This document shows positions 1 to 64,000 of a stretch of DNA of 64,000 nucleotides, in pieces. Source of the stretch: Escherichia phage PHB12; sequence record MK524178.1. One strand, written 5' to 3'. The notes beneath the pieces were generated by a model. The model ran no database searches, was not told the origin of the DNA, and saw only the letters and a program-made list of their open reading frames with translations. How positions within the stretch are numbered: the first letter of the stretch is position 1; every line of letters starts with the position of its first letter. Both the position numbers and the translations under genes were made by a program.

Positions 1-622
1 AACAGAGATAAAGAGACTTCATTAAATCACGCTTGGTGTTAAACATTATTTCTTCGTACATCTCAATATCATTCTGCTGGCATGAGCCTATTGAACACTC
101 ATAATCTTCCTTAGCATTTTCCCAATGACGAGTCTTGACTAGAACATCATCGTAATATTTACCTATTGATTCAGCTCGTTTCATGATTGCTTCGTCTAAT
201 ACAATCTCATCAAATACTTTGGATGGATCGGTATAAAGATTTCGCATAATATGAGTATACGAACGAGAGTGAATAGTTTCACTGAATGTCCATGTTGCAA
301 CCCATGTATCTAATGAAGGGTCAGAAATCAGTGCCATAAGTACAGCAGATGGGGCCCTGCCTTGGATAGAATCCAATAATGATTGATACTTAAGATTGTT
401 TGTAAAGATGTCCTGTTGGAACTGAGGAAGCTTATTGAACTGCGCAGAGTCCAACATCAAGTTTACCTCTTCAGGGCGCCAGAAAAATGACAAGGATTTT
501 TCTATAAGTTCTTCAAAAACTTTATGACGCTGAATATCGTAACGTGCGAGACCAAGACCAGAACCAAAGAACATCGGTTCATTCAAAACATCGACTTGTT
601 GTGTGTTAAAAACTGTACTCAT
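1..622 (-). CDS. nrdB: Ribonucleotide reductase small subunit, N-terminal part (ORF runs off window start)
   Basis: ATG at 620-622 on minus strand; translation MSTVFNTQQVDVLNEPMFFGSGLGLARYDIQRHKVFEEL is class Ia RNR beta-like; lies directly downstream of nrdA as in T4. Not in the supplied ORF table because truncated. Confidence 0.85.
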   Translation of the reverse strand, partial: MSTVFNTQQVDVLNEPMFFGSGLGLARYDIQRHKVFEELIEKSLSFFWRPEEVNLMLDSAQFNKLPQFQQDIFTNNLKYQSLLDSIQGRAPSAVLMALISDPSLDTWVATWTFSETIHSRSYTHIMRNLYTDPSKVFDEIVLDEAIMKRAESIGKYYDDVLVKTRHWENAKEDYECSIGSCQQNDIEMYEEIMFNTKRDLMKSLYLC

Positions 623-675
623 TATATTTTCTCACTTAGTTTAACTCATCCATGAGTAAATTATAATCAAAAGTC

Positions 676-2931
676 TTAAAGCTTACAAGCAGAACAATCT
701 TCAGCTTTAGGTGTTTCTAATTCGTAGTCATCTGTACCTGACCCGTCGCGAGTGTTATGATAGTAGAGATTTTTTCCGCCAAAGTACCAGAAGTAAAGCA
801 GATCGTCAAGCATTACTGACATTGGCACTTTACCTTTCTCAAATACTGCAGGGTCATAGTAAGTATTAGCAGAAGCAGATTGGCATACCCATTTCAACAT
901 GATAGCAACTTGGGTCAAATAAGGTTTATTACCTTTCTTAGCAAGTTTCCACGCGTAGTCGTAAAGACCCATGTTATGTTCTATATTAGGAACAACCTGA
1001 CGGAAGTTGCCTTCTTTAGATTCTTTAATACTTACTGGGCCGCGTGGGGGCTCAATCCCGTTTGTAGAGTTTGATACTTGACTGCTTGACTCACAAGGCA
1101 TGAGTGCAGACAACGTTGAGTTACGAATTCCGTGTTCTTTGAGTTCAGCTCGAAGTTCTTCCCAGTCACAGACGTAGTTCGGGGCTGCAATTTGGTCAAT
1201 CTTTTTATTGTACCAGTCGATAGGTAATTCGCCTCTAGACCATTTAGTGTCTGAATAATACTCGCAACATCCTTTTTCTTTGGCGAGTTTGATTGAAGCT
1301 TTGATAAGGCCATATTGCAATCTCTCAAACAATTCATGAGTCAAATCGTTAGCGTCTTCATATGAAGCAAAGTTAGAAGCTAACCATGCAGCATAGTTCG
1401 TCACACCGACACCGAGATTTCGTCGCTTTTTAGCTTTTAAAGCTTCTGGAACCGGATAATCTTGATAGTCTAACAGGTTATCAAGTGCACGTACTTGTAC
1501 TTCAGCAAGTTCATTAATTTTATCTTGGTCTTGCCAATCAAATTTATCTAATACAAAAGCAGATAACGTGCATAAACCAATTTCAGCATCAGGACCATTC
1601 ACATCATTAGTTGGAATAGCGATTTCACAACATAAGTTACTCTGACGAATTGGAGCTTTTTCACGAATAAACGGAGTGTAGTTATTCGTGTTATCAACAA
1701 ACTGTGGATAAATTCGAGCAGTACCAGAACGTTCAGTCATGAACAATTCAAAGAGTTCTAGTGCTTTGATTCTTTTCTTTCTGATTGTTGGGTCTTTTTC
1801 AGCTTTCTCATAAAGCTCACGGAATTTATCTTGATCTTCAAAGAATGAGTAATATAGTTCGCCTGACATTTCGTGAGGGCTAAATAAAGTAATATAATCA
1901 TTTTTACCAAGGCGTTCCATCATAAGGTCATTAATCTGAATTCCGTAGTCCATATGTCGAATACGGTTTTCATCCACACCTTTGTTATTTTTCAGAACTA
2001 ATAGGTTCTCTACTTCTAAGTGCCACATCGGATAATACGCTGTAGCAGCACCACCACGAATACCGCCTTGAGAACAAGATTTTACTGCGGTTTGGAAATG
2101 TTTCCAGAATGGAATAACACCTGTATGTCGAACTTCACCCGTACCGATCTTAGAACCTTCTGCACGAAGCATACCAACGTTGATACCGATACCAGCTCGT
2201 TTAGAAATATATTCAATAATTGATGCTGAAGTTTTGTTAATAGATTTTAACGAATCACCGGCTTCAATAACTACACAACTAGAGAACTGGCGAGTTGGAG
2301 TACGAGCACCTGCCATAATTGGGGTTGGCAATGAAACTTGATGAGTAGAAACGGCATCATAAAAACGAATAATATGTTTCAAACGGTCATGAGTTTCGTC
2401 TTGGTGTAAGGCCATGCCAATAGCCATGATAGCAAACTGTGGAGTTTCATAAATCTTCCCAGTTGTTTTATCTTTAACTAGATATTTTTCTTTAAGCTGC
2501 ATAGCACCAGCATAAGTCAGGTCAAAGTCTCGTTCATGTTTAATCTGTGAATCTAGATAAATGATTTCTTCTGCCGAATATTGAGACAACAGCTCAGGGT
2601 CGTATTTGCCTTCATTAACACAGTAAGAAATATGGTCGATAAAAGCAGGCGGTTCAAACTGCCCATATACATCTTTACGAAGTGCAAACATTAGCCCTTT
2701 GGCAGCGACATACTGATAATCAGGTTCTTCGACAGAAATCAAGTTAGCTGCAACTTTAATACAAATCTTCTGAATATCTTTGGTGCTCATCCCGTCAACA
2801 AGATGGGTCTTAATTTCTTCGTACAATTCATATGGGTCAATTTGTGTTCCTTCACACTGCCAAGTTAAGACTTGAATAATTTTCTGTGCATCAAAATTTT
2901 GGGATACCCCACTGCTCTTAGTTACTTGCAT
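676..2931 (-). CDS. nrdA: Ribonucleotide reductase large subunit (class Ia)
   Basis: 751 aa; N-terminus MQVTKSSGVSQNFDAQKIIQVL and C-terminal CSACKL tail typical of NrdA; T4 synteny (td-nrdA-nrdB); SD AGAGGAC upstream. Confidence 0.95.
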   Translation of the reverse strand: MQVTKSSGVSQNFDAQKIIQVLTWQCEGTQIDPYELYEEIKTHLVDGMSTKDIQKICIKVAANLISVEEPDYQYVAAKGLMFALRKDVYGQFEPPAFIDHISYCVNEGKYDPELLSQYSAEEIIYLDSQIKHERDFDLTYAGAMQLKEKYLVKDKTTGKIYETPQFAIMAIGMALHQDETHDRLKHIIRFYDAVSTHQVSLPTPIMAGARTPTRQFSSCVVIEAGDSLKSINKTSASIIEYISKRAGIGINVGMLRAEGSKIGTGEVRHTGVIPFWKHFQTAVKSCSQGGIRGGAATAYYPMWHLEVENLLVLKNNKGVDENRIRHMDYGIQINDLMMERLGKNDYITLFSPHEMSGELYYSFFEDQDKFRELYEKAEKDPTIRKKRIKALELFELFMTERSGTARIYPQFVDNTNNYTPFIREKAPIRQSNLCCEIAIPTNDVNGPDAEIGLCTLSAFVLDKFDWQDQDKINELAEVQVRALDNLLDYQDYPVPEALKAKKRRNLGVGVTNYAAWLASNFASYEDANDLTHELFERLQYGLIKASIKLAKEKGCCEYYSDTKWSRGELPIDWYNKKIDQIAAPNYVCDWEELRAELKEHGIRNSTLSALMPCESSSQVSNSTNGIEPPRGPVSIKESKEGNFRQVVPNIEHNMGLYDYAWKLAKKGNKPYLTQVAIMLKWVCQSASANTYYDPAVFEKGKVPMSVMLDDLLYFWYFGGKNLYYHNTRDGSGTDDYELETPKAEDCSACKL

Positions 2932-3227
2932 ATGTCCTCTATATTAAATTCATCTTTAAAAAGTTTATTAACCACTAGAGCTATTATATCACCATGACAG
3001 GCTTTTGGTTTACATGTGCATCCTAATCGCATCCCACGTAAAGGTTCAAGATGAGCTTTTGTGATTTCTCCACTTCTAATTCTTTTAATAAAATCCTTTT
3101 TGAAAAGCTCAATAGCTTCTTCTCGAGAAGAGGCATCCTTGCCTACATAATTTCCCCAGAATGTGCCACGATGAATATTAACATCAAAATCTGATTTGTA
3201 TTTATTCACTACGCGGCATATTTTCAT
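2922..3227 (-). CDS. Hypothetical Cys/His-motif protein (nrdA.1 position)
   Basis: 101 aa ORF, 10-bp overlap with nrdA start; motif CTCKPKACHGD; same strand and packing as neighbours. Confidence 0.5.
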   Translation of the reverse strand: MKICRVVNKYKSDFDVNIHRGTFWGNYVGKDASSREEAIELFKKDFIKRIRSGEITKAHLEPLRGMRLGCTCKPKACHGDIIALVVNKLFKDEFNIEDICK

Positions 3228-3445
3228 GTTACGTCAACCTCAAACCAACAGTCATAAACATTATCCAAAAGATTATGCTTATTATATTCATACACCTTTG
3301 TAACAGAGAGAACTCTCTCTTCAAAGCCGTCAACATTAATTGTCTCAGTTTTAATAGGGAGCTCAAGAGGATTAGCATTATAAAGTTCAGCTAACACCTT
3401 TTTACTACCATGTCCTTTACGAACAATACGAATATTGATACCCAT
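3224..3445 (-). CDS. Hypothetical protein
   Basis: 73 aa ORF, 4-bp overlap with downstream gene; operon-like packing. Confidence 0.4.
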   Translation of the reverse strand: MGINIRIVRKGHGSKKVLAELYNANPLELPIKTETINVDGFEERVLSVTKVYEYNKHNLLDNVYDCWFEVDVT

Positions 3446-3693
3446 TAGTTACGTTCCAATTCTTCGTATTCTTTAGGTGTCAAGACTGTGATATCGAAAT
3501 AAACCAACGGTTCTTTTTCTATACCGTAACCACCACAAAATTCACGATATTCATAAATTCGTTCATGTGAATAGCAAATGAATCGTTCACCTTTAACTGT
3601 GATTTCACTATTCGGTGAAGGGATATCCAGTTCGGTAGGATTTTTCATTTCAAAAATTGTGGTGCCATATGAATTAATAAAACGTAAAATCAT
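3445..3693 (-). CDS. Hypothetical protein
   Basis: 82 aa ORF abutting td stop; overlap coupling to next ORF. Confidence 0.4.
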   Translation of the reverse strand: MILRFINSYGTTIFEMKNPTELDIPSPNSEITVKGERFICYSHERIYEYREFCGGYGIEKEPLVYFDITVLTPKEYEELERN

Positions 3694-4554
3694 TTATACC
3701 GCCATTTTAGCTTTGATAGTTGGATGAGATTCGTAATTTTTAAGAACGAAATCAGAATGTGTCATCGTTCCAGTAACCCAGTCCATTTGGATTTTTGTAG
3801 GCCAATTCTCAAAATTACTAGGCCAATTAATTTCAAGAGAACATAACTCTTTAGGTTCACGACGAAGAACTTCTTTGCATTGCTCTACATGATTGCTGTA
3901 GATATGCGTATTGCCGCCTGAGAACACTAAATCACCTGGGATAAGGTTACACATCTTCGCTACAATATGCGTCAAGGCAGCGTACGAGGCGATGTTGAAC
4001 GGCAGGCCCAAGAAAACATCTACACTGCGTTGATACCATTGTAAATCAAGATGTCCATTACGCACATTAAATTGATAGAACATATGACAAGGAGGAAGAG
4101 CCATTTGGTCAATTTCGGCAGGGTTCCATGCAGAAACTATTTGTCGACGATCATTAGGAAGAGCTTTAATACGGTCGATAGTTTTGACCAATTGGTCTAC
4201 ACCACCAAAATCACGCCATTGCTTACCATAAATAGGACCAAGTTCGCCGCTATGATATCCAAGGTCTTTTGCCTGATTTTCGTAGTTATCGTCCCAAATA
4301 GTTTTACCTTGAATAAGACTACCATGAGTACGAATACGCAAATCATTAACATTGGTAGAACCAGACATGAACCATAATAGCTCTGCAATACAAGCTTTCC
4401 ATGCTAATTTCTTAGTTGTTACTGCAGGAAATCCTTTAGTAAGGTCCCATCGCAATTTAGTTCCGAATAGAGCAATAGTGCCGGTACCTGTACGGTCGTC
4501 TGTTTCGTAGCCATTTTCTAAGATATCTTTAATCAAATCTTGATATTGTTTCAT
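3694..4554 (-). CDS. td: Thymidylate synthase (uninterrupted, no intron)
   Basis: 286 aa; MKQYQDLIKDILENGYETDDRTGTGTIALFG and catalytic PPCH motif; the same length as T4 TS as I recall it, in one continuous ORF. Confidence 0.95.
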   Translation of the reverse strand: MKQYQDLIKDILENGYETDDRTGTGTIALFGTKLRWDLTKGFPAVTTKKLAWKACIAELLWFMSGSTNVNDLRIRTHGSLIQGKTIWDDNYENQAKDLGYHSGELGPIYGKQWRDFGGVDQLVKTIDRIKALPNDRRQIVSAWNPAEIDQMALPPCHMFYQFNVRNGHLDLQWYQRSVDVFLGLPFNIASYAALTHIVAKMCNLIPGDLVFSGGNTHIYSNHVEQCKEVLRREPKELCSLEINWPSNFENWPTKIQMDWVTGTMTHSDFVLKNYESHPTIKAKMAV

Positions 4555-4569
4555 TTAACACCTATATAA

Positions 4570-4929
4570 TCAATACGGTTTAGCATCAAATTTTCTTTCG
4601 ATTTCAGGCGTGAAATATAGTTCTTTACCACGCTTAGAAAAGCGACCGATAATATGATAATTATTTTCGTCGAATGTGATATTACCGAGGTCCATAGCTT
4701 TTAACCAATCATCAATACTTCTGTGCAGTTTTATATCAAAATTCCAGTATTGAGAACTATTACCACGGATACTACAAGCAGATTCGGTAAAACAACTACT
4801 ATAAATCTTGTCTTTAGGAACTACTAATTGATAGACGCCTTTAATAAACTGAGGACCTTGCCACTTTGGCTGTTTCGCATCTTCTTCTAATAGAATAGGG
4901 TAATAATTAAAATTCATATTTTCCGCCAC
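4570..4929 (-). CDS. Hypothetical protein
   Basis: 119 aa ORF between frd and td. Confidence 0.45.
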   Translation of the reverse strand: MAENMNFNYYPILLEEDAKQPKWQGPQFIKGVYQLVVPKDKIYSSCFTESACSIRGNSSQYWNFDIKLHRSIDDWLKAMDLGNITFDENNYHIIGRFSKRGKELYFTPEIERKFDAKPY

Positions 4930-4937
4930 GTGTTATT

Positions 4938-5767
<830 letters not shown>

Positions 5768-5775
5768 ATTATCTC

Positions 5776-6111
5776 CTAATATAAAGGATCGGGAACATAT
5801 CCACTAGCTTTAATCATTTTAATTAACGTTAACATTCCTTTATTAACTGCTCGTGAGATTTCATCAAAAACTTCATCACTAAAAAGTTCTAACACACCCT
5901 TCTGAACTTTTAATTTACAACCAACAATTTCGTCATCGCCTATAGTAAATTCGTTTCCGCCAATTCCACCGAAAAACTTAATCACGCCAGTTAACTGTCT
6001 TCCACGAGAATATGGGTCGTGTGATAAAGTAATATGAGTCACCCCAGGTACAGTTTTAAATTGGCAGCGAATGTTTACTTGGGAAATTCCAGTTACATGA
6101 ATGACAGACAT
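5776..6111 (-). CDS. Hypothetical protein
   Basis: 111 aa ORF in tight minus-strand array. Confidence 0.45.
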   Translation of the reverse strand: MSVIHVTGISQVNIRCQFKTVPGVTHITLSHDPYSRGRQLTGVIKFFGGIGGNEFTIGDDEIVGCKLKVQKGVLELFSDEVFDEISRAVNKGMLTLIKMIKASGYVPDPLY

Positions 6112-6121
6112 AATATTTTCC

Positions 6122-6379
6122 TCAAACAGACTTTTTCACAATTTTCCAATCAGCTTTAAACTGTTCAACATCAGAATGGTAAATCCAGAATCCTGCGCTT
6201 TCTCCATCCTCATAAAGAGGGCATCTATCACATTCATCTTCCCATCCCATATCACGTAAAGCTTCTTCAGCTTGTTCAAGGAGTTCAGCGTCTTTACCAA
6301 CGATGTTGAAGTACCATTTACCTCTAACTTCAGAATCTTTGATGCTCTGGCGTTGCAATCTCATTTTATTCTCCTTCAC
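6122..6379 (-). CDS. Hypothetical protein
   Basis: 85 aa ORF; early promoter-like element immediately upstream (6397-6426). Confidence 0.45.
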   Translation of the reverse strand: MKENKMRLQRQSIKDSEVRGKWYFNIVGKDAELLEQAEEALRDMGWEDECDRCPLYEDGESAGFWIYHSDVEQFKADWKIVKKSV

Positions 6380-6396
6380 TTTTATTTGATAGGGCT

Positions 6397-6426
6397 ACTA
6401 TAACATAGCCCTATCTTGTTATAAAC
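6397..6426 (-). promoter_or_regulatory. Early promoter
   Basis: Minus-strand GTTTAT, 18 bp, TATAGT, embedded in a palindrome GATAGGGCTA...TAGCCCTATC. Confidence 0.5.
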
Positions 6427-6818
6427 TACTTTTTAAAAGTTTTTTGCAAAAGTTTGATGATTTCGTCGACGTTGGTTTCATCTACGATACAATGTATTTT
6501 TGTTACACCTAAAGCTATACCTTTGTTAGTAGGTTGAGACTTTACTAAATCTACCTCAGTAAAGTATTTGAACTCATCATAATAAATCTCAAAGTAAGTT
6601 TCAATTTCACCAGCGGCAGAACATACAGTACCGTCTTCCATAGTTACACTTACTACGTTTGGCGTATCGCTATCATAATCAGGTTCCATTCCGTTTACAA
6701 CAAAACTAGGCCCGTGGAGTTCAATCAATTTTAACATCTTAGCGTTATTGTGTGGTGCTTCTTGAACAAAGTCGTCTTTAAACAAAGGGTTAATGATATA
6801 AGATTTTCCGATTTCCAT
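6426..6818 (-). CDS. Hypothetical protein
   Basis: 130 aa ORF; early promoter-like element upstream (6848-6876). Confidence 0.45.
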   Translation of the reverse strand: MEIGKSYIINPLFKDDFVQEAPHNNAKMLKLIELHGPSFVVNGMEPDYDSDTPNVVSVTMEDGTVCSAAGEIETYFEIYYDEFKYFTEVDLVKSQPTNKGIALGVTKIHCIVDETNVDEIIKLLQKTFKK

Positions 6819-6847
6819 TTTGATTTCCTCATGTTGTTGATAGAACT

Positions 6848-6876
6848 ATAATATCACATCTAGAGAAGAAGTAAAC
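6848..6876 (-). promoter_or_regulatory. Early promoter
   Basis: Minus-strand GTTTAC, 17 bp, TATTAT just downstream of the gene 32 terminator. Confidence 0.6.
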
Positions 6877-6907
6877 AACTTTTTTGGCAATTTACAGATA
6901 CTCAAAA

Positions 6908-6925
6908 GGGAGACCGAAGTCTCCC
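6908..6925 (-). terminator. UUCG-tetraloop terminator after gene 32 (GGGAGAC-UUCG-GUCUCCC then UUUUG)
   Basis: Perfect 7-bp stem, UUCG loop, U-run; 7 nt after gene 32 stop. Confidence 0.7.
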
Positions 6926-6931
6926 AATTTA

Positions 6932-7831
6932 TTATAGACCAGCTAACAGGTCATCGAGGTCGCCATCGTCAGAAGACGAGGAACTCATGAAGTCATCTTC
7001 AGTTTTTGCAGAACTAAAGGCTTCCATGTCTTTATCAAAATCGTCAAGGTCAGAAGCAACTTTATCTGCAACAGAAGCTGCTGCGGCTGCTGCACCACCA
7101 AGAGCGGCAGTACCAAGAACTTGATTAAATTTAGTATTCAATTCTTCAAACGATTTGAACTTATCTTTAGAAGTCATTTCAGAAAGGTCAACCATTTGTT
7201 CGAACAATTCTTTCTGGAAAGATTCATCATCAATGTTTGGAATCGCAGATTGATTCAGGAATTTAGATTCGTCGTAGTTACTAAAACCAGAAACCTGTTT
7301 AACTTTCAGCACAAAGTTAGCACCTTCCCATGGGCAAGTTACATCAACGGGAGTTTCACCCATTTCAGTATCGACTGCAATCATTGCATTGATTTTGTCC
7401 CAAATCTTTTTACCAAAACGGTATTTGAATACTTTACCTTCATTATCTGGAGCTTGTGGGTCTTTAACAACCAGGATATTAGCCCAATAAGAAGTTTTAC
7501 GTTTCAGTTGAGAATATTCTGTTTTGTTTGTATTGTACAGATCATTTTTACTAATGTACTGACATACCGGACAAGAGTCATAATCGCCGTGTGTAGATGA
7601 ACAGGTTTCAATATACCATTTACCGTTTTTCTTGAACCCGTGGTTAACAAGAATTGCAAACGGAAGTGCGTCATCTGTTTTTGCCGGCAGGAAACGAATT
7701 ACCGCTTGACCATTACCGGATGCATCGAGTTTCAGCTTCCATTCACCTTTATCTTCTGAAGAGAAACCTTTGTTACCATTCAGTTTAGCCATCTGAGCTG
7801 CGAGGTCTGCGGTACTTTTACGTTTAAACAT
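6932..7831 (-). CDS. 32: Single-stranded DNA-binding protein gp32
   Basis: 299 aa; [36 protein letters not shown] and acidic C-terminal tail [21 protein letters not shown] match T4 gp32. Confidence 0.95.
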
Positions 7832-7905
7832 TTTATTTGCCTTTATTTAGATTATTAATTAAATTTTACAGTTGGTTGCTACGACACTTATACCTCGTAG
7901 CTGGT
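7832..7905 (-). promoter_or_regulatory. Gene 32 mRNA leader: stem-loop plus A/U-rich tract (candidate gp32 translational operator)
   Basis: Minus strand: hairpin GCUACGA-N10-UCGUAGC (7878-7901) followed by AU-rich UUAAA/UAAA repeats up to the ATG, as described for T4 gene 32 autoregulation. Confidence 0.5.
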
Positions 7906-7911
7906 ATGTTT

Positions 7912-7919
7912 TATTTATA
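7912..7919 (-). promoter_or_regulatory. T4-type late promoter (TATAAATA) upstream of gene 32
   Basis: Minus-strand TATAAATA about 80 nt upstream of gene 32 ATG. Confidence 0.55.
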
Positions 7920-7948
7920 AAGTAATTTTAACACACAAGAAATAAAGC

Positions 7949-8602
7949 TTAATACTTACATGATTTGATTGTTTCTATGAACAATTTCTTAGCAGCATTT
8001 CCATCGATTTGAAGTATTTTTCGATATGCCTTTAATTTGGTAGAATAATTTTGCCAGACTAAGTTATCGGTGAGTTCGTCGTGCTTATCTATAATATTCA
8101 AAAATGAGTCCAACAATAAGAAAGTCTCAAATGAAATTATATTGCTTTGTAGCAATTTGAATATGTAGCTCGACTGAACGTTGTTATTATAATCAAATAT
8201 CTCTTGAAGCGCACTAACTTCAACTTTCTTACTGAAATAGTAGATGTTACGTACGTCTTCAGCAAACGTCTCCTTGGCTTGTTTGAGACGTCCAATATAT
8301 TCCCTATAGAAAACTAATGCATCAGCGTCTGATATCTCACCAATCCATGCGTCTTGGTTAGCAACTAAGTTGCTTATGAATATCAAGGTGAGTTCCTTCA
8401 ATTTATATTTCTCTGCTAGTTTTTCAAAGAAATATTTATCTCGGCGTTTTTGATACGCATTATCCGAAACACGCATGCACCAGTTATATTTGATTACGTC
8501 ATACCGACCACCAAAGTGGTTTTTGCACATCAAGTATAGTTTATATACTGATTTACCGTTAATATAACGTTCTCCGTCAGGAGGCATGCGTATTTTAATC
8601 AT
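7949..8602 (-). CDS. 59: Helicase loader gp59
   Basis: 217 aa; MIKIRMPPDGERYINGKSVYKLYLM; near-identical in length and sequence pattern to T4 gp59. Confidence 0.95.
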   Translation of the reverse strand: MIKIRMPPDGERYINGKSVYKLYLMCKNHFGGRYDVIKYNWCMRVSDNAYQKRRDKYFFEKLAEKYKLKELTLIFISNLVANQDAWIGEISDADALVFYREYIGRLKQAKETFAEDVRNIYYFSKKVEVSALQEIFDYNNNVQSSYIFKLLQSNIISFETFLLLDSFLNIIDKHDELTDNLVWQNYSTKLKAYRKILQIDGNAAKKLFIETIKSCKY

Positions 8603-9278
8603 AGTTCCATCCAGGCCATTTTGAAGATTTAAGTCTATACGTAACTAGAGATGCAGAAATATTAAAAACATCCGAAACTTCTGTGCATGATGAGTATTTT
8701 ATACCATCAATAATTATAGGTTTTTGTTTTTTAATAGTTCTTTCTTTAGAATGCGGCTTTGAATTTGCTATTCTAAGAGCTTCTTTGGTTGAATCAGGCA
8801 TCGGCTTATTCGTTTTTCGCCCTTTTCGGACTTTACTCAAAGCTAATTTATGAGCTTCAGATAGTTTCTTACCCTTATTAGGGGATGGTATTTTTCTTTC
8901 TAATCTGGTTTTAGATACTTTAGCCTTAGTCTCTTCAGATCTAGGTTTACCTAATTTAGAAAGTGAAATAGCCCTTTTAGCTTCATCACTTTGTTTTTTA
9001 CCAGGGCCACCTTTACCACCGGGAACTAAGTTATAAGTATCAGTTCGCAAAACAAAATCTTCATTAACCAATTCTGCTTCTTTTTTATAGGCGTCCTTGT
9101 CATTATCATATTCATAAAGAATTTCGGTATAAAAATTTTTTAGTCCATATTTAGCTTTGGCCGCTAATATAGCGCGGCCTGATCCAATATACCAATCTTT
9201 CTCTTTATGTTTTTTGTGTACGCCTATATAAATTTTACCATTTATTTTATTGGTAGTTTTATACACAACGTATTTCAT
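8595..9278 (-). CDS. Free-standing GIY-YIG homing endonuclease (Seg-like)
   Basis: 227 aa; GIY-YIG module YVVYKTTNKINGKIYIGVH...YIGSG, Lys-rich NUMOD-like linker, C-terminal DNA-binding-like region; ATGA overlap with gene 33 stop; 8-bp overlap with gene 59. Confidence 0.8.
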   Translation of the reverse strand: MKYVVYKTTNKINGKIYIGVHKKHKEKDWYIGSGRAILAAKAKYGLKNFYTEILYEYDNDKDAYKKEAELVNEDFVLRTDTYNLVPGGKGGPGKKQSDEAKRAISLSKLGKPRSEETKAKVSKTRLERKIPSPNKGKKLSEAHKLALSKVRKGRKTNKPMPDSTKEALRIANSKPHSKERTIKKQKPIIIDGIKYSSCTEVSDVFNISASLVTYRLKSSKWPGWNYD

Positions 9279-9613
9279 AATAAGAAATCTAACGTATTAG
9301 TTTTTTCACCACGAGCAACTGATGGGCGAAGCATGTTTTCGTCAATTGCTTCGCTTGTAATTTTTTCAACAATTCCTGTAGGAATAAATTTAGCAAATTG
9401 TGTTTCTGGAATAGAATTTTCTTCCAAGAAAGCAGTTGTTGCTTCTAAATAAGACATACCAAATTGTTCAACCATGGATTCGATAATGAATCCATTTTCT
9501 TGTCGGTCAAGCAATTTAGCGATATCATCTTTATCGTGTTTTACTGCTAATTCTTGTTCAGATAAACCGGCCTCATCAACCGGTTTAATATCACTTAGTG
9601 AAAACTGTGTCAT
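9275..9613 (-). CDS. 33: Late transcription co-activator gp33
   Basis: 112 aa; MTQFSLSDIKPVDEAGLSEQELAVKHDKDDIAKLLDRQENGFIIESMVEQFGMSYLEATTAFLEEN matches T4 gp33. Confidence 0.9.
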   Translation of the reverse strand: MTQFSLSDIKPVDEAGLSEQELAVKHDKDDIAKLLDRQENGFIIESMVEQFGMSYLEATTAFLEENSIPETQFAKFIPTGIVEKITSEAIDENMLRPSVARGEKTNTLDFLL

Positions 9614-9860
9614 AAAGCTCGACTACCTCTTCGTTTTCAGCTTCAAATTGGTCACGAGCGTCTTTATGATAAAGAGCTAACAAACGATTAAACATTTTTC
9701 CATCGACGCCAAGCTCTTCTTTAGCACGAGTACGAATGTCTTTAATCAGTTCATTATAACCAGAAATTTTAAGTTTGTTATCGGAAGCTTCCTTGACTAG
9801 TTTAGCCAGTTCTTCACCATGCACATCTTGATTAAATTCAACTGCTTCTTTCTTAGCCAT
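9591..9860 (-). CDS. dsbA: dsDNA-binding protein DsbA (late transcription)
   Basis: Start at internal ATG giving MAKKEAVEFNQDVHGEELAKLVKEASDNKLKISGYNELIKDIR, 89 aa, T4 DsbA-like. Confidence 0.85.
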   Translation of the reverse strand: MAKKEAVEFNQDVHGEELAKLVKEASDNKLKISGYNELIKDIRTRAKEELGVDGKMFNRLLALYHKDARDQFEAENEEVVELYDTVFTK

Positions 9861-9867
9861 GTTTACC

Positions 9868-10785
9868 TCAGAATTCATTAATTACACTTGTTAATTTAGA
9901 AAGACCAGATTTTACAAAGTATGAATAAATCTTGCCTTTAGGTTGTGGTTGATATGAGTTATAATACTCTATAATGGTTGAAGCAATATTATCAGGGATA
10001 TAATCAAAATCAATGAGAACCAAATTTTCTTGATACCGTTTATATTCTTCTGCACTTAATAATACTTCAGCTTGAGAACGGTCATTGGCAATTGCTTCAA
10101 TAATCGTTGTTTTCATGCTTGGAGTTCGTTCGCCTTCAACTCGAGTAAACCAGAAATCACCACGAACTCGAACAGACGCAACACCGTCTTTACGGTCGCC
10201 TTTAAGAATTTTAGTCATGCAATCAATTTCGGCAGAACCATTCTTAATTTTAACCCATTTTTTCTGTGGTGGCGACCACTGTTTAACGTTAGGATATTTG
10301 TGTAATTGTGTAAAGTCACCATCTGATGCAACAATACACACCTTATGACCAGCTAATGACAAATATTTAGTTAATACACCGATATGGTCATCCGCTTCGT
10401 ACTTGTCAATATCCATTACAACGTATGGCATGTATTTCTTAATCTCATCAACAACTTGACGGAGTGCAGTAAAATATCCTTCCCAATCCCACTTTGAAGC
10501 TTCACGATCAGTTTTACGATTTTTCTTGTAATAGTAAGCAAAGTCACGACGCCAATAACCTGAAGTAGCATTATCCATACACAATACAAATTTTGTATAG
10601 CCTTGCTTACGGAACATCACTACGTTTTTACGAATTGAATTCAAGATTACATGGCGAACCATCGGAACGGTAATTTTATCACCATCTTCAAAGTTGTTTA
10701 ATGCAGCTGCCAATGCAATGTTACTAAAGTCAGCAAGCGCAATACCTTCTTTGTAATCTTCATCCAACATCATTTCTAAATCCAT
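9868..10785 (-). CDS. rnh: RNase H / 5'-3' flap exonuclease
   Basis: 305 aa; MDLEMMLDEDYKEGIALADFSNIALAAALNNF...; FEN-family acidic motifs; T4 synteny next to gene 34. Confidence 0.95.
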   Translation of the reverse strand: MDLEMMLDEDYKEGIALADFSNIALAAALNNFEDGDKITVPMVRHVILNSIRKNVVMFRKQGYTKFVLCMDNATSGYWRRDFAYYYKKNRKTDREASKWDWEGYFTALRQVVDEIKKYMPYVVMDIDKYEADDHIGVLTKYLSLAGHKVCIVASDGDFTQLHKYPNVKQWSPPQKKWVKIKNGSAEIDCMTKILKGDRKDGVASVRVRGDFWFTRVEGERTPSMKTTIIEAIANDRSQAEVLLSAEEYKRYQENLVLIDFDYIPDNIASTIIEYYNSYQPQPKGKIYSYFVKSGLSKLTSVINEF

Positions 10786-10863
10786 ATGAACCTCTTGTTC
10801 AGTTAGTCAACTTAGACCATAGTAACATACTAGTTCGAAAGCGTAAATAGTCTTTTACTCATT

Positions 10864-10871
10864 TATAAATA
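10864..10871 (+). promoter_or_regulatory. T4-type late promoter (TATAAATA) for gene 34
   Basis: Exact TATAAATA about 35 nt upstream of gene 34 ATG in the rnh/34 divergent intergenic region. Confidence 0.7.
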
Positions 10872-10905
10872 GTAAAATAGAACACATAATGATAAGAGGA
10901 CTACC

Positions 10906-13900
10906 ATGGTTGACATCAAACGTAAGTTCAGGGCCGAAGATGGTCTTGACGCAGGCGGTGATAAGATAGTTAACGTTGCGCTTGCTGACCGCACAGTTGG
11001 CACCGATGGCGTGAACGTTGACTTTTTGGTGCAAGAAAACACCGTACAGAATTATGACGAGACGCGCGCGTATACAAAAGATTTTATTGTTCTTTATGAT
11101 AATCGTTTTTATCAAGCTTTAAGCGATATTCCAGCTCCGGCAGGCCCTTTCTCTTTGGCTAAATGGAAGGCAACTCGTACAGATGCAGAATGGATTACAG
11201 TTCAAGGCGGAGATTTCCAATTATCAGTAGGTAACTCTATTGCGGTTGATACTTCAGCTGGCACTGATATTAATTTCACTTTGCCTCAAAATCCTTTAGA
11301 TGGCGATACAGTTATTTTGTCTGATATTGGCGGTAGAGTAGGCTATGTAAAAGTTCAAATTACTGCAGCGGCTCAAAGTATTGTAAACTTTAGAGGACAA
11401 CAGGTTCGTTCAGTTTTAATGACGCACCCAAAATCTAAAATGGTCTTCATTTTTAGCAACCGCCTATGGCAAATGTATGTTTCTGATTACGAACGTAATG
11501 CAGTCACAGTAACTCCTGCTGCGCCATATCAAGCGCAACCTAATGATTTTATCATTCGACGTTTTACATCAGCCGCTCCTATTAATATTACATTGCCTCG
11601 TAATGCTAATAATGGCGATATTATTAATTTAGTGGATTTGGACAAATTAAACCCATTATATCACACAATTGTCAAAACTTACGATGATACAACTTCTATA
11701 CGAGAAGCTGGTGTTCATGTAGCAGAAGGACGTAATACTGCGGAAGCATTCTTTGTTTATGATTCTGCCAATAGTTTATGGCGTGTTTGGGAAGGTGACC
11801 AGAAATCTCGTTTACGTATAGTTCGTAATGATACTGATTTACGCCCTAATGAAGAAGTTCTTGTTTTTGGAACTAATAATGATACAATCTCGACGGTAAA
11901 TCTTACTTTGCCTACAGATATTTTGTCTGGCGATACTGTTAAAATATCGTTGAATTATATGCGTAAAGGGCAAACTGTAAAAATTAAAGCTGCTGAAGGC
12001 GATACAATTGCTAGCAGTATTTCTTTATTACAGTTCCCAAAACGTTCGGAGTATCCACCTGATGCACAATGGGTTTCTGTTAGTGAGCTAGAATTTAATG
12101 GTGATACTTCGTATGTACCTGTACTTGAGTTAGCTTATATAGAAGATTATTCATCTGAAACAAAATATTGGGTAGTTCAACAAAACACCGTAACCGTCGA
12201 ACGAGTCGATGCATCGAGCAATACCACTCGAGCTCGTTTAGGTGTTATTGCTCTTGCTTCTCAAGCGCAAGCAAATGTCGATTTAGAAAATGCTCCTGGT
12301 AAAGAACTGGCTATTACTCCGGAAACATTAGCAAATCGTACAGCAACTGAAACTCGTCGTGGTATTGCTCGTATTGCAACAACTGCACAAGTTAACCAGA
12401 ATACCGATTTTGCATTCCAAGACGACTTGATTATTTCTCCTAAGAAATTGAACGAACGTACAGCAACTGAAACCCGTAGAGGTGTTGCTGAAGTTGCAAC
12501 TCAGGCTGAAACTAATGCTGGAACAGATGACACCACTATTATTACTCCTAAGAAATTGGATGGCCGTCAAGGTTCTGAAGTTTTATCTGGTATTGTAAAA
12601 TACACATCTACGACTGGTACTACAGCGGCTACTGTTCGTGGTAATGCTGGGACTAACGTTTATAACAAAGCCGTAGATAATTTAACTATTTCTCCAAAGG
12701 CTCTTGACCAGTATAAAGCTACCCCTACTCAGCAGGGTGCAGTAATTCTTGCTATTGAAAGTGAAGTTATCGCTGGCGAATCACAAGCTGGTTGGGCTAA
12801 TGCTGTAGTGACCCCTGAAACTCTGCATAAGAAAACTTCTACTGATGGACGTATTGGTTTAATTGAAATTGCTACGCAAGCAGAAACTAACACTGGAACT
12901 GATTATACTAGAGCAGTAACGCCTAAGACGTTAAATGATAGGAAAGCTACGGAAGGATTATCTGGCATAGCCGAAATTGCTACGCAAGTTGAATTTGATA
13001 CTGGAACTGATGATACTCGTATCTCGACTCCACTGAAAATTAAAACTCATTTTGATTCTTCTGACCGTACCAGTGTTAATTCTGATTCCGGACTTATTGA
13101 AGAAGGAACCTTGTGGAACCATTATACTCTTGATATTTCTAAAGCAAATGAAACACAACGTGGTACACTTCGCGTAGCTACTCAGGCAGAATCTAATGCC
13201 GGAACTTTAGATGATGTTCTTATTACTCCTAAAAAACTTTTAGGGACTAAGTCCACTGAAACGTCTGAAGGCGTGATTAAGGTTGCTACTCAGGCTGAAA
13301 CTGTAACAGGAACTTCTGCTAATACTGCTGTATCACCTAAGAATTTAAAATGGATTGTCCAGAATGAACCAACATGGGCTGCTACTACGGCAATTCGTGG
13401 ATTCGTTAAAACTTCATCTGGTTCTATTACATTCGTTGGTGACGATACTCAAGGTAGTACCCAGGACCTGAATCTTTACGAGAAAAATAGTTATGCTATT
13501 TCTCCATATGAATTAAACCGTGTACTTGCTAACTATTTGCCATTGAAAGCTAAAGCCGTAGATAGTAATCTGTTAGATGGTCTAGATTCTCTTCAGTTCA
13601 TCCGTAGAGACATCGACCAGACGGTTAATGGTTCTTTAAGTCTTACTAAACAGACCAACCTGAGTGCTCCTTTAGTATCTACAAGCACTGCTTCTTTTGG
13701 TTCCGAAGCATCTGTTACTCGTAGATTAACTCTTAATGACTCTAGTGGTTCCGAAATAGTTTTCACTAAAGGAACTCAATCTCTTAGTAATAAAGAGAAT
13801 TTCGTTGTTAGAGCATGGGGTAATAGCGCTACAGATGGTGCCCGTGATACAGTATTTGAAGCGGGTGACGAAACCGGATACCATTTCTATTCTCAGCGCG

Positions 13901-14739
13901 CTTCTGATAATAAAGTATCATTTAATATTAATGGAACACTTTATTCAACAGGCATTGTTTCTACAAATGGATTAAACGTTACAGGTTTTTCTACCTTTAC
14001 CGGGCCTATTAGTGCTACAGGCGAAATTGTTTCTAGTTCTCCTATTGCATTCAGAGCTATTAACGGTAACTATGGTGTTATGCTTTATAACGCTGGTAAC
14101 AGTTCTTATATTGCATTAACTAACTCAGGTGACCAGACCGGGACGTTTAATAACTTACGCCCGATCACGATTAACAACGCCACAGGCTTAGTTCGTCTTG
14201 ACAATGGTGTTCAAATCACAAGTGGTGCAACAATAACTACCGGTGGGTTAACTGTAAATAACAGGATTATTTCTAACGGCGTTAAAACTGCCACGGTTTA
14301 TACCGATAAACCAACAGCTTCTACTGTAGGTTTTTGGTCTATTGACATTAACGATTCTGCCGTATATAGCCAATTCCCTGGATACTGGACGCGTGATAAC
14401 AAAGGTAACCGTGACCAAGAAATTAAATATCCTGGTACTTTGACTCAATTCGGTAATAGCTTAGATTCGCTTTATCAGGATTGGATTTGTTATCCTACAG
14501 GTGCAAATGGCGGTAGTATTCGTTATACTCGTACCTGGCAGAAAAATAAAGATGCTTGGACTTCATTTGCAATGGTATTTGATAGTGGCAACCCACCTTC
14601 ACCTAGCGATGTCGGTGCTATCCCGTCTGATAATGCTGTTATTGGAAACCTTACTATTCGAGACTTCTTACAATTAGGAAATGTGAGAATTGTTCCGGAC
14701 CCGGTTAACAAAACAGTTAAATTTATATGGGTTGAATAA
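10906..14739 (+). CDS. 34: Long tail fibre proximal subunit gp34
   Basis: 1277 aa; internal repeated motifs (TATETRRGIARIATTAQV, IATQAETNTG...) typical of phage fibre repeats; position and size as T4 gp34. Confidence 0.95.
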   Translation: MVDIKRKFRAEDGLDAGGDKIVNVALADRTVGTDGVNVDFLVQENTVQNYDETRAYTKDFIVLYDNRFYQALSDIPAPAGPFSLAKWKATRTDAEWITVQGGDFQLSVGNSIAVDTSAGTDINFTLPQNPLDGDTVILSDIGGRVGYVKVQITAAAQSIVNFRGQQVRSVLMTHPKSKMVFIFSNRLWQMYVSDYERNAVTVTPAAPYQAQPNDFIIRRFTSAAPINITLPRNANNGDIINLVDLDKLNPLYHTIVKTYDDTTSIREAGVHVAEGRNTAEAFFVYDSANSLWRVWEGDQKSRLRIVRNDTDLRPNEEVLVFGTNNDTISTVNLTLPTDILSGDTVKISLNYMRKGQTVKIKAAEGDTIASSISLLQFPKRSEYPPDAQWVSVSELEFNGDTSYVPVLELAYIEDYSSETKYWVVQQNTVTVERVDASSNTTRARLGVIALASQAQANVDLENAPGKELAITPETLANRTATETRRGIARIATTAQVNQNTDFAFQDDLIISPKKLNERTATETRRGVAEVATQAETNAGTDDTTIITPKKLDGRQGSEVLSGIVKYTSTTGTTAATVRGNAGTNVYNKAVDNLTISPKALDQYKATPTQQGAVILAIESEVIAGESQAGWANAVVTPETLHKKTSTDGRIGLIEIATQAETNTGTDYTRAVTPKTLNDRKATEGLSGIAEIATQVEFDTGTDDTRISTPLKIKTHFDSSDRTSVNSDSGLIEEGTLWNHYTLDISKANETQRGTLRVATQAESNAGTLDDVLITPKKLLGTKSTETSEGVIKVATQAETVTGTSANTAVSPKNLKWIVQNEPTWAATTAIRGFVKTSSGSITFVGDDTQGSTQDLNLYEKNSYAISPYELNRVLANYLPLKAKAVDSNLLDGLDSLQFIRRDIDQTVNGSLSLTKQTNLSAPLVSTSTASFGSEASVTRRLTLNDSSGSEIVFTKGTQSLSNKENFVVRAWGNSATDGARDTVFEAGDETGYHFYSQRASDNKVSFNINGTLYSTGIVSTNGLNVTGFSTFTGPISATGEIVSSSPIAFRAINGNYGVMLYNAGNSSYIALTNSGDQTGTFNNLRPITINNATGLVRLDNGVQITSGATITTGGLTVNNRIISNGVKTATVYTDKPTASTVGFWSIDINDSAVYSQFPGYWTRDNKGNRDQEIKYPGTLTQFGNSLDSLYQDWICYPTGANGGSIRYTRTWQKNKDAWTSFAMVFDSGNPPSPSDVGAIPSDNAVIGNLTIRDFLQLGNVRIVPDPVNKTVKFIWVE

Positions 14740-14747
14740 GAGGTTAT

Positions 14748-15872
14748 ATGGAAAAATTTATGGCAAGGTTTGGACAGGGATACGTCCAAACGCCGTTTTT
14801 ATCGGAAAGCAATTCAGTTAGATTTAAGCTAAGTATAGCGGGTTCATGCCCGCTTTCAACAACTAATCCGTATATTTTGTTCCAAAACGAGCCTTTAGGG
14901 TTGCAGTCTTTTGGTATTGGGCTAAATGTTAGGGTGATAAATCCGGAAAATGGAACTATAGTTGATAGTAAATTATACAATTTTGCGCCTACAAATAATG
15001 CGACTTCAGCTGCATTTATTTCGTTTGTTAATACATACGCGGATAATTTCATTTTCGCATTTATTTCTAATAACAAATTTAATTTGCCGCCAGAAATAAT
15101 TGAATGGTTTAAAGCTGCTGGGAGTTCAGTTATACCGTCAATTGAAGTTGCTAGTCTTGTTGATATTTCATATTCAGCGTTTTATGTTTCAGGTAAAAAT
15201 ACTATTGCATTAGAACACATAAAATACAGTAATAAGAAAACAATTTCTGATTACGCAACTCCATTAGATATTGTATATGACTCTATTGCTGATATAGGTG
15301 CTACCGGCTATCCTAGACGTACATATGAAGCTCTAGAAACGTTTTTATCTCCTGTTGGAAGAACTAACAATGAAATAAAAAGGATGCCTACATCATCCCT
15401 TGTTACTCCTATCGCAAACTATGGATTAAAGCCTACTGATTTTCTTTATTTGAAATTTCAATTAATGGCTGATGAAGAATTATTAGAGGAAGGAACCACA
15501 AGACTTTCAATTCGTTTCTTTAAGTCTCCATCTAGCTCTCCTATATCATCTAAAGATATAAACTTTGATGGAACTGCCGGGGAGTGGAAGCTATATGAAG
15601 AATACGTTGAAATACCAGCTGAAGCTGATGGCTTTACAGTATATTGTTACCGTACGGCCCCAGTCGGTCAAGGTGGACTAAGAAATGTTATTTTCACTGA
15701 AGTATCATGTAACGGAAGTATAGCAAAACCCGCCGAGTTTGGTATAAACGGTATTCGTGTTAATTACATTGATGAATCATTAACAGGTAATGATATAATG
15801 GACTTGCCTACTCAGTTATCTAACGACACAGGTAAGGTATTTGGGCAGGAATTTAAAGAGTACACAGAATAA
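14748..15872 (+). CDS. 35: Long tail fibre hinge connector gp35
   Basis: 374 aa ORF immediately after gene 34; T4 synteny and size. Confidence 0.9.
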   Translation: MEKFMARFGQGYVQTPFLSESNSVRFKLSIAGSCPLSTTNPYILFQNEPLGLQSFGIGLNVRVINPENGTIVDSKLYNFAPTNNATSAAFISFVNTYADNFIFAFISNNKFNLPPEIIEWFKAAGSSVIPSIEVASLVDISYSAFYVSGKNTIALEHIKYSNKKTISDYATPLDIVYDSIADIGATGYPRRTYEALETFLSPVGRTNNEIKRMPTSSLVTPIANYGLKPTDFLYLKFQLMADEELLEEGTTRLSIRFFKSPSSSPISSKDINFDGTAGEWKLYEEYVEIPAEADGFTVYCYRTAPVGQGGLRNVIFTEVSCNGSIAKPAEFGINGIRVNYIDESLTGNDIMDLPTQLSNDTGKVFGQEFKEYTE

Positions 15873-15890
15873 AGGAGACTTCGGTCTCCT
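15873..15890 (+). terminator. UUCG-tetraloop hairpin after gene 35 (AGGAGAC-UUCG-GUCUCCU) followed by UUUUCG
   Basis: Perfect 7-bp stem with UUCG loop directly after gene 35 stop, followed by T-run. Confidence 0.55.
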
Positions 15891-15897
15891 TTTCGCG

Positions 15898-15905
15898 TAT
15901 AAATA
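15898..15905 (+). promoter_or_regulatory. T4-type late promoter (TATAAATA) for gene 36
   Basis: Exact TATAAATA 27 nt upstream of gene 36 ATG. Confidence 0.7.
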
Positions 15906-15931
15906 CTTTAATATTAATAAGGAGACACGAA

Positions 15932-16588
15932 ATGGCCGATTTAAAAGCCGGAAGTACAGTTGGTGGTTCCGTCATATGGCATCAAGGCAATTTTCCTTTA
16001 ATGCCAGCTGGCGATGACATCCTATATAAAACATTTAAATTATACACCGAATATAACAAGCCAAAAGCGGCTGATAACGATTTCGTATCTAAAGCAAATG
16101 GTGGGACATATCTCAAAAAGGTAATCTTTAACGAAGGTGTTGCAGTCAAAACAGCAGATGACCAAACGAATGGTATTTTTTCTGGTGGTGGTGACGCCGC
16201 GACATTCGACCAAACAAACATGGATATTGTTTCGTGGTATGGTATTGGGTTTAAATCATCTCAAGGTACAGGTGAAAGAACTGTTGTAATTGATACTCGC
16301 ACCGGTAATATAAGTTCTAAAGGCGTTATTGAAGCATCTCAATTCAGAGCCACAACGTTAGCACCTTTAAATAATTACGACCTTACTCGCAAAGATTATG
16401 TTGATAGTCAAATAAATACAGTTAATGCTAATGCAAACAGTCGTGTACTCCGTTCAGGAGATACGATGACCGGTGCGCTAACCGCCCCAAACTTTTTCTC
16501 ACAGAATCCTGCATCTCAACCCTCGCATGTTCCACGATTTGACCAAATTGTTATTAAGGATTCTGTTCAAGATTTCGGCTATTATTAA
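15932..16588 (+). CDS. 36: Long tail fibre distal connector gp36
   Basis: 218 aa; MADLKAGSTVGGSVIWHQGNFPLMPAGDD; synteny 35-36-37. Confidence 0.9.
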   Translation: MADLKAGSTVGGSVIWHQGNFPLMPAGDDILYKTFKLYTEYNKPKAADNDFVSKANGGTYLKKVIFNEGVAVKTADDQTNGIFSGGGDAATFDQTNMDIVSWYGIGFKSSQGTGERTVVIDTRTGNISSKGVIEASQFRATTLAPLNNYDLTRKDYVDSQINTVNANANSRVLRSGDTMTGALTAPNFFSQNPASQPSHVPRFDQIVIKDSVQDFGYY

Positions 16589-16596
16589 GAGGACTT

Positions 16597-19500
16597 ATGG
16601 CTACTTTAAAACAAATACAATTTAAAAGAAGCAAAACTGCAGGAGCACGTCCTGCCGCTTCAGTATTAGCCGAAGGTGAATTGGCTATAAATTTAAAAGA
16701 CCGCGTACTTTTTACTAAAGATGACCAAGGAAATATCATTGATCTGGGTTTTGCTAAAGGCGGTAGCATTGACGGGAATGTTATTCATATAGGAAATTAT
16801 AATCAAACTGGTGATTATACTTTAAATGGCACTTTCACTCAGACAGGTAATTTTAATTTAACTGGTATTGCTCGAGTAACTCGTGATATTATTGCCGCCG
16901 GGCAGATTATGACTGAAGGCGGTGAACTTATTACAAAAAGTTCAGGTACAGCACATGTTCGTTTTTTCGATGGCAATAGCCGCGAACGTGGCATTATCTT
17001 TTCGCCAAATAATGCTGGAGCGACCACTCAGGTAGTTAATATTCGCGTACAAGATTATGCCGCTGATAGCGAAAGCATTTATGCGTTTTCAGGCAACGGT
17101 GTATTTTCTTCACCTGAAGTATCGGCACGGAAATCTATTTCGTCTCCACAAATTCTGACCGATAAAGTTATTACAGATGGGAAGAAGACGGGCGATTATG
17201 ATATATCTTCATTATCAAATAACACTCCATTGGCAGAAAGCGAAACGGCTATTAACCACCTCCGTGTTATGCGAAATGCTGTAGGAGCAGGTATTTTCCA
17301 CGAAGTTAATGTTAATGACGGAATAACCTGGTATTCCGGAGATGGACTTGACACTTATCTTTGGTCGTTTAACTGGGCCGGTGGATTGAAAGCCGGTCAT
17401 TCTATTTCTGTAGGTCTTCCAGGCGGCCCTAAAGGATATTCTGAGTTAGGAACGGCCTCAATTGCTCTTGGTGATAATGATACCGGATTAAAATGGTATC
17501 AAGATGGTTATTTCTATGTAGTAAACAATGGTACGAGAACTTTCCTTTATAGTCCTGAATCAACCGTAAGCCTTAGAAAAATGGTTATGGGTTATTCTGT
17601 AAATGGCAATGATTTGACTACTCCTCCGACTGAAAACTATGCTTTGGCTACTGTTGTTACTTACCATGATAATAATGCGTATGGTGACGGTCAGACTCTT
17701 TTAGGATATTACCAAGGCGGTAATTATCATCACTATTTCCGTGGTAAAGGTACTACAAATATTAATACTCACGGCGGTTTATTAGTCACTCCTGGTAATA
17801 TTGACGTTATTGGTGGTTCTGTTAATATTGATGGTCGTAATAATGCTTCTACGCTGATGTTTAGAGGTAACACAACTGGTAGCAGTTCAGTTGATAATAT
17901 GACTATCAACGTTTGGGGTAACACCTTTAGTACAGTAGATGGTTTTCGTAAAAACGTGATGGAAATATCTGATGCTATTGGTTGGATGCATTATATTCAG
18001 CGCAATAAAGATAATACCATTGAGGCTGTATTAAATGGACAACAAACTATTAACGAAAATCTTGTTGTTAAAAAAGATATTTTGGTTGATAGAGCGGTCC
18101 ATACCGCAGGCGAAATTACTACAAGTGCTGTTAACGGGCTCCGCATCTGGAACAACGATTATGGCGCCATTTTTAGACGTTCGGAAGGAAGTCTTCATAT
18201 TATTCCTACTGCATTCGGTGAAGGCATGTCCGGTGATATTGGCCCACTTCGCCCGTTTAGTTTGGCTTTAGATACTGGTAAAGTTACTATTCCAGATTTA
18301 CAATCAAGTTACAATACGTTTGCTGCTAACGGTTATATTAAATTTGTTGGTCATGGAGCGGGTGCCGGTGGATATGATATTCAATATGCCCAAGCGGCTC
18401 CTATTTTCCAGGAAATTGATGATGATGCTATAAGCAAATATTATCCTATTGTTAAACAGAAGTTTTTAAACGGTAAATCCGTTTGGTCTTTAGGTACTGA
18501 AATTAATTCGGGTACATTTGTTTTACACCATATCAAAGAAGATGGATCACAAGGACATACATCTCGTTTTAATCAAGACGGTACTGTTAACTTCCCGGAT
18601 AACGTTCTGGTCGGCGGTGGCGAAGCTGCTATTGCTCGTAATGGTAATATTTTCTCGGATATCTGGAAAACGTTTACTTCAGCAGGAGACATTACAAATA
18701 TTCGCGATGCAATAGCTACTCGTGTTGCTAAAGAAGGCGATACGATGACCGGCACTCTTTGGATTAATAAAGATGCTGCTGGAATAGTTCTTAATCCTCC
18801 TTTGTCTAGTGATTCATCATTTATTCGTTCTGATACGGCCGGGGCCAATAATTGGTATATTGGTAAAGGCGGTGCCGACAATGGTCTAGGTTTTTACAGT
18901 TACATTACACAAGGCGGTGTATACATAACAAATACCGGTGAAATATCGCTTTCTCCTCAAGGACAAGGAACATTTAATTTTAATAGAGACCGCCTTTATA
19001 TAAATGCTAGTCAATGGGTTGCACATAAATCTGGCGCTTGGGGCGACCAATGGGGCTTAGAAGCTCCTATATTTGTGGATTTTGGTGGTGTCGGTAATGA
19101 TAGTTATTATCCGATTATCAAAGGAAAATCTGGTATTACCAATGAAGGATATATATCGGGTGTAGATTTCGGTATGCGTCGTATTACTAATACATGGGCC
19201 CAAGCTATTATCCGTGTTGGTAACCAGGAAAGCGAGTCGAACCCGCAAGCTATCTATGAATTCCACTCTAATGGCACTTTTTATGCTCCGAGCTTACTTA
19301 AGAGTAACAGAGTATCGGCTGGTGGTGGTGACCCAGCATGGGGCAGTCCTTGTATTGTATTAGGTGACAATGATACCGGATTTCTTTGGGAAGCAGATGG
19401 TATTTTCAACGCATATGCAAACGGCCAAGGCGTATTCAGTTTTAGAGCTGGTCTCGCACAAACGTTCGGTAACGTTAACTTCCACTGTAACGCCGGTATG

Positions 19501-19863
19501 TATGTTCGTGATAACATTGATGTTAACGATGTTTATATCCGTTCTGATATTCGTTGTAAGTCAGAAATTAAGCTTATTAAGAACGCTCAAGAGAAATCTA
19601 AACTCTTAGGCGGCTATACTTATCTGCTTAAAAACCCTGTTACAGACGAAGTTAAACCGTCTGCAGGTTTAATTGCTCAGGAAGTTCAAGAAATATTGCC
19701 TGAACTTGTTTCTGAAGATAAAGAGACCGGCTTACTTCGTTTAAACTATAACGGTATTATCGGTTTAAATACTGCTACTATCAACGAGCATACTGACGAA
19801 ATCAAGGAATTGAAATCTGAAATTGCTGAATTGAAAGCATTAATTAAATCATTGATAAAATAA
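16597..19863 (+). CDS. 37: Long tail fibre distal subunit gp37 with C-terminal intramolecular chaperone domain
   Basis: 1088 aa; C-terminus (LGGYTYLLKNP...GLIAQEVQEILPELVS...LNYNGIIGLNTATINEH) resembles the self-cleaving chaperone of T2-type fibres; followed by gp38 adhesin. Confidence 0.95.
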   Translation: MATLKQIQFKRSKTAGARPAASVLAEGELAINLKDRVLFTKDDQGNIIDLGFAKGGSIDGNVIHIGNYNQTGDYTLNGTFTQTGNFNLTGIARVTRDIIAAGQIMTEGGELITKSSGTAHVRFFDGNSRERGIIFSPNNAGATTQVVNIRVQDYAADSESIYAFSGNGVFSSPEVSARKSISSPQILTDKVITDGKKTGDYDISSLSNNTPLAESETAINHLRVMRNAVGAGIFHEVNVNDGITWYSGDGLDTYLWSFNWAGGLKAGHSISVGLPGGPKGYSELGTASIALGDNDTGLKWYQDGYFYVVNNGTRTFLYSPESTVSLRKMVMGYSVNGNDLTTPPTENYALATVVTYHDNNAYGDGQTLLGYYQGGNYHHYFRGKGTTNINTHGGLLVTPGNIDVIGGSVNIDGRNNASTLMFRGNTTGSSSVDNMTINVWGNTFSTVDGFRKNVMEISDAIGWMHYIQRNKDNTIEAVLNGQQTINENLVVKKDILVDRAVHTAGEITTSAVNGLRIWNNDYGAIFRRSEGSLHIIPTAFGEGMSGDIGPLRPFSLALDTGKVTIPDLQSSYNTFAANGYIKFVGHGAGAGGYDIQYAQAAPIFQEIDDDAISKYYPIVKQKFLNGKSVWSLGTEINSGTFVLHHIKEDGSQGHTSRFNQDGTVNFPDNVLVGGGEAAIARNGNIFSDIWKTFTSAGDITNIRDAIATRVAKEGDTMTGTLWINKDAAGIVLNPPLSSDSSFIRSDTAGANNWYIGKGGADNGLGFYSYITQGGVYITNTGEISLSPQGQGTFNFNRDRLYINASQWVAHKSGAWGDQWGLEAPIFVDFGGVGNDSYYPIIKGKSGITNEGYISGVDFGMRRITNTWAQAIIRVGNQESESNPQAIYEFHSNGTFYAPSLLKSNRVSAGGGDPAWGSPCIVLGDNDTGFLWEADGIFNAYANGQGVFSFRAGLAQTFGNVNFHCNAGMYVRDNIDVNDVYIRSDIRCKSEIKLIKNAQEKSKLLGGYTYLLKNPVTDEVKPSAGLIAQEVQEILPELVSEDKETGLLRLNYNGIIGLNTATINEHTDEIKELKSEIAELKALIKSLIK

Positions 19864-19868
19864 TAAAA

Positions 19869-19882
19869 GGGCCTTCGGGCCC
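19869..19882 (+). other. GGGCC-UUCG-GGCCC hairpin between genes 37 and 38
   Basis: Perfect 5-bp GC stem with UUCG loop; no T-run, so more likely an RNA stability or processing element than a terminator. Confidence 0.45.
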
Positions 19883-19893
19883 TGGAGGTTTAT

Positions 19894-20673
19894 ATGGCAG
19901 TAGTAGGAATCCCTGGTTGGATTGGGACCTCAGCCGTTGCTGAAACGGGTCAAAGATGGATGACGGCTGCTTCAAGGGAACTTCGTTTAGGAAACCCTTC
20001 ATGGATGTCCCAATTCGCGGGCCGTTCAAGAGAAATAATTCATACACTTGGTGCAGACCATAACTTTAACGGACAATGGTTCCGTGACCGTTGCTTTGAA
20101 GCTGGCGGCGCTCCTATAGTGTTTAATATCACCGGAAATTTGGTATCATATAGTAAAGATGTTCCATTATTCTTTATGTATGGCGATACACCAAATGAAT
20201 ATGTTACTTTGAATATTCATGGTGGAGTTCATATGTGGGGACGAGGTGGTAACGGTACTGTAAACGGAAACCCAGGCACAAATGGCGGCGATGTAATCCA
20301 AAATGATATCGGCGGAAGACTTCGTATTTGGAACTATGGCGTTATTGCATCAGGCGGTGGCGGTGGTGGTGCAGTGTCATTACAGAATAGCTGGGCGCCA
20401 AATGCTACAGCAGGTGGCGGTGGTGGTAGACCATTTGGCATCGGCGGAGGTGGCGTTAATTGGCCAGGTGGTAATGCTAGTTATGACGCCCCGGGCGGTG
20501 CCGGTTACACTTCCCAATTCGGCGGAGGCAATGGCGGTGATGCTGGCGCTTGGGGCGGAGATGGATGGGGTAATCACTTATCTAGATCTGGCGGTGGTGC
20601 TCCTGGCAGAGCAGTATTCGGAAGTTCACCGTCATGGGGTGCTACAGGCACAATCTACGGCTCCTGGATTTAA
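19894..20673 (+). CDS. 38: Receptor-recognising tail fibre adhesin gp38 (T2-type, Gly-rich loops)
   Basis: 259 aa; multiple poly-Gly segments ([31 protein letters not shown]) encoded by GGN repeats; position after gene 37. Confidence 0.9.
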
Positions 20674-20691
20674 ACGATAATACCTCTCAAT

Positions 20692-20699
20692 TATAAATA
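20692..20699 (+). promoter_or_regulatory. T4-type late promoter (TATAAATA) for holin gene t
   Basis: Exact TATAAATA about 20 nt upstream of t start, followed by SD GGGAGGT. Confidence 0.7.
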
Positions 20700-20718
20700 T
20701 TGATAAATGGGAGGTAAT

Positions 20719-21378
20719 ATGGCAGCACCAAAAGTATCATTTTCGCCTAGTGATATTTTATTTGGGTTGCTAGACCGCATTTTCAAAGATAACGCCTCTG
20801 GAAATATTCTTATTTCAAGAGTTGCTGTTGTAGTTCTTTTGTTCCTAATGGCACTAATATGGTACAAAGGGAATATTTTTATGGATTATTACGTGAGGTC
20901 GAAATATGATACTTACACAGAAGTAATTCAAAAAGAAAGAAATACACGATTTGAATCTGCGGCTTTAGAACAACTACAAATAGTCCACGTCACATCAAGG
21001 GCGGATTTTAGTTCGGTGTATTCTTTCAGACCTAAAAATCTAAATTATTTCGTCGACCTTATTGCGTATGAAGGTAAGTTACCTAGCACAGTAACTGAAA
21101 AATCTATGGGAGGATTTCCTGTTGATAAAACGACAGCAGAATATTCGGTCCATTTAAGTGGACTTCACTTTACTTCTAAAACAGATTTTGCTTTCTTACC
21201 TACCAAATCAAAAACTCCGGAACTGGCGTATATGTATAGTTGTCCTTACTTCAATTTGGATAACATATATGCTGGAACTGTTTCTATGTATTGGTATAAG
21301 GGGTCGGATGTGTTAAATGAAGAACGCTTGGCTGCAATATGCAACCAAGCAGCAAGGATATTAGGGCGGGCTAAATAA
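20719..21378 (+). CDS. t: Holin
   Basis: Start at ATG 20719 (MAAPKVSFSPSDILFGLLDRIFKDNASG...) matches T4 holin T; single N-terminal TM segment; about 219 aa. Confidence 0.9.
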   Translation: MAAPKVSFSPSDILFGLLDRIFKDNASGNILISRVAVVVLLFLMALIWYKGNIFMDYYVRSKYDTYTEVIQKERNTRFESAALEQLQIVHVTSRADFSSVYSFRPKNLNYFVDLIAYEGKLPSTVTEKSMGGFPVDKTTAEYSVHLSGLHFTSKTDFAFLPTKSKTPELAYMYSCPYFNLDNIYAGTVSMYWYKGSDVLNEERLAAICNQAARILGRAK

Positions 21379-21651
21379 TTAGTTGTTAGAATACATCGTC
21401 AAATGGCGATAAATATTTTCAAAACCTTCATTGAATTCACTAATCAGTGTTTTCTTTTCTTCGGCAGTTAAATTTGTAATTAGTTTTCTGAACGAATTCT
21501 GATTTAGCTGCCGACCATCTTTTTTAATTCCAATCTCATTCAAGAATCCGATGAAATTTGCTCGGTCTTCAACAATATCTTCCCTCGAGAATTTAATCAA
21601 AATAGAAGCAACAGTAATAATTTCACGTACAATTTCAATATCTTTATTCAT
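21379..21651 (-). CDS. asiA: Anti-sigma70 factor AsiA
   Basis: 90 aa; MNKDIEIVREIITVASILIKFSREDIVEDRANFIGFLNEIG is near-identical to T4 AsiA. Confidence 0.95.
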   Translation of the reverse strand: MNKDIEIVREIITVASILIKFSREDIVEDRANFIGFLNEIGIKKDGRQLNQNSFRKLITNLTAEEKKTLISEFNEGFENIYRHLTMYSNN

Positions 21652-21685
21652 ACCGTTTTATTCATTCCATTTGGTTGATACGAGT

Positions 21686-21715
21686 ATAGTACCATTAACA
21701 ATGTTGATTGTAAAC
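21686..21715 (-). promoter_or_regulatory. Early (sigma70-type) promoter upstream of asiA
   Basis: Minus-strand GTTTAC (-35), 18-bp spacer, TACTAT (-10); T4 early promoter architecture. Confidence 0.6.
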
Positions 21716-21859
21716 AGCTTTTTCTACACTTTTAACGTAATCAGTGTAGTCTTCCTGTTCATACGAGTGTAAGGCTAAGAACGTGGCTAATAGTTCATTA
21801 TAGACTAAAGCCTCACGCTCACGTTCGGCCTCTACTACGTTCTGAAGATTATGACTCAT
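21695..21859 (-). CDS. Hypothetical small protein
   Basis: Internal-start version of table ORF 21695..21913; overlaps the asiA promoter region; weak. Confidence 0.3.
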   Translation of the reverse strand: MSHNLQNVVEAEREREALVYNELLATFLALHSYEQEDYTDYVKSVEKAVYNQHC

Positions 21860-22148
21860 ATTGTTCCTTATAACTATCAATGTAGTCCTGTATGTCAAAG
21901 AACGACATTTCATATTCTAGGACATTAAGAGCCCGTTCTTCAGTATAGTCAGAACCAAAGACGATAGTGATTTCACCAGGCTTCATATGATTGAAATCGA
22001 CACTAAAAGGAATACGAGAACATACTTCGTCTGCCATATCTACGATAACACTACGACACACTTCTCGGTTAACCTGATAAAGCTCTGCAAGTTCTTCGCA
22101 ACGAATAACAAGTTCAGTGGCAGGATTTTCTTTGATTTTAGTAAACAT
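21849..22148 (-). CDS. Hypothetical acidic protein (possibly Arn-like, by position only)
   Basis: 99 aa, strongly acidic; sits in the asiA-motA interval where T4 encodes arn. Confidence 0.4.
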   Translation of the reverse strand: MFTKIKENPATELVIRCEELAELYQVNREVCRSVIVDMADEVCSRIPFSVDFNHMKPGEITIVFGSDYTEERALNVLEYEMSFFDIQDYIDSYKEQYES

Positions 22149-22222
22149 AGTCTTTACCCTTATGTTTTTGTTTGCGTTTAGATTGAAGTTCTGATTTCTT
22201 CTTGTCCTTATGAACAGAAGCC

Positions 22223-22450
22223 TTATTGAAATCGTGTTTTGCTACAAGATTGTTCATAATGATTTATAACCTCACTTAAACATTTATCGGTAAAAGAAAA
22301 CTTTTTAGCCACAGAACATTCGATAATGTGTTCTTTCAAATCTTTAGAGTCAGTATAACCCATCTCAGTAATAAAGTGGCGAATTAAAGCTTTATTCTTA
22401 TCATTAACAGAATTAAAATAATCTGCTTTAGAATCAATTATTCTCATCAT
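22223..22450 (-). CDS. Hypothetical protein
   Basis: 75 aa ORF in asiA-motA accessory interval. Confidence 0.4.
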   Translation of the reverse strand: MMRIIDSKADYFNSVNDKNKALIRHFITEMGYTDSKDLKEHIIECSVAKKFSFTDKCLSEVINHYEQSCSKTRFQ

Positions 22451-22715
22451 CTAATTTCCTTAATTGATATTGCAACGAGCTAATAATTTCTTCGTTCATT
22501 TTAATATACATGTCACGCAAGAAAGGTTTTAACCCATCACGAATAATTGCTAACGTATCACCTTTACATAAATTAACCAAATAAGGATGGTCTAAAGCAT
22601 CCCAACCAGGCTGATTAGCATACATACCATAGTTTTCTTCCATCATATGATTAAGGCGTTTGATATCTTGGATACGTGATTCAATAGCATCTTTCTGGAG
22701 TTGTTTAATATTCAT
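22434..22715 (-). CDS. Hypothetical protein
   Basis: 93 aa ORF, overlap coupling with neighbours. Confidence 0.45.
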   Translation of the reverse strand: MNIKQLQKDAIESRIQDIKRLNHMMEENYGMYANQPGWDALDHPYLVNLCKGDTLAIIRDGLKPFLRDMYIKMNEEIISSLQYQLRKLDDENN

Positions 22716-23176
22716 TAATAAAGGTCCTCTGAATAAAGTTCTTTCTCACTTCCGCCACGTTCAATACGTACCTGACCAGCATACGTTGCAATAACCATTG
22801 CTTCTTCACGTGTCCAGTAATTAGAGTATTGGTCAATAAAGCCTTGGTCGTCGCCACAAACTTGTTGCGAGACTAATTGAGGACCAACTATGTCAAGTAC
22901 TTCAGCCATATCTTTAGAGTAATGACGAACTCCAGGAATAACCAGAGTTCCACCACTCTTCAATTTAAACCTATTAGCTGCACATACTATAACACGTTGA
23001 ACTTTTTGGTCATTATTCCAATAGCACGTTTGCCAACAGATTTCAGGAACTTCATTCATTATATCATCAGCAGAATAATTATAACCGTAGGACTGGAATT
23101 TTTCTGCTAGACTTTCAGGAGTCTCACGAGACAAGGCCAAATCTAATAGCTCTAAACGTTCTTTAAATGATTTCAT
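22715..23176 (-). CDS. Hypothetical protein
   Basis: 153 aa; no motif I can assign with confidence. Confidence 0.5.
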
Positions 23177-23502
23177 TTAAACCATTCCTTAATACGTTGC
23201 CAAATAGATTTTTGTGCTTGTTTATTTACACCAATCGAACGAATAACCGGTTGTGACTGCTGATATTCTTTATAATCTTCTTTATAGATTTCGTAAGCTG
23301 CATCAACAAATGAACTGATCGCTGCCATGTAGTTTTTACGAAGGCCGAATGGTGCGTCATTATTTTCACGAATAATCATATATTGGCCTGCTTTAATCTT
23401 TACAATTGTCCCTAAATAAGCCCCGTGGTACCAAATATCCCATCCTTCCTGAGTAGGTTCTGCACATTTACGAAGTTCGTTAATAACATTCAGCTTATTC
23501 AT
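23173..23502 (-). CDS. Hypothetical protein
   Basis: 109 aa ORF directly downstream of motA. Confidence 0.45.
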
Positions 23503-23512
23503 TATGTATTCC

Positions 23513-24145
23513 TCACAGTACGTTAGTTACAAGGGTAATGATTTCTTTGGACACATTAGGGAAGTCAATGTAAGTATATTTACCACCGATCTTAATCTTA
23601 ACATCATTTTCAAGAGAAGTAAACAGCTTTGATTCAGTTTCTGACATGTTGTATGCAAAGATTCTAAGAGAACCATTTCGACGAATTTCGATCTGACGAA
23701 TACCTAGAACTCGTTTTGCAAATCGAACTTCCAAGTTACTACGGTTTTCACCAATTTCTTTAACTTCAACTTTATCTTTAATATTTTCAAAAACAAAGTT
23801 TGCTAGTTCATGCATTTCAGGAGTAACTCCACGTGCTTTTCTGGTGTTACGTTTCTGAAGAAGTTCTGGAGCATTTTCTTGGGCAAAGAGGTCTGCAGCT
23901 TTTTGGATAATATCCATTGCTTCGCCTGTTGCTATAAGTCCATCACCAGATTTTTCGACTAAACCTTTCTTAATCAATACACCAATGTTAGAGTTAACAA
24001 CCGATGCATTGTATTCCGCTTCCAGAGCTTCCCGGACATTGGCAGCAGTGGTGAAGTTGTTCTTAATGATATAAACCATTATTGCAGCAGTTTTTTCATT
24101 CAGAGCGTTTTCGGAAGCTTTGATGATGTAAGTAACTTTAGACAT
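23513..24145 (-). CDS. motA: Middle-transcription activator MotA
   Basis: 210 aa; size and position as T4 MotA; N-terminal MSKVTYIIKASENALNEKTAAIMVYII. Confidence 0.9.
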   Translation of the reverse strand: MSKVTYIIKASENALNEKTAAIMVYIIKNNFTTAANVREALEAEYNASVVNSNIGVLIKKGLVEKSGDGLIATGEAMDIIQKAADLFAQENAPELLQKRNTRKARGVTPEMHELANFVFENIKDKVEVKEIGENRSNLEVRFAKRVLGIRQIEIRRNGSLRIFAYNMSETESKLFTSLENDVKIKIGGKYTYIDFPNVSKEIITLVTNVL

Positions 24146-24220
24146 TTTATTTCTCCAATTTGGTTGTTTTGTTTTGATAGGTCTATAATATCATGTTTGA
24201 AGCAAAAGTAAACTTTATTT
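24137..24220 (-). repeat. Direct repeat copy A (early promoter plus 5' leader plus first codons) upstream of motA
   Basis: About 84 bp nearly identical to 24458-24540, including a 64-bp perfect core. Confidence 0.85.
24185..24213 (-). promoter_or_regulatory. Early promoter for motA
   Basis: Minus-strand GTTTAC, 17-bp spacer, TATTAT; inside repeat copy A. Confidence 0.65.
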
Positions 24221-24250
24221 TGGGCTCTTTTTCAAAAGCCCTGGTAAAAT

Positions 24251-24466
24251 TTACAAACTCATTTCTTTAATAAGGCTAATAAGTTTTGCCTTTTTAGAAC
24301 GAAGCTTTTCTAAATGATGTCCATTTGAACCGCGAACCACTAAAGAATTGATTTCAACTTCTAAGAAATTTAATTCTTCAACAAGTGCTTTACGTGGAGC
24401 ATTCATACCAGGTTTAACTTTACCGAAACGAGTAGTTGTGTTTTGGGTTAATTTCATTTTAGACAT
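24251..24466 (-). CDS. Hypothetical basic protein
   Basis: 71 aa; its own copy of the motA promoter/leader repeat upstream; starts MSK like motA. Confidence 0.5.
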   Translation of the reverse strand: MSKMKLTQNTTTRFGKVKPGMNAPRKALVEELNFLEVEINSLVVRGSNGHHLEKLRSKKAKLISLIKEMSL

Positions 24467-24540
24467 TTTATTTCTCCAATTTGGTTGTTTTGTTTTGATA
24501 GGTCTATAATATCATGTTTGAAGCACATGTAAACTGTTTT
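24458..24540 (-). repeat. Direct repeat copy B (early promoter plus 5' leader)
   Basis: Near-identical to 24137-24220. Confidence 0.85.
24506..24534 (-). promoter_or_regulatory. Early promoter for ORF 24251-24466
   Basis: GTTTAC, 17 bp, TATTAT on minus strand inside repeat copy B. Confidence 0.6.
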
Positions 24541-24559
24541 GTGAGAAAAATGCACAAAA

Positions 24560-24575
24560 GGGAGCCGAAGCTCCC
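24560..24575 (-). terminator. UUCG-tetraloop hairpin terminator after gene 52 (GGGAGC-UUCG-GCUCCC then UUUUG)
   Basis: Perfect 6-bp stem, UUCG loop, U-run on minus strand, about 77 nt after gene 52 stop. Confidence 0.6.
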
Positions 24576-24651
24576 TAATCATGTTTGTCCAACCAATACA
24601 GCCAAATCACTAGTGCAGCTATTGCACCGAGAAATCCTAAGGCTAGGGCAC

Positions 24652-25977
24652 TCAAAGTGCCTCCAAGTCTTTAGTGTACTCTGTCACAACATCAGTAGAC
24701 TTCCAATACTCATTTTCTTCTTTCTTAGCTTTAGCTTCTTCTGCTAGTTTACGTGCTTCGTCGGAAGTGATATGGAAGATGTTAAGGCCTACCAGTTTAT
24801 CGACATGTTCTTTATACATTTCGATTTGTGCTAGCTCTTCAGTCAAAGCTTTACGAGTCTTGCCCTGAATCACAATTTCACCTGTAATAACTTTTTTGAT
24901 GAAGTGTGCCTTAGCAAAAGCCAGTTTAAATGCTTTTTCAGATTCAAGGATTTTGTTGTCAATACGTTTCTGAACGTAAGTCTTACGGACTTCAACAAAA
25001 TCTTTGATTAAGTCCACTACGTTATCGTAGACAGCTAATTTACCCTTTTCATTAATCACTGTGATGTTTTGTGAACGACGTTCGATGAGACTAAAATCTT
25101 TCATGATTTTTTCATGACGTAGCTCTTCATCATCAGGAAGCGAGTACTCTTTACGGAACTTCACCTTAAACCCAAAGCCGTGTTCACCACAATCATCTTC
25201 CCATGAGATTAGACCTTTGTCTTCCAGCGGGTCAAGAACCTTACTCACATACGTTTCACGGTCAAATTTATATGGGATTTCAGTTATCTGCATTTGAGTG
25301 CGAGATGTGAACTTATATGTTCCGTGAATCTCATAACGCCCATCAACTTCATGTACTTCACCACGGAATTCCGGGAATTCAACTTTTGGCTTAGTGACAT
25401 TTTTACCTTGAAGAGCTTGTAATACAGCCTTTTTGACTGATTTAAAACTATGAGGCAGAATATTTGTTGCGTAACCGGTTGCAATACCGGAGACACCATT
25501 CAAAAGAACTGTTGGAATAATAGGAAGATAGAATTTTGGTGGAATGTGTTCTTTATCTTCATGAGCTGGAGCATATTCAGTATCTTTATATACGTTATAG
25601 AAATTTTTACTTACACGAGCAAAAATATAACGAGACGCTGCAGCTTTTTGGACTGTTCGAGAACCAAAGTTGCCTTGGCCATCTAACAGTGGATAGTTGT
25701 TGTTCCATGTGTTAGCCATCAATGCACCTGCATCTTGTGCAGAAGATTCGCCATGGTGATAACCTAAATCTGCAACACCACCTGCAATTGACGCAAGTTT
25801 ATGAAATTTTTCTTTATTACCACGAGCCAAATCTAACGCACGATGAACCACAAAACGTTGAACCGGCTTAAATCCATCAATCATGTTTGGGATTGCACGG
25901 TTTTCAACGGTGTACATCGCATATGCTAAGGCTTCGTTATCAATAATACTTTTTAGATTACGAGAATTCAATTGCAT
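24652..25977 (-). CDS. 52: DNA topoisomerase II medium subunit gp52
   Basis: 441 aa; MQLNSRNLKSIIDNEALAYAMYTVENRAIPNMIDGFKPVQRFV matches T4 gp52 (GyrA-like). Confidence 0.95.
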   Translation of the reverse strand: MQLNSRNLKSIIDNEALAYAMYTVENRAIPNMIDGFKPVQRFVVHRALDLARGNKEKFHKLASIAGGVADLGYHHGESSAQDAGALMANTWNNNYPLLDGQGNFGSRTVQKAAASRYIFARVSKNFYNVYKDTEYAPAHEDKEHIPPKFYLPIIPTVLLNGVSGIATGYATNILPHSFKSVKKAVLQALQGKNVTKPKVEFPEFRGEVHEVDGRYEIHGTYKFTSRTQMQITEIPYKFDRETYVSKVLDPLEDKGLISWEDDCGEHGFGFKVKFRKEYSLPDDEELRHEKIMKDFSLIERRSQNITVINEKGKLAVYDNVVDLIKDFVEVRKTYVQKRIDNKILESEKAFKLAFAKAHFIKKVITGEIVIQGKTRKALTEELAQIEMYKEHVDKLVGLNIFHITSDEARKLAEEAKAKKEENEYWKSTDVVTEYTKDLEAL

Positions 25978-25981
25978 ATTT

Positions 25982-26122
25982 TCACCATATTAATGAACGA
26001 ATAGCCATTATAACATCTGAAATGAAAAGCACTACTTGGATTAGTCCAAACATCACACCATAGTACAGAACCGTAAGCAACAACAAGAGCCCGAAGGCTC
26101 CTGCTAAGATTTTCTTAATCAT
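25982..26122 (-). CDS. Putative small hydrophobic protein (46 aa)
   Basis: Found by manual translation (MIKKILAGAFGLLLLLTVLYYGVMFGLIQVVLF...); TAATG overlap with upstream small ORF; below ORF-table size cut-off. Confidence 0.3.
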   Translation of the reverse strand: MIKKILAGAFGLLLLLTVLYYGVMFGLIQVVLFISDVIMAIRSLIW

Positions 26123-26268
26123 TACTCGCCTTTTAATACGTTAAGAAGAGCTAAGACCGCTAATGTACCTTGTGACACCGCCTGTTGAAATACTGTTGTT
26201 TCGCCTGTAACTAAAGTATTAATGAATAAAAACGACCAACACAATAATGCAATAATCCATGTTACCAT
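26122..26268 (-). CDS. Putative small membrane protein (48 aa; T4 ac position)
   Basis: Manual translation MVTWIIALLCWSFLFINTLVTGETTVFQQAVSQG...; SD GAGGT 7 nt upstream; between ndd and 52 where T4 has ac/stp. Confidence 0.3.
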   Translation of the reverse strand: MVTWIIALLCWSFLFINTLVTGETTVFQQAVSQGTLAVLALLNVLKGE

Positions 26269-26293
26269 TTTAATTACCTCAAAAATAAATTAA

Positions 26294-26313
26294 AGGCCTA
26301 TTAAGCTAGGCCT
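26294..26313 (-). terminator. Hairpin (AGGCCUA-N6-UAGGCCU) after ndd followed by U-rich tract
   Basis: 7-bp inverted repeat directly 3' of ndd stop on minus strand. Confidence 0.45.
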
Positions 26314-26320
26314 ATATAAA

Positions 26321-26767
26321 TTAATAACTCTGCAGAATGAATTTGAAATTATCTGCCAGAAGACGGTTCATTTCAGTGAGTGTTTGATATTCTGATGTAT
26401 GGTTGCGAGTGAATGCCAGAGCCAATTGACCTTTACCATAACCGGTGGTCAGTGGTTTCATGTTCTTAGCTGCAACAAAGATTACATCATATTCGATATT
26501 GTTAGTGCCCATTGTACGGGCTAGTTGCGAACGGCCTTGACGAATGTGAGAAAGAATTGCATCCAACCCTTGTTTAGAACGTTGGCGTCCTACAAAGAAT
26601 CGTGCTGCCACTTGACGCCAATCAGACGAACCTTTAACAAAGAAGTAAAAACCTTCACGAGAACGAAACTCTTTAGAAACTTCAGAACCGTATTCGCCAT
26701 TACGAACTACTGCAACAACTTCACCGCCAACTGCCAGAAGGTCTTTACGAGTTAAATATTTGGACAT
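26321..26767 (-). CDS. ndd: Nucleoid disruption protein Ndd
   Basis: 148 aa; ...[31 protein letters not shown]...[20 protein letters not shown]...NFKFILQSY matches T4 Ndd. Confidence 0.9.
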
Positions 26768-26843
26768 GCTAATTTCCTCAATTGATTAATGTTTTTGTAA
26801 TCCATGAGAGCATTATACTCTGCTCTCAAGAGTTTGTACAATT

Positions 26844-27044
26844 TTATTCGGTTATATCAGAACGTTCAAAAAGCTCTTCAACAGTTAAACATTCGGTGTC
26901 ATCCTCAATAAAGAATCGGGTCCAACACGTTGGGGCGATGCAGTTATGAGTTTGTCCGGCTATAGAAGCTACACGAATAAGCTGCTGGCCATTATTCAGG
27001 ACAAATTTTTCACCAATTTCAACATCTTTAAAAAGCTTAGCCAT
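26844..27044 (-). CDS. Hypothetical protein
   Basis: 66 aa ORF with early promoter-like element upstream. Confidence 0.4.
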   Translation of the reverse strand: MAKLFKDVEIGEKFVLNNGQQLIRVASIAGQTHNCIAPTCWTRFFIEDDTECLTVEELFERSDITE

Positions 27045-27291
27045 TTTGTGTTCCTCTTGTTTTGATAGGACTACTATACCATAATCCTACTGTGTTGTAA
27101 ACAATTAAATTACATTAAAATATGTTAAAGCCAACCATGTTCCAGTGAACGAACATGCGATGTAAAAACCTGTATCGCAAATTGTTCTTAGTACAATAAG
27201 TGCATTTTTCATAAGTACCTCAATACAATTGAAAATATTATACAAATCATAGGGATACTAAGCAACCATATTCCGATCCACATTTTAGAGC

Positions 27292-27591
27292 TCATATCTC
27301 AACTTCCGCGAGTTCCATATATCCTTTGTTGATAACCTCTTTAAGGTCTTTAGAAAGAATAACACCAAAATGGTCGTTCATATGCCCATTAACCAGACGA
27401 GTTATTTCGGCTTCAGATGACATATAAGGCACGTCTGAGTCCCAATGAGATAGGCCTAAATGGGTATAAATCATCCCTTCATCATCTGCGGTGTTGTACA
27501 TTGAAACAAATTCGCCTGTTACTTTATGTTTTGCGTAGAAAAATTTAAATTTCATGATGCTATCCTCTTTTAGATAGGACCACTGTATCAT
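27292..27591 (-). CDS. Hypothetical protein
   Basis: 99 aa ORF (true start may be the internal MKFKFF). Confidence 0.4.
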   Translation of the reverse strand: MIQWSYLKEDSIMKFKFFYAKHKVTGEFVSMYNTADDEGMIYTHLGLSHWDSDVPYMSSEAEITRLVNGHMNDHFGVILSKDLKEVINKGYMELAEVEI

Positions 27592-27623
27592 AGTCCTACT
27601 TAGTTGTAAACACTTTTATGAAA

Positions 27624-28100
27624 TTAAAGATGAAGATACCACCCGTTGTAGTTGCTCTTGCGGACGATTTTCTTTAGGTCTTCATGGTCTCCCACGAACT
27701 TTATAGAATAAGAGAAGACGTCAGGTGAGGTTTCTTTGACATCCAATATAATAATGCAATCTGCGACTCGATGGTTCAAGAAGGGCCCTATATTGATTCC
27801 ATTACCACCCGGATAATCACCGCTGTATCCTGTGGTAACCGAAATCCATTTAGAATCTATCTGGTGTGTCTTGACTTCTACACGAATTCCGCAATACTTG
27901 GGATGGGCTAACACGTCCCATGCATACGTGTATGGGTCTTCTACGTCTTCAATACCTTTATTAACGTATCCGTCTAGCCAATTTGCTACTACATACTCTG
28001 CAAAGACCGCAACCTTACAACGTCGAACTACATCTTCTTTGTTTTGGCCAGGATTTTGGCTCAGGGAATACCGAGCAGTGTCAGCAATCTTCACCTTCAT
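27624..28100 (-). CDS. Hypothetical protein (T4 denB position; identity not verified)
   Basis: Start set at internal ATG (MKVKIADTARY...) to avoid 128-bp overlap with upstream ORF; between rIIB and ndd where T4 has denB. Confidence 0.35.
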   Translation of the reverse strand: MKVKIADTARYSLSQNPGQNKEDVVRRCKVAVFAEYVVANWLDGYVNKGIEDVEDPYTYAWDVLAHPKYCGIRVEVKTHQIDSKWISVTTGYSGDYPGGNGINIGPFLNHRVADCIIILDVKETSPDVFSYSIKFVGDHEDLKKIVRKSNYNGWYLHL

Positions 28101-28116
28101 TTCACTAGTCAAAAAC

Positions 28117-28404
28117 TCATTCGACAGGATAAATGTCGGAAGATTCTTCAGTCTCAACAGCCCCAAGTTCGTCTTTACCATAGATACCTCTGATGTGTAG
28201 TTCACCAAAATAAATGCGGTCACCTTCTTCAAGATATTCTGCATCTACAGGCGGAATTTCAATAACAACTTCGTCGCATTCTAACCAGCCGTAGTGTGCA
28301 TCACCAGGATGTTTTACCAATTTAGCACAATAAACTGATTTACACTTATGATGACCACGAAGATTAGCAATTTTGGATTCTGATACGTCAAATGGATGAA
28401 TCAT
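28117..28404 (-). CDS. Hypothetical protein
   Basis: Start at ATG 28402-28404 (MIHPFDVSE...) preceded by SD AGGGG and the rIIB terminator hairpin. Confidence 0.4.
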   Translation of the reverse strand: MIHPFDVSESKIANLRGHHKCKSVYCAKLVKHPGDAHYGWLECDEVVIEIPPVDAEYLEEGDRIYFGELHIRGIYGKDELGAVETEESSDIYPVE

Positions 28405-28423
28405 AATTACCCCTAAAGAAAAA

Positions 28424-28439
28424 GGGGACCGAAGTCCCC
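28424..28439 (-). terminator. UUCG-tetraloop hairpin terminator after rIIB (GGGGAC-UUCG-GUCCCC then UUUUUCUUU)
   Basis: Perfect 6-bp stem with UUCG loop and U-run, immediately 3' of rIIB stop. Confidence 0.65.
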
Positions 28440-28444
28440 AATTA

Positions 28445-29380
28445 TTATTCTGCAAATAATTCAGTAACGTCTGAAATTACTTCATAACGACAAGTACGCA
28501 TCTTAGCATCACCATAGTCAACTGGGATAGATACAACATCACGTGGATGAACTTTAACCTTAACAACTTTATCTGAGCTAGAACCAAAGTAACGAATATA
28601 TGATTTAGCACAAACATGTAGACCACGGGAACAAGTTTGTGTATCATCATCGTTAACACGAGTACGAGGCATTGAAACAACTTTACCAGGCGAGTTATCA
28701 AATGTGCCACTATAACAATCTAAATAGTCTTTACGAACTACTTTCCACGCATAGAAATGCCCATCTTCAGTGATTTCAATATCGTTTGCAACCAAGAAGT
28801 CGAATAAACGTTGTACAGCTTTTTCGCTTGGGTTTTCTAACAGGTTTTCAAGGAACGGCAGATAGAATTTAAAGTCTTCGCCTTTTTCCATGGAATCAAT
28901 AATACGATTAACCAGTCCTGAACGAATTTCTATACCTTGATAAAATAAACTACCACCTTCAATAGTAACATTACCATCAACAAACTTAGTAATAGCTTTC
29001 TTGATGTTAATAAGTTCGACAGCTTTACTAAGGTTTCCTGCGACCAAATTAGCTTTAATTTCTTCAAAATTTGCATGACTCGATGGGGTCGCATTGTATG
29101 CTACGCGTCCTTCAATGATTGAAATAAATTTAGATGACGCGTTCCATACGATTTCTGGACGATGACCTGTAATAATAGGTTCATTATTTTCTGGGACCTG
29201 TTCTTCGTCTTCAAATTTAGCTGCTTTCTCTTCAGCTTTAAAATTCTTAACAATCTTACGAAGAGTATCTGTTGAAATGTCGAAGTAATTGGCAATTTCT
29301 TTACGGGTCCATTTGCCTGATTTGACCAGGTTGTAAGCTTCTAACTGTTCTTCTTGGGACAAGCATTTGATATTGTACAT
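28445..29380 (-). CDS. rIIB: rIIB protein
   Basis: 311 aa; MYNIKCLSQEEQ... and ...FLENLLENPSEKAVQRLFDFLVANDIEITEDGHFYAWKVVRKDY... match T4 rIIB. Confidence 0.95.
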   Translation of the reverse strand: MYNIKCLSQEEQLEAYNLVKSGKWTRKEIANYFDISTDTLRKIVKNFKAEEKAAKFEDEEQVPENNEPIITGHRPEIVWNASSKFISIIEGRVAYNATPSSHANFEEIKANLVAGNLSKAVELINIKKAITKFVDGNVTIEGGSLFYQGIEIRSGLVNRIIDSMEKGEDFKFYLPFLENLLENPSEKAVQRLFDFLVANDIEITEDGHFYAWKVVRKDYLDCYSGTFDNSPGKVVSMPRTRVNDDDTQTCSRGLHVCAKSYIRYFGSSSDKVVKVKVHPRDVVSIPVDYGDAKMRTCRYEVISDVTELFAE

Positions 29381-29389
29381 AATGTTTCC

Positions 29390-31603
29390 TTATTTGGCCG
29401 CTTCCACGGCCTTCATGAATTTAACGATTTGAGCGACCTGTTCTTTAGAAAGAGTACCACGTCGTCCCATGTATTCTGACACAATATGATAATTGGTTTC
29501 AAATTCAATAACCATTTTATCATCATTATCGTAAGCATTATCTTTAAGCTTATCGAAAATTTTAGCACACAATTCTAACTTCCTGTTCAGGTCTCTGTTA
29601 TCAGCACCTGCGAATCGATTCCATCCCCAACGATTATTTACTGTTGAAAGTTTTGCAAAATCTTTACTGATTTCTTTGTTCTTAGAGCTAAAATACTTAC
29701 TGAGGAAGTTAAGCTCTTCATTACGAGTAATATGATTCAAATAAGGCTGTGCTCTACGACTTGGTGATACATACTCATCATAATCCACTTTATCAATTAG
29801 CGTAATATAGTCATTAATTGATTTTTCGAACAAGCATTCTACTTCACCAAGTTTACGAACTTTCTTAGCAATCTGTGGACGGACTACAGTGAACTCTTTA
29901 ATACCTGACAAATCAGCAATACGGGTCAAGAAATTAGAATCATAGTTCAACCAACCTTTATCCGCGTCAAGACATTCAGCGTTAGAACGATTACGAATTA
30001 CAACATAACCTTGGATTTCATCAGCTTTACCGGCCGGAATAAAGAGATCTTCTGATACCCAAACATCGTTTTCATTCTTAAAGAACCGATGAGCACTTGG
30101 GGATTTAGGACGAGGCTGCGATGAACGTTCTTTAACTTCAATCCACGGTTTAACTAATGCAAGAATTTCAGAGGTCTTATAAAATTTAAGGCTATCACCA
30201 GCGAAAATAACCTTTAATCGTTCTAGAAGTTTCATTGCAACTTCATCTTCCGGATTAACGAATAATACGCTACTACCCCATCCGGAAGGAACCTTATCAA
30301 CGAGTGTTGATGCATCGGTGGAAGTCAAAGCATCGTTCAGAGCACGCATCATTGGTACACGGCCTTTCACATCGTCAATAACAATATCAATATGCTTACG
30401 ACTAATACCTAGCAGGCTATTAATTGAAATAGTTGAAGACGAGCTTCCGCTTTCACGAATACGACGAAGTCGTGGGTCTGAAACGATATCATATACAACG
30501 CCAAGGTTGCACCATTCAGGTCCCATTTTAAAACGTTTGTACAACTCAGAATAAGTTAGCTGTTCTTTAGAATATTTCAGTGATTCAATATTAGAACCAG
30601 CTTTTTCCATGTATTTACGAGCAGAGTAACCAAGAGAATCGATTTCACGGAATACATGACGTGGATATTCACAATCAATCCATTTCTTAGAATCTTCAGC
30701 AAATAATTTTGCATCGATTTCTGCAACACGTTTATGGATATTTGCTACTGTACGTTTATCAAATGACAATGCTTCACGAGACGGGGCTACATCTAGTTCA
30801 CCCATAGGGAATTTAATATAAGCTGTAGTGCATCGCGTCATCATCCATGTTTGTTCTTTAATAACACTTCCGATTGGATATACAATACCACCATAAACAG
30901 CCATGATATTACCACGTTCACCCCATGGAGCTTCCTTGGCCAAATATACATCATCGAATTCCTGGAAGTATTTGATATCTTTAACACCACGAACTTCTGC
31001 AATATCGCCGAGAGGACGCATAACATAAGCAATTTCGGATGCGAACTTTTCAAAATCTTCCGGGTTAACAGGCACAACTACTTCAACGCCGGTCCGGTCA
31101 TCAGGACCCATCTTATCTACAAAGGTTGGCTTAATCTGTGGACCTGTGTCATCTTGATAAATTACATAACCACGAACTTCACCGTTGTGATAAGACGTAA
31201 GGTTAAACGTATCGGTATATGCTAGTGGAGCTTTAGAACCGAGTCCGAATCCACCAATGAAATCGTTACTCGATGTTTTAGTTGAAGCAAAATATGAGTT
31301 ATAGATTCCTGGCTCTTCATCATTACCTCGAATGGTGAAATCACTCATACCAGGACCAAAGTCTCGAACTACAAAACGTGGGTCTAAACGACCTGGAGCC
31401 TGAACAATAAACTTATCAGTGCAACCATTAAGAATTTGTCCATCGATACAGTTTGTGATTAATTCACGTACACAAGCCAATTCTTTGTTTGTATAAAGGT
31501 CATTAGACAAAATCTTATAAACTTTGCTATTGCCTTGAATAGTAAATGCTGTGCTCTTACCGCCTGAACCAATAATCGTTTCTTTAGCCGTTTCAATAAT
31601 CAT
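29390..31603 (-). CDS. rIIA: rIIA protein (GHKL-type ATPase fold)
   Basis: 737 aa; MIIETAKETIIGSGGKSTAFTIQGNSKVYKILSNDLYTNKELACVRELITNCIDG; T4 rIIA-like. Confidence 0.95.
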   Translation of the reverse strand: MIIETAKETIIGSGGKSTAFTIQGNSKVYKILSNDLYTNKELACVRELITNCIDGQILNGCTDKFIVQAPGRLDPRFVVRDFGPGMSDFTIRGNDEEPGIYNSYFASTKTSSNDFIGGFGLGSKAPLAYTDTFNLTSYHNGEVRGYVIYQDDTGPQIKPTFVDKMGPDDRTGVEVVVPVNPEDFEKFASEIAYVMRPLGDIAEVRGVKDIKYFQEFDDVYLAKEAPWGERGNIMAVYGGIVYPIGSVIKEQTWMMTRCTTAYIKFPMGELDVAPSREALSFDKRTVANIHKRVAEIDAKLFAEDSKKWIDCEYPRHVFREIDSLGYSARKYMEKAGSNIESLKYSKEQLTYSELYKRFKMGPEWCNLGVVYDIVSDPRLRRIRESGSSSSTISINSLLGISRKHIDIVIDDVKGRVPMMRALNDALTSTDASTLVDKVPSGWGSSVLFVNPEDEVAMKLLERLKVIFAGDSLKFYKTSEILALVKPWIEVKERSSQPRPKSPSAHRFFKNENDVWVSEDLFIPAGKADEIQGYVVIRNRSNAECLDADKGWLNYDSNFLTRIADLSGIKEFTVVRPQIAKKVRKLGEVECLFEKSINDYITLIDKVDYDEYVSPSRRAQPYLNHITRNEELNFLSKYFSSKNKEISKDFAKLSTVNNRWGWNRFAGADNRDLNRKLELCAKIFDKLKDNAYDNDDKMVIEFETNYHIVSEYMGRRGTLSKEQVAQIVKFMKAVEAAK

Positions 31604-31615
31604 ATTTTTCTCTCA

Positions 31616-31816
31616 TCACAAGTTACGTTTAAAAATTTCTGCTACTTCAAGAAGTTCTTCTTTAGTAGCTGTATCGGTTTGTATTTTATATCGAATTTCC
31701 TTAAAGCGTTCTTTAAAGGCTTCAGCTGACTCGATATCAAAAAATCTTTGGATAAGCCGGAATTCCCGGAGCACCGCTTTATCAAAAAGGTCCAAGTCCA
31801 CGTTATATGTTCTCAT
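31616..31816 (-). CDS. Hypothetical protein (rIIA.1 position)
   Basis: 66 aa ORF immediately upstream of rIIA. Confidence 0.5.
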   Translation of the reverse strand: MRTYNVDLDLFDKAVLREFRLIQRFFDIESAEAFKERFKEIRYKIQTDTATKEELLEVAEIFKRNL

Positions 31817-31841
31817 AATATTCTCTTCAGTAGATTCCTAG

Positions 31842-31892
31842 GGCACTATTACTAAAGACCATATAATCTATCATCTTATGTGTAATAGTGCC
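31842..31892. repeat. Perfect 11-bp inverted repeat GGCACTATTAC / GTAATAGTGCC separated by 29 bp
   Basis: Read directly from sequence; lies in the 92-bp gap between the glycosyltransferase gene and rIIA.1. Confidence 0.8.
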
Positions 31893-31908
31893 TCAGGCGA
31901 TTCAGGAT

Positions 31909-33009
31909 TTACGCTGTGAAGATTTTATCCCACATCGCAACAACTGCATCTCGGTTATACTTCTTCCATACTGCTTCAGCACGTTTAACTCGAGCTTCGT
32001 ATGTGTCAGTGAATTCTAATACAGCTTTTGTGTAAAGCGCAACTACTTCTTTCTTAGGAGTAGAGGAATCAATTTCTACACGCACAGTATCTGGGTCGTA
32101 TTCAAATGTCGCATGAGGATAATCCTTAAAAACTAACTGGATTACAGGGACACCTTTAGAGATGGCTTCAATAGAACTATTCTCTACCGTACCTGTGTTA
32201 GGACACGTATTAATAAGTGCTTTAGCTGTTTTAAGACGTTCCATGATTTCACTGTGTGGAGCATCAATAATAACAGGATATTTAGCTGGTGGTGCCCATT
32301 TGCTTGGACAGTATCCTACACCATTTTCGCCTAGTGCTTTAATCGCTTCAAGAGCAACATCAGTACGACGCATTTTAGTGTCATAACGTTGTGCACTAAT
32401 AATCAGATCAGTCGCCGGAAGAACTTCAGGTTTCTCATTCAAACAAATAACCGGATAATCTTCGGCTTCAAACAACGGATTTGCTCGCCAATAATCATAA
32501 TCAATTTTGTCAGTCAGACCTGAAGTCATATAACAATATTTGCGTTCAAATTCACGGAAGGCTTTAGTAGGAGCATAACTCTTACCACCATTCTTATGAA
32601 TTTGAATAGTCTGGTCCCAAATTTGAACAATGCCACGAGATACAGGTTCAAATGGTGTTGCCATAAAATTCTTATGAACTTTAGAGAGACCTGCGTCTTT
32701 AATTGCCTGAACGGTTAGTTTAGTCGGTTCCATAGTAACAACAAAATCGTATTCATGGATGCCGGCTAGTTCAACAATCTTACGAGCCATAGTATAACTC
32801 ATACCTAGACTGAATTTAGTCAGATGACCAACAGGATGGTGTGTAACTTTCCAGTCACCAAACGTGTCATTATCAAAACCGATATAATCAATATCAGCAC
32901 CAATAGAAACTAAATATTTCAACACATTTAAATGTACTGCTTCAAGGCCACCTTGTACACGGTCAGGATTAAATGGGACTGCACGAGATGGGATAAACAT
33001 AACTTTCAT
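31909..33009 (-). CDS. GT-B fold glycosyltransferase (candidate DNA hmC pentosyl/arabinosyl-transferase)
   Basis: 366 aa; C-terminal ...TGTVENSSIEAISKGVPVIQ fits the GT-B E-x7-E/GxPVI donor-binding signature; occupies the slot where T4 has gene 60/mobA. Confidence 0.7.
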   Translation of the reverse strand: MKVMFIPSRAVPFNPDRVQGGLEAVHLNVLKYLVSIGADIDYIGFDNDTFGDWKVTHHPVGHLTKFSLGMSYTMARKIVELAGIHEYDFVVTMEPTKLTVQAIKDAGLSKVHKNFMATPFEPVSRGIVQIWDQTIQIHKNGGKSYAPTKAFREFERKYCYMTSGLTDKIDYDYWRANPLFEAEDYPVICLNEKPEVLPATDLIISAQRYDTKMRRTDVALEAIKALGENGVGYCPSKWAPPAKYPVIIDAPHSEIMERLKTAKALINTCPNTGTVENSSIEAISKGVPVIQLVFKDYPHATFEYDPDTVRVEIDSSTPKKEVVALYTKAVLEFTDTYEARVKRAEAVWKKYNRDAVVAMWDKIFTA

Positions 33010-33034
33010 AATTAAGCCTTATTAAATTAAAATG

Positions 33035-33052
33035 AAGCTCCCGAAGGAGCTT
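33035..33052 (-). terminator. UUCG-tetraloop hairpin overlapping gene 39 stop codon
   Basis: AAGCUCC-UUCG-GGAGCUU on minus strand followed by CAUUUUAAUUU. Confidence 0.5.
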
Positions 33053-34868
33053 AGGACATCCATTCTTTACGAAGTTCTGAATCATCACCCAACAACATTT
33101 CAAAGAGTTCTTTCCAATTTTCAGGAAGTTTAACTACGTCGTACACAGGGTTTTGAATCATTTCACGATATTCTGACTTTTCAAGGGAGCCCAATCCCTT
33201 GATGTATCGAATACTATGCTTAGGCAGTGTATCTTTAGCTTCTTCATACTCAGCTACAGTATAAAACCATTTTTGAGTTTTGCCAATTTGTGCAATAATT
33301 ACAGGCGTTTTAACAAAGCGAATACGTCCTTGTTCAAACAATTCAGGCCAATTACTAAAGAAAGCAAGCAAAGCCGGATAAATACTTCCAAGACCGTCAT
33401 GATCGGCATCGGTCATAATTGCAATATTACGATAGTTCGTATTCTCTGCCTTTTCACCAAGAATAAGACCTGTGATAGCACAGATATCAAAGAGCTCTTT
33501 GTTCTTCATCATATCAGCATATGACATACCCCAGCTATTCATTACCTTACCACGTAATGGGAACCCGCCGTGTAGTTCACGGTCACGAACATCAATGAGA
33601 TAACCAATTGCCGAATCACCTTCTGTTAAAAACAATGTCGTATCTGCATCTTTACCACATTGGTTAGCTTTAATATGCTTATGAACCTTAGCTTTAGTTG
33701 CCTTTTTAGCTGCTTTAGTTTCTGCAGCCTTTTCTGCTGCCAATTTACGAGCTAATGCTGCTTCAACAATAGGCATAATCAAGGCTTCGTTTTTAAGAAG
33801 TGCCTGAGCAATTTTCTTAGTATCTAATTGGATATGATTACGAATATCACCATACGTTGACGTTAAACGTTCTTTAGTCTGAGAATCAAAACGCATGTTG
33901 CTCATGTCTCTAATAAACATCAACATTGTGAGACATTCTTTAACACGAGCTTTAGTGACTTCAATACCCTTATATTTCTTTTTAATACCAGGCAAAAGAT
34001 GTTCGCAGATATCATCCATTACACATTCAACGTGATGACCGCCATTTTTAGTATGGATGTTATTCACATAAGTTAAATGTCGGAAGCCATCTGGTGATGT
34101 TGTGAATGCTATAGAGACTTTATCATTTTCTTGAATGATGTTATCTTCGCCAAATTGTTTAGCAAATCGTTTAAAATTACCATCAACCTTTTTACCATTA
34201 AATGTGAACTTGATATCAGGATAAACGACTGCCAATGTTTGAAGTCGGTCTAAAGTAATATCTAAATAAATTTGAGATAAATTATGCTCTTCAAATGAAG
34301 AGAAATCAGGAGTGAAGATTACTTTAGTGCCTTTACCTTTAGATTTCTTAGAAGACCATGATTTGTTTTCCATTCCGTTTGAACAGTTAACAGTGATTTC
34401 ATTTTCGCCATCTGACGTGATGCCTGTAAACAACGTAGAGAAGATATTAGTTAAACTACTCCCGACGCCGTTCATACCACCAGTCTTACGTTCAGAGTCA
34501 TCGCCAAAGTTACCACCAGCCTTTGGAATAGTCCAGGCTGCTACAGGCCCAGGAATTTGTTCACCTGTTTGGTCGGTAACTAAACCTTGAGGAATACCAC
34601 GCCCGTTATCTTCCACCGAAACTTGATTATTTTTAATTTGCACATCAATTTTATTTGCAAACTTAAATGATGTACGAATAGCTTCATCAACCGAGTTGTC
34701 AATAATCTCATCGATTAATTTAACCAGACCAGGAACATATTCAACTTGTTGATATTTACCAAACAAAAAACGCTCGTGGGCTTCTTTGGCCGAAGAACCA
34801 ATATACATGCCACTACGTTTCTTAATATGTTCTACATCTGACAATACCTTAATTTCATTTTTAATCAT
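33051..34868 (-). CDS. 39: DNA topoisomerase II large subunit (uninterrupted gene 39; no separate gene 60)
   Basis: 605 aa; GyrB-like ATPase and Toprim motifs; single ORF as in T2-type phages rather than T4 split 39/60. Confidence 0.95.
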   Translation of the reverse strand: MIKNEIKVLSDVEHIKKRSGMYIGSSAKEAHERFLFGKYQQVEYVPGLVKLIDEIIDNSVDEAIRTSFKFANKIDVQIKNNQVSVEDNGRGIPQGLVTDQTGEQIPGPVAAWTIPKAGGNFGDDSERKTGGMNGVGSSLTNIFSTLFTGITSDGENEITVNCSNGMENKSWSSKKSKGKGTKVIFTPDFSSFEEHNLSQIYLDITLDRLQTLAVVYPDIKFTFNGKKVDGNFKRFAKQFGEDNIIQENDKVSIAFTTSPDGFRHLTYVNNIHTKNGGHHVECVMDDICEHLLPGIKKKYKGIEVTKARVKECLTMLMFIRDMSNMRFDSQTKERLTSTYGDIRNHIQLDTKKIAQALLKNEALIMPIVEAALARKLAAEKAAETKAAKKATKAKVHKHIKANQCGKDADTTLFLTEGDSAIGYLIDVRDRELHGGFPLRGKVMNSWGMSYADMMKNKELFDICAITGLILGEKAENTNYRNIAIMTDADHDGLGSIYPALLAFFSNWPELFEQGRIRFVKTPVIIAQIGKTQKWFYTVAEYEEAKDTLPKHSIRYIKGLGSLEKSEYREMIQNPVYDVVKLPENWKELFEMLLGDDSELRKEWMS

Positions 34869-34917
34869 GTTGTCTCCTCGTTATGAAGGTATTCTATCAT
34901 CCGAAATCTAAAGCAAA

Positions 34918-34933
34918 AAGGGCCGAAGCCCTT
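34918..34933 (-). terminator. UUCG-tetraloop hairpin terminator (AAGGGC-UUCG-GCCCUU then UUUUUG)
   Basis: Overlaps the stop codon of ORF 34932-35357; U-run follows on minus strand. Confidence 0.55.
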
Positions 34934-35357
34934 ATTTAAATTTAATTTTCTGAAGTGCATCAATTGCAGCCAAACGCCCTTGTTCACTTTTAACTGTAAT
35001 GACCACATCACCTGATACGATCACCGAACCATCAACAAATTCTACAGAGCCTTTTTTGAAATCGACAGATGTATCTGGTTCCGGAACTTCTTCAAAGAAT
35101 TTAAATTCTGCACCATAAAGCAGAATATCACCTTGCATACTATGAATAGTTCGGCCATAATCGCCTACGGCTTCTACGGCAATAACCGAAACGCCGTAAC
35201 CAATCATCTCTTCCACAATAAAATCTTTGGACAATAAAGTAGTATGCAGATTAGTATTAAGACGTTTACCAGTCGTATTAAGAATTCTCAAGAAATTATC
35301 TTCCTGTCCTTTGATAATACGATATTTCTTACCAACTTCAAAACCTTTAAAAGCCAT
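34932..35357 (-). CDS. Hypothetical protein (T4 goF position)
   Basis: 141 aa ORF immediately upstream of gene 39. Confidence 0.4.
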   Translation of the reverse strand: MAFKGFEVGKKYRIIKGQEDNFLRILNTTGKRLNTNLHTTLLSKDFIVEEMIGYGVSVIAVEAVGDYGRTIHSMQGDILLYGAEFKFFEEVPEPDTSVDFKKGSVEFVDGSVIVSGDVVITVKSEQGRLAAIDALQKIKFK

Positions 35358-35359
35358 AA

Positions 35360-35539
35360 TTAACCCTTCTTAAGTAAGTCGTAAAAACCACCGTTCACAT
35401 GTTTAGGAGCAGAAACCCGACGAGTAGACAGACGATGACATTCAGGGCAAACATCGTTTTCTCGTTCAGAAATTCTTTTAATTTTTTCATATTCATGGCC
35501 ACAATCTTCAGATTGACATTTATAGTCGTATAACGGCAT
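35360..35539 (-). CDS. Putative zinc-ribbon protein (59 aa)
   Basis: Manual translation MPLYDYKCQSEDCGHEYEKIKRISERENDVCPECHRL...; two CxxC pairs (FmdB-like zinc ribbon). Confidence 0.45.
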   Translation of the reverse strand: MPLYDYKCQSEDCGHEYEKIKRISERENDVCPECHRLSTRRVSAPKHVNGGFYDLLKKG

Positions 35540-35541
35540 TA

Positions 35542-35952
35542 TTATTCCTTAAAATGTGCTTTCAACATTTGATACAAAGACCATGCCTGGTCGTTATTTT
35601 CGATAGTAATCGTCATCACCGGAAATTCAGACAATTCGCCAAGTTCACCAGAATCTTGCTCTTCGGACGCTTGATATGGATTTCCCACTTCATCAAAAAA
35701 CTCTGCTTCACTAGTAGAGAGCCAGATAAAGTTTTCATCAAGGATATCACCGCCTGTTGCGTATCCAACCGTGCCAGTAGATGTCACAATTTTAGTAGGA
35801 CGACCAAGATGGTCAACATCTAATACTTTAAATGGTTCCATGCCAAGACGTCGTGCATAAATCCCATTATCAGTGTGGTTTTTAATAAACTCTTTTTGGG
35901 TACGTTTATCTTTAAATTGGTACCATGAGTTAACGCGGAATTTATTAGCCAT
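35542..35952 (-). CDS. Hypothetical protein
   Basis: Start taken at internal ATG ([10 protein letters not shown]...) giving ATGA coupling with upstream ORF. Confidence 0.45.
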
Positions 35953-36179
35953 TAGTAAGTTTCCTTCCAATAAGTTGTACCGTTTTCAGTGATTTCACGG
36001 AAGATACCATAGATAGGCATTTCGTCACCGAGTTTTTCGTAAACGTAAACCACTTCGGTGTAGCATAAAAATTCGGTCCAGTTTTTCTGTACAACAACTA
36101 AATCAGGATTAAACAGAACATCTTCAAACTCATCGATGTTTGAATCAGTAGTTACGTTTTTAATGATTTGACGTTTCAT
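35952..36179 (-). CDS. Hypothetical protein
   Basis: 75 aa from ATG 36179 preceded by SD GAGGAGAA. Confidence 0.4.
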
Positions 36180-36236
36180 AATATTCTCCTCTTGTTTTGA
36201 TAGGTCTATAGTATCATAGACCATAGTTGTTGTACA

Positions 36237-36761
36237 TCATTTTAGCAAAATAAAATCAACTTGTTCTGCCAATGAACGTCTAAACATTAATTGACAACTT
36301 CCGAGGATGAAATCAGGTGCTTCATAGACCGCGATGTAGTATCCTTTAGCTTTCAAGAGTTCAACATCCACCTGGTCATCAAACCATGCATAAACCGCGT
36401 CAACACTTTCAAATCCAAAATAGAACCCTTGGGCCCAATCTTCACTCAATTCAAATGTGTGCTCAATTCTATAGTATCTTAAGATATTTTGTTCAAGGAG
36501 TTTGTCTTCATTTACTGTAGGACGATTAGGGACATTATAGTTGTCACCGTGATGGTAGAAGTTACCTGAGATTATTCCATGTTTATCAAGGAACTCCCAT
36601 GTTTCTTCAGAGTTGTCGGTGCCCGACCAACCGTATGGTGAACGAGGTTCTTTATTCCAAGAGGTTTCCCAAATTCTGACGGCTTTACCGTCTTCGATAG
36701 CAATTCCTGGTAATGATTCACGTTGAGTACAAAAACTACGTTCTACACGATAAACTAACAT
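36237..36761 (-). CDS. Hypothetical protein
   Basis: 174 aa from ATG 36761 (MLVYRVERSF...) preceded by SD GAGGAGAA and an early promoter. Confidence 0.45.
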   Translation of the reverse strand: MLVYRVERSFCTQRESLPGIAIEDGKAVRIWETSWNKEPRSPYGWSGTDNSEETWEFLDKHGIISGNFYHHGDNYNVPNRPTVNEDKLLEQNILRYYRIEHTFELSEDWAQGFYFGFESVDAVYAWFDDQVDVELLKAKGYYIAVYEAPDFILGSCQLMFRRSLAEQVDFILLK

Positions 36762-36787
36762 ATTATTCTCCTCTGGTTGATATGGGT

Positions 36788-36816
36788 ATAATATCAAAAC
36801 CAGAGGAGAAGTAAAC
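36788..36816 (-). promoter_or_regulatory. Early promoter
   Basis: Minus-strand GTTTAC, 17 bp, TATTAT, upstream of ORF 36237-36761. Confidence 0.6.
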
Positions 36817-36820
36817 AACT

Positions 36821-37240
36821 TTATGCGAAAGCAGCTGGGGTATATTTTTTAATTTGGAATTCAGGAACTACCATGAACTGACCAGCGAAAACGATGTTAT
36901 AAAGCTTAACACCATCTTCAACCCATTGGTCGCTGATAAATCCGGCGATTTGCTTAGTTTTCCACGGTGTTCCATCAGTTGCCGCAGCAATAGTGAATTC
37001 ATGGTCTTTTTCAACAGAAACTGATCTGCATAGTCCCCATTTGAACGCTTTTTCTTCTGGTTCAATGAATTGGCTTGAGACGTAGCCAATATTACCATTA
37101 GCATCACGAACTTTAACTTGGTTACGACCAAAAACCGGATCACTCACAGAAAGAACTTCAACCAACTTCCCGGCAACTTTAGAGCGAGAAGCAACAGATA
37201 CATATACGTAATCACCTGTAGAGAGATTTACAATATTCAT
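36821..37240 (-). CDS. Paralog family member 1 (DQWVEDG C-terminal motif)
   Basis: 139 aa; shares N-terminal SRSKVAGKLVEV and C-terminal GFISDQWVEDGVKLYNIVF with the next ORF. Confidence 0.5.
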   Translation of the reverse strand: MNIVNLSTGDYVYVSVASRSKVAGKLVEVLSVSDPVFGRNQVKVRDANGNIGYVSSQFIEPEEKAFKWGLCRSVSVEKDHEFTIAAATDGTPWKTKQIAGFISDQWVEDGVKLYNIVFAGQFMVVPEFQIKKYTPAAFA

Positions 37241-37249
37241 AATAATTCC

Positions 37250-37705
37250 TTAAGCTTTACGAGGAGACACATAGCGAGTGATTTCAGATTCTTTAACAAC
37301 TCGGAAGTCACCTAAGAATACGATATTGTATAACTTTTCACCATCTTCAACCCATTGGTCACTAATGAAGCCACACATAGTATCAGTTTTGCTTGGATAA
37401 CCGTATTCATCGATGAAGTCAAATTCTTTATCAGTCTGGAATTCAACGCCTTTGCAAAGGGCCCATTTGAACTGTACATTAGGTTCAGTGGAAGCAAAAT
37501 GAGCGCTCACAGGAGTTTCCAAGAATTTAGGACTTACGTAAGCGTACTGAGTATCCTGACGTCCAAAACTAGGAATGATTCGAACTTTAACTTCTTTAAT
37601 ACGTCCCATGCCATTTGTGCGAAGTCCGATAACTTCAACCAGACGACCTGCGGCTTTAGACCGGGATGCAATTGATACACGCTTAATTTCACCAATAGTA
37701 ATCAT
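37250..37705 (-). CDS. Paralog family member 2
   Basis: 151 aa; SRSKAAGRLVEV ... GFISDQWVEDGEKLYNIVF. Confidence 0.5.
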   Translation of the reverse strand: MITIGEIKRVSIASRSKAAGRLVEVIGLRTNGMGRIKEVKVRIIPSFGRQDTQYAYVSPKFLETPVSAHFASTEPNVQFKWALCKGVEFQTDKEFDFIDEYGYPSKTDTMCGFISDQWVEDGEKLYNIVFLGDFRVVKESEITRYVSPRKA

Positions 37706-37766
37706 AATTTCTCTCTCTTTGTTAAATTGAATTCACTATACTCCATCCGTCCTTGGATGTACAACA

Positions 37767-38261
37767 TTAATTAAGGATATTAACCACAGCACTACGTGGA
37801 ACTACACTAAAATCACTTGAGTGAACAACGTTCAGAAGTTCAACACCGTCTTCAATCCATTGGTCAGTTACCCATCCATTTACTGGACCAGCGAATGGGC
37901 GTCGAATTGAAACATATTTACACAATAAATCAGTAGGCTCAATAGGCTTAATCAGAGTACCGTACATACAAGCGATATCCATATCAATACAGATGTCTTT
38001 AACGGGTTCTACTTCTTCAATCAACAGTTCAAAGTCGGTGCTTGGGATGGCAGTAGTAGAAATTGTACCGTATGAATTTTTAATTTCTAAGAATAACCAA
38101 GGGCCTTCAGCTTGTTTAATGAAGTTAACAATAGTGAAACTATTACCTTGAGTGGCACCTAAAATTTCACAAAACTTTTCATAAGCTCGCACTGAAGCAC
38201 CGTACCAGTTGATTTGTTTTTCGTCTTTCAGGATGTAAGTAGCCGTAGTATTGATATTCAT
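37767..38261 (-). CDS. Paralog family member 3 (more divergent)
   Basis: 164 aa; C-terminal GWVTDQWIEDGVELLNVV aligned with members 1 and 2. Confidence 0.5.
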   Translation of the reverse strand: MNINTTATYILKDEKQINWYGASVRAYEKFCEILGATQGNSFTIVNFIKQAEGPWLFLEIKNSYGTISTTAIPSTDFELLIEEVEPVKDICIDMDIACMYGTLIKPIEPTDLLCKYVSIRRPFAGPVNGWVTDQWIEDGVELLNVVHSSDFSVVPRSAVVNILN

Positions 38262-38327
38262 AATGTTTTTCCTGTTTGGTTAAGATAGAAAGATTATACT
38301 CCAACCATCCTTGGTTGTAAACTGGTT

Positions 38328-39005
38328 TTATCGCTGTTTTACACTTAACGGGTCAGGATTCTCAGGGACATCTTCAAGGCCAAGCGCATAACGCTGAGCA
38401 TATTTTAACATCAAAATATCTTTAGCACAATCATGAATACTATCATGGGCAACGAATCCTTTTAACGTACCCATCGGTAATGGACACATACTTAATCCTC
38501 GTGTCAACGAGTAAGCTTCGATTGCCGTACGAATATCGCGTTGAGCCCAGAATTTAACTGGTTCTAAGTTATCAGTATCGATCTCTGGTTCAAGAACACC
38601 TTCATCACGATAGAGGTCACGAATCAAATCGACCAAGATCGGGAAGTCAAAGCTCATACCACGGCACCACATCTGTGATTTCCATTGGTCGACTTTATTA
38701 GCTCGGCAATAGTCTAAAAAGATTTTAATACCTTCAAGCGTAGTGACATCGTCTTCAGACGGAGCCAAGTTTTTACGTGCTTCAGCCGATTGTTCTTTCC
38801 ACCATTTCATAGTGGATTTAGCGAAAACTCGCTTCCCTTTCTGAGAAGCTAAATTAAATTTAATTCGCTTACCTCGTTGAACAAGTTCTTCAAATGATTC
38901 AACAACTTCAGGGTCGGAATTATATGCAATAACCGCAAGGTCAATAACAGCCGCTTTTGATGTATTGCCGAATGTTTCAAAATCTATAATAACATCAGTG
39001 CTCAT
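38328..39005 (-). CDS. dexA: Exonuclease A
   Basis: 225 aa; MSTDVIIDFETFGNTSKAAVIDLAVIAYN (DEDD-like); T4 synteny upstream of dda. Confidence 0.9.
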   Translation of the reverse strand: MSTDVIIDFETFGNTSKAAVIDLAVIAYNSDPEVVESFEELVQRGKRIKFNLASQKGKRVFAKSTMKWWKEQSAEARKNLAPSEDDVTTLEGIKIFLDYCRANKVDQWKSQMWCRGMSFDFPILVDLIRDLYRDEGVLEPEIDTDNLEPVKFWAQRDIRTAIEAYSLTRGLSMCPLPMGTLKGFVAHDSIHDCAKDILMLKYAQRYALGLEDVPENPDPLSVKQR

Positions 39006-39014
39006 AATTTTCTC

Positions 39015-40328
39015 TCAAATAAAATGGACGTCAAAACGACCACGAGTTGTACCGACATACAATAACTGTTTAGCTAATTCTGAATCGGCATAATGGATAC
39101 ACGGTGTATAAACAAAGGCCGTGTCAACAGACATACCCTGGGCCTTATGGAAGGTTGATACTGGTAGTGCCTTCACCTTAGTGAACATACGTTTAGCATC
39201 CCAGAATTCGCTCCATGGAGCTTTACCACCTTTATTCCAAAATTTGTATGTTTCTGCGGTCTTAGCCAAAAACAAATTGAATTTATAAAGCTCTTCTTCA
39301 GAAGAAATAACCTTTATATCTTCGCGGATGTATTCTTCATCATCCCCATATGTTTCTACTGTAAGATTCCAGTATCGTATCATATATTCGCCTGAAACAC
39401 CACGTGCTTTAACGAATGTAGACGTTTCTACAGCATCTCGAATACGAACGAATTGGCCGTTATTGAAAAGCATTTCGGTCATATTTTTACCATCTAGCTT
39501 ATATGTCTTAGTAAATGGCTCTTGTAGAACAATGACTTCGTCTTTAATAAATGGTTTTTCTGTTTCAAGAAGTTTTCGTCGAATAATTGAATTTAACTTG
39601 TCCACTGACTTATTTGTGAATGCCATCATTCGATTTTCGAAAAGGTCTTCAGGAGTTTTAACGACGTTAAAATAGTTCATCATATACGATTTAAGGTCTG
39701 TATATCCGTGAACACCGTGCCCATCAACTACTTTATCGTAAATCCATTTGCCATTACGAATATCAGTCGCAACATCAATAATTGGTGCATTGCTACGTTT
39801 AACTTCTGTAAGGTTGCATTGCACGAAGTCTTTGTGAGTGAAGAAAGGACTTAGATACGCAGTTGATTCGCCTGGGTCTACCGGACGAATCTGGCATCGG
39901 TCACCGATTCCAATTACTGTACACCATTTAGGGATACTAGCTAACATTATTTTAAACAGAGAACGGTCGCACATTGACGCTTCATCAAATAACAGTACAC
40001 GGCACAAGGCTAAGTCGGGGACCTTTTTCTGTTCAAACAATACGTTTTCTTCGTATGTAGTTGGGTTGATTTTAAGAATGCTATGAATAGTCGATGCTTC
40101 TTGACCAGCAAGTTTGCTTAGAACCTTTTTAGCAGCATGTGTAGGGGCTGCTAAAATAATACCTGATTCTCCAGAAGAAATAAGGGCTTCAACGATGAAT
40201 CTAGTAAGGGTTGTTTTACCTGTACCAGCAGGCCCATTAATAGTTACGTGATGTTTCTTTTCTTTAATAGCGTTCATAACAACGTTGAAGGCGTTTTTCT
40301 GGCCTTCAGTCAAATCATCAAATGTCAT
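39015..40328 (-). CDS. dda: Dda DNA helicase (SF1B)
   Basis: 437 aa; Walker A GPAGTGKTT; T4 Dda-like length and start MTFDDLTEGQKNAFNVV. Confidence 0.95.
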   Translation of the reverse strand: MTFDDLTEGQKNAFNVVMNAIKEKKHHVTINGPAGTGKTTLTRFIVEALISSGESGIILAAPTHAAKKVLSKLAGQEASTIHSILKINPTTYEENVLFEQKKVPDLALCRVLLFDEASMCDRSLFKIMLASIPKWCTVIGIGDRCQIRPVDPGESTAYLSPFFTHKDFVQCNLTEVKRSNAPIIDVATDIRNGKWIYDKVVDGHGVHGYTDLKSYMMNYFNVVKTPEDLFENRMMAFTNKSVDKLNSIIRRKLLETEKPFIKDEVIVLQEPFTKTYKLDGKNMTEMLFNNGQFVRIRDAVETSTFVKARGVSGEYMIRYWNLTVETYGDDEEYIREDIKVISSEEELYKFNLFLAKTAETYKFWNKGGKAPWSEFWDAKRMFTKVKALPVSTFHKAQGMSVDTAFVYTPCIHYADSELAKQLLYVGTTRGRFDVHFI

Positions 40329-40636
40329 CGTAAAGTCCCTGCAATTGGAATACTAACAATACGGCCTGTATCCAGGATTCGTTGATACAATTTTTGCGTC
40401 TCCGCATCTAGTTTAATGTGTTTCATTTCAAGCTTATTAAACCAGAACTTACGCGGAGTTTCGACCATTCTTAGAACTCCCATTTTTAAATCTGTTTTAT
40501 ATTGGGTTTTCAAAGTATCGAAAACTTTATCTGCAATATCCTTTCTAAAAAATACTGCAGGACGATGCTCATCAAGTGGAACCGGGACAGTAAATCCTTC
40601 CATATCTCGATAAACTATTGCATATACATAAACCAT
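40325..40636 (-). CDS. Hypothetical protein (dda.1 position)
   Basis: 103 aa, ATGA-type overlap with dda. Confidence 0.45.
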   Translation of the reverse strand: MVYVYAIVYRDMEGFTVPVPLDEHRPAVFFRKDIADKVFDTLKTQYKTDLKMGVLRMVETPRKFWFNKLEMKHIKLDAETQKLYQRILDTGRIVSIPIAGTLR

Positions 40637-40638
40637 AA

Positions 40639-41385
40639 TTAACCTTTAATCAGTTGGAATAATGATGCGCTAAGTGGTAAGCCACGTTTCAATTTTAATT
40701 TACCAATGAAACCGATCTTTTCAAAACGTTGCAGACCTTGGATAACTTTATCATATGTATCGAAAAGCGATTCAGCGTCAGTTAATTTAGTTTTAGTTTT
40801 CCAGTCAGAGCCTTTAAGAAGAACGTTGAGTTTAGTAAGTTCATGGCCTTCTGCTTGATGTGAGCCATTAATGCGTGCTTTCAAAGCAACAATTCTAAGT
40901 TTAGATTCGTTAGATAAAGGTTGATTTTTCATCATGTTCGCCATATGCTTAACACGATTTTCACGTTTTGCTCGGATTTTTAAAATAGTACCATAAACCT
41001 TTTTAATTTGGGCCCATTTCTTCTCGTCGAGATTAAGTTTCTCTACTTTACGGACAGAAGGATTAGCGATACGTCTTGCAATGGCATCACGTTTTTCAAT
41101 AAGTTCTTCTAATGTTAAATCAGAACGAGCCGTGTTATATTTTTTCTTAACTGGGATAACATTACCTTTAATGTAGCCTATATCATTATTAAAACGTTCT
41201 AAGGATAATTTCTCACCTTCAACAGAGTTATTGAAAGATTCACCTGAGTAAGCGCAGACCTTTTGATCAAGAATGTTTTTAAGGTAATTAAAGTCTAAGT
41301 TAAAATCCTTAGAGCGTCTCTTCGCAGAAGCTCTGGTGTGGTCAAGACGACGATTAATTTTGTTAATTTTATTATTTGATAACAT
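40639..41385 (-). CDS. Hypothetical basic protein (T4 srd position)
   Basis: 248 aa Lys/Arg-rich; size and position fit T4 Srd but sequence not verified. Confidence 0.45.
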   Translation of the reverse strand: MLSNNKINKINRRLDHTRASAKRRSKDFNLDFNYLKNILDQKVCAYSGESFNNSVEGEKLSLERFNNDIGYIKGNVIPVKKKYNTARSDLTLEELIEKRDAIARRIANPSVRKVEKLNLDEKKWAQIKKVYGTILKIRAKRENRVKHMANMMKNQPLSNESKLRIVALKARINGSHQAEGHELTKLNVLLKGSDWKTKTKLTDAESLFDTYDKVIQGLQRFEKIGFIGKLKLKRGLPLSASLFQLIKG

Positions 41386-41538
41386 AATATTTTCCTCTGT
41401 CTTACGGACGTTAGGTCATTTAGCTGATAGGTCTTATAATATCATGCCCTCAGGTAGTGTACACTCTTTTTTCGTAAAATGCTTTAATTTTTTATGTGTT
41501 ATAATGGTTCTGAGTTCCATCCGGTTATTCCAATCTAG

Positions 41539-42147
41539 TCAGTAACCGACAATAGACAGATTCCAGATTGTATAACTTCCATCTTGAATAATAGAATCTA
41601 CACGCAGTGTAGTCCCTATAGGGAGCATAAATTCACATTCGTCAGATATAAGTCTAGCATTAGACCGTCTTGTCGCTTCAGGGAAAGCTCCATTGAACTC
41701 ACAAGATGGCGCAGCCAGAATCATATTAAGCATATGTTCACGGAAGTTGAAAGCAAATGGTGCATCTTTGACGCAGAACATATTAAATGTTCCATAAAAA
41801 TTATATGAAGCGAAGTTACGTGCTACACCGAACACTGGACTAAAGCTCATTACTCTGTCAAATTTAATAATACTACCAACGCCTTTATCGTCGAGTGTGG
41901 ACATAGTTTTCTTAGAGATTCCACGATACATTGTCTCAGGAACAGAAGACGACCAATTTCTACGAACAATTGCACTTAAATCTTGTTGGATGCTGTCTGG
42001 CTTGTTTTCCATACATTGCCACAGTACACTTTGTTCAATGTCACTGAATTGCTCATCGATTTTGTACTGAAGTTCATCCTGATAGTCTGGGCATTGAGCA
42101 CGTCGAACCATTTCTTCAATTTCACACTCGTTATACGGCATAAACAT
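41539..42147 (-). CDS. ModA/ModB-like mono-ADP-ribosyltransferase
   Basis: 202 aa; R-S-ExE arrangement: YRG, SFS, DECEF; SD AGGAGAA upstream; T4 modA/modB position. Only one copy seen. Confidence 0.65.
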   Translation of the reverse strand: MFMPYNECEIEEMVRRAQCPDYQDELQYKIDEQFSDIEQSVLWQCMENKPDSIQQDLSAIVRRNWSSSVPETMYRGISKKTMSTLDDKGVGSIIKFDRVMSFSPVFGVARNFASYNFYGTFNMFCVKDAPFAFNFREHMLNMILAAPSCEFNGAFPEATRRSNARLISDECEFMLPIGTTLRVDSIIQDGSYTIWNLSIVGY

Positions 42148-42494
42148 TTAGGTTTCTCCTGTGGTTGATAAAAGTATAGTATCATCGTCGGTAGAGTTTG
42201 TACACTAAAAATTCAACATTTTCAAATGAATGTTTTTGTTAGGTATTCGCGTTCTTGAAGTTCAGATTGACATGTCATGATAGACCTCCATTTAAAGATA
42301 AGCCTATCATAACACGAGAGGAGGGAATGTAAACTACTTTTTAAGCTTTCCTACTAAAGGTCCATCAGGACCAGGTTGTTCTAACATGAATAAGGATGCT
42401 TTAAAAAGCAATGTCAACCCTTTCACCATTCGATACCATGTCTCAAAGTCTTTTTCCTTGATTTCTAGTAAGAATTTCTCTTTAAATTTCTCTT

Positions 42495-42683
42495 TCATTT
42501 CCAAGGACTCCATGGTGGAGGGTCGTCATAATAAGAGGCAAGGTCTTTCAAGGCTTCAACAGGTAAACTAAAGCCATGTCGTTGTATAATACTATCTAGT
42601 TCATCAACAAGTTCACTACGATGCACTTTAGGAGCCTCAACTTCAGGCTCATCAAACATACTCATCAAGTCCATATTATTCAC
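42495..42683 (-). CDS. Hypothetical acidic protein
   Basis: 62 aa ORF. Confidence 0.35.
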   Translation of the reverse strand: MNNMDLMSMFDEPEVEAPKVHRSELVDELDSIIQRHGFSLPVEALKDLASYYDDPPPWSPWK

Positions 42684-43140
42684 CGAGATAAAAACTAGCA
42701 GGTTCAGAGAATGTTTCTAGTGCTACACCTTTTGTCTTAAAAAATTTCCAAATAGCTCGTTGCAAATGGATTAAATCTGCTAATGATGTAATAAAGTATT
42801 TTTTGGCAAAATACTTATGGTCTCGCTTTTCAAACAAGTCTAAACGCTTTTCAGGATTCACATAAACGGCATTTTCCGTAGATTCATAACCTAAGTCCTT
42901 TATGCCTTCTTCAAGACTAAATGGAGAATTTTTAGAACGAGTAATAGCTCCAACTCGCTCTACACGAATTTTGTAACCTTTAGGAATCTGCAATTTGCAG
43001 AATTCTTCTACGATATATTGCGGATTATTTAGACTTTTGTTAATGAGAATAGCTATTTCTAGTGGAGTCTTATCTTCTACTGGTATATGTTTAAATGACT
43101 TGGCTTCAAGCAAATACATTTTAAATAACATAGCATCCAT
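42676..43140 (-). CDS. Hypothetical protein
   Basis: 154 aa ORF. Confidence 0.45.
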   Translation of the reverse strand: MDAMLFKMYLLEAKSFKHIPVEDKTPLEIAILINKSLNNPQYIVEEFCKLQIPKGYKIRVERVGAITRSKNSPFSLEEGIKDLGYESTENAVYVNPEKRLDLFEKRDHKYFAKKYFITSLADLIHLQRAIWKFFKTKGVALETFSEPASFYLGE

Positions 43141-43319
43141 TATAATTTCCTCGATGGTTCACCCATATAAAGTTTTACAATACGTTCGCCTTCATCTTCG
43201 ACGAGCTTCTCTTCATGTTTCTGGAGTTCTTTGACCATTTTCTCTTCAAAAACATCTAACCAATCTTCTGGTCCGACTCCATCATTCCAGCTTTTAAACC
43301 ATTTTACTATTCTGTTCAT
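43140..43319 (-). CDS. Hypothetical small protein (59 aa)
   Basis: Manual translation MNRIVKWFKSWNDGVGPEDW...; ATGA and TAATG coupled to both neighbours. Confidence 0.3.
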   Translation of the reverse strand: MNRIVKWFKSWNDGVGPEDWLDVFEEKMVKELQKHEEKLVEDEGERIVKLYMGEPSRKL

Positions 43320-43516
43320 TCACAGCTCCCTGAGCTTGAACCACAATCAGAATAACTTGACCCAGAATCACCAGGCCAAGACGATACGTATGAATGATTA
43401 TAACTTGAAGAGCTTGAAACATTAACCTGTTTTGTTTTTGGACGAACAACTTCTTCCATCATTCCATCACCGATATATTCCCAACTTTTTTCATGTGTAT
43501 CAGGAATAGGCATCAT
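43316..43516 (-). CDS. Hypothetical protein with Ser-rich C-terminal tail
   Basis: Start uncertain (MMPIPDTHEK... preceded by GAAGGT); tail SSSSSYNHSYVSSWPGDSGSSYSDCGSSSGSCE. Confidence 0.3.
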   Translation of the reverse strand: MMPIPDTHEKSWEYIGDGMMEEVVRPKTKQVNVSSSSSYNHSYVSSWPGDSGSSYSDCGSSSGSCE

Positions 43517-43529
43517 ACCTTCGCCTGGA

Positions 43530-43757
43530 TTAACAGCAAACAACTTCTTCAGTATCGTAAGCATTAATTGTTCCTCGAACAAAACGAACACCACCGTCAT
43601 CCCAGCGGATTTCGGCATTAAATTTGACGTCTTCACCGTCCATCATGAATGAGTGTACGACTACATCATCATAATATCCAAGACCGTATTTCAACGAAAC
43701 TTCTTGAGCAATTAAAGCACCTAATGTGTTATTAGGTTTAATCCAACGATTTAACAT
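43530..43757 (-). CDS. Hypothetical protein
   Basis: 75 aa from ATG 43757 preceded by SD AGAGGAGAA. Confidence 0.4.
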   Translation of the reverse strand: MLNRWIKPNNTLGALIAQEVSLKYGLGYYDDVVVHSFMMDGEDVKFNAEIRWDDGGVRFVRGTINAYDTEEVVCC

Positions 43758-43831
43758 ATTGTTCTCCTCTTGAGTAAGTAAGAATATCTTAACACAGTTT
43801 TTAGTGGTTGTAAACTGTAGAAACAAAAAAA

Positions 43832-43853
43832 AAGGAATCCCGAAGGATTCCTT
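43832..43853 (-). terminator. Strong UUCG-tetraloop terminator after soc (AAGGAAUCC-UUCG-GGAUUCCUU then U9)
   Basis: 9-bp stem, UUCG loop, long U-run on minus strand right after soc stop. Confidence 0.7.
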
Positions 43854-43860
43854 AAATTAT

Positions 43861-44097
43861 TTAACCACTTACTGGTGTAGGGGTAAACATTGCAGCATTC
43901 TTAGTTTTCCAAGTTGCTGCATCAGAAACTACAGTAGAATATGCTGCCTTTTCTGATGGAAAGATTTGGTAATGAGAATCTGCAATCCGATGTTCGTTTG
44001 AATAAATCTCAAACGGTACAGAAACTTCCATACCTTTAACTTCTTTACCTTCACCGGCAGGATGCGTAAAGGTTTTGATGTTTACATAACCACCCAT
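43861..44097 (-). CDS. soc: Small outer capsid protein
   Basis: 78 aa; GYVNIKTF...SHYQIFPSEKAAYSTV matches T4 Soc; late promoter upstream. Confidence 0.9.
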   Translation of the reverse strand: MGGYVNIKTFTHPAGEGKEVKGMEVSVPFEIYSNEHRIADSHYQIFPSEKAAYSTVVSDAATWKTKNAAMFTPTPVSG

Positions 44098-44128
44098 AAT
44101 TAACTCCTTTGTTGTTTAATTACAGGTG

Positions 44129-44136
44129 TATTTATA
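44129..44136 (-). promoter_or_regulatory. T4-type late promoter (TATAAATA) for soc
   Basis: Minus-strand TATAAATA about 32 nt upstream of soc ATG. Confidence 0.65.
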
Positions 44137-44142
44137 ACTTAA

Positions 44143-44664
44143 TCAGTAACCATTATCCTGGCGTTCAAAGTTGTGTTGGTTTTTCAAGTAGTAAAGTTTA
44201 AAGATTTCTTCAGCGGAAAGACCCAGACCTTGGAACATATTCAGAACGAAATGCAGAATATCAATCATCTCGAATTTAATTTCAAGCTGGTCTTCAGGAG
44301 ACAGTTCATCGATACGACGATTTCGATATTCAGCATGTTGAGCTTTCCAAGGCTTCCATACAGAGCTAGCGGCTTTTTCACCATTGCTCATACCACCAAG
44401 TGAAGTCAGCAGTTCACGGAATTCATCATCAATATAATCTTTTTGATTACGCAGCCAATCAACAACATCGCCAGCAGTGGCCAATTCATCAGGATGTTTG
44501 TTATGTTCAGGCTTGTCATTTGCCAGACGAACCTGTAAAGATTTCTGCATATCAAGCATTACCTGCAGAGGGTCTTTATCTTCGTGAATCAGAGCATTAA
44601 AATAAGCTTCTTCTGCTTTATCAACACCAGAAATAAGTTGTGAACATTCGTTAAAGTGTGCCAT
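44143..44664 (-). CDS. 56: dCTP pyrophosphatase gp56 (MazG-like)
   Basis: Start at ATG 44664 (MAHFNECSQLISG...) with SD AAAGGAAAA; T4 gp56-like; function matches hmC DNA metabolism. Confidence 0.9.
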   Translation of the reverse strand: MAHFNECSQLISGVDKAEEAYFNALIHEDKDPLQVMLDMQKSLQVRLANDKPEHNKHPDELATAGDVVDWLRNQKDYIDDEFRELLTSLGGMSNGEKAASSVWKPWKAQHAEYRNRRIDELSPEDQLEIKFEMIDILHFVLNMFQGLGLSAEEIFKLYYLKNQHNFERQDNGY

Positions 44665-44754
44665 TATTTTTCCTTTCAATTCAGTATAAGAGAAGTTAAT
44701 TCTAACATTAATTTTATAAAGCGTAATAAATAATAAGGTAACTAAGGAGATATT

Positions 44755-44952
44755 ATGTTTAAACTTCCATCGTTAATCAACGCTATTAAAGGCAATAAAA
44801 AGAAAACTGCTATCGCTGCAATAGTTGTAGGTGGCATTATTTCATGGAACTTCGGGATTGCACCATTGTTAGTTGCTAATGGTATTATAGTTCCTTCTGT
44901 TCCATTGGATACTGTAGTTGATTTGGCCTTTGCTATTATAGGGCTTGTTTAA
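44755..44952 (+). CDS. Putative small membrane protein (65 aa) on the opposite strand
   Basis: Strong SD AAGGAG 7 nt before ATG; hydrophobic AIAAIVVGGIISWNFGIAPLLVANGIIVPSV...LAFAIIGLV; overlaps 3' end of gene 61 by 4 nt. Confidence 0.45.
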   Translation: MFKLPSLINAIKGNKKKTAIAAIVVGGIISWNFGIAPLLVANGIIVPSVPLDTVVDLAFAIIGLV

Positions 44953-45971
44953 ATCTTAGAATAACGAGATAATCTCATTTTAGCATGCAACCCACTTGAA
45001 ATATTCTGTTTCATATATTCTAAAATTTCTTGTGGTGTTGCATTTTCTTTCATTACCATATCATTCACATCCTTTGATCTCCATGGAGCTCGGTCCCAGA
45101 ACATAACACGTTCGCCTGCATCAACTAATCGCTTCATGCGAGCTATAGTATCCGGATGCCTAGGTTCATTATCCATTACCCATACCCGACGTTCTTTAAA
45201 TGGTGCCACATCTAAATCTATTGAGCCGCCTGTAATAGCGATTGCATTGGGTATGAATAAACTATCAATAGGGCCTTCCATTACCCAGACGTCTCCTTCC
45301 TTAACACGTTCAACACCATAAATTTTTGTTGCAGACTCAAACGCTTTAATAGTGATATATTTCTGAGGAGCATCTTTACGAAGTGCACGTCCTTGGAATG
45401 ACTCGGCCTTCCCGTCTTTATTAAAAATAGGAATCACTAAACGTGGTTCGGGAATCTCTTTCTTATACGTACCAGGTTGAATCTTGTTGACCAATTTAGG
45501 CCATTCTAATGTGAACCATAATCTGTTCCATGATTCTTTAGGAATGCATCGAGACTTAACATATTTCACAATAGGATGCTCTTCAGGCAGCTTGTCCAGA
45601 CGAGAACAAGACGGCAAAGAATTTATAGTCTTTTTCTCTGGCTCCGGCTTAGCTTCAGGAACCTTTTCAATCTTTGGTTCCATTCTAGCTTTTTCTTTAC
45701 GAACTTCCATTAGATACTCGCGATAAAGCTCTTCATCATACTCTTTTAAGTATCCGGAAATTGTATTGTGGTATTGACAATTATAGCAATGTACATTACC
45801 AGGAGTACCACCATAATACCATCCGCGGGCTTTCATTGCATCTGTCTGAGAGTCACCACAAACTGGACATCGAAATGTTAATTTAAACGTGCTTGAATTA
45901 TTGATTTGTCTAAAACGAGGTAGGTGAGAAAACGCACGATAAGCAAATTCATTATCTATCCATTCAGCCAT
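44949..45971 (-). CDS. 61: DNA primase gp61
   Basis: 340 aa; N-terminal zinc ribbon CPVCGDS...CYNCQYH and Toprim region; T4 gp61-like. Confidence 0.95.
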   Translation of the reverse strand: MAEWIDNEFAYRAFSHLPRFRQINNSSTFKLTFRCPVCGDSQTDAMKARGWYYGGTPGNVHCYNCQYHNTISGYLKEYDEELYREYLMEVRKEKARMEPKIEKVPEAKPEPEKKTINSLPSCSRLDKLPEEHPIVKYVKSRCIPKESWNRLWFTLEWPKLVNKIQPGTYKKEIPEPRLVIPIFNKDGKAESFQGRALRKDAPQKYITIKAFESATKIYGVERVKEGDVWVMEGPIDSLFIPNAIAITGGSIDLDVAPFKERRVWVMDNEPRHPDTIARMKRLVDAGERVMFWDRAPWRSKDVNDMVMKENATPQEILEYMKQNISSGLHAKMRLSRYSKI

Positions 45972-46010
45972 AGTATTCTCCAGAGGCCTTAAATTAATAA
46001 GGCCATCATA

Positions 46011-46478
46011 TCACAACTTATTAATATTTACTTTAATTCGCTTTCTTTTCTTGGAAGGAATTTGTTCTGGACCTTTATTTACGACTGCACCTGTAGTTGT
46101 TCCTGATGCAATAGCTTGAGGACTACCGCCTGAATCACCAGCAACCATATCCTCAAATAAAGGGAGTTCTTTAAATATTTCTTTCTGTTGTTCTTCCGTA
46201 ATGTTATAGCGTGAAGCTACAGCACTCCAGGCAGACATCATTGAGGCCATTCCATTAAGACCTGGAACAGTGCTCATCATTCGCTTCATTGAACGAACTG
46301 AAGCATGAAAAGGTGTATACGCCGCTTTCTCTTCGGGAGTAGAAGGACGTTTAAGAACACTTCCACGTTCATCGATGATTTTGGCTTCGTATGCTTTCCA
46401 TTCGGTAAAAGGTTTTTGCATTAGTCGAATAAACTTATATGCATAAACAGAATCTATTGCAGTGTTAATAATACCCAT
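46011..46478 (-). CDS. Hypothetical protein (61.1 position)
   Basis: Start at ATG 46478 (MGIINTAIDSV...) preceded by SD AGGAGGTA. Confidence 0.45.
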   Translation of the reverse strand: MGIINTAIDSVYAYKFIRLMQKPFTEWKAYEAKIIDERGSVLKRPSTPEEKAAYTPFHASVRSMKRMMSTVPGLNGMASMMSAWSAVASRYNITEEQQKEIFKELPLFEDMVAGDSGGSPQAIASGTTTGAVVNKGPEQIPSKKRKRIKVNINKL

Positions 46479-46497
46479 AGGTACCTCCTGAGTATAT

Positions 46498-46695
46498 TTA
46501 ATCAATTACAAAGATTGCTTTGTCACCATTTATATCTGTGACTTCATATGTAGTGCCTTCATACTGTGGAATATTCCAAATTACACCGTCATTGGCTTTT
46601 ACGCTAATATGGTATTGGTGTTTTGAAACAACTTCATAATCTTCAAAACTTGTAAAAACACTAATTTTGGAACCAGTGCAAATTGCAGTAGTCAT
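46498..46695 (-). CDS. Hypothetical protein
   Basis: 65 aa ORF. Confidence 0.4.
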   Translation of the reverse strand: MTTAICTGSKISVFTSFEDYEVVSKHQYHISVKANDGVIWNIPQYEGTTYEVTDINGDKAIFVID

Positions 46696-46696
46696 T

Positions 46697-47356
46697 TTAA
46701 CCTCGATTCATAAATGCATTAAATATTTGGTCATCAACAGAAATTTCTAATTCGACTTCAATTGTTTCAGCCTTTTCTTCAGGTGGTAATTCGTATCCAC
46801 ACACTACAATTTTTTCATCGATATCAAAATATACAGAAGCAATACGATTAATGTTATTTTCGGTTAAGTCTAAATCAACATCAACGTCTTTTTGACCTAC
46901 ACTTAAAGGATAACTAATACGGGTTATTTTATTATCTTTAACAAAGAGTCCACCGACATACTCTGTACTACGTTTGAAGTTTACACGTTTCCGAAATGAA
47001 AGATATGATGCATCTTTACCGTGAGCTCGGCTCATAGGACATAATGAATAGCTAGAATAAGAGATGTCAAATCCTACACCTTCAATATGAGCCAACGCGT
47101 CATGATTAAACCAATTATAATCATATGCCAAATCCATTATATTGTAATATGTGAAAGGCACCGGATTAACATCGTACGTTGTACCTTTAAAATCTGCCCA
47201 GGCAACGATTTCGTTATCTTTAACAATTACAAAAATTACACCAATATGGTATCCGTTATTATTTTCATTCGGCGTTATATTATAACATTGTGCATTAGGA
47301 AATTTACCATATTTAAACGGCGCATTTTTGTGCATATAATAAATCATATTATTCAC
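46697..47356 (-). CDS. Hypothetical protein (61.2 position)
   Basis: 219 aa ORF. Confidence 0.45.
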   Translation of the reverse strand: MNNMIYYMHKNAPFKYGKFPNAQCYNITPNENNNGYHIGVIFVIVKDNEIVAWADFKGTTYDVNPVPFTYYNIMDLAYDYNWFNHDALAHIEGVGFDISYSSYSLCPMSRAHGKDASYLSFRKRVNFKRSTEYVGGLFVKDNKITRISYPLSVGQKDVDVDLDLTENNINRIASVYFDIDEKIVVCGYELPPEEKAETIEVELEISVDDQIFNAFMNRG

Positions 47357-47642
47357 CTGTGATTTCGGTTACGATATCTTTGTTATCGAAATTAGGGTCA
47401 CAATACAAAACATAATTGTACTGCATGATACCACCAGACTTAAGTTGTTCAACAACTTTATTAACCATATTAGGACGGTCTCGTTTAGTGATGTTCATGA
47501 TATCAGAGAAGATTTGTTGTTCAACATCTTCTTGATTTGCAGTCATTGACCACTCACAGAGGTCTTTATCATAACCTGCCGTAACTGGAGCTGGTGCACA
47601 TGATACTGCAAGTAAGATTGCTGCCAATGATAACTTTTTCAT
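47349..47642 (-). CDS. sp: Spackle periplasmic protein (superinfection exclusion / lysozyme inhibitor)
   Basis: 97 aa; signal peptide then AGYDKDLCEWSMTANQEDVEQQIFSDIMNITKRDRP...LKSGGIMQYNYVLYCD, matching T4 Sp. Confidence 0.85.
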   Translation of the reverse strand: MKKLSLAAILLAVSCAPAPVTAGYDKDLCEWSMTANQEDVEQQIFSDIMNITKRDRPNMVNKVVEQLKSGGIMQYNYVLYCDPNFDNKDIVTEITGE

Positions 47643-47705
47643 TTTAACTCCTTAGTTGATTTGATAGGACTACTATACTATAGTCCATCTATAATGTAAA
47701 CAAGT

Positions 47706-47954
47706 TTATTCTTTTTCGCGAATAATAATTACTTGTTGAGGCTGCTGAGCAGATTTCTTTTCGGCAACGATAGACCAAATTAAAGTTCCAATCCAACCAA
47801 TCATCGTCCAGTTAAAGAGTAAAGATACAAAGAAGATTGCTGTTGTGCTTTTTGTGCCACGAATAAGTGCGATTACCCAAGGCAACATGTAAATGATGAT
47901 TGAACCAATACCTGCGATTAAAACTGCTACTGAACTAGCTACGAATAATTCCAT
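47706..47954 (-). CDS. Small inner-membrane protein (2 predicted TM helices)
   Basis: 82 aa; two long hydrophobic segments; T4 61.4 position. Confidence 0.5.
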   Translation of the reverse strand: MELFVASSVAVLIAGIGSIIIYMLPWVIALIRGTKSTTAIFFVSLLFNWTMIGWIGTLIWSIVAEKKSAQQPQQVIIIREKE

Positions 47955-48015
47955 GTTAATTTCCTCTTGATTTGTTATGTTTATAATATCTTGTTTTAAC
48001 TTTGGTGTAAACCAA

Positions 48016-48384
48016 TTAATTAAATTTGTTTAAACGTTCAATACACTGGACGTAGTTATTCGCAATTTGTTTCTGGGTAGGCTCTTTACCAGTTGTTTCA
48101 ACATGGCGAATGAATGCGATTTCAGTAGCCTGTAGACAATGTTCTTTAACGCGTTGTTCTTTTGACAATGCTACAGTATCAGAATCACGATAACGTTGAG
48201 CATGAGCATCAGCTTGAATCATTCGATTGCCTACAGTAACCGGGTCTTCCACTTCAACTTTAGGTTGGTCGTACTGTTTAACATTCGGATTGTAAATCAG
48301 TTGGCCAACGTTATTAGGGATAAAGCCATGGGCACCACATCCAGTTAATCCAAATATCATTGTTAAAGCGATTAATTTTTTCAT
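48016..48384 (-). CDS. Putative lipoprotein
   Basis: 122 aa; signal peptide with lipobox LTGC (MKKLIALTMIFGLTGCGAHG). Confidence 0.55.
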   Translation of the reverse strand: MKKLIALTMIFGLTGCGAHGFIPNNVGQLIYNPNVKQYDQPKVEVEDPVTVGNRMIQADAHAQRYRDSDTVALSKEQRVKEHCLQATEIAFIRHVETTGKEPTQKQIANNYVQCIERLNKFN

Positions 48385-48412
48385 TTTAATTTCCTCTGTA
48401 GTTGATAAAAAG

Positions 48413-48442
48413 ATAGTAACACAGTATGTGGTGCTTGTAAAC
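48413..48442 (-). promoter_or_regulatory. Early promoter
   Basis: Minus-strand GTTTAC, 18 bp, TACTAT upstream of lipoprotein gene. Confidence 0.55.
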
Positions 48443-48454
48443 AGTTATTTAAAA

Positions 48455-48643
48455 TTATCGAAAATCTGCTTCGAAAACTTTCTCGTCATTAACAAATGCT
48501 TTAACTAATGCGTTGTTCACTTCAGCAAGTTGTACCGCAACCCACTCGATTTCTTCGCGATCACCTGATAACATGATATCTTTAGTGAACATCTCACCGC
48601 TTTTAAACCAACCAATAAAAGTAACTTTAGTTAATTTGCTCAT
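48455..48643 (-). CDS. Small protein, possibly Dmd-like
   Basis: 62 aa from ATG 48643 (MSKLTKVTFIGWFKSGEMFTKDI...); ATGA coupled to upstream ORF; size and region fit T4 dmd, identity from memory only. Confidence 0.35.
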   Translation of the reverse strand: MSKLTKVTFIGWFKSGEMFTKDIMLSGDREEIEWVAVQLAEVNNALVKAFVNDEKVFEADFR

Positions 48644-48957
48644 ATTTCCTCGCAAAATGCCCATTCAGCGTGATAAACTGTGGCGCCTTTAGTATTATTC
48701 ATTTGAACTACGTCTACCGGAGAAATTACTCGATAGAGACGTGGTTCACCTCCATAAGAGCGTGCTGCTCGTCCTGCATAAATCTTTGCTAAACCGATAT
48801 CTTCAGTAAAGAATACACGATCCAAGTTTTTCTTACGTCCAGTTTCAGACAGAACTCCTGTTTCCTCAGGAGGACAAAGCATGTTTTCGATGTTAGCTGA
48901 ACTACTTGAACCGTGATAAAAAATCTTAAATTCTGCTTTACAATCGATGGTTTTCAT
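48640..48957 (-). CDS. Hypothetical protein with HGS motif
   Basis: 105 aa; FYHGSSSS...AKIYAGRAA...YHAE. Confidence 0.45.
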   Translation of the reverse strand: MKTIDCKAEFKIFYHGSSSSANIENMLCPPEETGVLSETGRKKNLDRVFFTEDIGLAKIYAGRAARSYGGEPRLYRVISPVDVVQMNNTKGATVYHAEWAFCEEI

Positions 48958-48983
48958 TTTGTTCTCCAGTAGTTGATAGGTCT

Positions 48984-49012
48984 ATAATAACACAACTACT
49001 GGAGAAGTAAAC
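48984..49012 (-). promoter_or_regulatory. Early promoter
   Basis: Minus-strand GTTTAC, 17 bp, TATTAT upstream of ORF 48640-48957. Confidence 0.6.
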
Positions 49013-49387
49013 TTAAAAATGTAATTTAGATATATCTGCGTTGATTTCGTTTTGGTTTGCGTCATATGCAATTAAACGAACCGCTTTAGATGGGTCATTC
49101 AATGCATAGAAATGATGGAACATTGCTCGAACGATATCACCATTTACGAGTTTTACCTGGATAGGAGAACCTTTTTCGAGTTGGAAATGTTCATAAGCTT
49201 TGATGGTTCGCAGATAATCAAGTTTTTGATTTCCGGCTCCAACAATTTGTACGATACGTTTGCCCATGTTTTCCATACGAGATACAATAGTTTTAGGAGC
49301 AAGAATAACATAGGTTGCCAGCGGAGAATCTACTTCAACAGTTGTGTTTTCGGTGATTGCAGTAAAAATTGCTTGAGACATATTCAT
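49013..49387 (-). CDS. Hypothetical protein
   Basis: 124 aa ORF with SD AGAGGAAAA; between gene 41 and the 61.x cluster. Confidence 0.45.
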   Translation of the reverse strand: MNMSQAIFTAITENTTVEVDSPLATYVILAPKTIVSRMENMGKRIVQIVGAGNQKLDYLRTIKAYEHFQLEKGSPIQVKLVNGDIVRAMFHHFYALNDPSKAVRLIAYDANQNEINADISKLHF

Positions 49388-49416
49388 AGTGTTTTCCTCT
49401 TGGTTGGTGTAAGTAC

Positions 49417-49446
49417 ATCATATCATGCCTAGAGGAAGATGTAAAC
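49417..49446 (-). promoter_or_regulatory. Early promoter
   Basis: Minus-strand GTTTAC, 18 bp, TATGAT immediately after the gene 41 terminator hairpin. Confidence 0.55.
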
Positions 49447-49452
49447 CCCGAA

Positions 49453-49470
49453 AGGAGACCGAAGTCTCCT
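49453..49470 (-). terminator. UUCG-tetraloop hairpin after gene 41 (AGGAGAC-UUCG-GUCUCCU)
   Basis: Same stem sequence as hairpins at 6908 and 15873; flanked by A/T runs on both strands, so possibly bidirectional. Confidence 0.55.
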
Positions 49471-49475
49471 TTTTA

Positions 49476-50918
49476 TTAAAATTTTAACTCATTGGCTAAG
49501 CTATCTAGGTCAGCACGTGTTGTTTTGGCTTTACCTACGCGTTCCGTACGATTCACCTCTGCCTGACGCATCTGAGCACCTGCGTTTTCATTTACTGTGT
49601 TAGGTGTGTTCATGCCTTCTTGCTCAATCTCAATCCATTTCTGGTTGCCTTTACGTACACCCATCAGGAATTTATTCCACTTATTCTTATCACCATATCG
49701 TGATTTGATTTGTTTGATAAGTTGTTGTTCAGCTTGTGCAAGTTCTTCGGTTTCAATTACGGCCAACATGAAATCTGCCGTTGCTGGTAAACCTGCTGAT
49801 TCTGCAATATCGCGCATGTTCATATCCGAAGCATCCCATGCTGCACGTCCTACTTGAGCTGCAGTCCATAGAACTGTTTCAGATTCTACTGCTAATGCAC
49901 GAAGTTCTTCTGCGATAGCTTTAACTAATGTGTAGCTATTTTCAGTGTAAACTCTGATACGACAAGACCCACAAATACCTAAGTAATCAACCATGATTAC
50001 AGATGGCACAAAGTTCTTCTTAAGTTTTAACTCATTAAGCAATGCACGGAATGTATTAGCATTAGCTCCGCCAGTAGGATACTGTTTAACTACTAAACGT
50101 CCTAATGTGGATTTTGAACGCCATTTTTCCATCTTGGCTTTATATTCAGCATAAGATACGTTACCATCATCAATATCATCAAGTGATACGTCAAGCATGT
50201 TTGCATCTATACGCTTAGCGCAAACTTCTTCAGCCATTTCCATGGAAATATAAAGAACATTATGACCTGTTTGAAGATAATCTGCAGCAAGTGAACAAAG
50301 GCCTAAAGATTTACCAACGTTAACACCGGCCATTAAAACATTCAGTGTACCGGTTTCAGCACCACCTTTAGTGATTTTATTCAGAATGTTTAATTTGAAC
50401 GGGACCTTACGTGCTTTGTTCAGATAAGAAAGCCAGCGTGCTTCATAGTCTTCCATCCAGTCATGCCCAACATAACTATCAAACGAAATTGAAAGTGCTT
50501 GACGCATAATATCAGGAATAGCTCCTACGTCAGGCATTTTCTTGTTACGTTGTTCTGGAGGTAGTTCAGCATTAGATTGAATCTCAATGATTTTAGATGT
50601 AGCATTATACATCGCTTTTTGCTGGACATATTTCTCAGTTTCTTTAACCAACCATTCGTGGTCTTCAGGAGTATCAGCCAATTTTTCAATTAGGTCTGAA
50701 GTTCCTTTATATTCGGCTTCAGTTAAAGAACTGTTATCTAAAGCCACCTTTAACGCATTGATAGATGGCATTGCATTATATTCGTTAACGTGGCTCTTTA
50801 TAATTTTAAAGACGTTTTTTGCCGGTCCACGCTCAAAATACTCAGAATCCATATAAGGCCAGACCTTAGAAAAATAAGCCTGGTCATATACTAGATGAGA
50901 CAAAATAATTTCTACCAC
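49476..50918 (-). CDS. 41: Replicative DNA helicase gp41 (DnaB-like)
   Basis: 480 aa; Walker A AGVNVGKS; T4 gp41-like N-terminus MVEIILSHLVYDQAYFSKVWPYMDSEYF. Confidence 0.95.
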   Translation of the reverse strand: MVEIILSHLVYDQAYFSKVWPYMDSEYFERGPAKNVFKIIKSHVNEYNAMPSINALKVALDNSSLTEAEYKGTSDLIEKLADTPEDHEWLVKETEKYVQQKAMYNATSKIIEIQSNAELPPEQRNKKMPDVGAIPDIMRQALSISFDSYVGHDWMEDYEARWLSYLNKARKVPFKLNILNKITKGGAETGTLNVLMAGVNVGKSLGLCSLAADYLQTGHNVLYISMEMAEEVCAKRIDANMLDVSLDDIDDGNVSYAEYKAKMEKWRSKSTLGRLVVKQYPTGGANANTFRALLNELKLKKNFVPSVIMVDYLGICGSCRIRVYTENSYTLVKAIAEELRALAVESETVLWTAAQVGRAAWDASDMNMRDIAESAGLPATADFMLAVIETEELAQAEQQLIKQIKSRYGDKNKWNKFLMGVRKGNQKWIEIEQEGMNTPNTVNENAGAQMRQAEVNRTERVGKAKTTRADLDSLANELKF

Positions 50919-50927
50919 GATAACTCC

Positions 50928-51269
50928 TTAAAAGAATTTAAATTTTTTCTTGGTCCGTTCATTAAAAGCTTGTTGTACTTGCATTGTAACACATTTTTCA
51001 ACATGTGGTGCAAGTTCTGCTTTTCTGTCCTGGTCAAGAACTGCAAAGTCCATTACGATTTTACCATCAACCCAGTCTAGTTTTGTAATATAGACTATAT
51101 GATGAGAACCATCTTCAAGTGTAATCAGAATCTCTTGAATGACATTTTCCATTGCTGAACGGATAATTTTAAGAGATTCATTAAACACTCGTTCTTTGCG
51201 AATGTCTTCCCCTTCCGAAGAAGGGGATTCATCAACGATTTCTAGATTTAAATCATCGAGATTATTCAT
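50928..51269 (-). CDS. 40: gp40 (head vertex assembly chaperone position)
   Basis: About 113 aa between uvsX and 41 as in T4; start set at internal ATG to limit overlap with uvsX. Confidence 0.55.
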   Translation of the reverse strand: MNNLDDLNLEIVDESPSSEGEDIRKERVFNESLKIIRSAMENVIQEILITLEDGSHHIVYITKLDWVDGKIVMDFAVLDQDRKAELAPHVEKCVTMQVQQAFNERTKKKFKFF

Positions 51270-52434
51270 CGAAATCTTCCATTTCGTCAAGGTCGTTTTC
51301 TATATCTGCTGCAGACGGAGCATCAGAAGTTTTAACTGGAACTTTAGTTGTTGCTTTGCAATTAATAAGGTCGTTAACAGCGTCATCAACTTCTTTAATA
51401 GAAGAGATAGCACCTAGTTTATATTTAGTTTCAATTGCATCTCGGAAAGGTTTGTGTTTAAACAAAGGTCCCCAGAATTCTACACAATCAGTAGCTTTAG
51501 CACGCCATGATTTCTCTTCACGAATCATTTCGCCTGTTTCTTCGTCAAGGAATTCTCGAGCATACCACCCGGCTTTAGGCTTAACTACAAAACCAATTTC
51601 AGTTGCCATTTCTAACAAGCCACTGAATGGGTCAATACCACCATCAAAATTAACCGTGATCGGGAAAGTAGATTTTTCTTTAACGGTTCGAGATTTTTCT
51701 GCTTTCAACGTGAAGTCATAACCGGTCAATTCTGTGCCTTCTTTAACCTGACGTTTAGAGATAAAGAATACAGTGTTAGCAGAGTAAAGAATACCTGTAC
51801 CACCACCCATAATCTCTTTAGGATATAGACCGCCGATTTCCATTGCTGTATGGTTGATTGCAACACATGGAATATCTTTAATAGTCAGATAAGGAGTCAC
51901 AATGCGGAACAGAGATTTAAGTGCCTTAGCACGAGACATATCACCTACGACTTTCTCGTTCAATGCATCTTCGGTTTCTTTCTTAGATGCAGTATTACCA
52001 ATCGAGTCAATAAAGATAATAACTTTATCACCACGTTCAATCGCGTCAAGCTGATTAGTCATATCAACTTTAAGTTGTTCGACAGATTGAATCGGAGTAT
52101 GAACTACACGGTCTAAATCAACACCCATTGAACGAAAATAAGATTCTGAAGCACCAAATTCTGAATCATAGAACAAACAAATTGCATCTTTATATTTCTT
52201 CATATATGCTGCAACCATGGTCAGTCCAAACAACGTTTTAAAGTGTTTAGAAGGAGCAGCAAAAATAGTTAAGCCTGATTGCAACCCAGCATTCAGTGCA
52301 CCACCTAATGCAATATTCAACATCGGAATACGAGTAGGGACTTCATCGCGATTATTAAACAACTTAGACTTAGTCAAGTCTGCAGTCATTTTAGAAGTAG
52401 AAGCTTTAATCAGACGAGATTTTAAATCAGACAT
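51262..52434 (-). CDS. uvsX: UvsX recombinase (RecA-like)
   Basis: 390 aa; MSDLKSRLIKASTSKMTADLTKSKLFNNRDEVPTRIPMLNIALGGALNAGL matches T4 UvsX. Confidence 0.95.
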   Translation of the reverse strand: MSDLKSRLIKASTSKMTADLTKSKLFNNRDEVPTRIPMLNIALGGALNAGLQSGLTIFAAPSKHFKTLFGLTMVAAYMKKYKDAICLFYDSEFGASESYFRSMGVDLDRVVHTPIQSVEQLKVDMTNQLDAIERGDKVIIFIDSIGNTASKKETEDALNEKVVGDMSRAKALKSLFRIVTPYLTIKDIPCVAINHTAMEIGGLYPKEIMGGGTGILYSANTVFFISKRQVKEGTELTGYDFTLKAEKSRTVKEKSTFPITVNFDGGIDPFSGLLEMATEIGFVVKPKAGWYAREFLDEETGEMIREEKSWRAKATDCVEFWGPLFKHKPFRDAIETKYKLGAISSIKEVDDAVNDLINCKATTKVPVKTSDAPSAADIENDLDEMEDFDE

Positions 52435-52533
52435 TGTATTTTTCCATAGGCATCATTATATTTTACTCATGTTTAAAAGATAAGACGATTATATACTAAG
52501 GGTTATACAGCATTTAAAACTTTAAACAGGCTC

Positions 52534-53082
52534 TTAACGAGCCCATTTGATAATTTCTGTAATCAAATTATTACGTTCGCTTGCATTAAATCCTATAACT
52601 TTGTTAGCACCATCATGATTAAGTAATTGATACGTTTGGATTTTGTTATGAATTGCAAACTCTTCAAAATATGAAATGACTGTATTAAAACCAAATGAAG
52701 ACAAAGTAATAAGGTCGTCTTCAAAACTTTCAGTCATTTCGTTACGTGTTAAAATAATTGTGAACACATCATGGTTTTGGCAAAGACGAACATAATCCTG
52801 TTCATAAACGTCAAGAACCGAGTCCACATCTTGTCGAATACGTCCATAAACCCAGTTACTAATATATCCACGGTCTAACAGATAAATCTTAGTAGGGTCT
52901 AAATAATTCAACATCGTTTCGAAACAGCCAACTTCATTTCGAGACTTAACATCGAAACGTCCATCAACTGTTCGTTTAGGGAAATCAATCTTTACATATC
53001 TTTCACTAATTTCCATTATGTCATTAATGAAAGTTGTTTTACCAGCATTATCCGGGCCATCTACTAAAATAATTTTAGCCAT
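52534..53082 (-). CDS. Thymidylate-kinase-like P-loop nucleotide kinase
   Basis: 182 aa; Walker A ILVDGPDNAGKTT and DR(Y)-like LLDRGYISNWVYG as in dTMP/dNMP kinases. Confidence 0.6.
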   Translation of the reverse strand: MAKIILVDGPDNAGKTTFINDIMEISERYVKIDFPKRTVDGRFDVKSRNEVGCFETMLNYLDPTKIYLLDRGYISNWVYGRIRQDVDSVLDVYEQDYVRLCQNHDVFTIILTRNEMTESFEDDLITLSSFGFNTVISYFEEFAIHNKIQTYQLLNHDGANKVIGFNASERNNLITEIIKWAR

Positions 53083-53083
53083 T

Positions 53084-53983
53084 TTATTCCTCGATTATGA
53101 CATCTTCGTATTTAGGTATATTATACGGTGAAGAAATTAAAGCATTAAAGTAGATGAACTCACCAAGACCTGGATGGAATACTTCTTCAGGATTTTCGAA
53201 ATATTGAATCTTCGGCCGTCCTTTAAGAATTTGATAGTACTCAGTTTTAGTTGGTTTAAAAATTCGAATCAGTGCTTCTTCAGGATACTTATTTCTGTCG
53301 AAGCTATTATTTGGATCGGTTATATAAAGCGGTTGACCTAATTGAATTGCACATTCAACCACTTGTTCAAAACGATAACACGGGTCACTAATTCGAAATG
53401 GATGAAAAATACCATCTAGATGAATAGGAGCCAAATCACCTACAAGACGCTGCATGATGGAAGGACGTATAACTTTCTGCGTTACGATAATCTTATTACC
53501 ATCTGCACCTGCGTTAACCAGCACTTCTTTTTGACGTTCATTCAACACAGTAGTTTGAAGTGAACGATTAACAGACAACATGTCGGTTTTTAAGAATTCG
53601 TCAATATAAAAACGTGGTTTATTAGAGTCTGCAGTAATATTGAAATTGAATTCTACGTCAAAAGTGCCGTCATATCCAGTGATATCTGTGATTAGAAAAT
53701 CACAATCATAATAATCAATTAATGAATCAACCACAAATTCATTTTCAGACCAGAAATATTTACGAGTGTTATATGCGTTATCTTTATACCATAATGGAAC
53801 AAACTTAAATTCTGGGAAAAGACGTTCACATTCTTTAATATCAGATGCATTACGTGGATATGTAATTACATCACCCGGATTAGCACGGTGCAAATGAAGT
53901 TGGAAGTTGCCATCCTTAAGGATAGCATACTGTCCAGTTTCATAAGACCGCATACTCAAGATAGGTACGCGGAAAATAGCCAT
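53084..53983 (-). CDS. Hypothetical protein in the T4 beta-gt slot
   Basis: 299 aa; no motif assigned; sits between uvsX and gene 42 where T4 encodes beta-glucosyltransferase. Confidence 0.5.
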   Translation of the reverse strand: MAIFRVPILSMRSYETGQYAILKDGNFQLHLHRANPGDVITYPRNASDIKECERLFPEFKFVPLWYKDNAYNTRKYFWSENEFVVDSLIDYYDCDFLITDITGYDGTFDVEFNFNITADSNKPRFYIDEFLKTDMLSVNRSLQTTVLNERQKEVLVNAGADGNKIIVTQKVIRPSIMQRLVGDLAPIHLDGIFHPFRISDPCYRFEQVVECAIQLGQPLYITDPNNSFDRNKYPEEALIRIFKPTKTEYYQILKGRPKIQYFENPEEVFHPGLGEFIYFNALISSPYNIPKYEDVIIEE

Positions 53984-54699
53984 TAGTCAAGGAATCCTTT
54001 AACATAATCAAAATCACGTTCAAACACATGGGCACTTACCATGGTATGAGTATAATCACCAACTTCTACACCACATTCGTTAGCGATATAATGAAGTAAT
54101 TTTCCTTGGAGATAAAAATCCAACTGCATAACAACAGCACAGTTCTGAGAACGCATATGACAGTGGGTATAAAGCTTACCATCACGAATATAATAAGTCA
54201 CTGAGTCAGTACATGGATATTCAAGTGTTTCATCCGAATCAAGCAAAGCCTGATCTGAACTTTCAAGAATTTGAAACACAACTCTTCGTGAATTAGGTTT
54301 CTCTTTAAGTTCTTTTAGAAGAGTTGGTAACTGGGCCGCAATGCGAGGACCATAGAAAGTGTTGAAGTTCGCAGGCAAAGCATCTGATTTTGGTTTAGAA
54401 ATAAATTTAGCGACGTTAGGATATGCCTTAAATGCTTCTTCTGCATCAGTACCACCAGAAATCATAAATTTCCAGAAATCTTCAGCATATTCATAAGAGA
54501 TGCGATTAATACGTGGGTCGGTCATTTTGAATGATGAAGGGGTATCAACAACTACTGTCATAGACCCAATTTCATTACAACGTCCAATACGAGAGTCAGT
54601 AACGAACTGTGGATTTTCTAAAATTTCACGATTGACAGCTTTAAATGCGGATTGAAAATCTGCGGCTTTAATATATTTCATTGTGTTATGTTTTCCCAT
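53983..54699 (-). CDS. 42: dCMP hydroxymethylase homolog (thymidylate-synthase family), divergent
   Basis: 238 aa; catalytic YPCTDSV, PNSRRVVFQ, and HMRSQNCAVVMQLDFY with Asp at the position aligning to T4 D179 (cytosine specificity); I estimate about 30-35% identity to T4 gp42 by eye. Confidence 0.8.
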   Translation of the reverse strand: MGKHNTMKYIKAADFQSAFKAVNREILENPQFVTDSRIGRCNEIGSMTVVVDTPSSFKMTDPRINRISYEYAEDFWKFMISGGTDAEEAFKAYPNVAKFISKPKSDALPANFNTFYGPRIAAQLPTLLKELKEKPNSRRVVFQILESSDQALLDSDETLEYPCTDSVTYYIRDGKLYTHCHMRSQNCAVVMQLDFYLQGKLLHYIANECGVEVGDYTHTMVSAHVFERDFDYVKGFLD

Positions 54700-54978
54700 G
54701 TTTACCTCAATACAGTTATTATATACTCAATTCATAAAAGCTTATTTGAATTTCTTAGCGATGTTGATATAACGTAAAGCTTCAGCATCGATACTTCCAA
54801 GAACACTATGAAGAAATGCATCAGCGTAGTATTCTAGTTGAACAGGTTTCTTTAATCACTTTAGCCGCTTTAGTTTCAAACAGGCCCATAAGGGCCTTTT
54901 TAAGAATTTGTTCGTTGCTGTTAATTTTCATAGTCAAAATCTCTTCATTAAGTTGGTGGTTAAAAGTTTTTCTAGAAA

Positions 54979-56139
54979 TCATTCCGGGTACCTCAAAGCG
55001 TCATCAGAGTTAGTTATATCAATAATAGATATAGAGTTTTCTGCTAACCCATTTTTAGATAACTGACGTTTATAATATCTTTCACAATATGTACACGTCG
55101 TCCCGCAGATTTCATTAGCACAATCGAAATCTGGATGTCTGAACCACCTTTTTTCTAAAAAGCCATCTAACAAAGAGGTTTCAATATTTACTGTATGTGA
55201 AAACTCGGTTTCGTTTTCAAGAGTGAAAATAGTCTCTAAAGGCTTCCACAATTCCAACAAATTACCTTCAAATTTTTCAGAAGCATAAGCTTCAAGAACT
55301 TTCAAAATGTAGTCTGTGCTACCTGTACGTCCTGAAACTTTGAATTGAGTGATACCAATATCATTATAAAGTTTCAAATCTTGAGGACGAACAAAACGAG
55401 TTCTCAACCAGTTAAATGGGTCTGTATCACGAGCTTTAATACAGTGTTGCATTGGATATCCATTTAAGGATTTGGCATCATCTACTGTAACGTCGGTGCT
55501 ATGGAAAATATAGCAAGAGTCACGATAGCTACAATGTGTTGTATACCCTTTACCAGCATTAGAACAGAACTCATTTACAAGAACTTCAAATATTATATTG
55601 TTCTTATTACAAAACTCTGCTGCGCGTTTCAGGAAAGAAACTGAACGGTTCTTATGAATTCCACAGCAGACCTTTTTGATATTATATTGGTCATGCAAAT
55701 ATTTGATTTGAGTTACAGCATCAACATGTAGAATTGTTGAAACTTCAATCTCAATGTCTTTATTGACTTCACGAACAATTTCCATAACAACAGGGTTAGC
55801 GATAGTAATACGCCATACGCCTATTGACCAAAGATACTGAACATAATCCTGAATAGCTTTCTTCTTCCACTCAACTAGTTCTCTTTTTGAACCAGGATTT
55901 ATCGTGTTGAGTGTATAGTTAAAGCAAATACCTAATTCGTTACAACGTTTAACATAATCTTCTAACATCTTTTTGTCAACGTCAGGAAGCCTAAAATCAG
56001 GTCTGGCTGCTACAAAAGCCATTTCTCTTGTAGAGCCGTATACTTCGTTTATCAAGCTATTAGGATAAGTTTTATTGAGCTCTACGATTTTATCAAGAAG
56101 AGCTAAATCAAAATTCGTTCCGATTTTAAAGGTATTCAT
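54979..56139 (-). CDS. Peptidase-U32-family-like protein with Cys clusters
   Basis: 386 aa; FEVLVNEFCSNAGKGYTTHCSY resembles the U32 signature (E-[IV]-F-V-x-G-A-L-C...G-x-C); C-terminal CANEICGTTCTYC; assignment from motif recollection only. Confidence 0.45.
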   Translation of the reverse strand: MNTFKIGTNFDLALLDKIVELNKTYPNSLINEVYGSTREMAFVAARPDFRLPDVDKKMLEDYVKRCNELGICFNYTLNTINPGSKRELVEWKKKAIQDYVQYLWSIGVWRITIANPVVMEIVREVNKDIEIEVSTILHVDAVTQIKYLHDQYNIKKVCCGIHKNRSVSFLKRAAEFCNKNNIIFEVLVNEFCSNAGKGYTTHCSYRDSCYIFHSTDVTVDDAKSLNGYPMQHCIKARDTDPFNWLRTRFVRPQDLKLYNDIGITQFKVSGRTGSTDYILKVLEAYASEKFEGNLLELWKPLETIFTLENETEFSHTVNIETSLLDGFLEKRWFRHPDFDCANEICGTTCTYCERYYKRQLSKNGLAENSISIIDITNSDDALRYPE

Positions 56140-56193
56140 TTTTGCATCTCGCGTTAATTGTTGCGATGGTTTTTGCAGGTCTTACTTAAATTA

Positions 56194-56580
56194 TTATAGA
56201 TTCGGTTTATATGATTTAAATGTTTCGAATTCGCCTTTATTCATAAGAGCTTTGAATTCGTCAGGACGCATAGCTTTGTCGTCGATAATCCAATCATATA
56301 CTGGTTTATGTGTTAGCAAATTATGGTACTTCAATCCAATGTTTGCCAAGTTCTGAATCAGACTTGGGAGAATGTCAATTGCTATACGACCAGGACCGAC
56401 TGACTTCATACCGCGAGCAGTGTAAAGAGTTATTGTATGCCCTGCATCATACAGGGCATTAATGGCAGACACCATTTCGACGTCTGGTTTGAAGTTCACG
56501 TAATCACGATTGTTATTCCACTCTGTTATACAATCATCGACATCAAAACAAAGATTAAGCATGTTTTCTACACGGTGCAT
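56194..56580 (-). CDS. Small HAD-like phosphatase (candidate sugar-phosphate phosphatase)
   Basis: About 128 aa from ATG 56580 (TAATG coupling); HAD-like motif I FDVDDCIT, motif II ITLYTARG, motif IV WIIDDK. Confidence 0.5.
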   Translation of the reverse strand: MHRVENMLNLCFDVDDCITEWNNNRDYVNFKPDVEMVSAINALYDAGHTITLYTARGMKSVGPGRIAIDILPSLIQNLANIGLKYHNLLTHKPVYDWIIDDKAMRPDEFKALMNKGEFETFKSYKPNL

Positions 56581-58265
56581 TAGATTCGTTCCCATTGATG
56601 AGTGATATCGCCACCGATTGGACGATAGGAAACACCAGTTTCTTTATCAGTTAGTACCCATTTACCAGGATTTTTTGTAATCAGAGTAGCCGTTACAGGT
56701 TCTGCTACGTCATAACTAATAGAGCCGTCTTGAAGTACACGGCCCATGTTACGTAATTGCTTAGTCAGAAGTTCCATACCTTTATAATATGCGGCTACCG
56801 CTTTAAGTGGATTATTCTTGAAATAACCACCTAATGCAATCCAGATAATTGCTACAGCCAAATGATGATATTCATTAAACGAACTCATCTTTCCATATTT
56901 GTAAACTAATGGATTGATGTTAATAGTCACATTACAAGTTGTTTCATCAATAGTAAACTGTCCCCAGGTCGGATTAGCGTTGAATTCATCATAACCTGAA
57001 ACAGCATAAAGCACTTTAGCTTCATCGTACAATTTTGGCCCATAAATCTTGGTTTCGCCAAAATATCCACGAGGGTCGATAAACTTAACTTCGCCGTTAT
57101 CAGTAATCATAGTATTACTGAAGTTCGGGTCACCATGAATAACAGAGTACTGTCCCTGAGAACGATTATGATAACGAATAAGGTGTTCTAAAGCTTGTTT
57201 CAGCATTGGCTTCAGACGTCCAATCTTAGTGTAGTTCACATGTGTGATTTTACCAAATGAATCAATCAATGGTTGAATGCTTTCACAACGATCAATAACT
57301 TTCGTATAGAATTCTTTAGTGAAATCACGACGAACAGTTTCAGGACTTACAAAATAAGTGTCTGTGCTGAATTTCAGTGCATCTAAAATTGCATCAACAA
57401 TTTGTGGACGAGCAAGACTCGATTTGGATTTAATATATTCAAATGCCGGCTTACCTTTAATGCGTTCCATTTCAAAGTTATTTTCATTAACAGAAACTAA
57501 CTGAGGAACTGAATCTGATTTCACTTTAAGATACCATGAAATCTCATCTTTCTGAAGAGCTCGGCCCTGTTCGGTTAATGCGAATTTAGTTACAGTTTCT
57601 TCACCAATTTCAACTGCATTAAAACTACGATTAAGTTCACGAACTTCATGAGCTTTTTCAAGTTTAGGCATATCACCTAAATCAATTAGATTCATAAGCT
57701 CTGATTTATTGAATGCGCTGCCGTAAAGGAATTCTACGAAATCACGTCCTTTGCAGTATTCATGAATTTCCTCATCAGTAGAACCCATATAGAATTCCCA
57801 GTCTTTGAACTGATAAATTCCTACAACATTACCACCTGTTGAACCTACGTTAGTGATATTTTCACCGTCGAAATTATATCGACATTCGTCACCCTTAACA
57901 TAGATTGCGTTAACATTCCAAGACCATGAGCCAAAATCAGGAATAATATCACACCAGTTAACAATTACATTATGGCCGTCTAAATCTTTGTGTAATTTAG
58001 CAAGAGCATAAGCAGAACCATACGCTTCATCAACTGTACGAATAGTCACATTGAACCCTTCTTGCTCACAATAAGCTCGAACAGTTTCAGCAAATTTTGA
58101 ATGAACTACTACAATAATTTCATCTGCGCCAAGGTCAGAATAAATTGTATACAAATTGCTCAGAATAGTGTCTTGTTTATAGTTAACAAGCACCTTAGGA
58201 ATATGATGCGTTATTGGATACAAACGAGTTGCCAGTCCAGCACCAAGAATAACAGCTTTTTTCAT
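56580..58265 (-). CDS. Bifunctional sugar-1-phosphate nucleotidyltransferase / APH-ChoK-like sugar kinase
   Basis: 561 aa; N-terminal KAVILGAGLATRLYPIT (NTP-transferase G-x-G-T-R), C-terminal VIHGDPNFSNTMI...KFIDPRG (Brenner H-G-D-x4-N and D-x-E kinase motifs). Confidence 0.75.
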   Translation of the reverse strand: MKKAVILGAGLATRLYPITHHIPKVLVNYKQDTILSNLYTIYSDLGADEIIVVVHSKFAETVRAYCEQEGFNVTIRTVDEAYGSAYALAKLHKDLDGHNVIVNWCDIIPDFGSWSWNVNAIYVKGDECRYNFDGENITNVGSTGGNVVGIYQFKDWEFYMGSTDEEIHEYCKGRDFVEFLYGSAFNKSELMNLIDLGDMPKLEKAHEVRELNRSFNAVEIGEETVTKFALTEQGRALQKDEISWYLKVKSDSVPQLVSVNENNFEMERIKGKPAFEYIKSKSSLARPQIVDAILDALKFSTDTYFVSPETVRRDFTKEFYTKVIDRCESIQPLIDSFGKITHVNYTKIGRLKPMLKQALEHLIRYHNRSQGQYSVIHGDPNFSNTMITDNGEVKFIDPRGYFGETKIYGPKLYDEAKVLYAVSGYDEFNANPTWGQFTIDETTCNVTININPLVYKYGKMSSFNEYHHLAVAIIWIALGGYFKNNPLKAVAAYYKGMELLTKQLRNMGRVLQDGSISYDVAEPVTATLITKNPGKWVLTDKETGVSYRPIGGDITHQWERI

Positions 58266-58306
58266 GTTGTGGTCCTCATTGGTAAGTAGGAGTATTGTAC
58301 ACTATT

Positions 58307-58450
58307 CTAGTTAAAGCATTCATACTTTGCTTGTAGTCCAATCATAATCCATCCGATTATAAGAGTCGGAATCATTACTGGAGCCGTTAAGCTCCAGTAG
58401 ATAGTCATGACAAGCATCAATAGTAAAAGTCCTATTGTTATTGCTTTCAT
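58307..58450 (-). CDS. Putative small membrane protein (47 aa)
   Basis: Manual translation MKAITIGLLLLMLVMTIYWSLTAPVMIPTLIIGWIMIGLQ...; ATGA coupled to SIS gene stop. Confidence 0.3.
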   Translation of the reverse strand: MKAITIGLLLLMLVMTIYWSLTAPVMIPTLIIGWIMIGLQAKYECFN

Positions 58451-59082
58451 TGTTCGCCTCGTAACATGGCACCTAGTGCACCGCCAGGGTGGAACTTAAG
58501 GAAGTCATTAGAGGTAAATCCACGTTCAGACGAAAGGTTGATAGCAAACGTATCGATAAGCGCTAACAACAATGTAGTGGACATGGTCGGAGCCAGAGAA
58601 TTCTCATCGACCTCTACTGCGATGCCTGTACAGAACGTATAATCAAAAAGAGCTTCGTATTCTTGTGGAATGTCTGGGTTACAATGCAACAGAATCTGTT
58701 TGACGTTCGGACGAATCATTTTAAGATGCTTAGCCACGCCTATCATTTCTTCAGTTTTACCGGAACGACTAATATGAATCAACACATCATTAGGCGCAAT
58801 GAATCCTGCATCACCGTGAGAATAATGCCCAGTGTTCAAGTACATACTCGGGATACCGAGTGAAGCAAATGTCTCAGAAGCTTTAGTTGCAATATTAGCA
58901 TTCTTACCAACACCTGTAATAATTACTCGGCTTTCATAATTACTAAGTCCAGGGCGTCGAAGAGTTTCTAGAATAGCATTATAACGAGCAGGGTTTTGAC
59001 TAATTACTTTGGCCATAGCGGCCAAAGAAGAAGCTTGTTTTATGATTGCGTCAATAGCGATAGTAATAGGAGTAGTTTTCAT
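58447..59082 (-). CDS. SIS-domain sugar-phosphate isomerase (KdsD/GutQ-like; candidate arabinose-5-phosphate isomerase)
   Basis: 211 aa; ITGVGKNANIATKASETFASLGIPS and C-terminal HPGGALG are SIS-domain hallmarks. Confidence 0.75.
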   Translation of the reverse strand: MKTTPITIAIDAIIKQASSLAAMAKVISQNPARYNAILETLRRPGLSNYESRVIITGVGKNANIATKASETFASLGIPSMYLNTGHYSHGDAGFIAPNDVLIHISRSGKTEEMIGVAKHLKMIRPNVKQILLHCNPDIPQEYEALFDYTFCTGIAVEVDENSLAPTMSTTLLLALIDTFAINLSSERGFTSNDFLKFHPGGALGAMLRGEQ

Positions 59083-59122
59083 ATTTCTCTCATTTAATTA
59101 GTTTGCCGTCAATGTCATTATA

Positions 59123-61834
59123 TCAAAAATCGAACATATCGAACAGAGATGCTTTCTTCTCGTAATCGAGTTTCGCTGCTGATGTGAATCCTTCAAGTGG
59201 TTTAATAAATGTCTTCTCAAGGAGAACAGTGTAGTCCATCCAATGAAGTACGTCGTCTTTAATTAAATCTGTGATTTCAGTGCCAGAAGGCCATGCGATA
59301 CATTTATCACCGAATGGGTTTCCTTCACGTAAAGGCAGAACATATACTTTTTCACCTTCTACAACTTGTGGTGCATCGATATTACCTTTGATAGCCCGGT
59401 TATACGTCAGAATTCCACGAATATGGAATGGGCATTTGGGACCAGGGAATCCACCTACGTCATATTTAGCAATGTTATTCGCAGAAGATACCGACGCGAT
59501 GCTAATATAATTCAATTGACGGAATTCTTTTTCAAACTCTTTAAAATATTCTTGTAATGATTCTTCACCTTCTTGAAGCATACGACGAATACATTCTTTA
59601 AGAGCTTTCTGTACTGCTTTAGGAGTCGAAGATTTCTGAGTCTCTAGACCCATGATTTTGAGTTTAGGCTCAGCGTAACGAGTACCTTCCATATCCCACA
59701 CGTTTAATGCATAACGTTTCTTACCAGTCCAGAATCCACCAATACCTTTAGAACCTAATGGAGGCCCAGCGATAGCTTCTCGGTCCATGAACATTAAGTG
59801 TTGTTTATTGTTCATGTATTCACACATTTCACGGAAACCTCTATCAATAGCTGGTTCCATACGTTCACGTGCAAACTTATCTAAGAAGTCTACCCAATGG
59901 TTGGTATCACGGAATTTAGATTCACCAACCTTATCGATAATTTTATCAGCAGATACGTAAATAGAGTCTGTATCACCATAAAGAACGAAAGCTTCACCTT
60001 CTGTACCACAAACTTCATTCAGATATTCATTAACTTTACGTTCAATCCACTGTAAAGCCATTTGACCAAATGTTGTGATTGCAGTAGCATTACGCAAATC
60101 ATAATAACGGAACCAAACGTTTCCAAGTGCACCATAAAGTGAGTTGATAAGCAATTTACGGTTAATTTGAGCAGTCATACCTGCAACTTCAGTACGTTGA
60201 GCTCTAAACAACATTTCATTAAGAGATTTAGCAGACAACTTTTTAATCTTTTCTTTAATCTCATCACTGAAGTCGAAACGATAATCAACATCTAATGGTT
60301 CGTCAACAGAAAGATTAGGATTATGCAATGCCTCTTTAATTATTTCACCATTACGTTGAGCTGCAAGCATGTAACCTTTATGTTCTTTACGTTGATTAAA
60401 GACCTTAGTGATTTCAGTTGGAACTACACCATCACGGTCTTTATAATACATCATGCCGTTAGGAGAGCAACTGTACACATCTGAAGGACGTTCAGCAACA
60501 GCGTTAATATAATCATGCAATGGAGCTACTTTAAACGTTCCTGCTATTGTTTCTGGGCTAATATTCACTTGGCGAATAATACTTGGATACAGAGATGTAA
60601 GGTCGAAACTCATTACATATTTGTATCGATTCGGAATAGGTTCCTTAACAAAAGCGCCGGGATAAGGTTGAACCGGGTGAGAACGACCTTGTGGAATCAC
60701 CTTGTTCTGCTCTTTAAGGCTATTAAAAATAATAGCATCCCATGTTTTAATTGGACTAAACACAGATTGAATCTGTATCTTAGCATAATAACCCATGTCC
60801 AAACTCAAGTTGATGAACTGACGCTTAGCATCAATTTGCAATACACGGTACACGTCGATAATGTTATAAGAAATATATCGTTGGTGATTGCTTTCACGAA
60901 GCTTAGAAATAGGGCCGTCATATTTCAGTTTACCAACGTTCAATTCAAATTCTGAAATGTAATCCAGAGAATATGATGGTTGATTGGTAAAAGAGAATTT
61001 TTTGTAAAGGTCAATGTAATCAAGAACAGAGATACCGAACAATGTAATGATTTCACGAGAACCATACATGTTTTCGATAACTTTAACACGAGTTTTACGA
61101 TGTGGTGATAAACGTTTCGCAGTAGATTCGCCAAAAATATTCTTGATTCGGTTATACACATACGGAATATCAAATGACTCAACGTTCCATCCAGTCAAAA
61201 TGACAGGAGTTTTCTGTTGCCAGAAGTTGAGATATTCCATCAACAATTCTTTTTCGTTATCGAACGGCATATAAATGATTTTATCGATAATTTCAGATGG
61301 AACTTCATCACCACCTTGTTCTTGAAGCTTAGCAGCGATTTCAATAGACCATTCTTCTACATTACCATATGGAGAATTCAATAGATCAAATACATAGAAC
61401 CTGTCGTCAATTGAGTCATAATGGGTGATAGCATCAATCGGATGTTTTGCTTGTGACGGCTCAGGGAACCCATCCGGAGATGTTACTTCGATGTCGAAGT
61501 TAGCCACACGAATTTTTGTATGGTCATATTTGATTTCATAGTTATAAGTGTCAGACAAATACGCCAATTTGAAATCGTCCATGCCAAGTGCTTCAAGTCC
61601 GATATCTTCCATGCGTTTAATCCATTGGGAGGCATCACGCATATTGGCGAACAACTTACGAGTACACGGCTTACCGTAGATATCGAAATATTTCGTAGCC
61701 TGACTTTCTGGGCAATGAGCAAACAGTGATGGTTTATATTCTACTTCACGAGTACGTTCACGGCCATTAGAATCGATGTAACGTTCAAAAATTGAATCAC
61801 CAATCTGTTCAACCGTTAAGTAAAATTCTTTCAT
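59123..61834 (-). CDS. 43: DNA polymerase gp43 (family B)
   Basis: 903 aa; exo motif FDIEV, pol motifs SLYPSI, YGDTDS; N-terminus matches my recollection of RB69 gp43 (903 aa). Confidence 0.97.
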   Translation of the reverse strand: MKEFYLTVEQIGDSIFERYIDSNGRERTREVEYKPSLFAHCPESQATKYFDIYGKPCTRKLFANMRDASQWIKRMEDIGLEALGMDDFKLAYLSDTYNYEIKYDHTKIRVANFDIEVTSPDGFPEPSQAKHPIDAITHYDSIDDRFYVFDLLNSPYGNVEEWSIEIAAKLQEQGGDEVPSEIIDKIIYMPFDNEKELLMEYLNFWQQKTPVILTGWNVESFDIPYVYNRIKNIFGESTAKRLSPHRKTRVKVIENMYGSREIITLFGISVLDYIDLYKKFSFTNQPSYSLDYISEFELNVGKLKYDGPISKLRESNHQRYISYNIIDVYRVLQIDAKRQFINLSLDMGYYAKIQIQSVFSPIKTWDAIIFNSLKEQNKVIPQGRSHPVQPYPGAFVKEPIPNRYKYVMSFDLTSLYPSIIRQVNISPETIAGTFKVAPLHDYINAVAERPSDVYSCSPNGMMYYKDRDGVVPTEITKVFNQRKEHKGYMLAAQRNGEIIKEALHNPNLSVDEPLDVDYRFDFSDEIKEKIKKLSAKSLNEMLFRAQRTEVAGMTAQINRKLLINSLYGALGNVWFRYYDLRNATAITTFGQMALQWIERKVNEYLNEVCGTEGEAFVLYGDTDSIYVSADKIIDKVGESKFRDTNHWVDFLDKFARERMEPAIDRGFREMCEYMNNKQHLMFMDREAIAGPPLGSKGIGGFWTGKKRYALNVWDMEGTRYAEPKLKIMGLETQKSSTPKAVQKALKECIRRMLQEGEESLQEYFKEFEKEFRQLNYISIASVSSANNIAKYDVGGFPGPKCPFHIRGILTYNRAIKGNIDAPQVVEGEKVYVLPLREGNPFGDKCIAWPSGTEITDLIKDDVLHWMDYTVLLEKTFIKPLEGFTSAAKLDYEKKASLFDMFDF

Positions 61835-61894
61835 TTAATTTCCTTTAGACGAGTTATTGTCTTTTGTTTGTTGATGAACTTATTATACTCCAAA

Positions 61895-61910
61895 TGGGAC
61901 CGAAGTCCCA
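61895..61910 (-). terminator. UUCG-tetraloop hairpin after regA (UGGGAC-UUCG-GUCCCA then UUUGG)
   Basis: Perfect 6-bp stem with UUCG loop between regA stop and the gene 43 leader. Confidence 0.5.
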
Positions 61911-61915
61911 TTGCT

Positions 61916-62284
61916 TTAATTACCAATTGTATATTTTGCTTTCAAAGTCCAGTCATCTTTCTGTTTAAAAGAGATAACACGGAAGTTATTAGTCAGGCCA
62001 AACAGATCTTCACGAGCAGAGTCTTCAATAACAATCAATCCCCAGTCTTCAAGCAACTGAGCAATCGAATCACGTCGCTGATAGTCTTCACCATCAATAT
62101 CAACCTGACGTCCGTCCATACGCAGCATTTCTTTAAAGTGGACGATGTAATATTTACCTTGCTTTTGGAGGATATGACAAGACTGGTAAAGGACTTTATC
62201 CTTGTTATTAGCGATGCCCATACGGGTCAGAGTCTCTTTGACTTTCAGAAAATCTTCAGGGTTCTTCAATTTAATTTCAATCAT
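61916..62284 (-). CDS. regA: Translational repressor RegA
   Basis: Start at internal ATG (MIEIKLKNPEDFLKVKETLTRMGIANNKDKVLYQSCHILQK...) near-identical to T4 RegA. Confidence 0.9.
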   Translation of the reverse strand: MIEIKLKNPEDFLKVKETLTRMGIANNKDKVLYQSCHILQKQGKYYIVHFKEMLRMDGRQVDIDGEDYQRRDSIAQLLEDWGLIVIEDSAREDLFGLTNNFRVISFKQKDDWTLKAKYTIGN

Positions 62285-62286
62285 TT

Positions 62287-62850
62287 TTACCATTCCAATG
62301 CTAATTTTTTAAATTGTTTTTGTTCTTTCACGTTTTTGGTAACTTCTTTGAGAAATTCATCAGTGACCATGGCCTTCAGTTCTTTAAGGACTATCGGCAA
62401 CTTGTTATTTTTTTCAAGGAGCCGCTTATACTCAGTAGCATCGTTCATGTTGATTGTGTAATGTTTCATCAACAGTTTGATAACTAGTAACTCTGAAGTG
62501 TCTTCTACTAGTTTAGCCCATTTAGAGAATCGACGACCACGCGGAATTGCCGCCATCATATAGTTGAAGTGCGCTTCATCACTTAATTCAGAACCGACTA
62601 AGTTCATCATGTAAACAGCTGGCATACATTCTGGGAACTGGGATAATGAGTTCTCAACCATAAATTTTGAGTAGTCGACCTGAGCAATTGACATAGATTT
62701 CTTTTCATTAATAGCATTAATGATTTTAAAGAATTCATTCTCAGGTTTTTCTTTAAACATATCAGCACATTTTTGAATCGCATCAGTGTCATTAGACTTC
62801 CATGCAATTTGGTGCTCGTTAAGCCGGACGTCATCATCGAATAAGTTCAT
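62287..62850 (-). CDS. 62: Clamp loader small subunit gp62
   Basis: About 187 aa from [17 protein letters not shown]; ...[42 protein letters not shown] matches T4 gp62. Confidence 0.9.
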
Positions 62851-62851
62851 A

Positions 62852-63814
62852 TTATTTCCAAGTAAGTTCACAGGTCAGTTGAAGAAGCATATACATAACA
62901 TGTAATTCAATATTACTTGCTAATCCATGAAACTTATTGTTTTCGCCTGCAATTTCATAAAGCGAAATAATACTTTTACCAGGTGCAACTTGGTCATAAC
63001 ATTCTGAAACTAATTTATCGATGAACCATGAATAATCTGCGGCATATTTTGGAGCTAATGCACGAAGCTGTTTGATATCTTTGTTCTTCATTGCTTCAAT
63101 AACATCAGAGACTGTGCCACGGTCATTAGTTACGATAGACAAAATACCTGCATCAAGAACACCTTTAGACGAGTACTGGTCTAATTGACCAATTGTGCGA
63201 CGAAAGTCTGGGAAGTTCTTTTTAACCAGAGCTGCAACAACTTTCATATCAGCGATTTCGATATTTTCGTTCTTACAGATTTCAACCATACGATGAATCA
63301 TTTTCTTCATCATCGAGATTTTATCTTCTTCGGTTGGACGTCCGAATTCGATAACTCGACAACGACTACGTAATGGTTCAATAATTCCATCGATGTTGTT
63401 AGCAGTAATAACAATAGAGCAGTTACTAGAGAATTCTTCCATAAACGTACGAAGGTGACGTTGTGATTCGGCGAGGCCACTACGGTCAAATTCATCAATA
63501 ACAATAACTTTAGGCTTGCCTTCCATTGAGACTGAACGAGCGAATGCGGTTAACGGACCCCGCACAAAATCAATCTTACAATCAGAACCGTTGACAAACA
63601 TCATTTCGGCATTGATATCATTGCATAATGCTTTTGCCACGGTTGTTTTACCTGTACCAGGAGAAGGAGAGTGCAAAATAATATGAGGAAGTTTTCCTTT
63701 AGATACTAAAGACTTGAATGTTTCATGGTCATACGCAGGCAGAATACATTCGTCAATGGAAGAAGGACGATATTTCTGTTCTAGAATGTGTTCTTTGGAA
63801 TTGATAGTAATCAT
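62852..63814 (-). CDS. 44: Clamp loader large subunit gp44 (AAA+)
   Basis: 320 aa; Walker [11 protein letters not shown], Walker [12 protein letters not shown] motif; T4 gp44-like. Confidence 0.95.
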
Positions 63815-63840
63815 GTAATTTTCCTCATTATCATTAAACT

Positions 63841-63856
63841 GGAGGATTTCTCCTCC
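63841..63856 (-). promoter_or_regulatory. GGAGGA-N4-UCCUCC hairpin in the 45-44 intergenic leader
   Basis: Perfect 6-bp inverted repeat upstream of gene 44 SD; could be a RegA or translational control site. Confidence 0.35.
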
Positions 63857-63889
63857 ATAATCGTATCACAATAAACGTAAAGCTTTGAC

Positions 63890-64000
63890 TTAGAAGTCGT
63901 GAGTAGAATCGGCTTCCATCGCAATAACATAACTTACTTGAGAGCTTTCAAACTTGGCTGCAACTTTATCACCAGCTCCCCACAACATTACTTTATAGTT
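63890..64000 (-). CDS. 45: Sliding clamp gp45, C-terminal part (ORF runs off window end)
   Basis: Minus-strand translation ends ...AMEADSTHDF*, which I recall as the T4 gp45 C-terminus; stop at 63890-63892. Confidence 0.8.
   Translation of the reverse strand, partial: NYKVMLWGAGDKVAAKFESSQVSYVIAMEADSTHDF

Follow-up and report, generated by a model that had tools for sequence, protein, structure and literature searches.

We asked what is encoded by a small gene adjoining a possible dmd gene in a T4-like coliphage: does its product belong to the NAD-utilising ADP-ribosyltransferases, which residues would form its active site, and what might it do for the phage? The window, a stretch of 64,000 nucleotides of Escherichia phage PHB12 (MK524178.1), comes from a Mosigvirus (RB69-like coliphage) and is 98% identical to Escherichia phage SF. 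The ORF listing contains an ATG-started frame of 105 aa at 48640-48957 on the minus strand, exactly where the initial annotation had placed it. Its translation, MKTIDCKAEFKIFYHGSSSSANIENMLCPPEETGVLSETGRKKNLDRVFFTEDIGLAKIYAGRAARSYGGEPRLYRVISPVDVVQMNNTKGATVYHAEWAFCEEI, includes the three strings which that annotation had quoted: FYHGSSSS (residues 13-20), AKIYAGRAA (57-65), and YHAE (95-98). The protein matches an unnamed PHROGs family, phrog_2110, from end to end (E 6.9e-60), tblastn finds homologues in 609 phage records at 34-100% amino acid identity, and the orthologue in phage SF is annotated as a CDS. For these reasons 48640-48957 is a real gene rather than a chance frame. The features discussed below are collected in Table 1.

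Table 1. Location of the gene, its conserved motifs, and neighboring elements in the window
Feature	Coordinates	Strand	Basis
Gene for 105-aa minimal Arr-like, probably 'p0068-like', ADP-ribosyltransferase-fold protein	48640..48957	-	
Y14-H15-G16-S17 codons, strand-1 'YHG[ST]' NAD-pocket motif	48907..48918	-	conservation and Arr alignment
S37-E38-T-G40-R41-K-K43-N44 codons, conserved basic loop	48826..48849	-	conservation, low pLDDT
V48-F49-F50-T51 codons, strand 2; F49 in the canonical 'Y' slot of H-Y-[EDQ] transferases	48805..48816	-	
A57-K-I-Y60-A61-G-R63-A64 codons, helix after strand 2	48766..48789	-	conservation and Arr alignment
T4-early-type sigma-70 promoter-like site (GTTTAC, spacer, TG-n-TATTAT)	48984..49012	-	consensus match
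14-bp perfect hairpin	48962..49006	-	RNA fold
dmd (discriminator of mRNA degradation, inhibitor of RnlA/LsoA), 62 aa	48455..48643	-	Pfam Dmd, phrog_2102

The 105-aa protein has an ADP-ribosyltransferase fold, with the split beta-sheet, and is homologous to Arr, which is its closest relative by both sequence and structure. The protein itself has no match in Pfam even at E <= 1, the Tpt1 and ART-PolyVal families included, and scans against NCBIfam and PADLOC gave nothing above threshold. A PDB search with a profile of close homologues (A1) found no match; the broadened profile A2, made from 52 diverse members, matched Arr alone (E 5e-4), and in this alignment H15 pairs with Arr H19 and F49 with Arr Y49. 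A comparison with ARR-2 in hhalign returned a probability of 94.5%, spanning residues 7-84 only, using an ARR-2 sequence whose first 89 residues agree with the PDB alignment. Moreover, among ADP-ribosyltransferase families the relatives match Arr-ms of Pfam alone, 23 of the 52 at E <= 0.01; relatives P0146, P0132, and P0128 score 29.4, 27.5, and 26.9 bits where the gathering threshold is 25 bits. Arr (PF12120 Arr-ms; PDB 2HW2, 9IAF, and 9IBA for ARR-2) is likewise a minimal, single-domain ADP-ribosyltransferase, and the elements that align comprise the YHG[TS] motif of strand 1, the E-x-G-R loop, the strand-2 aromatic, the aromatic of the next helix, and a 'V-E-P-x-G' strand 3. The earlier suggestion of an NAD-utilising ADP-ribosyltransferase therefore holds with respect to fold and ancestry, whereas most of its residue assignment does not.

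That assignment was an H-Y-E triad made up of the histidine of FYHGSSSS, the tyrosine of AKIYAGRAA, and the glutamate of YHAE, and only the first of the three stands. We counted conservation in 38 close homologues and, separately, in 103 diverse representatives of the family. H15 and G16 are unchanged in 38/38 and 103/103 of these, respectively, and correspond to H19-G20 of Arr. Y60 is ruled out as the canonical strand-2 tyrosine because the Arr alignment puts F49 in that place, where 100 of the 103 representatives have phenylalanine and the remaining 3 tyrosine. Y60 is nevertheless nearly invariant (102/103), as are A57 (102/103) and A61 (101/103) on the same helix, and it aligns with Arr W59. 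We predict from this pattern that the nicotinamide pocket has Y60 as its second conserved aromatic, the tyrosine that stacks on nicotinamide. In established numbering its counterparts are Y907 of PARP1 and Y65 of diphtheria toxin, and the spacing of 11 residues between F49 and Y60 is that between Y54 and Y65 in diphtheria toxin and between Y896 and Y907 in PARP1.

The basic loop of residues 37-44 is conserved at E38 (100/103), R41 (99/103), K43 (87/103), and N44 (85/103), and its E-x-G-R-x-x-N pattern is common to Arr (E40, G42, R43, and N46). Residues 38-42 have pLDDT values below 50, and the loop is flexible in the predicted model. The catalytic residues of Arr, H19-Y49-D84, are only partly reproduced in the phage protein: the histidine is present, phenylalanine replaces the strand-2 tyrosine, and D84 has no conserved counterpart. 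D84 lies outside the alignable region, and its place judged by register would be N87 or N88, both of which are variable.

The glutamate of YHAE, E98, is ruled out as the catalytic residue because it varies both among close homologues (E/A/D/S/K/Q) and family-wide (P/D/S/E). No acidic residue after position 82 is conserved family-wide among the 103 representatives; position 87 is N in 59/103 and position 93 is T/E/S. E103 is invariant, but in T4-like phages only, and E38 is the sole acidic residue conserved across the family. ADP-ribosyltransferases usually carry a catalytic Glu, Asp, or Gln on strand 5, and because no Glu or Asp on the C-terminal strands is conserved family-wide, activity might be low, rely on substrate assistance, or be missing.

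A fold with little or no catalytic activity might act by binding alone, as a sponge or decoy for NAD+, for ADP-ribose-derived immune signals such as Thoeris gcADPR, or for a host protein. Besides the missing C-terminal acid, the very small size of the protein would suit such a role, and phages are well known to use sponges against NAD-derived signals. We nonetheless regard it as improbable. H15-G16, F/Y49, Y60, E38, and R41 are near-absolute in a family that has diverged to less than 40% identity, a pattern typical of enzymes; Arr works with an Asp on a minimal scaffold; and in polyvalent proteins (see below) the domain is found among enzymatic effector domains.

The similarity to Arr also raises the question of whether the phage protein is orthologous to Arr in the strict sense and protects the infected host by ADP-ribosylating rifamycins or a comparable antibiotic. 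Arr is the closest solved structure and the sole PDB relative detectable by sequence, and nearly half of the diverse relatives reach Arr-ms. However, the window protein misses Arr-ms even at E <= 1, and its similarity to Arr ends at residue ~84. At 105 aa, compared with 143 aa for Arr, it is ~40 residues shorter at the C-terminus and ends ~20 residues past the alignable core, and thus it lacks the C-terminal segment with which Arr completes its rifamycin site. Arr is a resistance gene, whereas the phage gene is an early gene of a lytic phage, and resistance to an antibiotic would bring little gain to a strictly lytic phage during an infection of ~30 minutes. Finally, Iyer et al. 2022 (PMC9503650) keep the rifampin and p0068-like families separate. 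True orthology to Arr is therefore very hard to credit, and rifamycin is almost certainly not the substrate.

The genomic setting agrees with the early host-takeover and counter-defence cluster that the initial annotation had proposed. Genes for Dmd, an Imm-like protein, Spackle, and AdfA lie downstream in the window, all of them conflict genes, and early-type promoters are present. The neighbor that had been called Dmd-like is indeed Dmd (Pfam Dmd, E 2.7e-19; phrog_2102, E 3.5e-32). Its likely ATG at 48643-48641 overlaps the stop codon of the transferase gene as ATGA, and the same 4-nt overlap is annotated in phage SF.

A promoter scan placed a TG-extended minus-strand site, TTTACT-16-TATTAT, at 49011..48984, directly upstream of the transferase gene. 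This putative promoter overlaps a predicted hairpin (-21.5 kcal/mol, z -4.6; 0 of 200 shuffled sequences fold as well) which carries the -10 element in its loop and the Shine-Dalgarno sequence GGAG (48964-48967) in its 3' arm. Phage SF has this hairpin unchanged, and a Kanagawavirus has a weaker counterpart. By analogy with known hairpin/promoter arrangements of T4, the hairpin would hide the ribosome-binding site of read-through transcripts and leave it accessible in those from the proximal promoter, both elements being predictions from consensus and folding energy. Similar promoter-like sites precede a 124-aa gene and the DUF5481 gene. A terminator-like site inside the transferase frame (48872-48855) was discarded as a chance match, as 1 such site was found and 0.6 were expected.

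The prediction of an ADP-ribosyltransferase at this place is already published. Iyer et al. 2022 (PMC9503650) described, computationally, a 'p0068-like' family of the H-Y-[EDQ] clade, encoded directly upstream of Dmd in phages of Escherichia, Shigella, and Salmonella, and a Mod-like transferase in the same place beside Dmd in some Klebsiella phages. The order of transferase and Dmd in the window fits theirs exactly, and the family studied here is most probably the p0068-like one, an assignment made from genomic context. The Mod-type RNA polymerase ADP-ribosylase of phage SF, in contrast, sits several kb from dmd. In addition, several GenBank records label orthologues 'putative ADP-ribosyl transferase'. 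A literature search for experimental work on the transferase family found none, and an early-protein toxicity screen of Mosigvirus AV110 left out genes without a T4 homologue.

Iyer et al. 2022 further hypothesized that the two genes form a type II toxin-antitoxin pair, in which the transferase is the toxin and the downstream Dmd its cognate antitoxin, so that Dmd would neutralize a phage-encoded enzyme besides the host toxins RnlA and LsoA. The genes are tightly linked, and the ATGA stop/start overlap implies translational coupling. The pairing, reported in that work together with the Mod-like transferase beside Dmd (PMC9503650), recurs in a second clade, where phage UP19 encodes a transferase of 88.6% identity (154850-155164) together with Dmd (155169-155360). 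In other lineages a tightly packed small ORF comes right after the transferase, which could reflect swapping of antitoxins. However, Slopekvirus, Tulanevirus, Lazarusvirus, Kanagawavirus, and a Vibrio phage do not have Dmd after the transferase. Its place is taken by a membrane-like protein of 58 aa, a Cys-rich one of 46 aa, a soluble one of 81 aa, or an ORF of 30 aa, none of them related to another, or no gene follows on that strand.

The distributions of the two genes are also independent, which argues against the published pair. Homologues of the transferase, in 609 records, occur without Dmd in phages of Klebsiella, Acinetobacter, Aeromonas, and Vibrio. Dmd is found in 798 records, nearly all of them from Escherichia, Shigella, Yersinia, or Salmonella-type phages, with every genus beyond the top ten contributing two records or fewer. 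At least ~380 records of Escherichia phages, including T4, have Dmd and no transferase. Furthermore, there is no antitoxin logic in relatives that form part of polyvalent virion proteins, and an addiction module would make little sense in a strictly lytic phage. We consider a dedicated toxin-antitoxin function for the pair to be improbable.

The 609 transferase records include phages of Klebsiella (116), Acinetobacter (68), Aeromonas (62), Enterobacter (29), and Vibrio (14). The protein retains 60-70% identity from one host genus to another (Escherichia, Klebsiella, Acinetobacter, and Aeromonas), which is unusual for a small accessory early gene and implies a highly conserved target. An exhaustive profile search extended the family to 229 cluster representatives, many of which are embedded in proteins of 870 to 3924 aa. 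Domains found alongside in these large relatives are Phage_portal_2 together with a 2H/Acb1-like domain (P0167), the tape-measure-like PhageMin_Tail (P0142), ART-PolyVal together with NUDIX (P0161), and GNAT together with Toprim (P0178). The window protein is thus a stand-alone version of a domain that its relatives carry in giant virion proteins. This is the 'polyvalent protein' pattern, which has been described as one of injected effector domains (Iyer et al. 2017, PMC5512222), and the occurrence of the domain in portal, tape-measure, and ART-PolyVal fusions indicates a host-directed effector. ART-PolyVal (PF18760) is likewise an effector module of giant phage proteins and at times shares the same polypeptide (P0161, P0133, and P0135); however, it is a separate family (H-Y-D, N4-like) whose HMM is not matched by the window protein. 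A scan of genome contigs with profile A3, which used a single peptide pattern, gave only 4 loci, among them one evidently T4-like phage contig within a bacterial assembly and one 148-aa gene adjoining a transposase in a Kaiserbacteria genome (candidate phyla radiation). This is suggestive of a family that is rare in cellular genomes.

Taken together, we lean slightly towards a stand-alone, stripped-down, NAD+-dependent mono-ADP-ribosyltransferase that serves as an early effector of host takeover or counter-defence; here we infer the effector function, when the protein is expressed, what its loop does, and that it is catalytically active. The protein would consist of an ADP-ribosyltransferase core of ~95 residues and little beyond. 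H15-G16 on strand 1, F49 on strand 2, and Y60 with A57 on the following helix would line the NAD+ pocket, and the mobile basic loop S37-E38-x-G40-R41-K-K43-N44 is likely to act as a lid on the dinucleotide or the acceptor. The loop may also furnish the only family-wide carboxylate, E38; T4-like phages have, besides, the invariant E103 on the last strand. A T4-early-type promoter of the gene's own would drive synthesis of the protein early in infection, while the hairpin would keep upstream read-through transcripts untranslated. ADP-ribose would then be placed on a molecule that is conserved across Gammaproteobacteria, with a role in host takeover or counter-defence, and in other phages the same domain may arrive preformed, as part of polyvalent proteins packaged in the virion.

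Small phage ADP-ribosyltransferases with a counter-defence function have a precedent in AcrIF11. This protein of Pseudomonas phages is also phage-encoded, stand-alone, and small (~130 aa). However, it has no detectable sequence relationship to the present family and comes from phages of different hosts. Its target is also not universal, being Cas8f of type I-F CRISPR, whereas the family described here is conserved over phages of many genera. Alt, ModA, and ModB of T4 are likewise ADP-ribosyltransferases of T-even phages that act in host takeover, but they belong to the R-S-E clade and have 200 to 680 aa, whereas the present protein is of the H-type, Arr-like, and has 105 aa.

The acceptor could also be something other than a protein. 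One possibility is an enzyme directed at nucleic acids in the manner of Tpt1 or DarT, which would ADP-ribosylate RNA or DNA at a 2'-phosphate, at 5'-phosphate ends, or at bases, and thereby shield phage transcripts or disable host or defence RNAs. Phosphate could be bound by R63 and by the invariant basic loop G-R-K-K-N, and RNA substrates have also been speculated upon by Iyer et al. 2022 (PMC9503650). The gene is operonic with that of the mRNA-stability factor Dmd in the window and lies near RNA ligase 2 in Slopekvirus. Fusions to a 2H phosphoesterase and to NUDIX, enzymes that process ADP-ribose cyclic phosphate and ADP-ribose, occur in one relative each, yet in polyvalent proteins both may be independent effectors (for example, Acb1-like). 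Tpt1/KptA RNA 2'-phosphotransferase has the NAD-binding lobe and an HGT-type strand-1 motif in common with the phage protein. However, Tpt1 has two lobes in ~180 aa, of which the N-terminal lobe binds RNA and holds part of the Arg-His-Arg-Arg tetrad, whereas the phage protein is a single lobe of 105 aa that matches neither Pfam PTS_2-RNA nor any other Pfam family. We therefore judge a nucleic-acid-directed enzyme of this kind to be rather unlikely. A broader version, to which we would grant a small chance, is an Arr/Tpt1-style transferase that modifies a hydroxyl or phosphate of a non-protein target, either RNA or DNA ends, which would be capped or blocked, or a nucleotide-derived immune signal, with the loop residues E38, R41, K43, and N44 recognizing the acceptor.

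Our analysis confirms the published fold call, corrects the assignment of catalytic residues, and ties the family to Arr, and the phyletic patterns do not support the toxin-antitoxin interpretation with Dmd. T4 itself has no homologue of the 105-aa transferase, which is why the gene escaped 50 years of T4 genetics. If the protein is active, it is a fourth ADP-ribosyltransferase beside Alt, ModA, and ModB in T4-like phages of many hosts, evolutionarily distinct from those three, and it would provide one of the smallest known scaffolds for this activity. Should its target prove not to be a protein, the family would represent an early enzyme of counter-defence that is widespread and has a substrate of a new class, extending from coliphages to phages of Acinetobacter, Aeromonas, and Vibrio and delivered with the virion elsewhere. 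Identification of the target could reveal a new step in host takeover or counter-defence.

The window derives from an RB69-like T-even phage of the genus Mosigvirus. Positions 46000-51000 are 98.4-98.6% identical to Escherichia phages LNA2, TU01, SF and ST0, and phage SF is assigned to Mosigvirus (Straboviridae, Tevenvirinae). ORF calling confirmed the 105-aa ORF described in the initial annotation, including the strings FYHGSSSS (residues 13-20), AKIYAGRAA (57-65) and YHAE (95-98). This ORF, hereafter the transferase gene, is a real gene, since phrog_2110 covers its product at full length (E 6.9e-60), the phage SF record carries it as an annotated CDS, and tblastn recovers it from 609 phage records. 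Identity is at least 99% in 130 of these records and 60-80% in 340. The hosts include Escherichia (215), Klebsiella (116), Acinetobacter (68), Aeromonas (62), Enterobacter (29) and Vibrio (14).

On the minus strand the gene order is gene 41, a 124-aa ORF, the transferase gene, dmd, a DUF5481 gene, an Imm-like gene, spackle and AdfA, with the primase further downstream. The setting had been correctly recognized as an early cluster beside a Dmd-like gene, and this neighbor is a true dmd (Pfam Dmd E 2.7e-19). Pfam and PHROG matches to Dmd start only at residues 8-11 of the longest mechanical ORF, and in the phage SF annotation the gene begins at the ATG overlapping the transferase stop codon; the true Dmd is therefore probably the shorter product. 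In T4, gene 41 is followed directly by dmd, so the transferase gene has no T4 counterpart. The 124-aa ORF, for which Pfam, NCBIfam and PADLOC gave nothing, is likewise missing from the corresponding T4 interval, and T4 has no gene where the Mosigvirus Imm-like gene sits. One early cluster here holds both AdfA, which counters a host DNA ADP-ribosyltransferase, and a putative phage-encoded ADP-ribosyltransferase.

Coordinates of the transferase gene, its signals and neighbors (window positions, unless a locus L0nn carrying a relative is named)
Feature	Coordinates	Strand	Remarks
Gene 41 helicase	49476-50918	-	
Promoter-like site, early type	49445-49417	-	belongs to the 124-aa ORF
124-aa ORF	49013-49387	-	phrog_10668 (E 3.1e-84); between gene 41 and transferase gene
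Promoter-like site, T4 early type	49012-48984	-	GTTTAC-spacer-TGnTATTAT; directly upstream of transferase gene; predicted
Perfect 14-bp hairpin	48962-49006	-	-21.5 kcal/mol, z -4.6; predicted
Transferase gene	48640-48957	-	105 aa, start ATG
Terminator-like stem-loop	48855-48872	-	within transferase CDS; 6-bp stem, weak T tract
ATGA overlap	48640-48643	-	transferase TGA stop overlaps dmd ATG
dmd	48455-48643	-	probably 62 aa
Longest mechanical dmd ORF	48455-48664	-	69 aa, ATG at 48664
DUF5481 lipoprotein-like gene (61.4-like)		-	between dmd and Imm-like gene
Imm-like superinfection-immunity gene		-	Pfam Imm_superinfect E 1.5e-15; between DUF5481 gene and spackle
Imm-like/DUF5481 region	47706-47954 and 48016-48384	-	
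AdfA, anti-DarT factor A, full-length	46697-47356	-	Pfam PF23813 E 1.4e-120; 1.3 kb downstream of transferase gene
58-aa membrane-like protein	L002 2815-2991		directly after transferase, Dmd-less phage
46-aa Cys-rich protein	L015 2816-2956		directly after transferase, Dmd-less phage
81-aa soluble protein	L003 2844-3089		directly after transferase, Dmd-less phage
61-aa Cys-rich protein	L009 372-554		directly after transferase, Dmd-less phage
Transferase gene, Flagellimonas marina assembly	L012 3965-4282		105 aa; NZ_JBHSCL010000010.1

The transferase itself matches nothing in Pfam, NCBIfam or PADLOC. A confident AlphaFold2 model built from 38 homologues (mean pLDDT 84, pTM 0.76) falls below pLDDT 50 only in the loop at residues 38-42. 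Rifampin ADP-ribosyltransferase (Arr) was its sole credible Foldseek match in the PDB (probability 1.00, TM 0.62). A viral structure library returned two orthologues and then a 94-aa phage 'Rifampin ADP-ribosyl transferase' (37% identity, E 2.5e-8). Also listed with the fold evidence are a cyanophage ejectosome protein, diphtheria toxin, PARPs, DarT, RES/ParT, pertussis-like toxins and others. The protein thus very probably has an ADP-ribosyltransferase fold, as had been guessed from its motifs, and the model gives no sign of an unrelated one.

Searched exhaustively with an HMM, 1.84 billion cluster representatives yielded 229 hits at E ≤ 1e-3, many of them stand-alone proteins of about 95-150 aa and many others domains within proteins of 250 to 3924 aa. 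Run against the whole PDB, the A2 profile, built from 52 diverse members, matched only Arr (2HW2 and 9IAF, E 5e-4; ARR-2, 0.027), with an alignment extending from the YHGT motif through the end of strand 3. An hhalign comparison with ARR-2, using a sequence whose first 89 residues match the PDB alignment, gave 94.5% probability over residues 7-84. When the 52 members were scanned singly against Pfam, 23 matched Arr-ms at E ≤ 0.01 (best 1.3e-10) and none matched another ADP-ribosyltransferase family. Several members exceed the Arr-ms gathering score. The window protein falls below it; by transitive homology through the 52-member set, we assign it as a divergent member of an Arr-related family. 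That it is a genuine rifamycin-modifying Arr is very hard to credit, and a nucleic-acid-directed enzyme of the Tpt1 or DarT type is improbable.

Conservation was counted over 103 representatives, one per 50%-identity cluster. H15 and G16 are invariant, and nearly so are A57 and Y60 (102 each), A61 and G69 (101 each), E38, F49 and T51 (100 each; F49 is Tyr in the remaining three), R41 and G70 (99 each) and G91 (98). The Arr alignment pairs H15 with H19, F49 with Y49, and Y60 with W59. The spacing of 11 residues between F49 and Y60 is also that of Y54-Y65 in diphtheria toxin and Y896-Y907 in PARP1 in their established numbering. Because of this pairing and spacing, F49 is the predicted canonical strand-2 aromatic and Y60 the second, nicotinamide-stacking one. 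Of the H-Y-E triad proposed in the initial annotation, the histidine therefore stands and the tyrosine is reassigned. Its glutamate, E98 of YHAE, was rejected as the catalytic residue, being variable already in close homologues and P, D, S or E across the family.

No family-wide conserved acidic residue was found in the C-terminal strands of the 103 representatives. E103 is invariant within the T4-like clade and absent outside it, position 87 (by register the expected counterpart of Arr D84) has N in 59 of the 103, and position 93 is T, E or S. The only universal carboxylate is E38, within a mobile S-E-x-G-R-K-K-N loop whose E-x-G-R-x-x-N pattern is common to Arr. The NAD pocket looks intact, since its residues are conserved and align with Arr. 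A fold that merely binds NAD or ADP-ribose ligands is an unlikely alternative to a catalytically competent transferase, which is the probable state, held less firmly than the fold because the C-terminal strands share no acidic residue across the family.

Pfam scans of the long relatives found varied partners: a lambda-type portal and a 2H/Acb1-like phosphoesterase (P0167, 954 aa), a tape-measure-like PhageMin_Tail domain (P0142, 3924 aa), ART-PolyVal (P0135 and P0133), ART-PolyVal with NUDIX (P0161, 1955 aa), GNAT with Toprim (P0178), and DUF7178 (P0153 and P0137). Unlike the window protein, these have the architecture of polyvalent proteins, multi-effector polypeptides that are packaged in virions or co-transferred with DNA and act as invasion begins (Iyer et al. 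2017, PMC5512222). Finding the transferase domain alongside 2H and NUDIX domains brings to mind the RNA-repair chain of Tpt1, cyclic phosphodiesterase and ADP-ribose processing. The one long genomic context recovered for a relative lies on a phage-like contig, which also carries genes for an intein-containing ribonucleotide reductase and endonuclease VII. Pattern-based screening of 185,579 species genomes, of limited sensitivity, turned up four loci only, one of them plainly on a T4-like phage contig within a bacterial genome assembly. Given these architectures and the few loci in species genomes, the family appears essentially phage-borne and to behave as an effector module; among T4-like phages the gene stands alone and is predicted to be early. 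Locus L012 lies on a 178-kb contig of a marine Flavobacteriia assembly, and its transferase is nearly identical to the Klebsiella/Enterobacter Slopekvirus version, with Slopekvirus-like flanks. This is probably phage contamination, since the contig is as large as a T4-like genome.

Identification as an ADP-ribosyltransferase is already in the literature as a computational prediction, since Iyer et al. (2022, PMC9503650) proposed a phage type II toxin-antitoxin system of an ADP-ribosyltransferase and Dmd whose description matches the pair in the window. Orthologues in several GenBank records are also labelled "putative ADP-ribosyl transferase". Neutralization of the transferase by Dmd would fit the ATGA overlap, which shows co-translation in Mosigvirus, and non-homologous antitoxins may be swapped downstream of the transferase. 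However, the phyletic distribution of the two genes supports this model poorly, and we consider it unlikely. Of the 798 records with Dmd, essentially every one is an Escherichia, Shigella, Yersinia or Salmonella-type phage, with at most two records in each genus outside the top ten, whereas the transferase is found in at least about 300 records of Klebsiella, Acinetobacter, Aeromonas, Enterobacter, Cronobacter and Vibrio phages. The reverse also holds: Dmd is present and the transferase absent in T4 and in several hundred further coliphage records. In five of the transferase-bearing lineages Dmd does not follow the transferase, and the genes downstream are mutually unrelated (58-aa membrane-like, 46-aa Cys-rich, 81-aa soluble, a 30-aa ORF, or nothing on the same strand), and unrelated early genes are as a rule closely packed in the hyperplastic gene 41-61 interval. 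In Dmd-less phages a different small ORF lies 0-4 nt from the transferase gene end or overlaps it; such ORFs may reflect dense packing or be lineage-specific partners.

Sites like the promoter-like site of the transferase gene also lie ahead of the 124-aa and DUF5481 genes, and a promoter-like GTTTAC/TATAAT pair precedes the transferase gene in Aeromonas and Acinetobacter phages. In the predicted hairpin the loop contains the -10 element, and the 3' arm contains the transferase gene's Shine-Dalgarno GGAG. Transcripts from the proximal promoter, which would not include the 5' arm, would leave the transferase translatable, and upstream read-through transcripts would have its ribosome-binding site paired and untranslated. 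This resembles T4 genes e, soc and I-TevI, known cases of such an arrangement. Phage SF has an identical hairpin, and a Klebsiella Kanagawavirus has a weaker analogue. The stem-loop within the CDS is probably non-functional as a terminator (one site versus 0.6 expected by chance).

A literature search found no experimental work on the transferase family. A 2026 early-protein screen of Mosigvirus AV110 missed the gene because it covered only proteins with T4 homologues. What the analysis newly contributes is an explicit link to Arr, a corrected map of conserved residues, the polyvalent architectures seen in relatives, the arrangement of promoter and hairpin, and a phyletic case against the toxin-antitoxin model. 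The transferase is not a surprising discovery; it is an inexpensive and reasonable candidate for biochemistry. We somewhat favor its being an active minimal Arr-related mono-ADP-ribosyltransferase that would be produced early in infection and would modify a target conserved across Gammaproteobacteria, in the service of host takeover or counter-defence.

Follow-up and report, generated by a model that had tools for sequence, protein, structure and literature searches.

Genes for the nucleotide-proximal core of a probable arabinosyl-5-hydroxycytosine DNA modification pathway in Escherichia phage PHB12, and a U32-family protein that may be an alternative hydroxylase

The closest described system is already known: it is the ara-5-hydroxycytosine (ara-5hoC) of phages RB69, HY126, Bas46/47, DLP3 and relatives, published in 2025-2026. 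RB69 gp48 forms 5hodC, binds flavin and incorporates 18O2; replacement of ThyA Asp169 by Asn (D169N) is the diagnostic residue of the 5-hydroxy-dCMP synthases, and the arabinose sits directly on the C5 oxygen according to NMR and MS (PMC13326640). Synthesis of 5-hydroxy-dCMP has also been reported for the HY126 enzyme. The conversion of 5hodCMP to 5hodCDP is carried out by RB69 gp159, a T4 gp1 homolog. RB69 gp46:47 was proposed as arabinosyltransferase 1 without reconstitution (PMC13326640). AfhF-type phosphatases convert Araf-1,5-bisphosphate to Araf-1-phosphate (PMC13326640, citing He et al. 2026). According to the literature, the gp48-type enzyme differs from T4 gp42 by its use of flavin and O2 instead of methylene-tetrahydrofolate and by its product (OH instead of CH2OH). 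The acceptor is a 5-hydroxyl and the donor is UDP-arabinofuranose, versus 5-hydroxymethyl and UDP-glucose for the T4 glucosyltransferases.

The window (the whole stretch of DNA analysed, 64,000 nucleotides from Escherichia phage PHB12, MK524178.1) comes from an RB69/HY126-type coliphage. The DNA of the region is 98.4% identical to that of Escherichia phage F2 and of about 150 further RB69-like phages. The three genes under study occupy the minus strand of the interval that separates uvsX from the DNA polymerase gene. An earlier note had listed two ORFs in the beta-gt slot and a gene 42 homolog beside them; the three are found at 52534-53082 (182 aa), 53084-53983 (299 aa) and 53983-54699 (238 aa), all on the minus strand. 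The uvsX-gene 43 interval contains more genes than that note listed, namely an eight-gene cluster (52534-59082). The features are given below, the first two being encoded elsewhere in the window.

31909..33009, minus strand: predicted second DNA arabinosyltransferase, RB69 gp3 ortholog, 366 aa (phmmer against PDB)
44146..44664, minus strand: dCTP pyrophosphatase, T4 gp56 homolog (tblastn)
52534..53082, minus strand: thymidylate-kinase-like P-loop kinase, RB69 gp45 ortholog (TMPK fold, motifs)
53084..53983, minus strand: GT-B fold glycosyltransferase, RB69 gp46:47 ortholog (structure model, orthology)
53983..54699, minus strand: assigned 5-hydroxy-dCMP synthase, RB69 gp48 ortholog (Pfam Thymidylat_synt, 236/238 to PDB 9iqc/9ir2/9iqu)
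54821..54982, minus strand: small ORF between the synthase and U32 genes (ORF list; position of RB69 ORF049c)
54979..56139, minus strand: Peptidase_U32-family Fe-S protein, RB69 gp50 ortholog (Pfam Peptidase_U32, 6.3e-11)
56194..56595, minus strand: HAD-type phosphatase, RB69 gp51/HY126 AfhF ortholog (NCBIfam capsule biosynthesis phosphatase, 4.3e-13)
56580..58265, minus strand: predicted bifunctional sugar kinase/UDP-arabinose pyrophosphorylase, RB69 gp52:53/HY126 AfhE ortholog (Pfam NTP_transferase)
58447..59082, minus strand: arabinose-5-phosphate isomerase, RB69 gp55 ortholog (Pfam SIS; NCBIfam KpsF/GutQ, 2e-32)

The start of the 299-aa gene is overlapped by the stop of the 238-aa gene (TAATG). 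The stop of the 299-aa gene is separated by 1 base from the ATG of the 182-aa gene. uvsX lies immediately downstream (51262-52434) and its product is 68% identical to T4 UvsX. The order uvsX, beta-gt, 42 given for T4 in the earlier note holds for the genes it named; the homing endonuclease gene segA, between uvsX and beta-gt, was its sole omission. The absence of beta-gt from this slot was borne out: no sequence homolog of T4 beta-gt was found in the window by tblastn, and BLASTP against T4 beta-gt gave E 3.8. Seven cluster proteins were compared with those of HY126 and RB69, and all seven show 97-100% identity. The 182-, 299- and 238-aa proteins are 98-99% identical to RB69 gp45, gp46:47 and gp48, respectively. 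A recently acquired foreign island was considered and rejected: the GC content of the region (0.33-0.37) is the same as that of its surroundings, and synteny of the cluster extends over several genera. A promoter/terminator scan of 52.3-59.3 kb gave counts no different from shuffle expectation, so no operon boundaries are claimed.

The products of the three genes very probably form the nucleotide-proximal core of the pathway by which RB69/HY126-type phages hypermodify their DNA with ara-5hoC. The 238-aa enzyme would hydroxylate dCMP at C5 with flavin and O2, as shown in the literature for orthologs 98-99% identical to it. 5-hydroxy-dCMP would then be phosphorylated and incorporated in replacement of dC, the phage dCTPase removing dCTP, as also shown for orthologs. 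The 182-aa kinase, judged from its fold and gene association only, would convert 5hodCMP to 5hodCDP and may overlap functionally with the gp1-type dNMP kinase. The remaining steps are predicted from fold, synteny and the literature. Through the 299-aa GT-B enzyme, the 5-hydroxyl would receive its first arabinofuranose from UDP-Araf. The isomerase, the bifunctional kinase/uridylyltransferase and the HAD phosphatase, all encoded upstream, would produce this donor. The second arabinose would be added by the 366-aa glycosyltransferase (31.9-33.0 kb).

The phosphatase and the isomerase are identical to the HY126 proteins (128/128 and 211/211 residues). The bifunctional enzyme (545/561 identical to its HY126 counterpart) carries an N-terminal Pfam NTP_transferase domain and a weak APH-like kinase region at its C-terminus. 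The 366-aa glycosyltransferase, whose gene sits between those of the topoisomerase large subunit and rIIA, matches PDB 9iqz/9ir0, 'phage HY126 glycosyltransferase' (phmmer, E 2e-250). The dCTP pyrophosphatase (100% identical to F2 gp088 and 88% to JS98 gp56, tblastn) is predicted to remove dCTP and provide dCMP.

Kinase, glycosyltransferase (GT1: the 299-aa protein and its homologs) and synthase genes are found together. In the phage collection, 343 records carry the kinase, 348 GT1 and about 340 a close synthase; the respective counts are 176/176/176 for Escherichia and 57/57/64 for Acinetobacter hosts. All examined T4-like loci with the cluster have the three genes next to each other. In unrelated viral contigs, too, distant homologs of kinase and GT1 are encoded side by side. 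One exception is Morganella phage MP1, in which a 52%-identical kinase is encoded between pol and uvsX and the other cluster genes are not nearby.

TMPKs are defined by a P-loop GxD/ExxGKS/T and a DR(Y/H/F) motif. The description of the 182-aa protein as a P-loop kinase with TMPK-like motifs is supported by its predicted structure, which has a TMPK fold with bona fide TMPKs as closest structural neighbours, and by its P-loop GxDxxGKT (the Asp being typical of TMPKs) and DR..S motif. GPDNAGKTT and DRGYISNWVYG, the motifs read earlier in this protein, and YPCTDSV, read in the 238-aa protein, are all present. G9-x-D11-N-A-G-K15-T16 and D70-R71-G-Y73 are invariant among 28 homologs. Solved TMPKs (vaccinia 2v54, S. 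tokodaii 2plr) share with it the fold, GxDxxGKT, FP(K/x)R and DR-x-x-S, at 8-19% identity. RB69 gp45 is 98% identical. The TIGR00041 score is 16.8 bits, below the curated cut-off of 83.25; PF02223 (Pfam Thymidylate_kin) gave no match at E < 0.1. With the family profile, the best hit to PDB TMPKs reaches only E 0.0075; PDB searches with the kinase sequence or profile gave marginal P-loop/FPxR matches, too weak to map base-contacting residues.

The substrate of this kinase would be 5-hydroxy-dCMP or a derivative. It is unlikely that the protein is an ordinary dTMP or general dNMP kinase for thymidylate/dNTP supply, linked to the cluster physically and not functionally. Such a role would agree with its nearest structural neighbours and with MP1, which retains the kinase without the remaining cluster. 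It would also agree with the activity of the gp1-type kinase (RB69 gp159), a member of a different family encoded elsewhere in the genome: as RB69 gp159 already phosphorylates 5hodCMP, an extra kinase is not obviously required and may have a different substrate. Against this stand the near one-to-one co-occurrence with synthase and GT1 in about 340 genomes, the adjacency of the three genes in all examined T4-like loci with the cluster and the remote homologs beside GT1 homologs in unrelated contigs. Unlike TMPKs, the 182-aa kinase is linked, MP1 excepted, to a glycosyltransferase and to an enzyme that hydroxylates pyrimidines; it is also strongly diverged from canonical TMPKs, and T4 does not need a separate TMPK.

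A pre-replicative glycosylation is less probable still. GT1 would then arabinosylate 5hodCMP, and the TMPK-like kinase would phosphorylate the bulky ara-5hodCMP that gp1 cannot handle. The DLP3 gp76/77 enzymes work on DNA; to our knowledge, this is true of every characterised phage DNA glycosyltransferase, and a glycosylated dNTP would need to be accepted by the polymerase. On the other side, the kinase appears redundant for 5hodCMP itself, and its gene is always adjacent or translationally coupled to that of GT1. Moreover, no arabinosylation of 5hoC-DNA was detected with single purified DLP3 glycosyltransferases, and the authors, who left the substrate level open, cannot tell a first sugar transfer on the mononucleotide from one on DNA (PMC13326640).

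The 299-aa protein, presented earlier as an unassigned protein that could be a transferase, is modelled confidently as a GT-B glycosyltransferase with two Rossmann domains. Its top structural match (6kih) is the one reported for RB69 gp46:47. No match was found in Pfam (Glycos_transf_1 or similar), NCBIfam or PDB (phmmer), and the fold was resolved by structure prediction only. No sequence similarity to the T4 alpha- and beta-glucosyltransferases is detectable, and the protein is about 50-100 residues shorter than these. The identity is 115/116 to RB69 ORF046c and 176/181 to ORF047c. These two ORFs (gp46:47, predicted alpha-arabinosyltransferase 1, DLP3 gp79 family) are split in the RB69 GenBank record and correspond to one intact ORF here; the split is attributed to sequencing error in the literature. 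The gene adjoins the synthase gene in all T4-like loci carrying the cluster. The 299-aa protein is proposed as the first (base-proximal) DNA arabinosyltransferase. It is very improbable that the protein is not a transferase but another enzyme with a GT-B-like fold, e.g. a 2-epimerase of nucleotide sugars that works on the sugar donor.

The 238-aa protein belongs to the thymidylate synthase superfamily (PF00303, Thymidylat_synt, 1.9e-15) and matches PDB 9iqc over its full length. The crystallised HY126 protein (PDB 9iqc/9ir2/9iqu) shares 236/238 residues with it, and RB69 ORF048c (gp48) shares 235/238. These enzymes (98.7-99.2% full-length identity, same E/C/N/D residues, same genomic position) differ from it by 2-3 conservative substitutions and are effectively the same protein. 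The active-site signature is E160, C163, N186 and D194 (ThyA L143E, C146, D169N and N177D). The retention of the catalytic Cys (C163) and of the cytosine-selecting Asp (D194) claimed earlier is confirmed by alignment with T4 gp42, as is the strong divergence (25% identity over 218 residues). The protein shares with T4 gp42 the superfamily, the fold, these two residues, an acidic residue at L143 and the same general gene neighbourhood, between uvsX and gene 43; it differs by its low identity and by N186, the corresponding residue being Asp in T4 gp42 and E. coli ThyA. The E-C-N-D signature is common to the 15/15 T4-like loci examined that have a synthase homolog. The 238-aa protein is the sole gp42-like sequence within the window.

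From its sequence, the protein is assigned as a ThyA-superfamily hydroxylase that converts dCMP to 5-hydroxy-dCMP with flavin and O2. Since its RB69 ortholog makes 5-hydroxy-dCMP with flavin and O2, it is not a gp42-type hydroxymethylase, as the earlier note had taken it to be. That note had also named hmdCMP as the modified nucleotide; D169N and the near-identity to RB69 gp48 indicate 5-hydroxy-dCMP instead, and the sugar is arabinose. There is next to no chance that a diverged gp42 makes hydroxymethyl-dCMP, with a kinase acting on hmdCMP and the 299-aa protein replacing beta-gt as a second hmC (glucosyl-type) transferase: the shared Cys and Asp, the dCMP hydroxymethylase annotation of many GenBank records and the first report of RB69 DNA as ara-hmC (PMC6024577) are outweighed by the Asn at a position where T4 gp42 keeps the conserved Asp, by 99% identity to enzymes that make 5-hydroxy-dC with oxygen from O2, by the direct linkage of arabinose to the C5 oxygen (PMC13326640) and by the reported LC-MS of RB69 and NicPhage virion DNA, which contains the 5-O-arabinosyl-dC series and no hmC species.

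In GenBank, the 238-aa protein is labelled dCMP hydroxymethylase or thymidylate synthase in many records and the 299-aa protein is labelled hypothetical. These labels need correction.

What may be new here is a lead on the U32 protein (RB69 gp50) as an alternative hydroxylase. Its gene is located 280 bp upstream of the synthase gene and the protein is 383/386 identical to RB69 gp50, which has been guessed in the literature to be a reductase of a sugar or heterocycle. Ten Cys are invariant, among them a C-terminal Cx4Cx3Cx2C. The U32 family includes hydroxylases: RlhA and TrhP act on RNA, and UbiU/V act in quinone synthesis without O2. No sequence match to solved structures was found and pairwise BLAST with E. 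coli RlhA and UbiU was not significant. In a MAFFT alignment with E. coli UbiU, UbiV, RlhA and TrhP, one Cys only was aligned convincingly. The link to the hydroxylases is therefore based on Pfam membership and gene context and not on Fe-S motif spacing.

In other viral contigs, U32 genes are found in tight kinase-GT1-U32 operons with no thymidylate-synthase homolog nearby. The protein is absent from relatives that infect the aerobes Acinetobacter and Pseudomonas. Given these two observations, it may be an alternative pyrimidine C5 hydroxylase, possibly O2-independent; the O2 independence is speculative. A rule by which U32 would be present whenever the host is a facultative anaerobe was rejected, since JS98-type E. 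coli phages lack U32, which indicates that U32 is accessory. Kinase and GT1 could tentatively be viewed as a portable module that needs a C5 hydroxylase, either a ThyA homolog or the unrelated U32 serving as a second 5-hydroxy-dCMP synthase, a reading that is possible but doubtful. If true, the TMPK-like kinase would be the dedicated 5hodCMP kinase of this module, U32 would provide a second, possibly O2-independent, route to a hypermodified DNA base, and gut coliphages could fully modify their DNA without oxygen. The comparative-genomic pattern makes this role of U32 a directly testable hypothesis.

The small ORF at 54821..54982 has a counterpart in phage F2 (annotated 49-aa CDS, 94% identity).

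The interval between uvsX and the DNA polymerase gene is filled by closely packed minus-strand ORFs. The three ORFs of the earlier note (182, 299 and 238 aa) were found at exactly the coordinates that it gave and contain all the motifs that it quoted; the observation as a whole is confirmed and its anatomy is correct. The genes of the interval, its borders and the other pathway genes found in the window are as follows (roles marked with a dagger, †, are from PMC13326640).

31909-33009, second glycosyltransferase† (E 2e-250 to PDB 9iqz)
44146-44664, dCTPase†
51262-52434, uvsX
52534-53082, minus strand, predicted kinase (182 aa)
53084-53983, minus strand, predicted glycosyltransferase GT1 (299 aa)
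53983-54699, minus strand, predicted 5-hydroxy-dCMP synthase (238 aa)
54979-56139, minus strand, U32-family protein (family match)
56194-56595, minus strand, HAD phosphatase, AfhF homolog† (family match)
56580-58265, minus strand, bifunctional kinase/uridylyltransferase, AfhE homolog† (family match)
58447-59082, minus strand, arabinose-5-phosphate isomerase† (family match)
59123-61834, DNA polymerase gene

T4 differs at the same place, where the order is uvsX, segA, beta-gt, 42; a sequence-level search found no beta-gt-like sequence anywhere in the window. A relative of T4 SegA (33% identity), a GIY-YIG homing endonuclease, is encoded at 8700-9266 (minus strand), near nrd genes and not beside uvsX. 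The stop codon of the 238-aa ORF overlaps the start of the 299-aa ORF (TAATG), and the stop of the latter is separated by one base from the ATG of the 182-aa ORF, so the three genes are probably co-translated. The mechanical ORF of the HAD phosphatase is 133 aa long and shares 16 bases with the upstream gene. In HY126, RB69 and F2 the annotated product begins at the ATG at 56580 and has 128 aa; this shorter form is probably the true one. In records this phosphatase carries the label 'phosphoheptose isomerase'.

About 150 phage genomes match 52.4-58.3 kb over its full length at 95-99% identity (megablast), all of them RB69-like coliphages, including F2, JS09, ST0, SF and HX01. With their HY126 and RB69 counterparts the seven cluster proteins share 97-100% identity (in these comparisons, kinase, 180/182 and 178/182; 299-aa protein, 295/299). 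The RB69 GenBank record (AY303349, L006) has two ORFs in place of the 299-aa gene (ORF046c, ORF047c) and two in place of the 561-aa gene (ORF052c, ORF053c), splits that have been attributed to sequencing errors; in the window, 53084-53983 and 56580-58265 are each one intact ORF, which supports that view. The RefSeq taxonomy line of Escherichia phage F2 (NC_054913; L001/L003) says Tequatrovirus, which is at odds with the 98% identity of its cluster region to the RB69 (Mosigvirus) region encoding ORF045c-055c.

The 238-aa protein matches Pfam Thymidylat_synt, shares 25% identity with T4 gp42 and is identical at 236/238 residues to PDB 9iqc, 9ir2 and 9iqu and to the HY126 enzyme, and at 235/238 to RB69 gp48. 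It was aligned with E. coli ThyA, in a sequence that agrees with all twelve residue identities given in PMC13326640, and with T4 gp42. E160, C163, N186 and D194 correspond to L143, C146, D169 and N177 (ThyA numbering); position 169 is Asp in T4 gp42 and ThyA but Asn in the 238-aa protein. The resulting E-C-N-D signature is found in all 15 inspected T4-like loci carrying a synthase homolog. RB69 gp48 and DLP3 gp80 make 5-hydroxy-dC in vivo (Lee et al. 2026, PMC13326640). According to the same paper, 18O2 is the source of the oxygen, flavin is bound to the enzyme, D169N is diagnostic (5hodC from 9/9 further D169N homologs) and a flavin-containing crystal structure of the HY126 enzyme is available (He et al. 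2026, as cited there). Asn at D169 and near-identity to the characterised RB69 and HY126 enzymes identify the 238-aa protein, as judged from its sequence, as a 5-hydroxy-dCMP synthase and not a hydroxymethylase. The gene 42-type hydroxymethylation assumed in the earlier note is therefore wrong; two of its three functional guesses, the kinase and the transferase, are right in kind. Labels of the synthase vary across GenBank records (thymidylate synthase, dCMP hydroxymethylase, hypothetical). The window encodes a second ThyA-superfamily enzyme, the canonical thymidylate synthase td (3697-4554, minus strand; 89% identical to the F2 protein).

The system was first reported in RB69 as arabinosyl-hmC (PMC6024577), later corrected to arabinosyl-5-hydroxycytosine (PMC13326640, PMC13390438). 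The system is already known; the residual interest of the locus lies in the substrate of the kinase and in the U32 hypothesis. The papers of He and Mahler are reportedly also among those correcting the base to arabinosyl-5-hydroxycytosine.

Among 50,697 phage records, 343 carry the kinase, 348 the 299-aa protein and about 340 a close synthase homolog, with nearly equal counts per genus (kinase/GT1/synthase: Escherichia, 176/176/176; Acinetobacter, 57/57/64; Shigella, 15/15/15). The cluster order in 15 T4-like loci is isomerase, bifunctional enzyme, HAD phosphatase, U32 (when present), synthase, GT1, kinase; variants occur, such as that of JS98, with the kinase upstream of the synthase. The 299-aa protein matched nothing in any sequence library searched, its PHROGs entry is a family of unknown function, and among its at least 138 homologs each one named by its source is called a hypothetical or conserved hypothetical phage protein.

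Invariant residues of the kinase family (28 sequences) are G9-x-D11-N-x-G-K-T16, F34-P-K36, R48-N-E-V, D70-R71 and S75-N76. The kinase scores below the thresholds of curated TMPK models and its family profile matches PDB TMPKs only marginally, which places this predicted kinase of TMPK fold outside the canonical family. Its RB69 counterpart gp45 is listed as 'nucleotide kinase' from fold matches, without further discussion, and the gp1 homolog gp159 converts 5hodCMP into 5hodCDP (PMC13326640). Morganella phage vB_MmoM_MP1 (L021/L027, 5995-6525) encodes a 52%-identical homolog between DNA polymerase and uvsX, with no synthase, GT1 or arabinose genes seen nearby; the kinase can thus be retained where the other module genes are missing. 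An unrelated 48-kb IMG/VR viral contig (L025, 7001-9589) encodes a 31%-identical homolog, 1.2 kb upstream of a TS homolog that keeps Asp at D169 (signature K-C-D-D). The order is kinase, MazG-like gene, 282-aa protein without assigned function, TS homolog, and the second ORF downstream is a dCMP deaminase look-alike (both likenesses judged by eye). The locus probably represents a separate pyrimidine hypermodification cluster that draws on the same kinase family, and fits the theme of a pyrimidine-modifying TS homolog paired with its own NMP kinase.

The U32 gene is accessory. It is found in 221 phage records versus about 345 for the other cluster genes (Escherichia, 136 versus 176; Acinetobacter, none among the genera listed), and the clusters of Acinetobacter phages (L005, L022-L024), Pseudomonas phage PspYZU05 (L073) and E. 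coli phage JS98 lack it. The U32 protein has 268 homologs; ten of its Cys, including a C-terminal Cx4Cx3Cx2C, are invariant down to 47% identity, the pattern of an Fe-S-type protein. Thirty non-Straboviridae loci with a 40-58% identical homolog were inspected over 8-10 kb on each side (related loci within L028-L032 and L047-L072). GT1 profile matches occur in 17 and kinase profile matches in about nine; seven U32 loci outside Straboviridae carry a tight kinase-GT1-U32 operon. Of the 30, only L049 has a TS homolog within 10 kb according to a TS-superfamily HMM that detected both positive controls, and this homolog is of canonical D169 type. Such a distribution would be expected were U32 the source of the hydroxylated base.

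U32 is thus a candidate alternative pyrimidine C5 hydroxylase, possibly O2-independent, that would replace the ThyA-type hydroxylase non-orthologously in these phages. The U32-family proteins RlhA and TrhP are known to be required for C5 hydroxylation of RNA cytidine/uridine, and UbiU/V carry out an O2-independent hydroxylation of quinone precursors; direct sequence similarity of U32 to these proteins is not significant. None of the publications searched ties base hydroxylation to a U32 protein of phages. U32 may instead be involved in sugar chemistry, as nine U32 loci also encode the isomerase and the bifunctional enzyme; the published table gives its RB69 homolog, gp50, as 'sugar or heterocycle reductase', from fold matches (PMC13326640).

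Around the candidate hydroxylase, one operon (L069) is preceded by a primase gene two genes upstream and by a weak sub-threshold dUTPase_2-type NTPase match directly before it, and is followed by a PolIII alpha subunit gene. Weak sub-threshold TAGT-like glycosyltransferase matches follow the operons of L032 and L055; L032 also has a UDP-galactopyranose mutase there, so its sugar differs. Other U32 homologs adjoin dCMP deaminase, NT5C and dNK genes. One further protein family lies directly beside U32 in three loci (L030, 9145-9891; L047, 9384-10130; L064, 11113-11436) and one gene off in a fourth (L060, 9-971). Its L030 member matches Pfam DAHP_synth_1 (KdsA or DAHP-synthase-like), and the enzyme could take arabinose-5-phosphate as substrate (Kdo-type sugar synthesis) or contribute to a shikimate/prephenate route.

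Follow-up and report, generated by a model that had tools for sequence, protein, structure and literature searches.

RlhA (YdcP), the 23S rRNA 5-hydroxycytidine-2501 synthase of E. coli, hydroxylates cytosine at C5 in a prephenate- and Fe-S-dependent reaction that is independent of O2, and TrhP makes 5-hydroxyuridine by the same C5 chemistry with which RlhA makes 5-hydroxycytidine. Aerobes carry TrhO alone, anaerobes TrhP alone, and facultative organisms the two together. UbiU-UbiV, together with UbiT, are the anaerobic counterpart of the flavin/O2 hydroxylases UbiI, UbiH and UbiF, and for this pair prephenate is the demonstrated oxygen donor. Since no U32 protein has been reconstituted in vitro to date, the term hydroxylase is still an inference for RlhA and TrhP.

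In phages, RB69 gp48 has been established as a flavin/O2-dependent 5-hydroxy-dCMP synthase by its activity and by 18O2 labelling, and the product base in the DNA of such phages is arabosyl-5-hydroxycytosine (Lee et al. 2026); RB69 DNA is reported to contain only A, G, T and arabinosylated 5-hydroxycytosine (5hoC). The formation of UDP-arabinose is attributed to analogues of AfhE and AfhF alone, and a dCTPase has been reported in these phages (Lee et al. 2026, Table 1). The known 5-hydroxycytosine pathway needs an O2-requiring enzyme, yet these phages infect bacteria of the largely anoxic gut. A U32 gene in the same cluster has been annotated as a "sugar or heterocycle reductase" by Lee et al., as an "enzyme involved in UDP-arabinose biosynthesis" in BASEL, and as a U32 peptidase in PHROG 5757 and most GenBank records. 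Its function is not discussed by Lee et al. 2026, the Thanatos paper or the 2018 RB69 paper, and no paper linking U32, prephenate, chorismate mutase, phage and hydroxycytosine was found in the full texts searched, some 2025-2026 work lying outside that scope.

The U32 ORF of PHB12 and its cluster

The window analyzed here is a stretch of 64,000 nt from Escherichia phage PHB12 (MK524178.1); the features considered are collected in Table 1. The 386-aa ORF described in the initial annotation is uninterrupted over its full length at 54979-56139 (-), and 383 of its 386 residues are shared with RB69 gp50. Its assignment to the U32 family, originally made from a motif, is upheld at the profile level: the Pfam family PF01136 (Peptidase_U32) matches residues 94-286 with 42.4 bits (E=6.3e-11), above the gathering score of 22.4. 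The comparison with RlhA, UbiU and UbiV that had been proposed alongside it agrees, an hhalign alignment of the phage family with E. coli RlhA, TrhP, UbiU and UbiV giving a probability of 96.8% (E=2.3e-10, 217 columns). The AF2 model (pLDDT 92.5, pTM 0.91) has eight beta-strands alternating with helices, as in a TIM barrel, and its best PDB structure match in Foldseek is the U32 protein 5D88 (E=7.4e-8, TM(target) 0.70).

Table 1. Features of the U32 locus in the PHB12 window
Feature	Coordinates	Strand	Remarks
U32-family ORF, 386 aa	54979..56139	(-)	RB69 gp50/ORF050c orthologue; candidate prephenate-dependent, O2-independent pyrimidine C5 hydroxylase
Core U32 motif region	55441..55587	(-)	E185, C192, C203, C209, C233; proposed Fe-S ligands and catalytic Glu (hhalign, 47-sequence alignment)
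C-terminal CX4CX3CX2C cluster (C340, C345, C349, C352)	55084..55122	(-)	Invariant; proposed second metal/Fe-S site
Small ORF (RB69 ORF049c homologue)	54742..54982	(-)	Own ATG overlaps U32 stop codon; slot of chorismate mutase in other genera
ThyA homologue, flavin/O2-dependent 5-hydroxy-dCMP synthase (RB69 gp48 orthologue)	53983..54699	(-)	235/238 identical to gp48
DNA glycosyltransferase (RB69 gp46:47; predicted arabinosyltransferase 1 on 5hoC)	53084..53983	(-)	Synteny with ORF047c/046c; Lee et al. Table 1
Thymidylate-kinase-like nucleotide kinase (RB69 gp45)	52534..53082	(-)	178/182 identical; Lee et al. Table 1
HAD-type phosphatase (RB69 gp51; AfhF analogue, Araf-1,5-P2 to Araf-1-P)	56194..56595	(-)
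Bifunctional NTP-transferase/kinase (RB69 gp52:53; AfhE analogue), UDP-arabinose	56580..58265	(-)	Pfam NTP_transferase and weak kinase matches
SIS-domain arabinose-5-phosphate isomerase (RB69 gp55)	58447..59082	(-)	Pfam SIS 41.2 bits; 209/211 identical to gp55

The distance from characterized members is large. PF01136 is the only Pfam domain found in the ORF, which is without DUF3656; the PDB sequences, queried with either the protein or the family profile, returned no U32 match, only spurious weak ones; and PADLOC gave no match. The sole NCBIfam match is to UbiU (NF047963), at 19.4 bits against a cut-off of 440, no NCBIfam equivalog was reached and no RlhA model matched. With the family HMM, the E. 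coli U32 paralogues are all equally remote from the phage clade, scoring at most 13 bits each (RlhA 8.8, TrhP 12.8). Judged by these sequence comparisons, the ORF is a true but very divergent, deep-branching, phage-borne member of U32. Within Mosigvirus the gene is under strong purifying selection, with 21 synonymous differences against 1 nonsynonymous (dN/dS ~0.01). A promoter/terminator scan gave 25 matches where 28.2 were expected.

The initial annotation placed the ORF between a dCMP hydroxymethylase and a set of sugar-nucleotide genes. The sugar genes are there, but the neighbor on the other side is a ThyA homologue rather than a dCMP hydroxymethylase, 98.7% identical to the RB69 enzyme whose 5-hydroxy-dCMP synthase activity was tested. 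It carries the published L143E/D169N/N177D signature when read ungapped, D169N being a position that a MAFFT gap obscures. The catalytic Cys146, D169N and N177D and the thymidylate-synthase fold belong to this gene at 53983-54699 and not to the U32 ORF. Between the two genes lies the ORF049c homologue, of which a 1-nt insertion leaves only 53 aa (54821-54982) in PHB12. We considered this ORF as a degenerate chorismate mutase and rejected the idea, as it has no Pfam or BLAST similarity and coexists with a true chorismate mutase in PM2/TG1-like phages.

Conserved glutamate and cysteines

The U32-like motif region of the initial annotation is present, beginning with FEVLVNEFCSNAGKGYTTHCSY at residue 184, but the literal signature quoted there (E-x-F-x2-G-[SA]-[LIVM]-C-x4-G-x-C) has no regex match in the phage protein, and the register was offset. 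The same PROSITE-type pattern is matched by RlhA, TrhP and UbiU and not by UbiV. Whereas C192 and C203 had been taken as the cysteine pair, the canonical pair aligns with C203 and C209 in hhalign, E185, C203 and C209 falling on E161, C169 and C176 of RlhA, and C192 is located in a 10-residue insertion specific to the clade. The equivalents of E185, C203 and C209 are essential in RlhA and TrhP. In the family alignment (47 sequences, 48-100% identity), C203 and C209 never vary, and at least 90% of the sequences keep E185. We propose C203, C209 and neighboring cysteines as Fe-S ligands and E185 as the catalytic glutamate.

Conservation of the Fe-S ligand cysteines, which had been suggested as a check on the assignment, gave a mixed outcome: ten cysteines are invariant in the family alignment, down to 48% identity, but the canonical [4Fe-4S] spacing of the four ligands (CX6CX15-16CX3-4C) is not kept, the phage arrangement being C192-X10-C203-X5-C209-X23-C233. 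The C-terminal cysteine cluster that had been noticed is present, beginning with CANEICGTTCTYC at residue 340, and all four of C340, C345, C349 and C352 are invariant throughout the family alignment. RlhA has further essential cysteines in its C-terminal part (C580 and C611), and by analogy with these we infer that the C340-C352 cluster is a putative second metal/Fe-S site.

Distribution of the gene and its possible role

The U32 gene is an optional insert. Acinetobacter, Pseudomonas, Rhizobium and Dhakavirus relatives have the remaining cluster but not this gene; Maestro, PspYZU05 and Dhakavirus, for example, retain the SIS, NTP-kinase, HAD, ThyAh, GT (glycosyltransferase) and kinase genes without it. 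The hosts of the 221 phage records with U32 all belong to Enterobacterales or Shewanella, and the ThyA homologue extends further, to phage records of Acinetobacter (57) and Rhizobium (20). Outside Mosigvirus, U32 is coupled to chorismate mutase (CM) in 51 phage records from ~12 host genera: an AroQ CM, verified by Pfam, directly follows U32, and in Entb_45 start and stop overlap by 4 nt. The U32-CM pair occupies another place in the cluster of Thanatos-1 and therefore moves as a cassette. Of 68 loci taken around the ThyA homologue, 16 carry U32 and 52 lack it; CM is present in 14 of the former and in none of the latter. CM and DAHP synthase (DAHPS) were searched with separate domain profiles and confirmed by Pfam. 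No phage CM is present in Mosigvirus, the PHB12 window included.

More distant phages, with 45-56% identity in U32, show the same association: stand-alone CM, DAHPS-CM fusions or DAHPS flank U32 at 13 of 39 loci (10 of 37 de-replicated clusters). We examined whether the DAHP_synth_1 neighbor might be a KDO8P synthase acting on arabinose-5-P and discarded this, the NCBIfam score being 237 bits for DAHPS against 63 for KDO8PS and several copies being fused to CM. CM/DAHPS adjacency may serve as a genomic proxy for a prephenate requirement of the U32 clade. The gene order in these phages (Tmk-like kinase, GT299-family DNA glycosyltransferase, then U32) mirrors the ThyAh-GT-kinase order of PHB12, with glycosyltransferase homologues directly upstream of U32 and both GT and kinase alongside it in 24 of the 37 clusters. 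A ThyA of the 5hodCMP-synthase type was found within +-10 kb in none of the 37, and a pattern-limited contig scan showed no overlap between the 33 viral contigs with distant U32 genes and the 62 contigs bearing ThyAh. The ~37 distant clusters come mostly from obligate anaerobes, and the genome bins carrying the clade are mostly those of obligate gut anaerobes. Since gp48 is O2-dependent and the distant U32 clusters lack a ThyA-type hydroxylase, U32 would fill the hydroxylase slot.

From the sequence record we infer the following catalytic activity, substrate, Fe-S binding and physiological role. The U32 ORF would be an Fe-S enzyme that hydroxylates a pyrimidine at C5 with prephenate as the oxygen donor and without O2, its substrate most likely being dCMP or another form of deoxycytidine. 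It would thereby yield the 5-hydroxycytosine nucleotide that gp48 also produces, with flavin and O2, and that is then phosphorylated, built into the DNA and arabinosylated. In Mosigvirus, including PHB12, host PheA/TyrA would provide the prephenate; in most other lineages a phage CM, with or without DAHPS, would do so. In enterobacterial T4-like phages, U32 and gp48 would form a dual aerobic/anaerobic pair allowing hypermodified DNA in the anoxic gut, and in phages of obligate anaerobes U32 would be the only hydroxylase. We put at roughly 0.6 the probability that the ORF encodes a pyrimidine-C5 hydroxylase that depends on prephenate, needs no O2 and provides 5hoC in anoxia, in parallel to TrhO/TrhP and UbiIHF/UbiUV. 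The kinship with Fe-S, O2-independent hydroxylases that had been raised as a possibility gains from the conservation of the residues essential in RlhA and TrhP and from genomic evidence that points to the base, the function itself being predicted.

Extended to the viral clade as a whole, the proposal is more tentative, at somewhat less than even odds: the clade would be an O2-independent, prephenate-dependent deoxycytidylate (pyrimidine) C5-hydroxylase, one of two routes in enterobacterial T-even-like phages and the sole route in many phages of obligate gut anaerobes, jumbo phages among them.

The three-way split observed among phages (ThyAh only, both, or U32 only) mirrors, by analogy, the distribution of TrhO and TrhP, with the correlation between U32 and host oxygen resting on few independent lineages. 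E. coli Dhakaviruses are without U32, and therefore a facultative host does not require it.

Among the alternatives, it is unlikely, though less so than the others, that a prephenate-dependent U32 hydroxylase acts on another substrate, such as host tRNA or rRNA (which would reprogram translation in the manner of TrhP or RlhA), cytosine already present in DNA, dUMP or a quinone. The U32 hydroxylases characterized so far all have RNA or ubiquinone precursors as substrates, the CM linkage speaks for the chemistry and not for the substrate, and a uracil substrate would fit the dCMP deaminase or dUTPase/DCD that adjoins U32 in some distant loci. However, the extra domains that RlhA (DUF3656) and TrhP possess are missing from the phage protein, no NCBIfam equivalog is reached, RlhA, TrhP and UbiUV are already supplied by the host, and the reported base composition of RB69 DNA has arabinosylated 5hoC as the only addition to A, G and T. 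Moreover, the gene always lies within nucleotide-metabolism/DNA-glycosylation modules, beside a nucleotide kinase and a DNA glycosyltransferase.

Slightly less probable still is a role in the sugar branch, with arabinose-5-P, UDP-arabinose or a related sugar as the substrate of U32. The position of the gene suits this, with the HAD phosphatase on one side, the rest of the cluster on the other and the SIS and NTP-transferase-kinase genes nearby, and at ~10-13 distant loci it is within 1-4 kb of homologues of SIS and NTP-transferase/kinase. Maestro, DLP3, PspYZU05 and Dhakavirus nevertheless carry the same three sugar genes without U32, and arabinosyl-5hoC has been reported from such phages, UDP-arabinose being ascribed to the AfhE/AfhF analogues alone. 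U32 also occurs without sugar-activation genes, in kinase-GT-U32 trios and in dCMP deaminase-U32 pairs (L002 and L015), as well as with a Galf-type locus (U32-TAGT-dUTPase/DCD...GLF, in L017). A sugar role would further leave the exclusive coupling to CM/DAHPS unexplained, and sugars are not among the known substrates of U32 members. The sugar branch and the aerobic pathway can do without U32, since relatives lacking it keep the rest of the cluster. The same comparison bears on the initial suggestion of an extra chemical step on the base or the sugar: phages without U32 carry the same cluster, sugar genes included, and reportedly make the same arabinosyl-5hoC DNA, which speaks against an added step and disfavors one on the sugar. 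A more fitting reading is that U32 offers another way, independent of O2, to the same hydroxylation at C5. A collagenase-type U32 peptidase, for which the family name in PHROG 5757 and many phage records speaks, is highly improbable, as the family is not known to have a catalytic mechanism for proteolysis and its characterized members are hydroxylation factors, and ten invariant cysteines, CM coupling and a nucleotide context offer no proteolytic rationale. Comparative genomics points to action of the putative enzyme on the base rather than to proteolysis.

If the hydroxylase reading is correct, an O2-independent enzyme would explain full DNA modification in anoxia, which matters because the reported dCTPase would leave no unmodified dCTP to fall back on. 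Prephenate-dependent U32 hydroxylation, so far a matter of RNA and quinones, would reach DNA precursors and viruses as well, and phage DAHPS and CM would be auxiliary genes that rewire host shikimate metabolism for the sake of the oxygen atom. Glycosylated 5-hydroxypyrimidine DNA would be widespread in phages of anaerobes, a large hidden set of hypermodified genomes. Among U32 hydroxylases, the phage protein would be the first to act on a small soluble molecule, and as a compact enzyme with a simple nucleotide substrate it could serve for the first in vitro reconstitution of the family. For therapeutic phages of the Mosigvirus type, DNA made during aerobic production and DNA made in the anoxic gut may be modified differently, so that their sensitivity to restriction, CRISPR and type IV systems may differ as well.

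Comparison with other systems

The closest structure, Mk0906 of Methanopyrus (PDB 5D88), is a U32 protein of 247 residues with 11% sequence identity. UbiU-UbiV, which are Fe-S proteins, resemble the phage protein as members of U32, and its only NCBIfam match is the weak one to UbiU, but they form a heterodimer that acts on a lipid with UbiT and their pattern of cysteine ligands is unlike that of the phage protein. RlhA shares with it the essential glutamate and two cysteines, as well as further cysteines toward the C-terminus. It differs in being a 653-aa protein with DUF3656 that binds pre-50S particles, compared with 386 aa and no DUF3656 in the phage protein, which for its part has the 10-residue insertion with C192, CX5C in place of CX6C and the compact CX4CX3CX2C tail. 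The substrate of RlhA is rRNA, whereas the proposed phage substrate is a deoxynucleotide or DNA.

The product proposed for the U32 protein is that of RB69 gp48 and DLP3 gp80, the partners (a GT299-family GT and a Tmk-like kinase) are shared, and in PHB12 the gp48 gene is ~280 nt away; however, gp48 and gp80 have a thymidylate-synthase fold and use FMN and O2, so that the likeness would be one of functional analogy and not of family membership. A parallel to the pair is TrhP/TrhO, which makes ho5U34 in tRNA: in both cases an O2-dependent enzyme (TrhO; gp48) and a prephenate-dependent U32 protein (TrhP and, as proposed, gp50) would give the same 5-hydroxypyrimidine. The substrates differ, and the O2-dependent partners are unrelated, a rhodanese in one case and a ThyA-fold flavoenzyme in the other. 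Unlike TrhO and TrhP, gp48 and gp50 are adjacent in one cluster.

A U32 protein beside the 5-hydroxycytosine pathway

The window comes from a Mosigvirus, an RB69-like T-even phage. Phage records yield 181 DNA matches nearly identical to its U32 ORF, and the ORF product is identical to RB69 gp50/ORF050c at 383 of 386 residues. The gene is labeled 'hypothetical' or 'peptidase U32' in GenBank, 'putative enzyme involved in UDP-arabinose biosynthesis' in BASEL phages and 'peptidase' in PHROG 5757. It differs from Bas47 by 21 synonymous and one nonsynonymous changes and from another Mosigvirus by 30 and one, respectively, and is under strong purifying selection despite being dispensable aerobically.

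RB69 DNA contains arabinosylated 5-hydroxycytosine (5hoC), and its ThyA homologue, gp48, forms 5-hydroxy-dCMP with a flavin and molecular O2, as established by 18O2 labeling (Lee et al., NAR 2026, PMC13326640). The neighboring gene that the initial annotation called a dCMP hydroxymethylase is the gp48 orthologue, i.e., a 5-hydroxy-dCMP synthase. Sugar functions are assigned in the literature to gp55 (SIS isomerase), gp52:53 (bifunctional kinase/uridylyltransferase) and gp51 (HAD phosphatase). Within Lee et al. (PMC13326640), gp50 appears in Table 1 only, as 'Sugar or heterocycle reductase', and U32, RlhA, TrhP, prephenate and chorismate are without mention in the text. The DNA glycosyltransferase (GT) and NTP-transferase/kinase genes, split in the RB69 reference record into ORF046c/047c and ORF052c/053c, are each one intact ORF in the window, consistent with the statement of Lee et al. 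that the RB69 splits are sequencing errors.

Features of the U32 neighborhood in the window
Feature	Coordinates	Strand	Remarks
GT	53084-53983	-	299 aa
ThyA homologue	53983-54699	-	235/238 identical to gp48; L143E/D169N/N177D signature
ORF049c homologue	54742-54982	-	overlaps U32 stop codon
ORF left by ORF049 frameshift	54821-54982		53 aa
A-run with 1-nt insertion	about 54842-54845
U32 ORF	54979-56139	-	386 aa, intact
NTP-transferase/kinase	56580-58265	-	561 aa

The U32 assignment, originally made from motifs, is upheld by profiles: Pfam PF01136 scores 42.4 bits (cut-off 22.4), and a 47-sequence family alignment matches E. coli RlhA/TrhP/UbiU/UbiV in profile-profile comparison with 96.8% probability (E=2.3e-10, 217 columns). 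The AF2 model (pLDDT 92.5, pTM 0.91) has eight beta-alpha units, and its best solved-structure match is the U32 structure 5D88, the remaining matches being generic TIM barrels. The phage family HMM gives at most 13 bits on each of RlhA, TrhP, UbiU and UbiV, NCBIfam returns just a 19-bit UbiU match against a cut-off of 440, and PDB sequence searches with the protein and with the profile gave no match; by these sequence comparisons, the phage protein is remote from all characterized paralogues.

Both motifs quoted in the initial annotation occur, at residues 184 and 340, and its PROSITE-type pattern is absent in literal form. Ten cysteines (158, 177, 192, 203, 209, 233, 340, 345, 349 and 352) are invariant down to 48% identity; the canonical spacing is not retained. 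E185, C203 and C209 align in the profile-profile alignment with RlhA E161, C169 and C176, positions essential in RlhA and TrhP, and C192 is carried on a clade-specific 10-residue insertion. The ten cysteines would be enough for two putative metal or Fe-S centers, and the CX4CX3CX2C tail appears to resemble the essential C-terminal cysteines of RlhA.

Coupling to chorismate mutase and DAHP synthase

An AroQ chorismate mutase (CM) of 79-81 aa directly follows U32 in Kanagawavirus Entb_45 and Marfavirus PWKp16 (Pfam CM_2, 40.9 and 39.5 bits; GA 27), its start overlapping the U32 stop by 4 nt in Entb_45. Searching with this CM by tblastn gave 51 phage records, with Klebsiella, Serratia, Yersinia, Enterobacter, Edwardsiella, Erwinia, Pectobacterium, Kosakonia, Providencia, Morganella and Shewanella as hosts, in addition to E. 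coli phage EcS1; among the matches listed, the gene lies in the U32/ThyA-homologue neighborhood. Of 68 loci centered on the ThyA homologue, 16 have U32 and 14 of these have CM, versus none of the 52 that lack U32 (Fisher p about 1e-12, kinship ignored). Since the U32-CM pair of Shewanella phage Thanatos-1 (L082:8151-9541, TH1_065/TH1_066) has relocated to follow the kinase gene rather than precede the ThyA homologue, it acts as a two-gene cassette; TH1_065 was modeled in the Thanatos paper, without discussion.

The CM slot of Mosigvirus is filled by ORF049, an unrelated 79-aa ORF. ORF049 has no Pfam or BLAST similarity to CM and is present together with CM in PM2/TG1-like phages, so that it is not taken for a degenerate chorismate mutase; Mosigvirus has lost CM and would depend on host PheA/TyrA. 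Relative to Bas47 and RB69, ORF049 of the window is frameshifted by the A-run insertion, which could be a sequencing error or real inactivation.

Independent instances of the coupling occur among distant homologues (45-56% identity), whose viral contigs are often 130-294 kb long. In loci L051, L053 and L056 the gene immediately after U32 is a stand-alone CM (Pfam), the same ORF is found in L057, L061 and L062 (local profile), and CM is fused to DAHP synthase (DAHPS) in L045:8411-9433, L047:9-971, L048:7302-8357, L049:8332-9387 and L059:11079-12197. DAHPS occurs without CM in L005 and L034; a KDO8PS identity for L005 was rejected (63 bits versus 237 to DAHPS). All Pfam-scanned cases exceed gathering thresholds, and CM and/or DAHPS adjoin U32 in 10 of 37 distant clusters (de-replicated at 90% identity). 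RlhA and TrhP require prephenate (Sakai et al. for TrhP), which is the proven oxygen donor of UbiU-V (PNAS 2024).

The DAHPS-CM fusions are phage auxiliary metabolic genes for the shikimate pathway, for which no phage discussion was found in the literature searched. In four jumbo-phage loci (L051, L053, L056 and L059) U32 is immediately preceded by an 82-84-aa ORF (9645-9893 in L051) without a Pfam match, which could be an accessory factor, and RimK-like ATP-grasp/NlpC-P60 proteins are encoded a few kb off.

A possible hydroxylase slot for U32

The gene order in the window is U32, ORF049, ThyA homologue, GT (gp46:47) and Tmk-like kinase (gp45), and in distant phages Tmk-like kinase, GT299-family transferase and U32. 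GT lies directly upstream of U32, ~0.9-1.0 kb off, in nine distant loci, and GT and kinase are both present in 24/37 distant clusters; a GT of the same family accompanies the ThyA homologue in 47/68 loci, including RL38J1 gp215, its 'galactosyltransferase 1'. No distant locus has a ThyA of the 5-hydroxy-dCMP synthase type within ±10 kb. The sole ThyA found there is that of L036, which scores 244 bits as a thymidylate synthase and has the canonical residues L143/D169/N177. A pattern-limited profile scan of the viral collection for the ThyA homologue retrieved 62 contigs, including 15/15 T4-like U32 contigs and 0/33 distant ones. Other distant contexts are likewise nucleotide-centered, for example dCMP deaminase-U32 accompanied by thymidylate kinase and UDG-PolIII-alpha, and L005 (GT-SIS-NTP-transferase/kinase-U32-DAHPS) is an arabinosylation set with U32 at the expected ThyA-homologue position. 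An uncultured phage (L017:5777-14179) encodes Gly_transf_sug, Tmk-like kinase, GT299-family GT, U32, TAGT glycosyltransferase, dUTPase/DCD and UDP-galactopyranose mutase, a set resembling a base hypermodification cluster of the galactofuranose type in which U32 takes the place of the ThyA homologue.

We infer that the protein is a candidate prephenate-dependent U32 hydroxylase variant. The Fe-S enzyme would oxidize the pyrimidine ring, and hydroxide from prephenate decarboxylation would quench the oxidized ring, by analogy with the UbiU-V scheme (PNAS 2024), so that 5-hydroxy-dCMP, or a similar form of deoxycytidine, would arise with no need for O2; the later steps, by a dedicated kinase, polymerase and arabinosyltransferases, would be those of the aerobic route. 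Among dCMP, dCTP and DNA, the recurrently adjacent nucleotide kinase favors a mononucleotide as the probable substrate.

A U32 hydroxylase acting elsewhere, e.g., on host RNA, DNA-level cytosine or dUMP, is unlikely. Somewhat less probable still is a role in the sugar branch, since the U32 module is dispensable, U32 is found without sugar genes, and the CM link would be left unexplained. Dhakavirus (VR5, dhabil), Acinetobacter phage Maestro and Pseudomonas phage PspYZU05 lack U32 and retain SIS, NTP-transferase/kinase, HAD, ThyA homologue, GT and kinase. Because U32-less phages keep this cluster and, as reported for Maestro and DLP3, produce arabinosyl-5hoC, U32 is unneeded for UDP-arabinose synthesis or aerobic laboratory modification. 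A protease role is very unlikely. Against a prephenate-dependent 5hoC route stand the E. coli Dhakaviruses, which have no U32 gene.

Hosts and oxygen

The 221 U32 records in the phage database all have Enterobacterales or Shewanella hosts, and the 373 ThyA-homologue records include 57 Acinetobacter and 20 Rhizobium phages. Acinetobacter and Rhizobium are aerobes. Genome bins with the U32 clade (n=11) comprise Erysipelotrichales, Oscillospiraceae, Gastranaerophilaceae, Romboutsia (two), colon Clostridia, Phocaeicola faecalis, Angelakisella and three others; CM or DAHPS-CM is present in 4/11 and the ThyA homologue in 0/11.

Obligate anaerobes also carry a conserved cellular cassette of GP88 (PF17338), methyltransferase, a ~266-aa protein and U32 (L077:3044-7137 from a Phocaeicola faecalis isolate, L003:5135-9098 and L004), which may hydroxylate and O-methylate a nucleotide and is not a PADLOC defense system. 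The methyltransferase is fused to guanylate kinase in L077, and in L003 the cassette is followed by NT5C, PnuC, dNK, radical SAM-SPASM, a second U32-like gene and nucleoside deoxyribosyltransferase.

The U32 gene itself is already known, annotated as a U32 peptidase, and the literature searched (2025-26 coverage incomplete) assigns it no function or a sugar-related guess; the CM/DAHPS links, displacement of the ThyA-type hydroxylase and anaerobic rationale appear to be new relative to that literature. The phages fall into three classes, with the O2-dependent enzyme only, both enzymes, or U32 only (the host correlation ignores kinship), and these classes mirror the distribution described for TrhO/TrhP (Sakai et al.).
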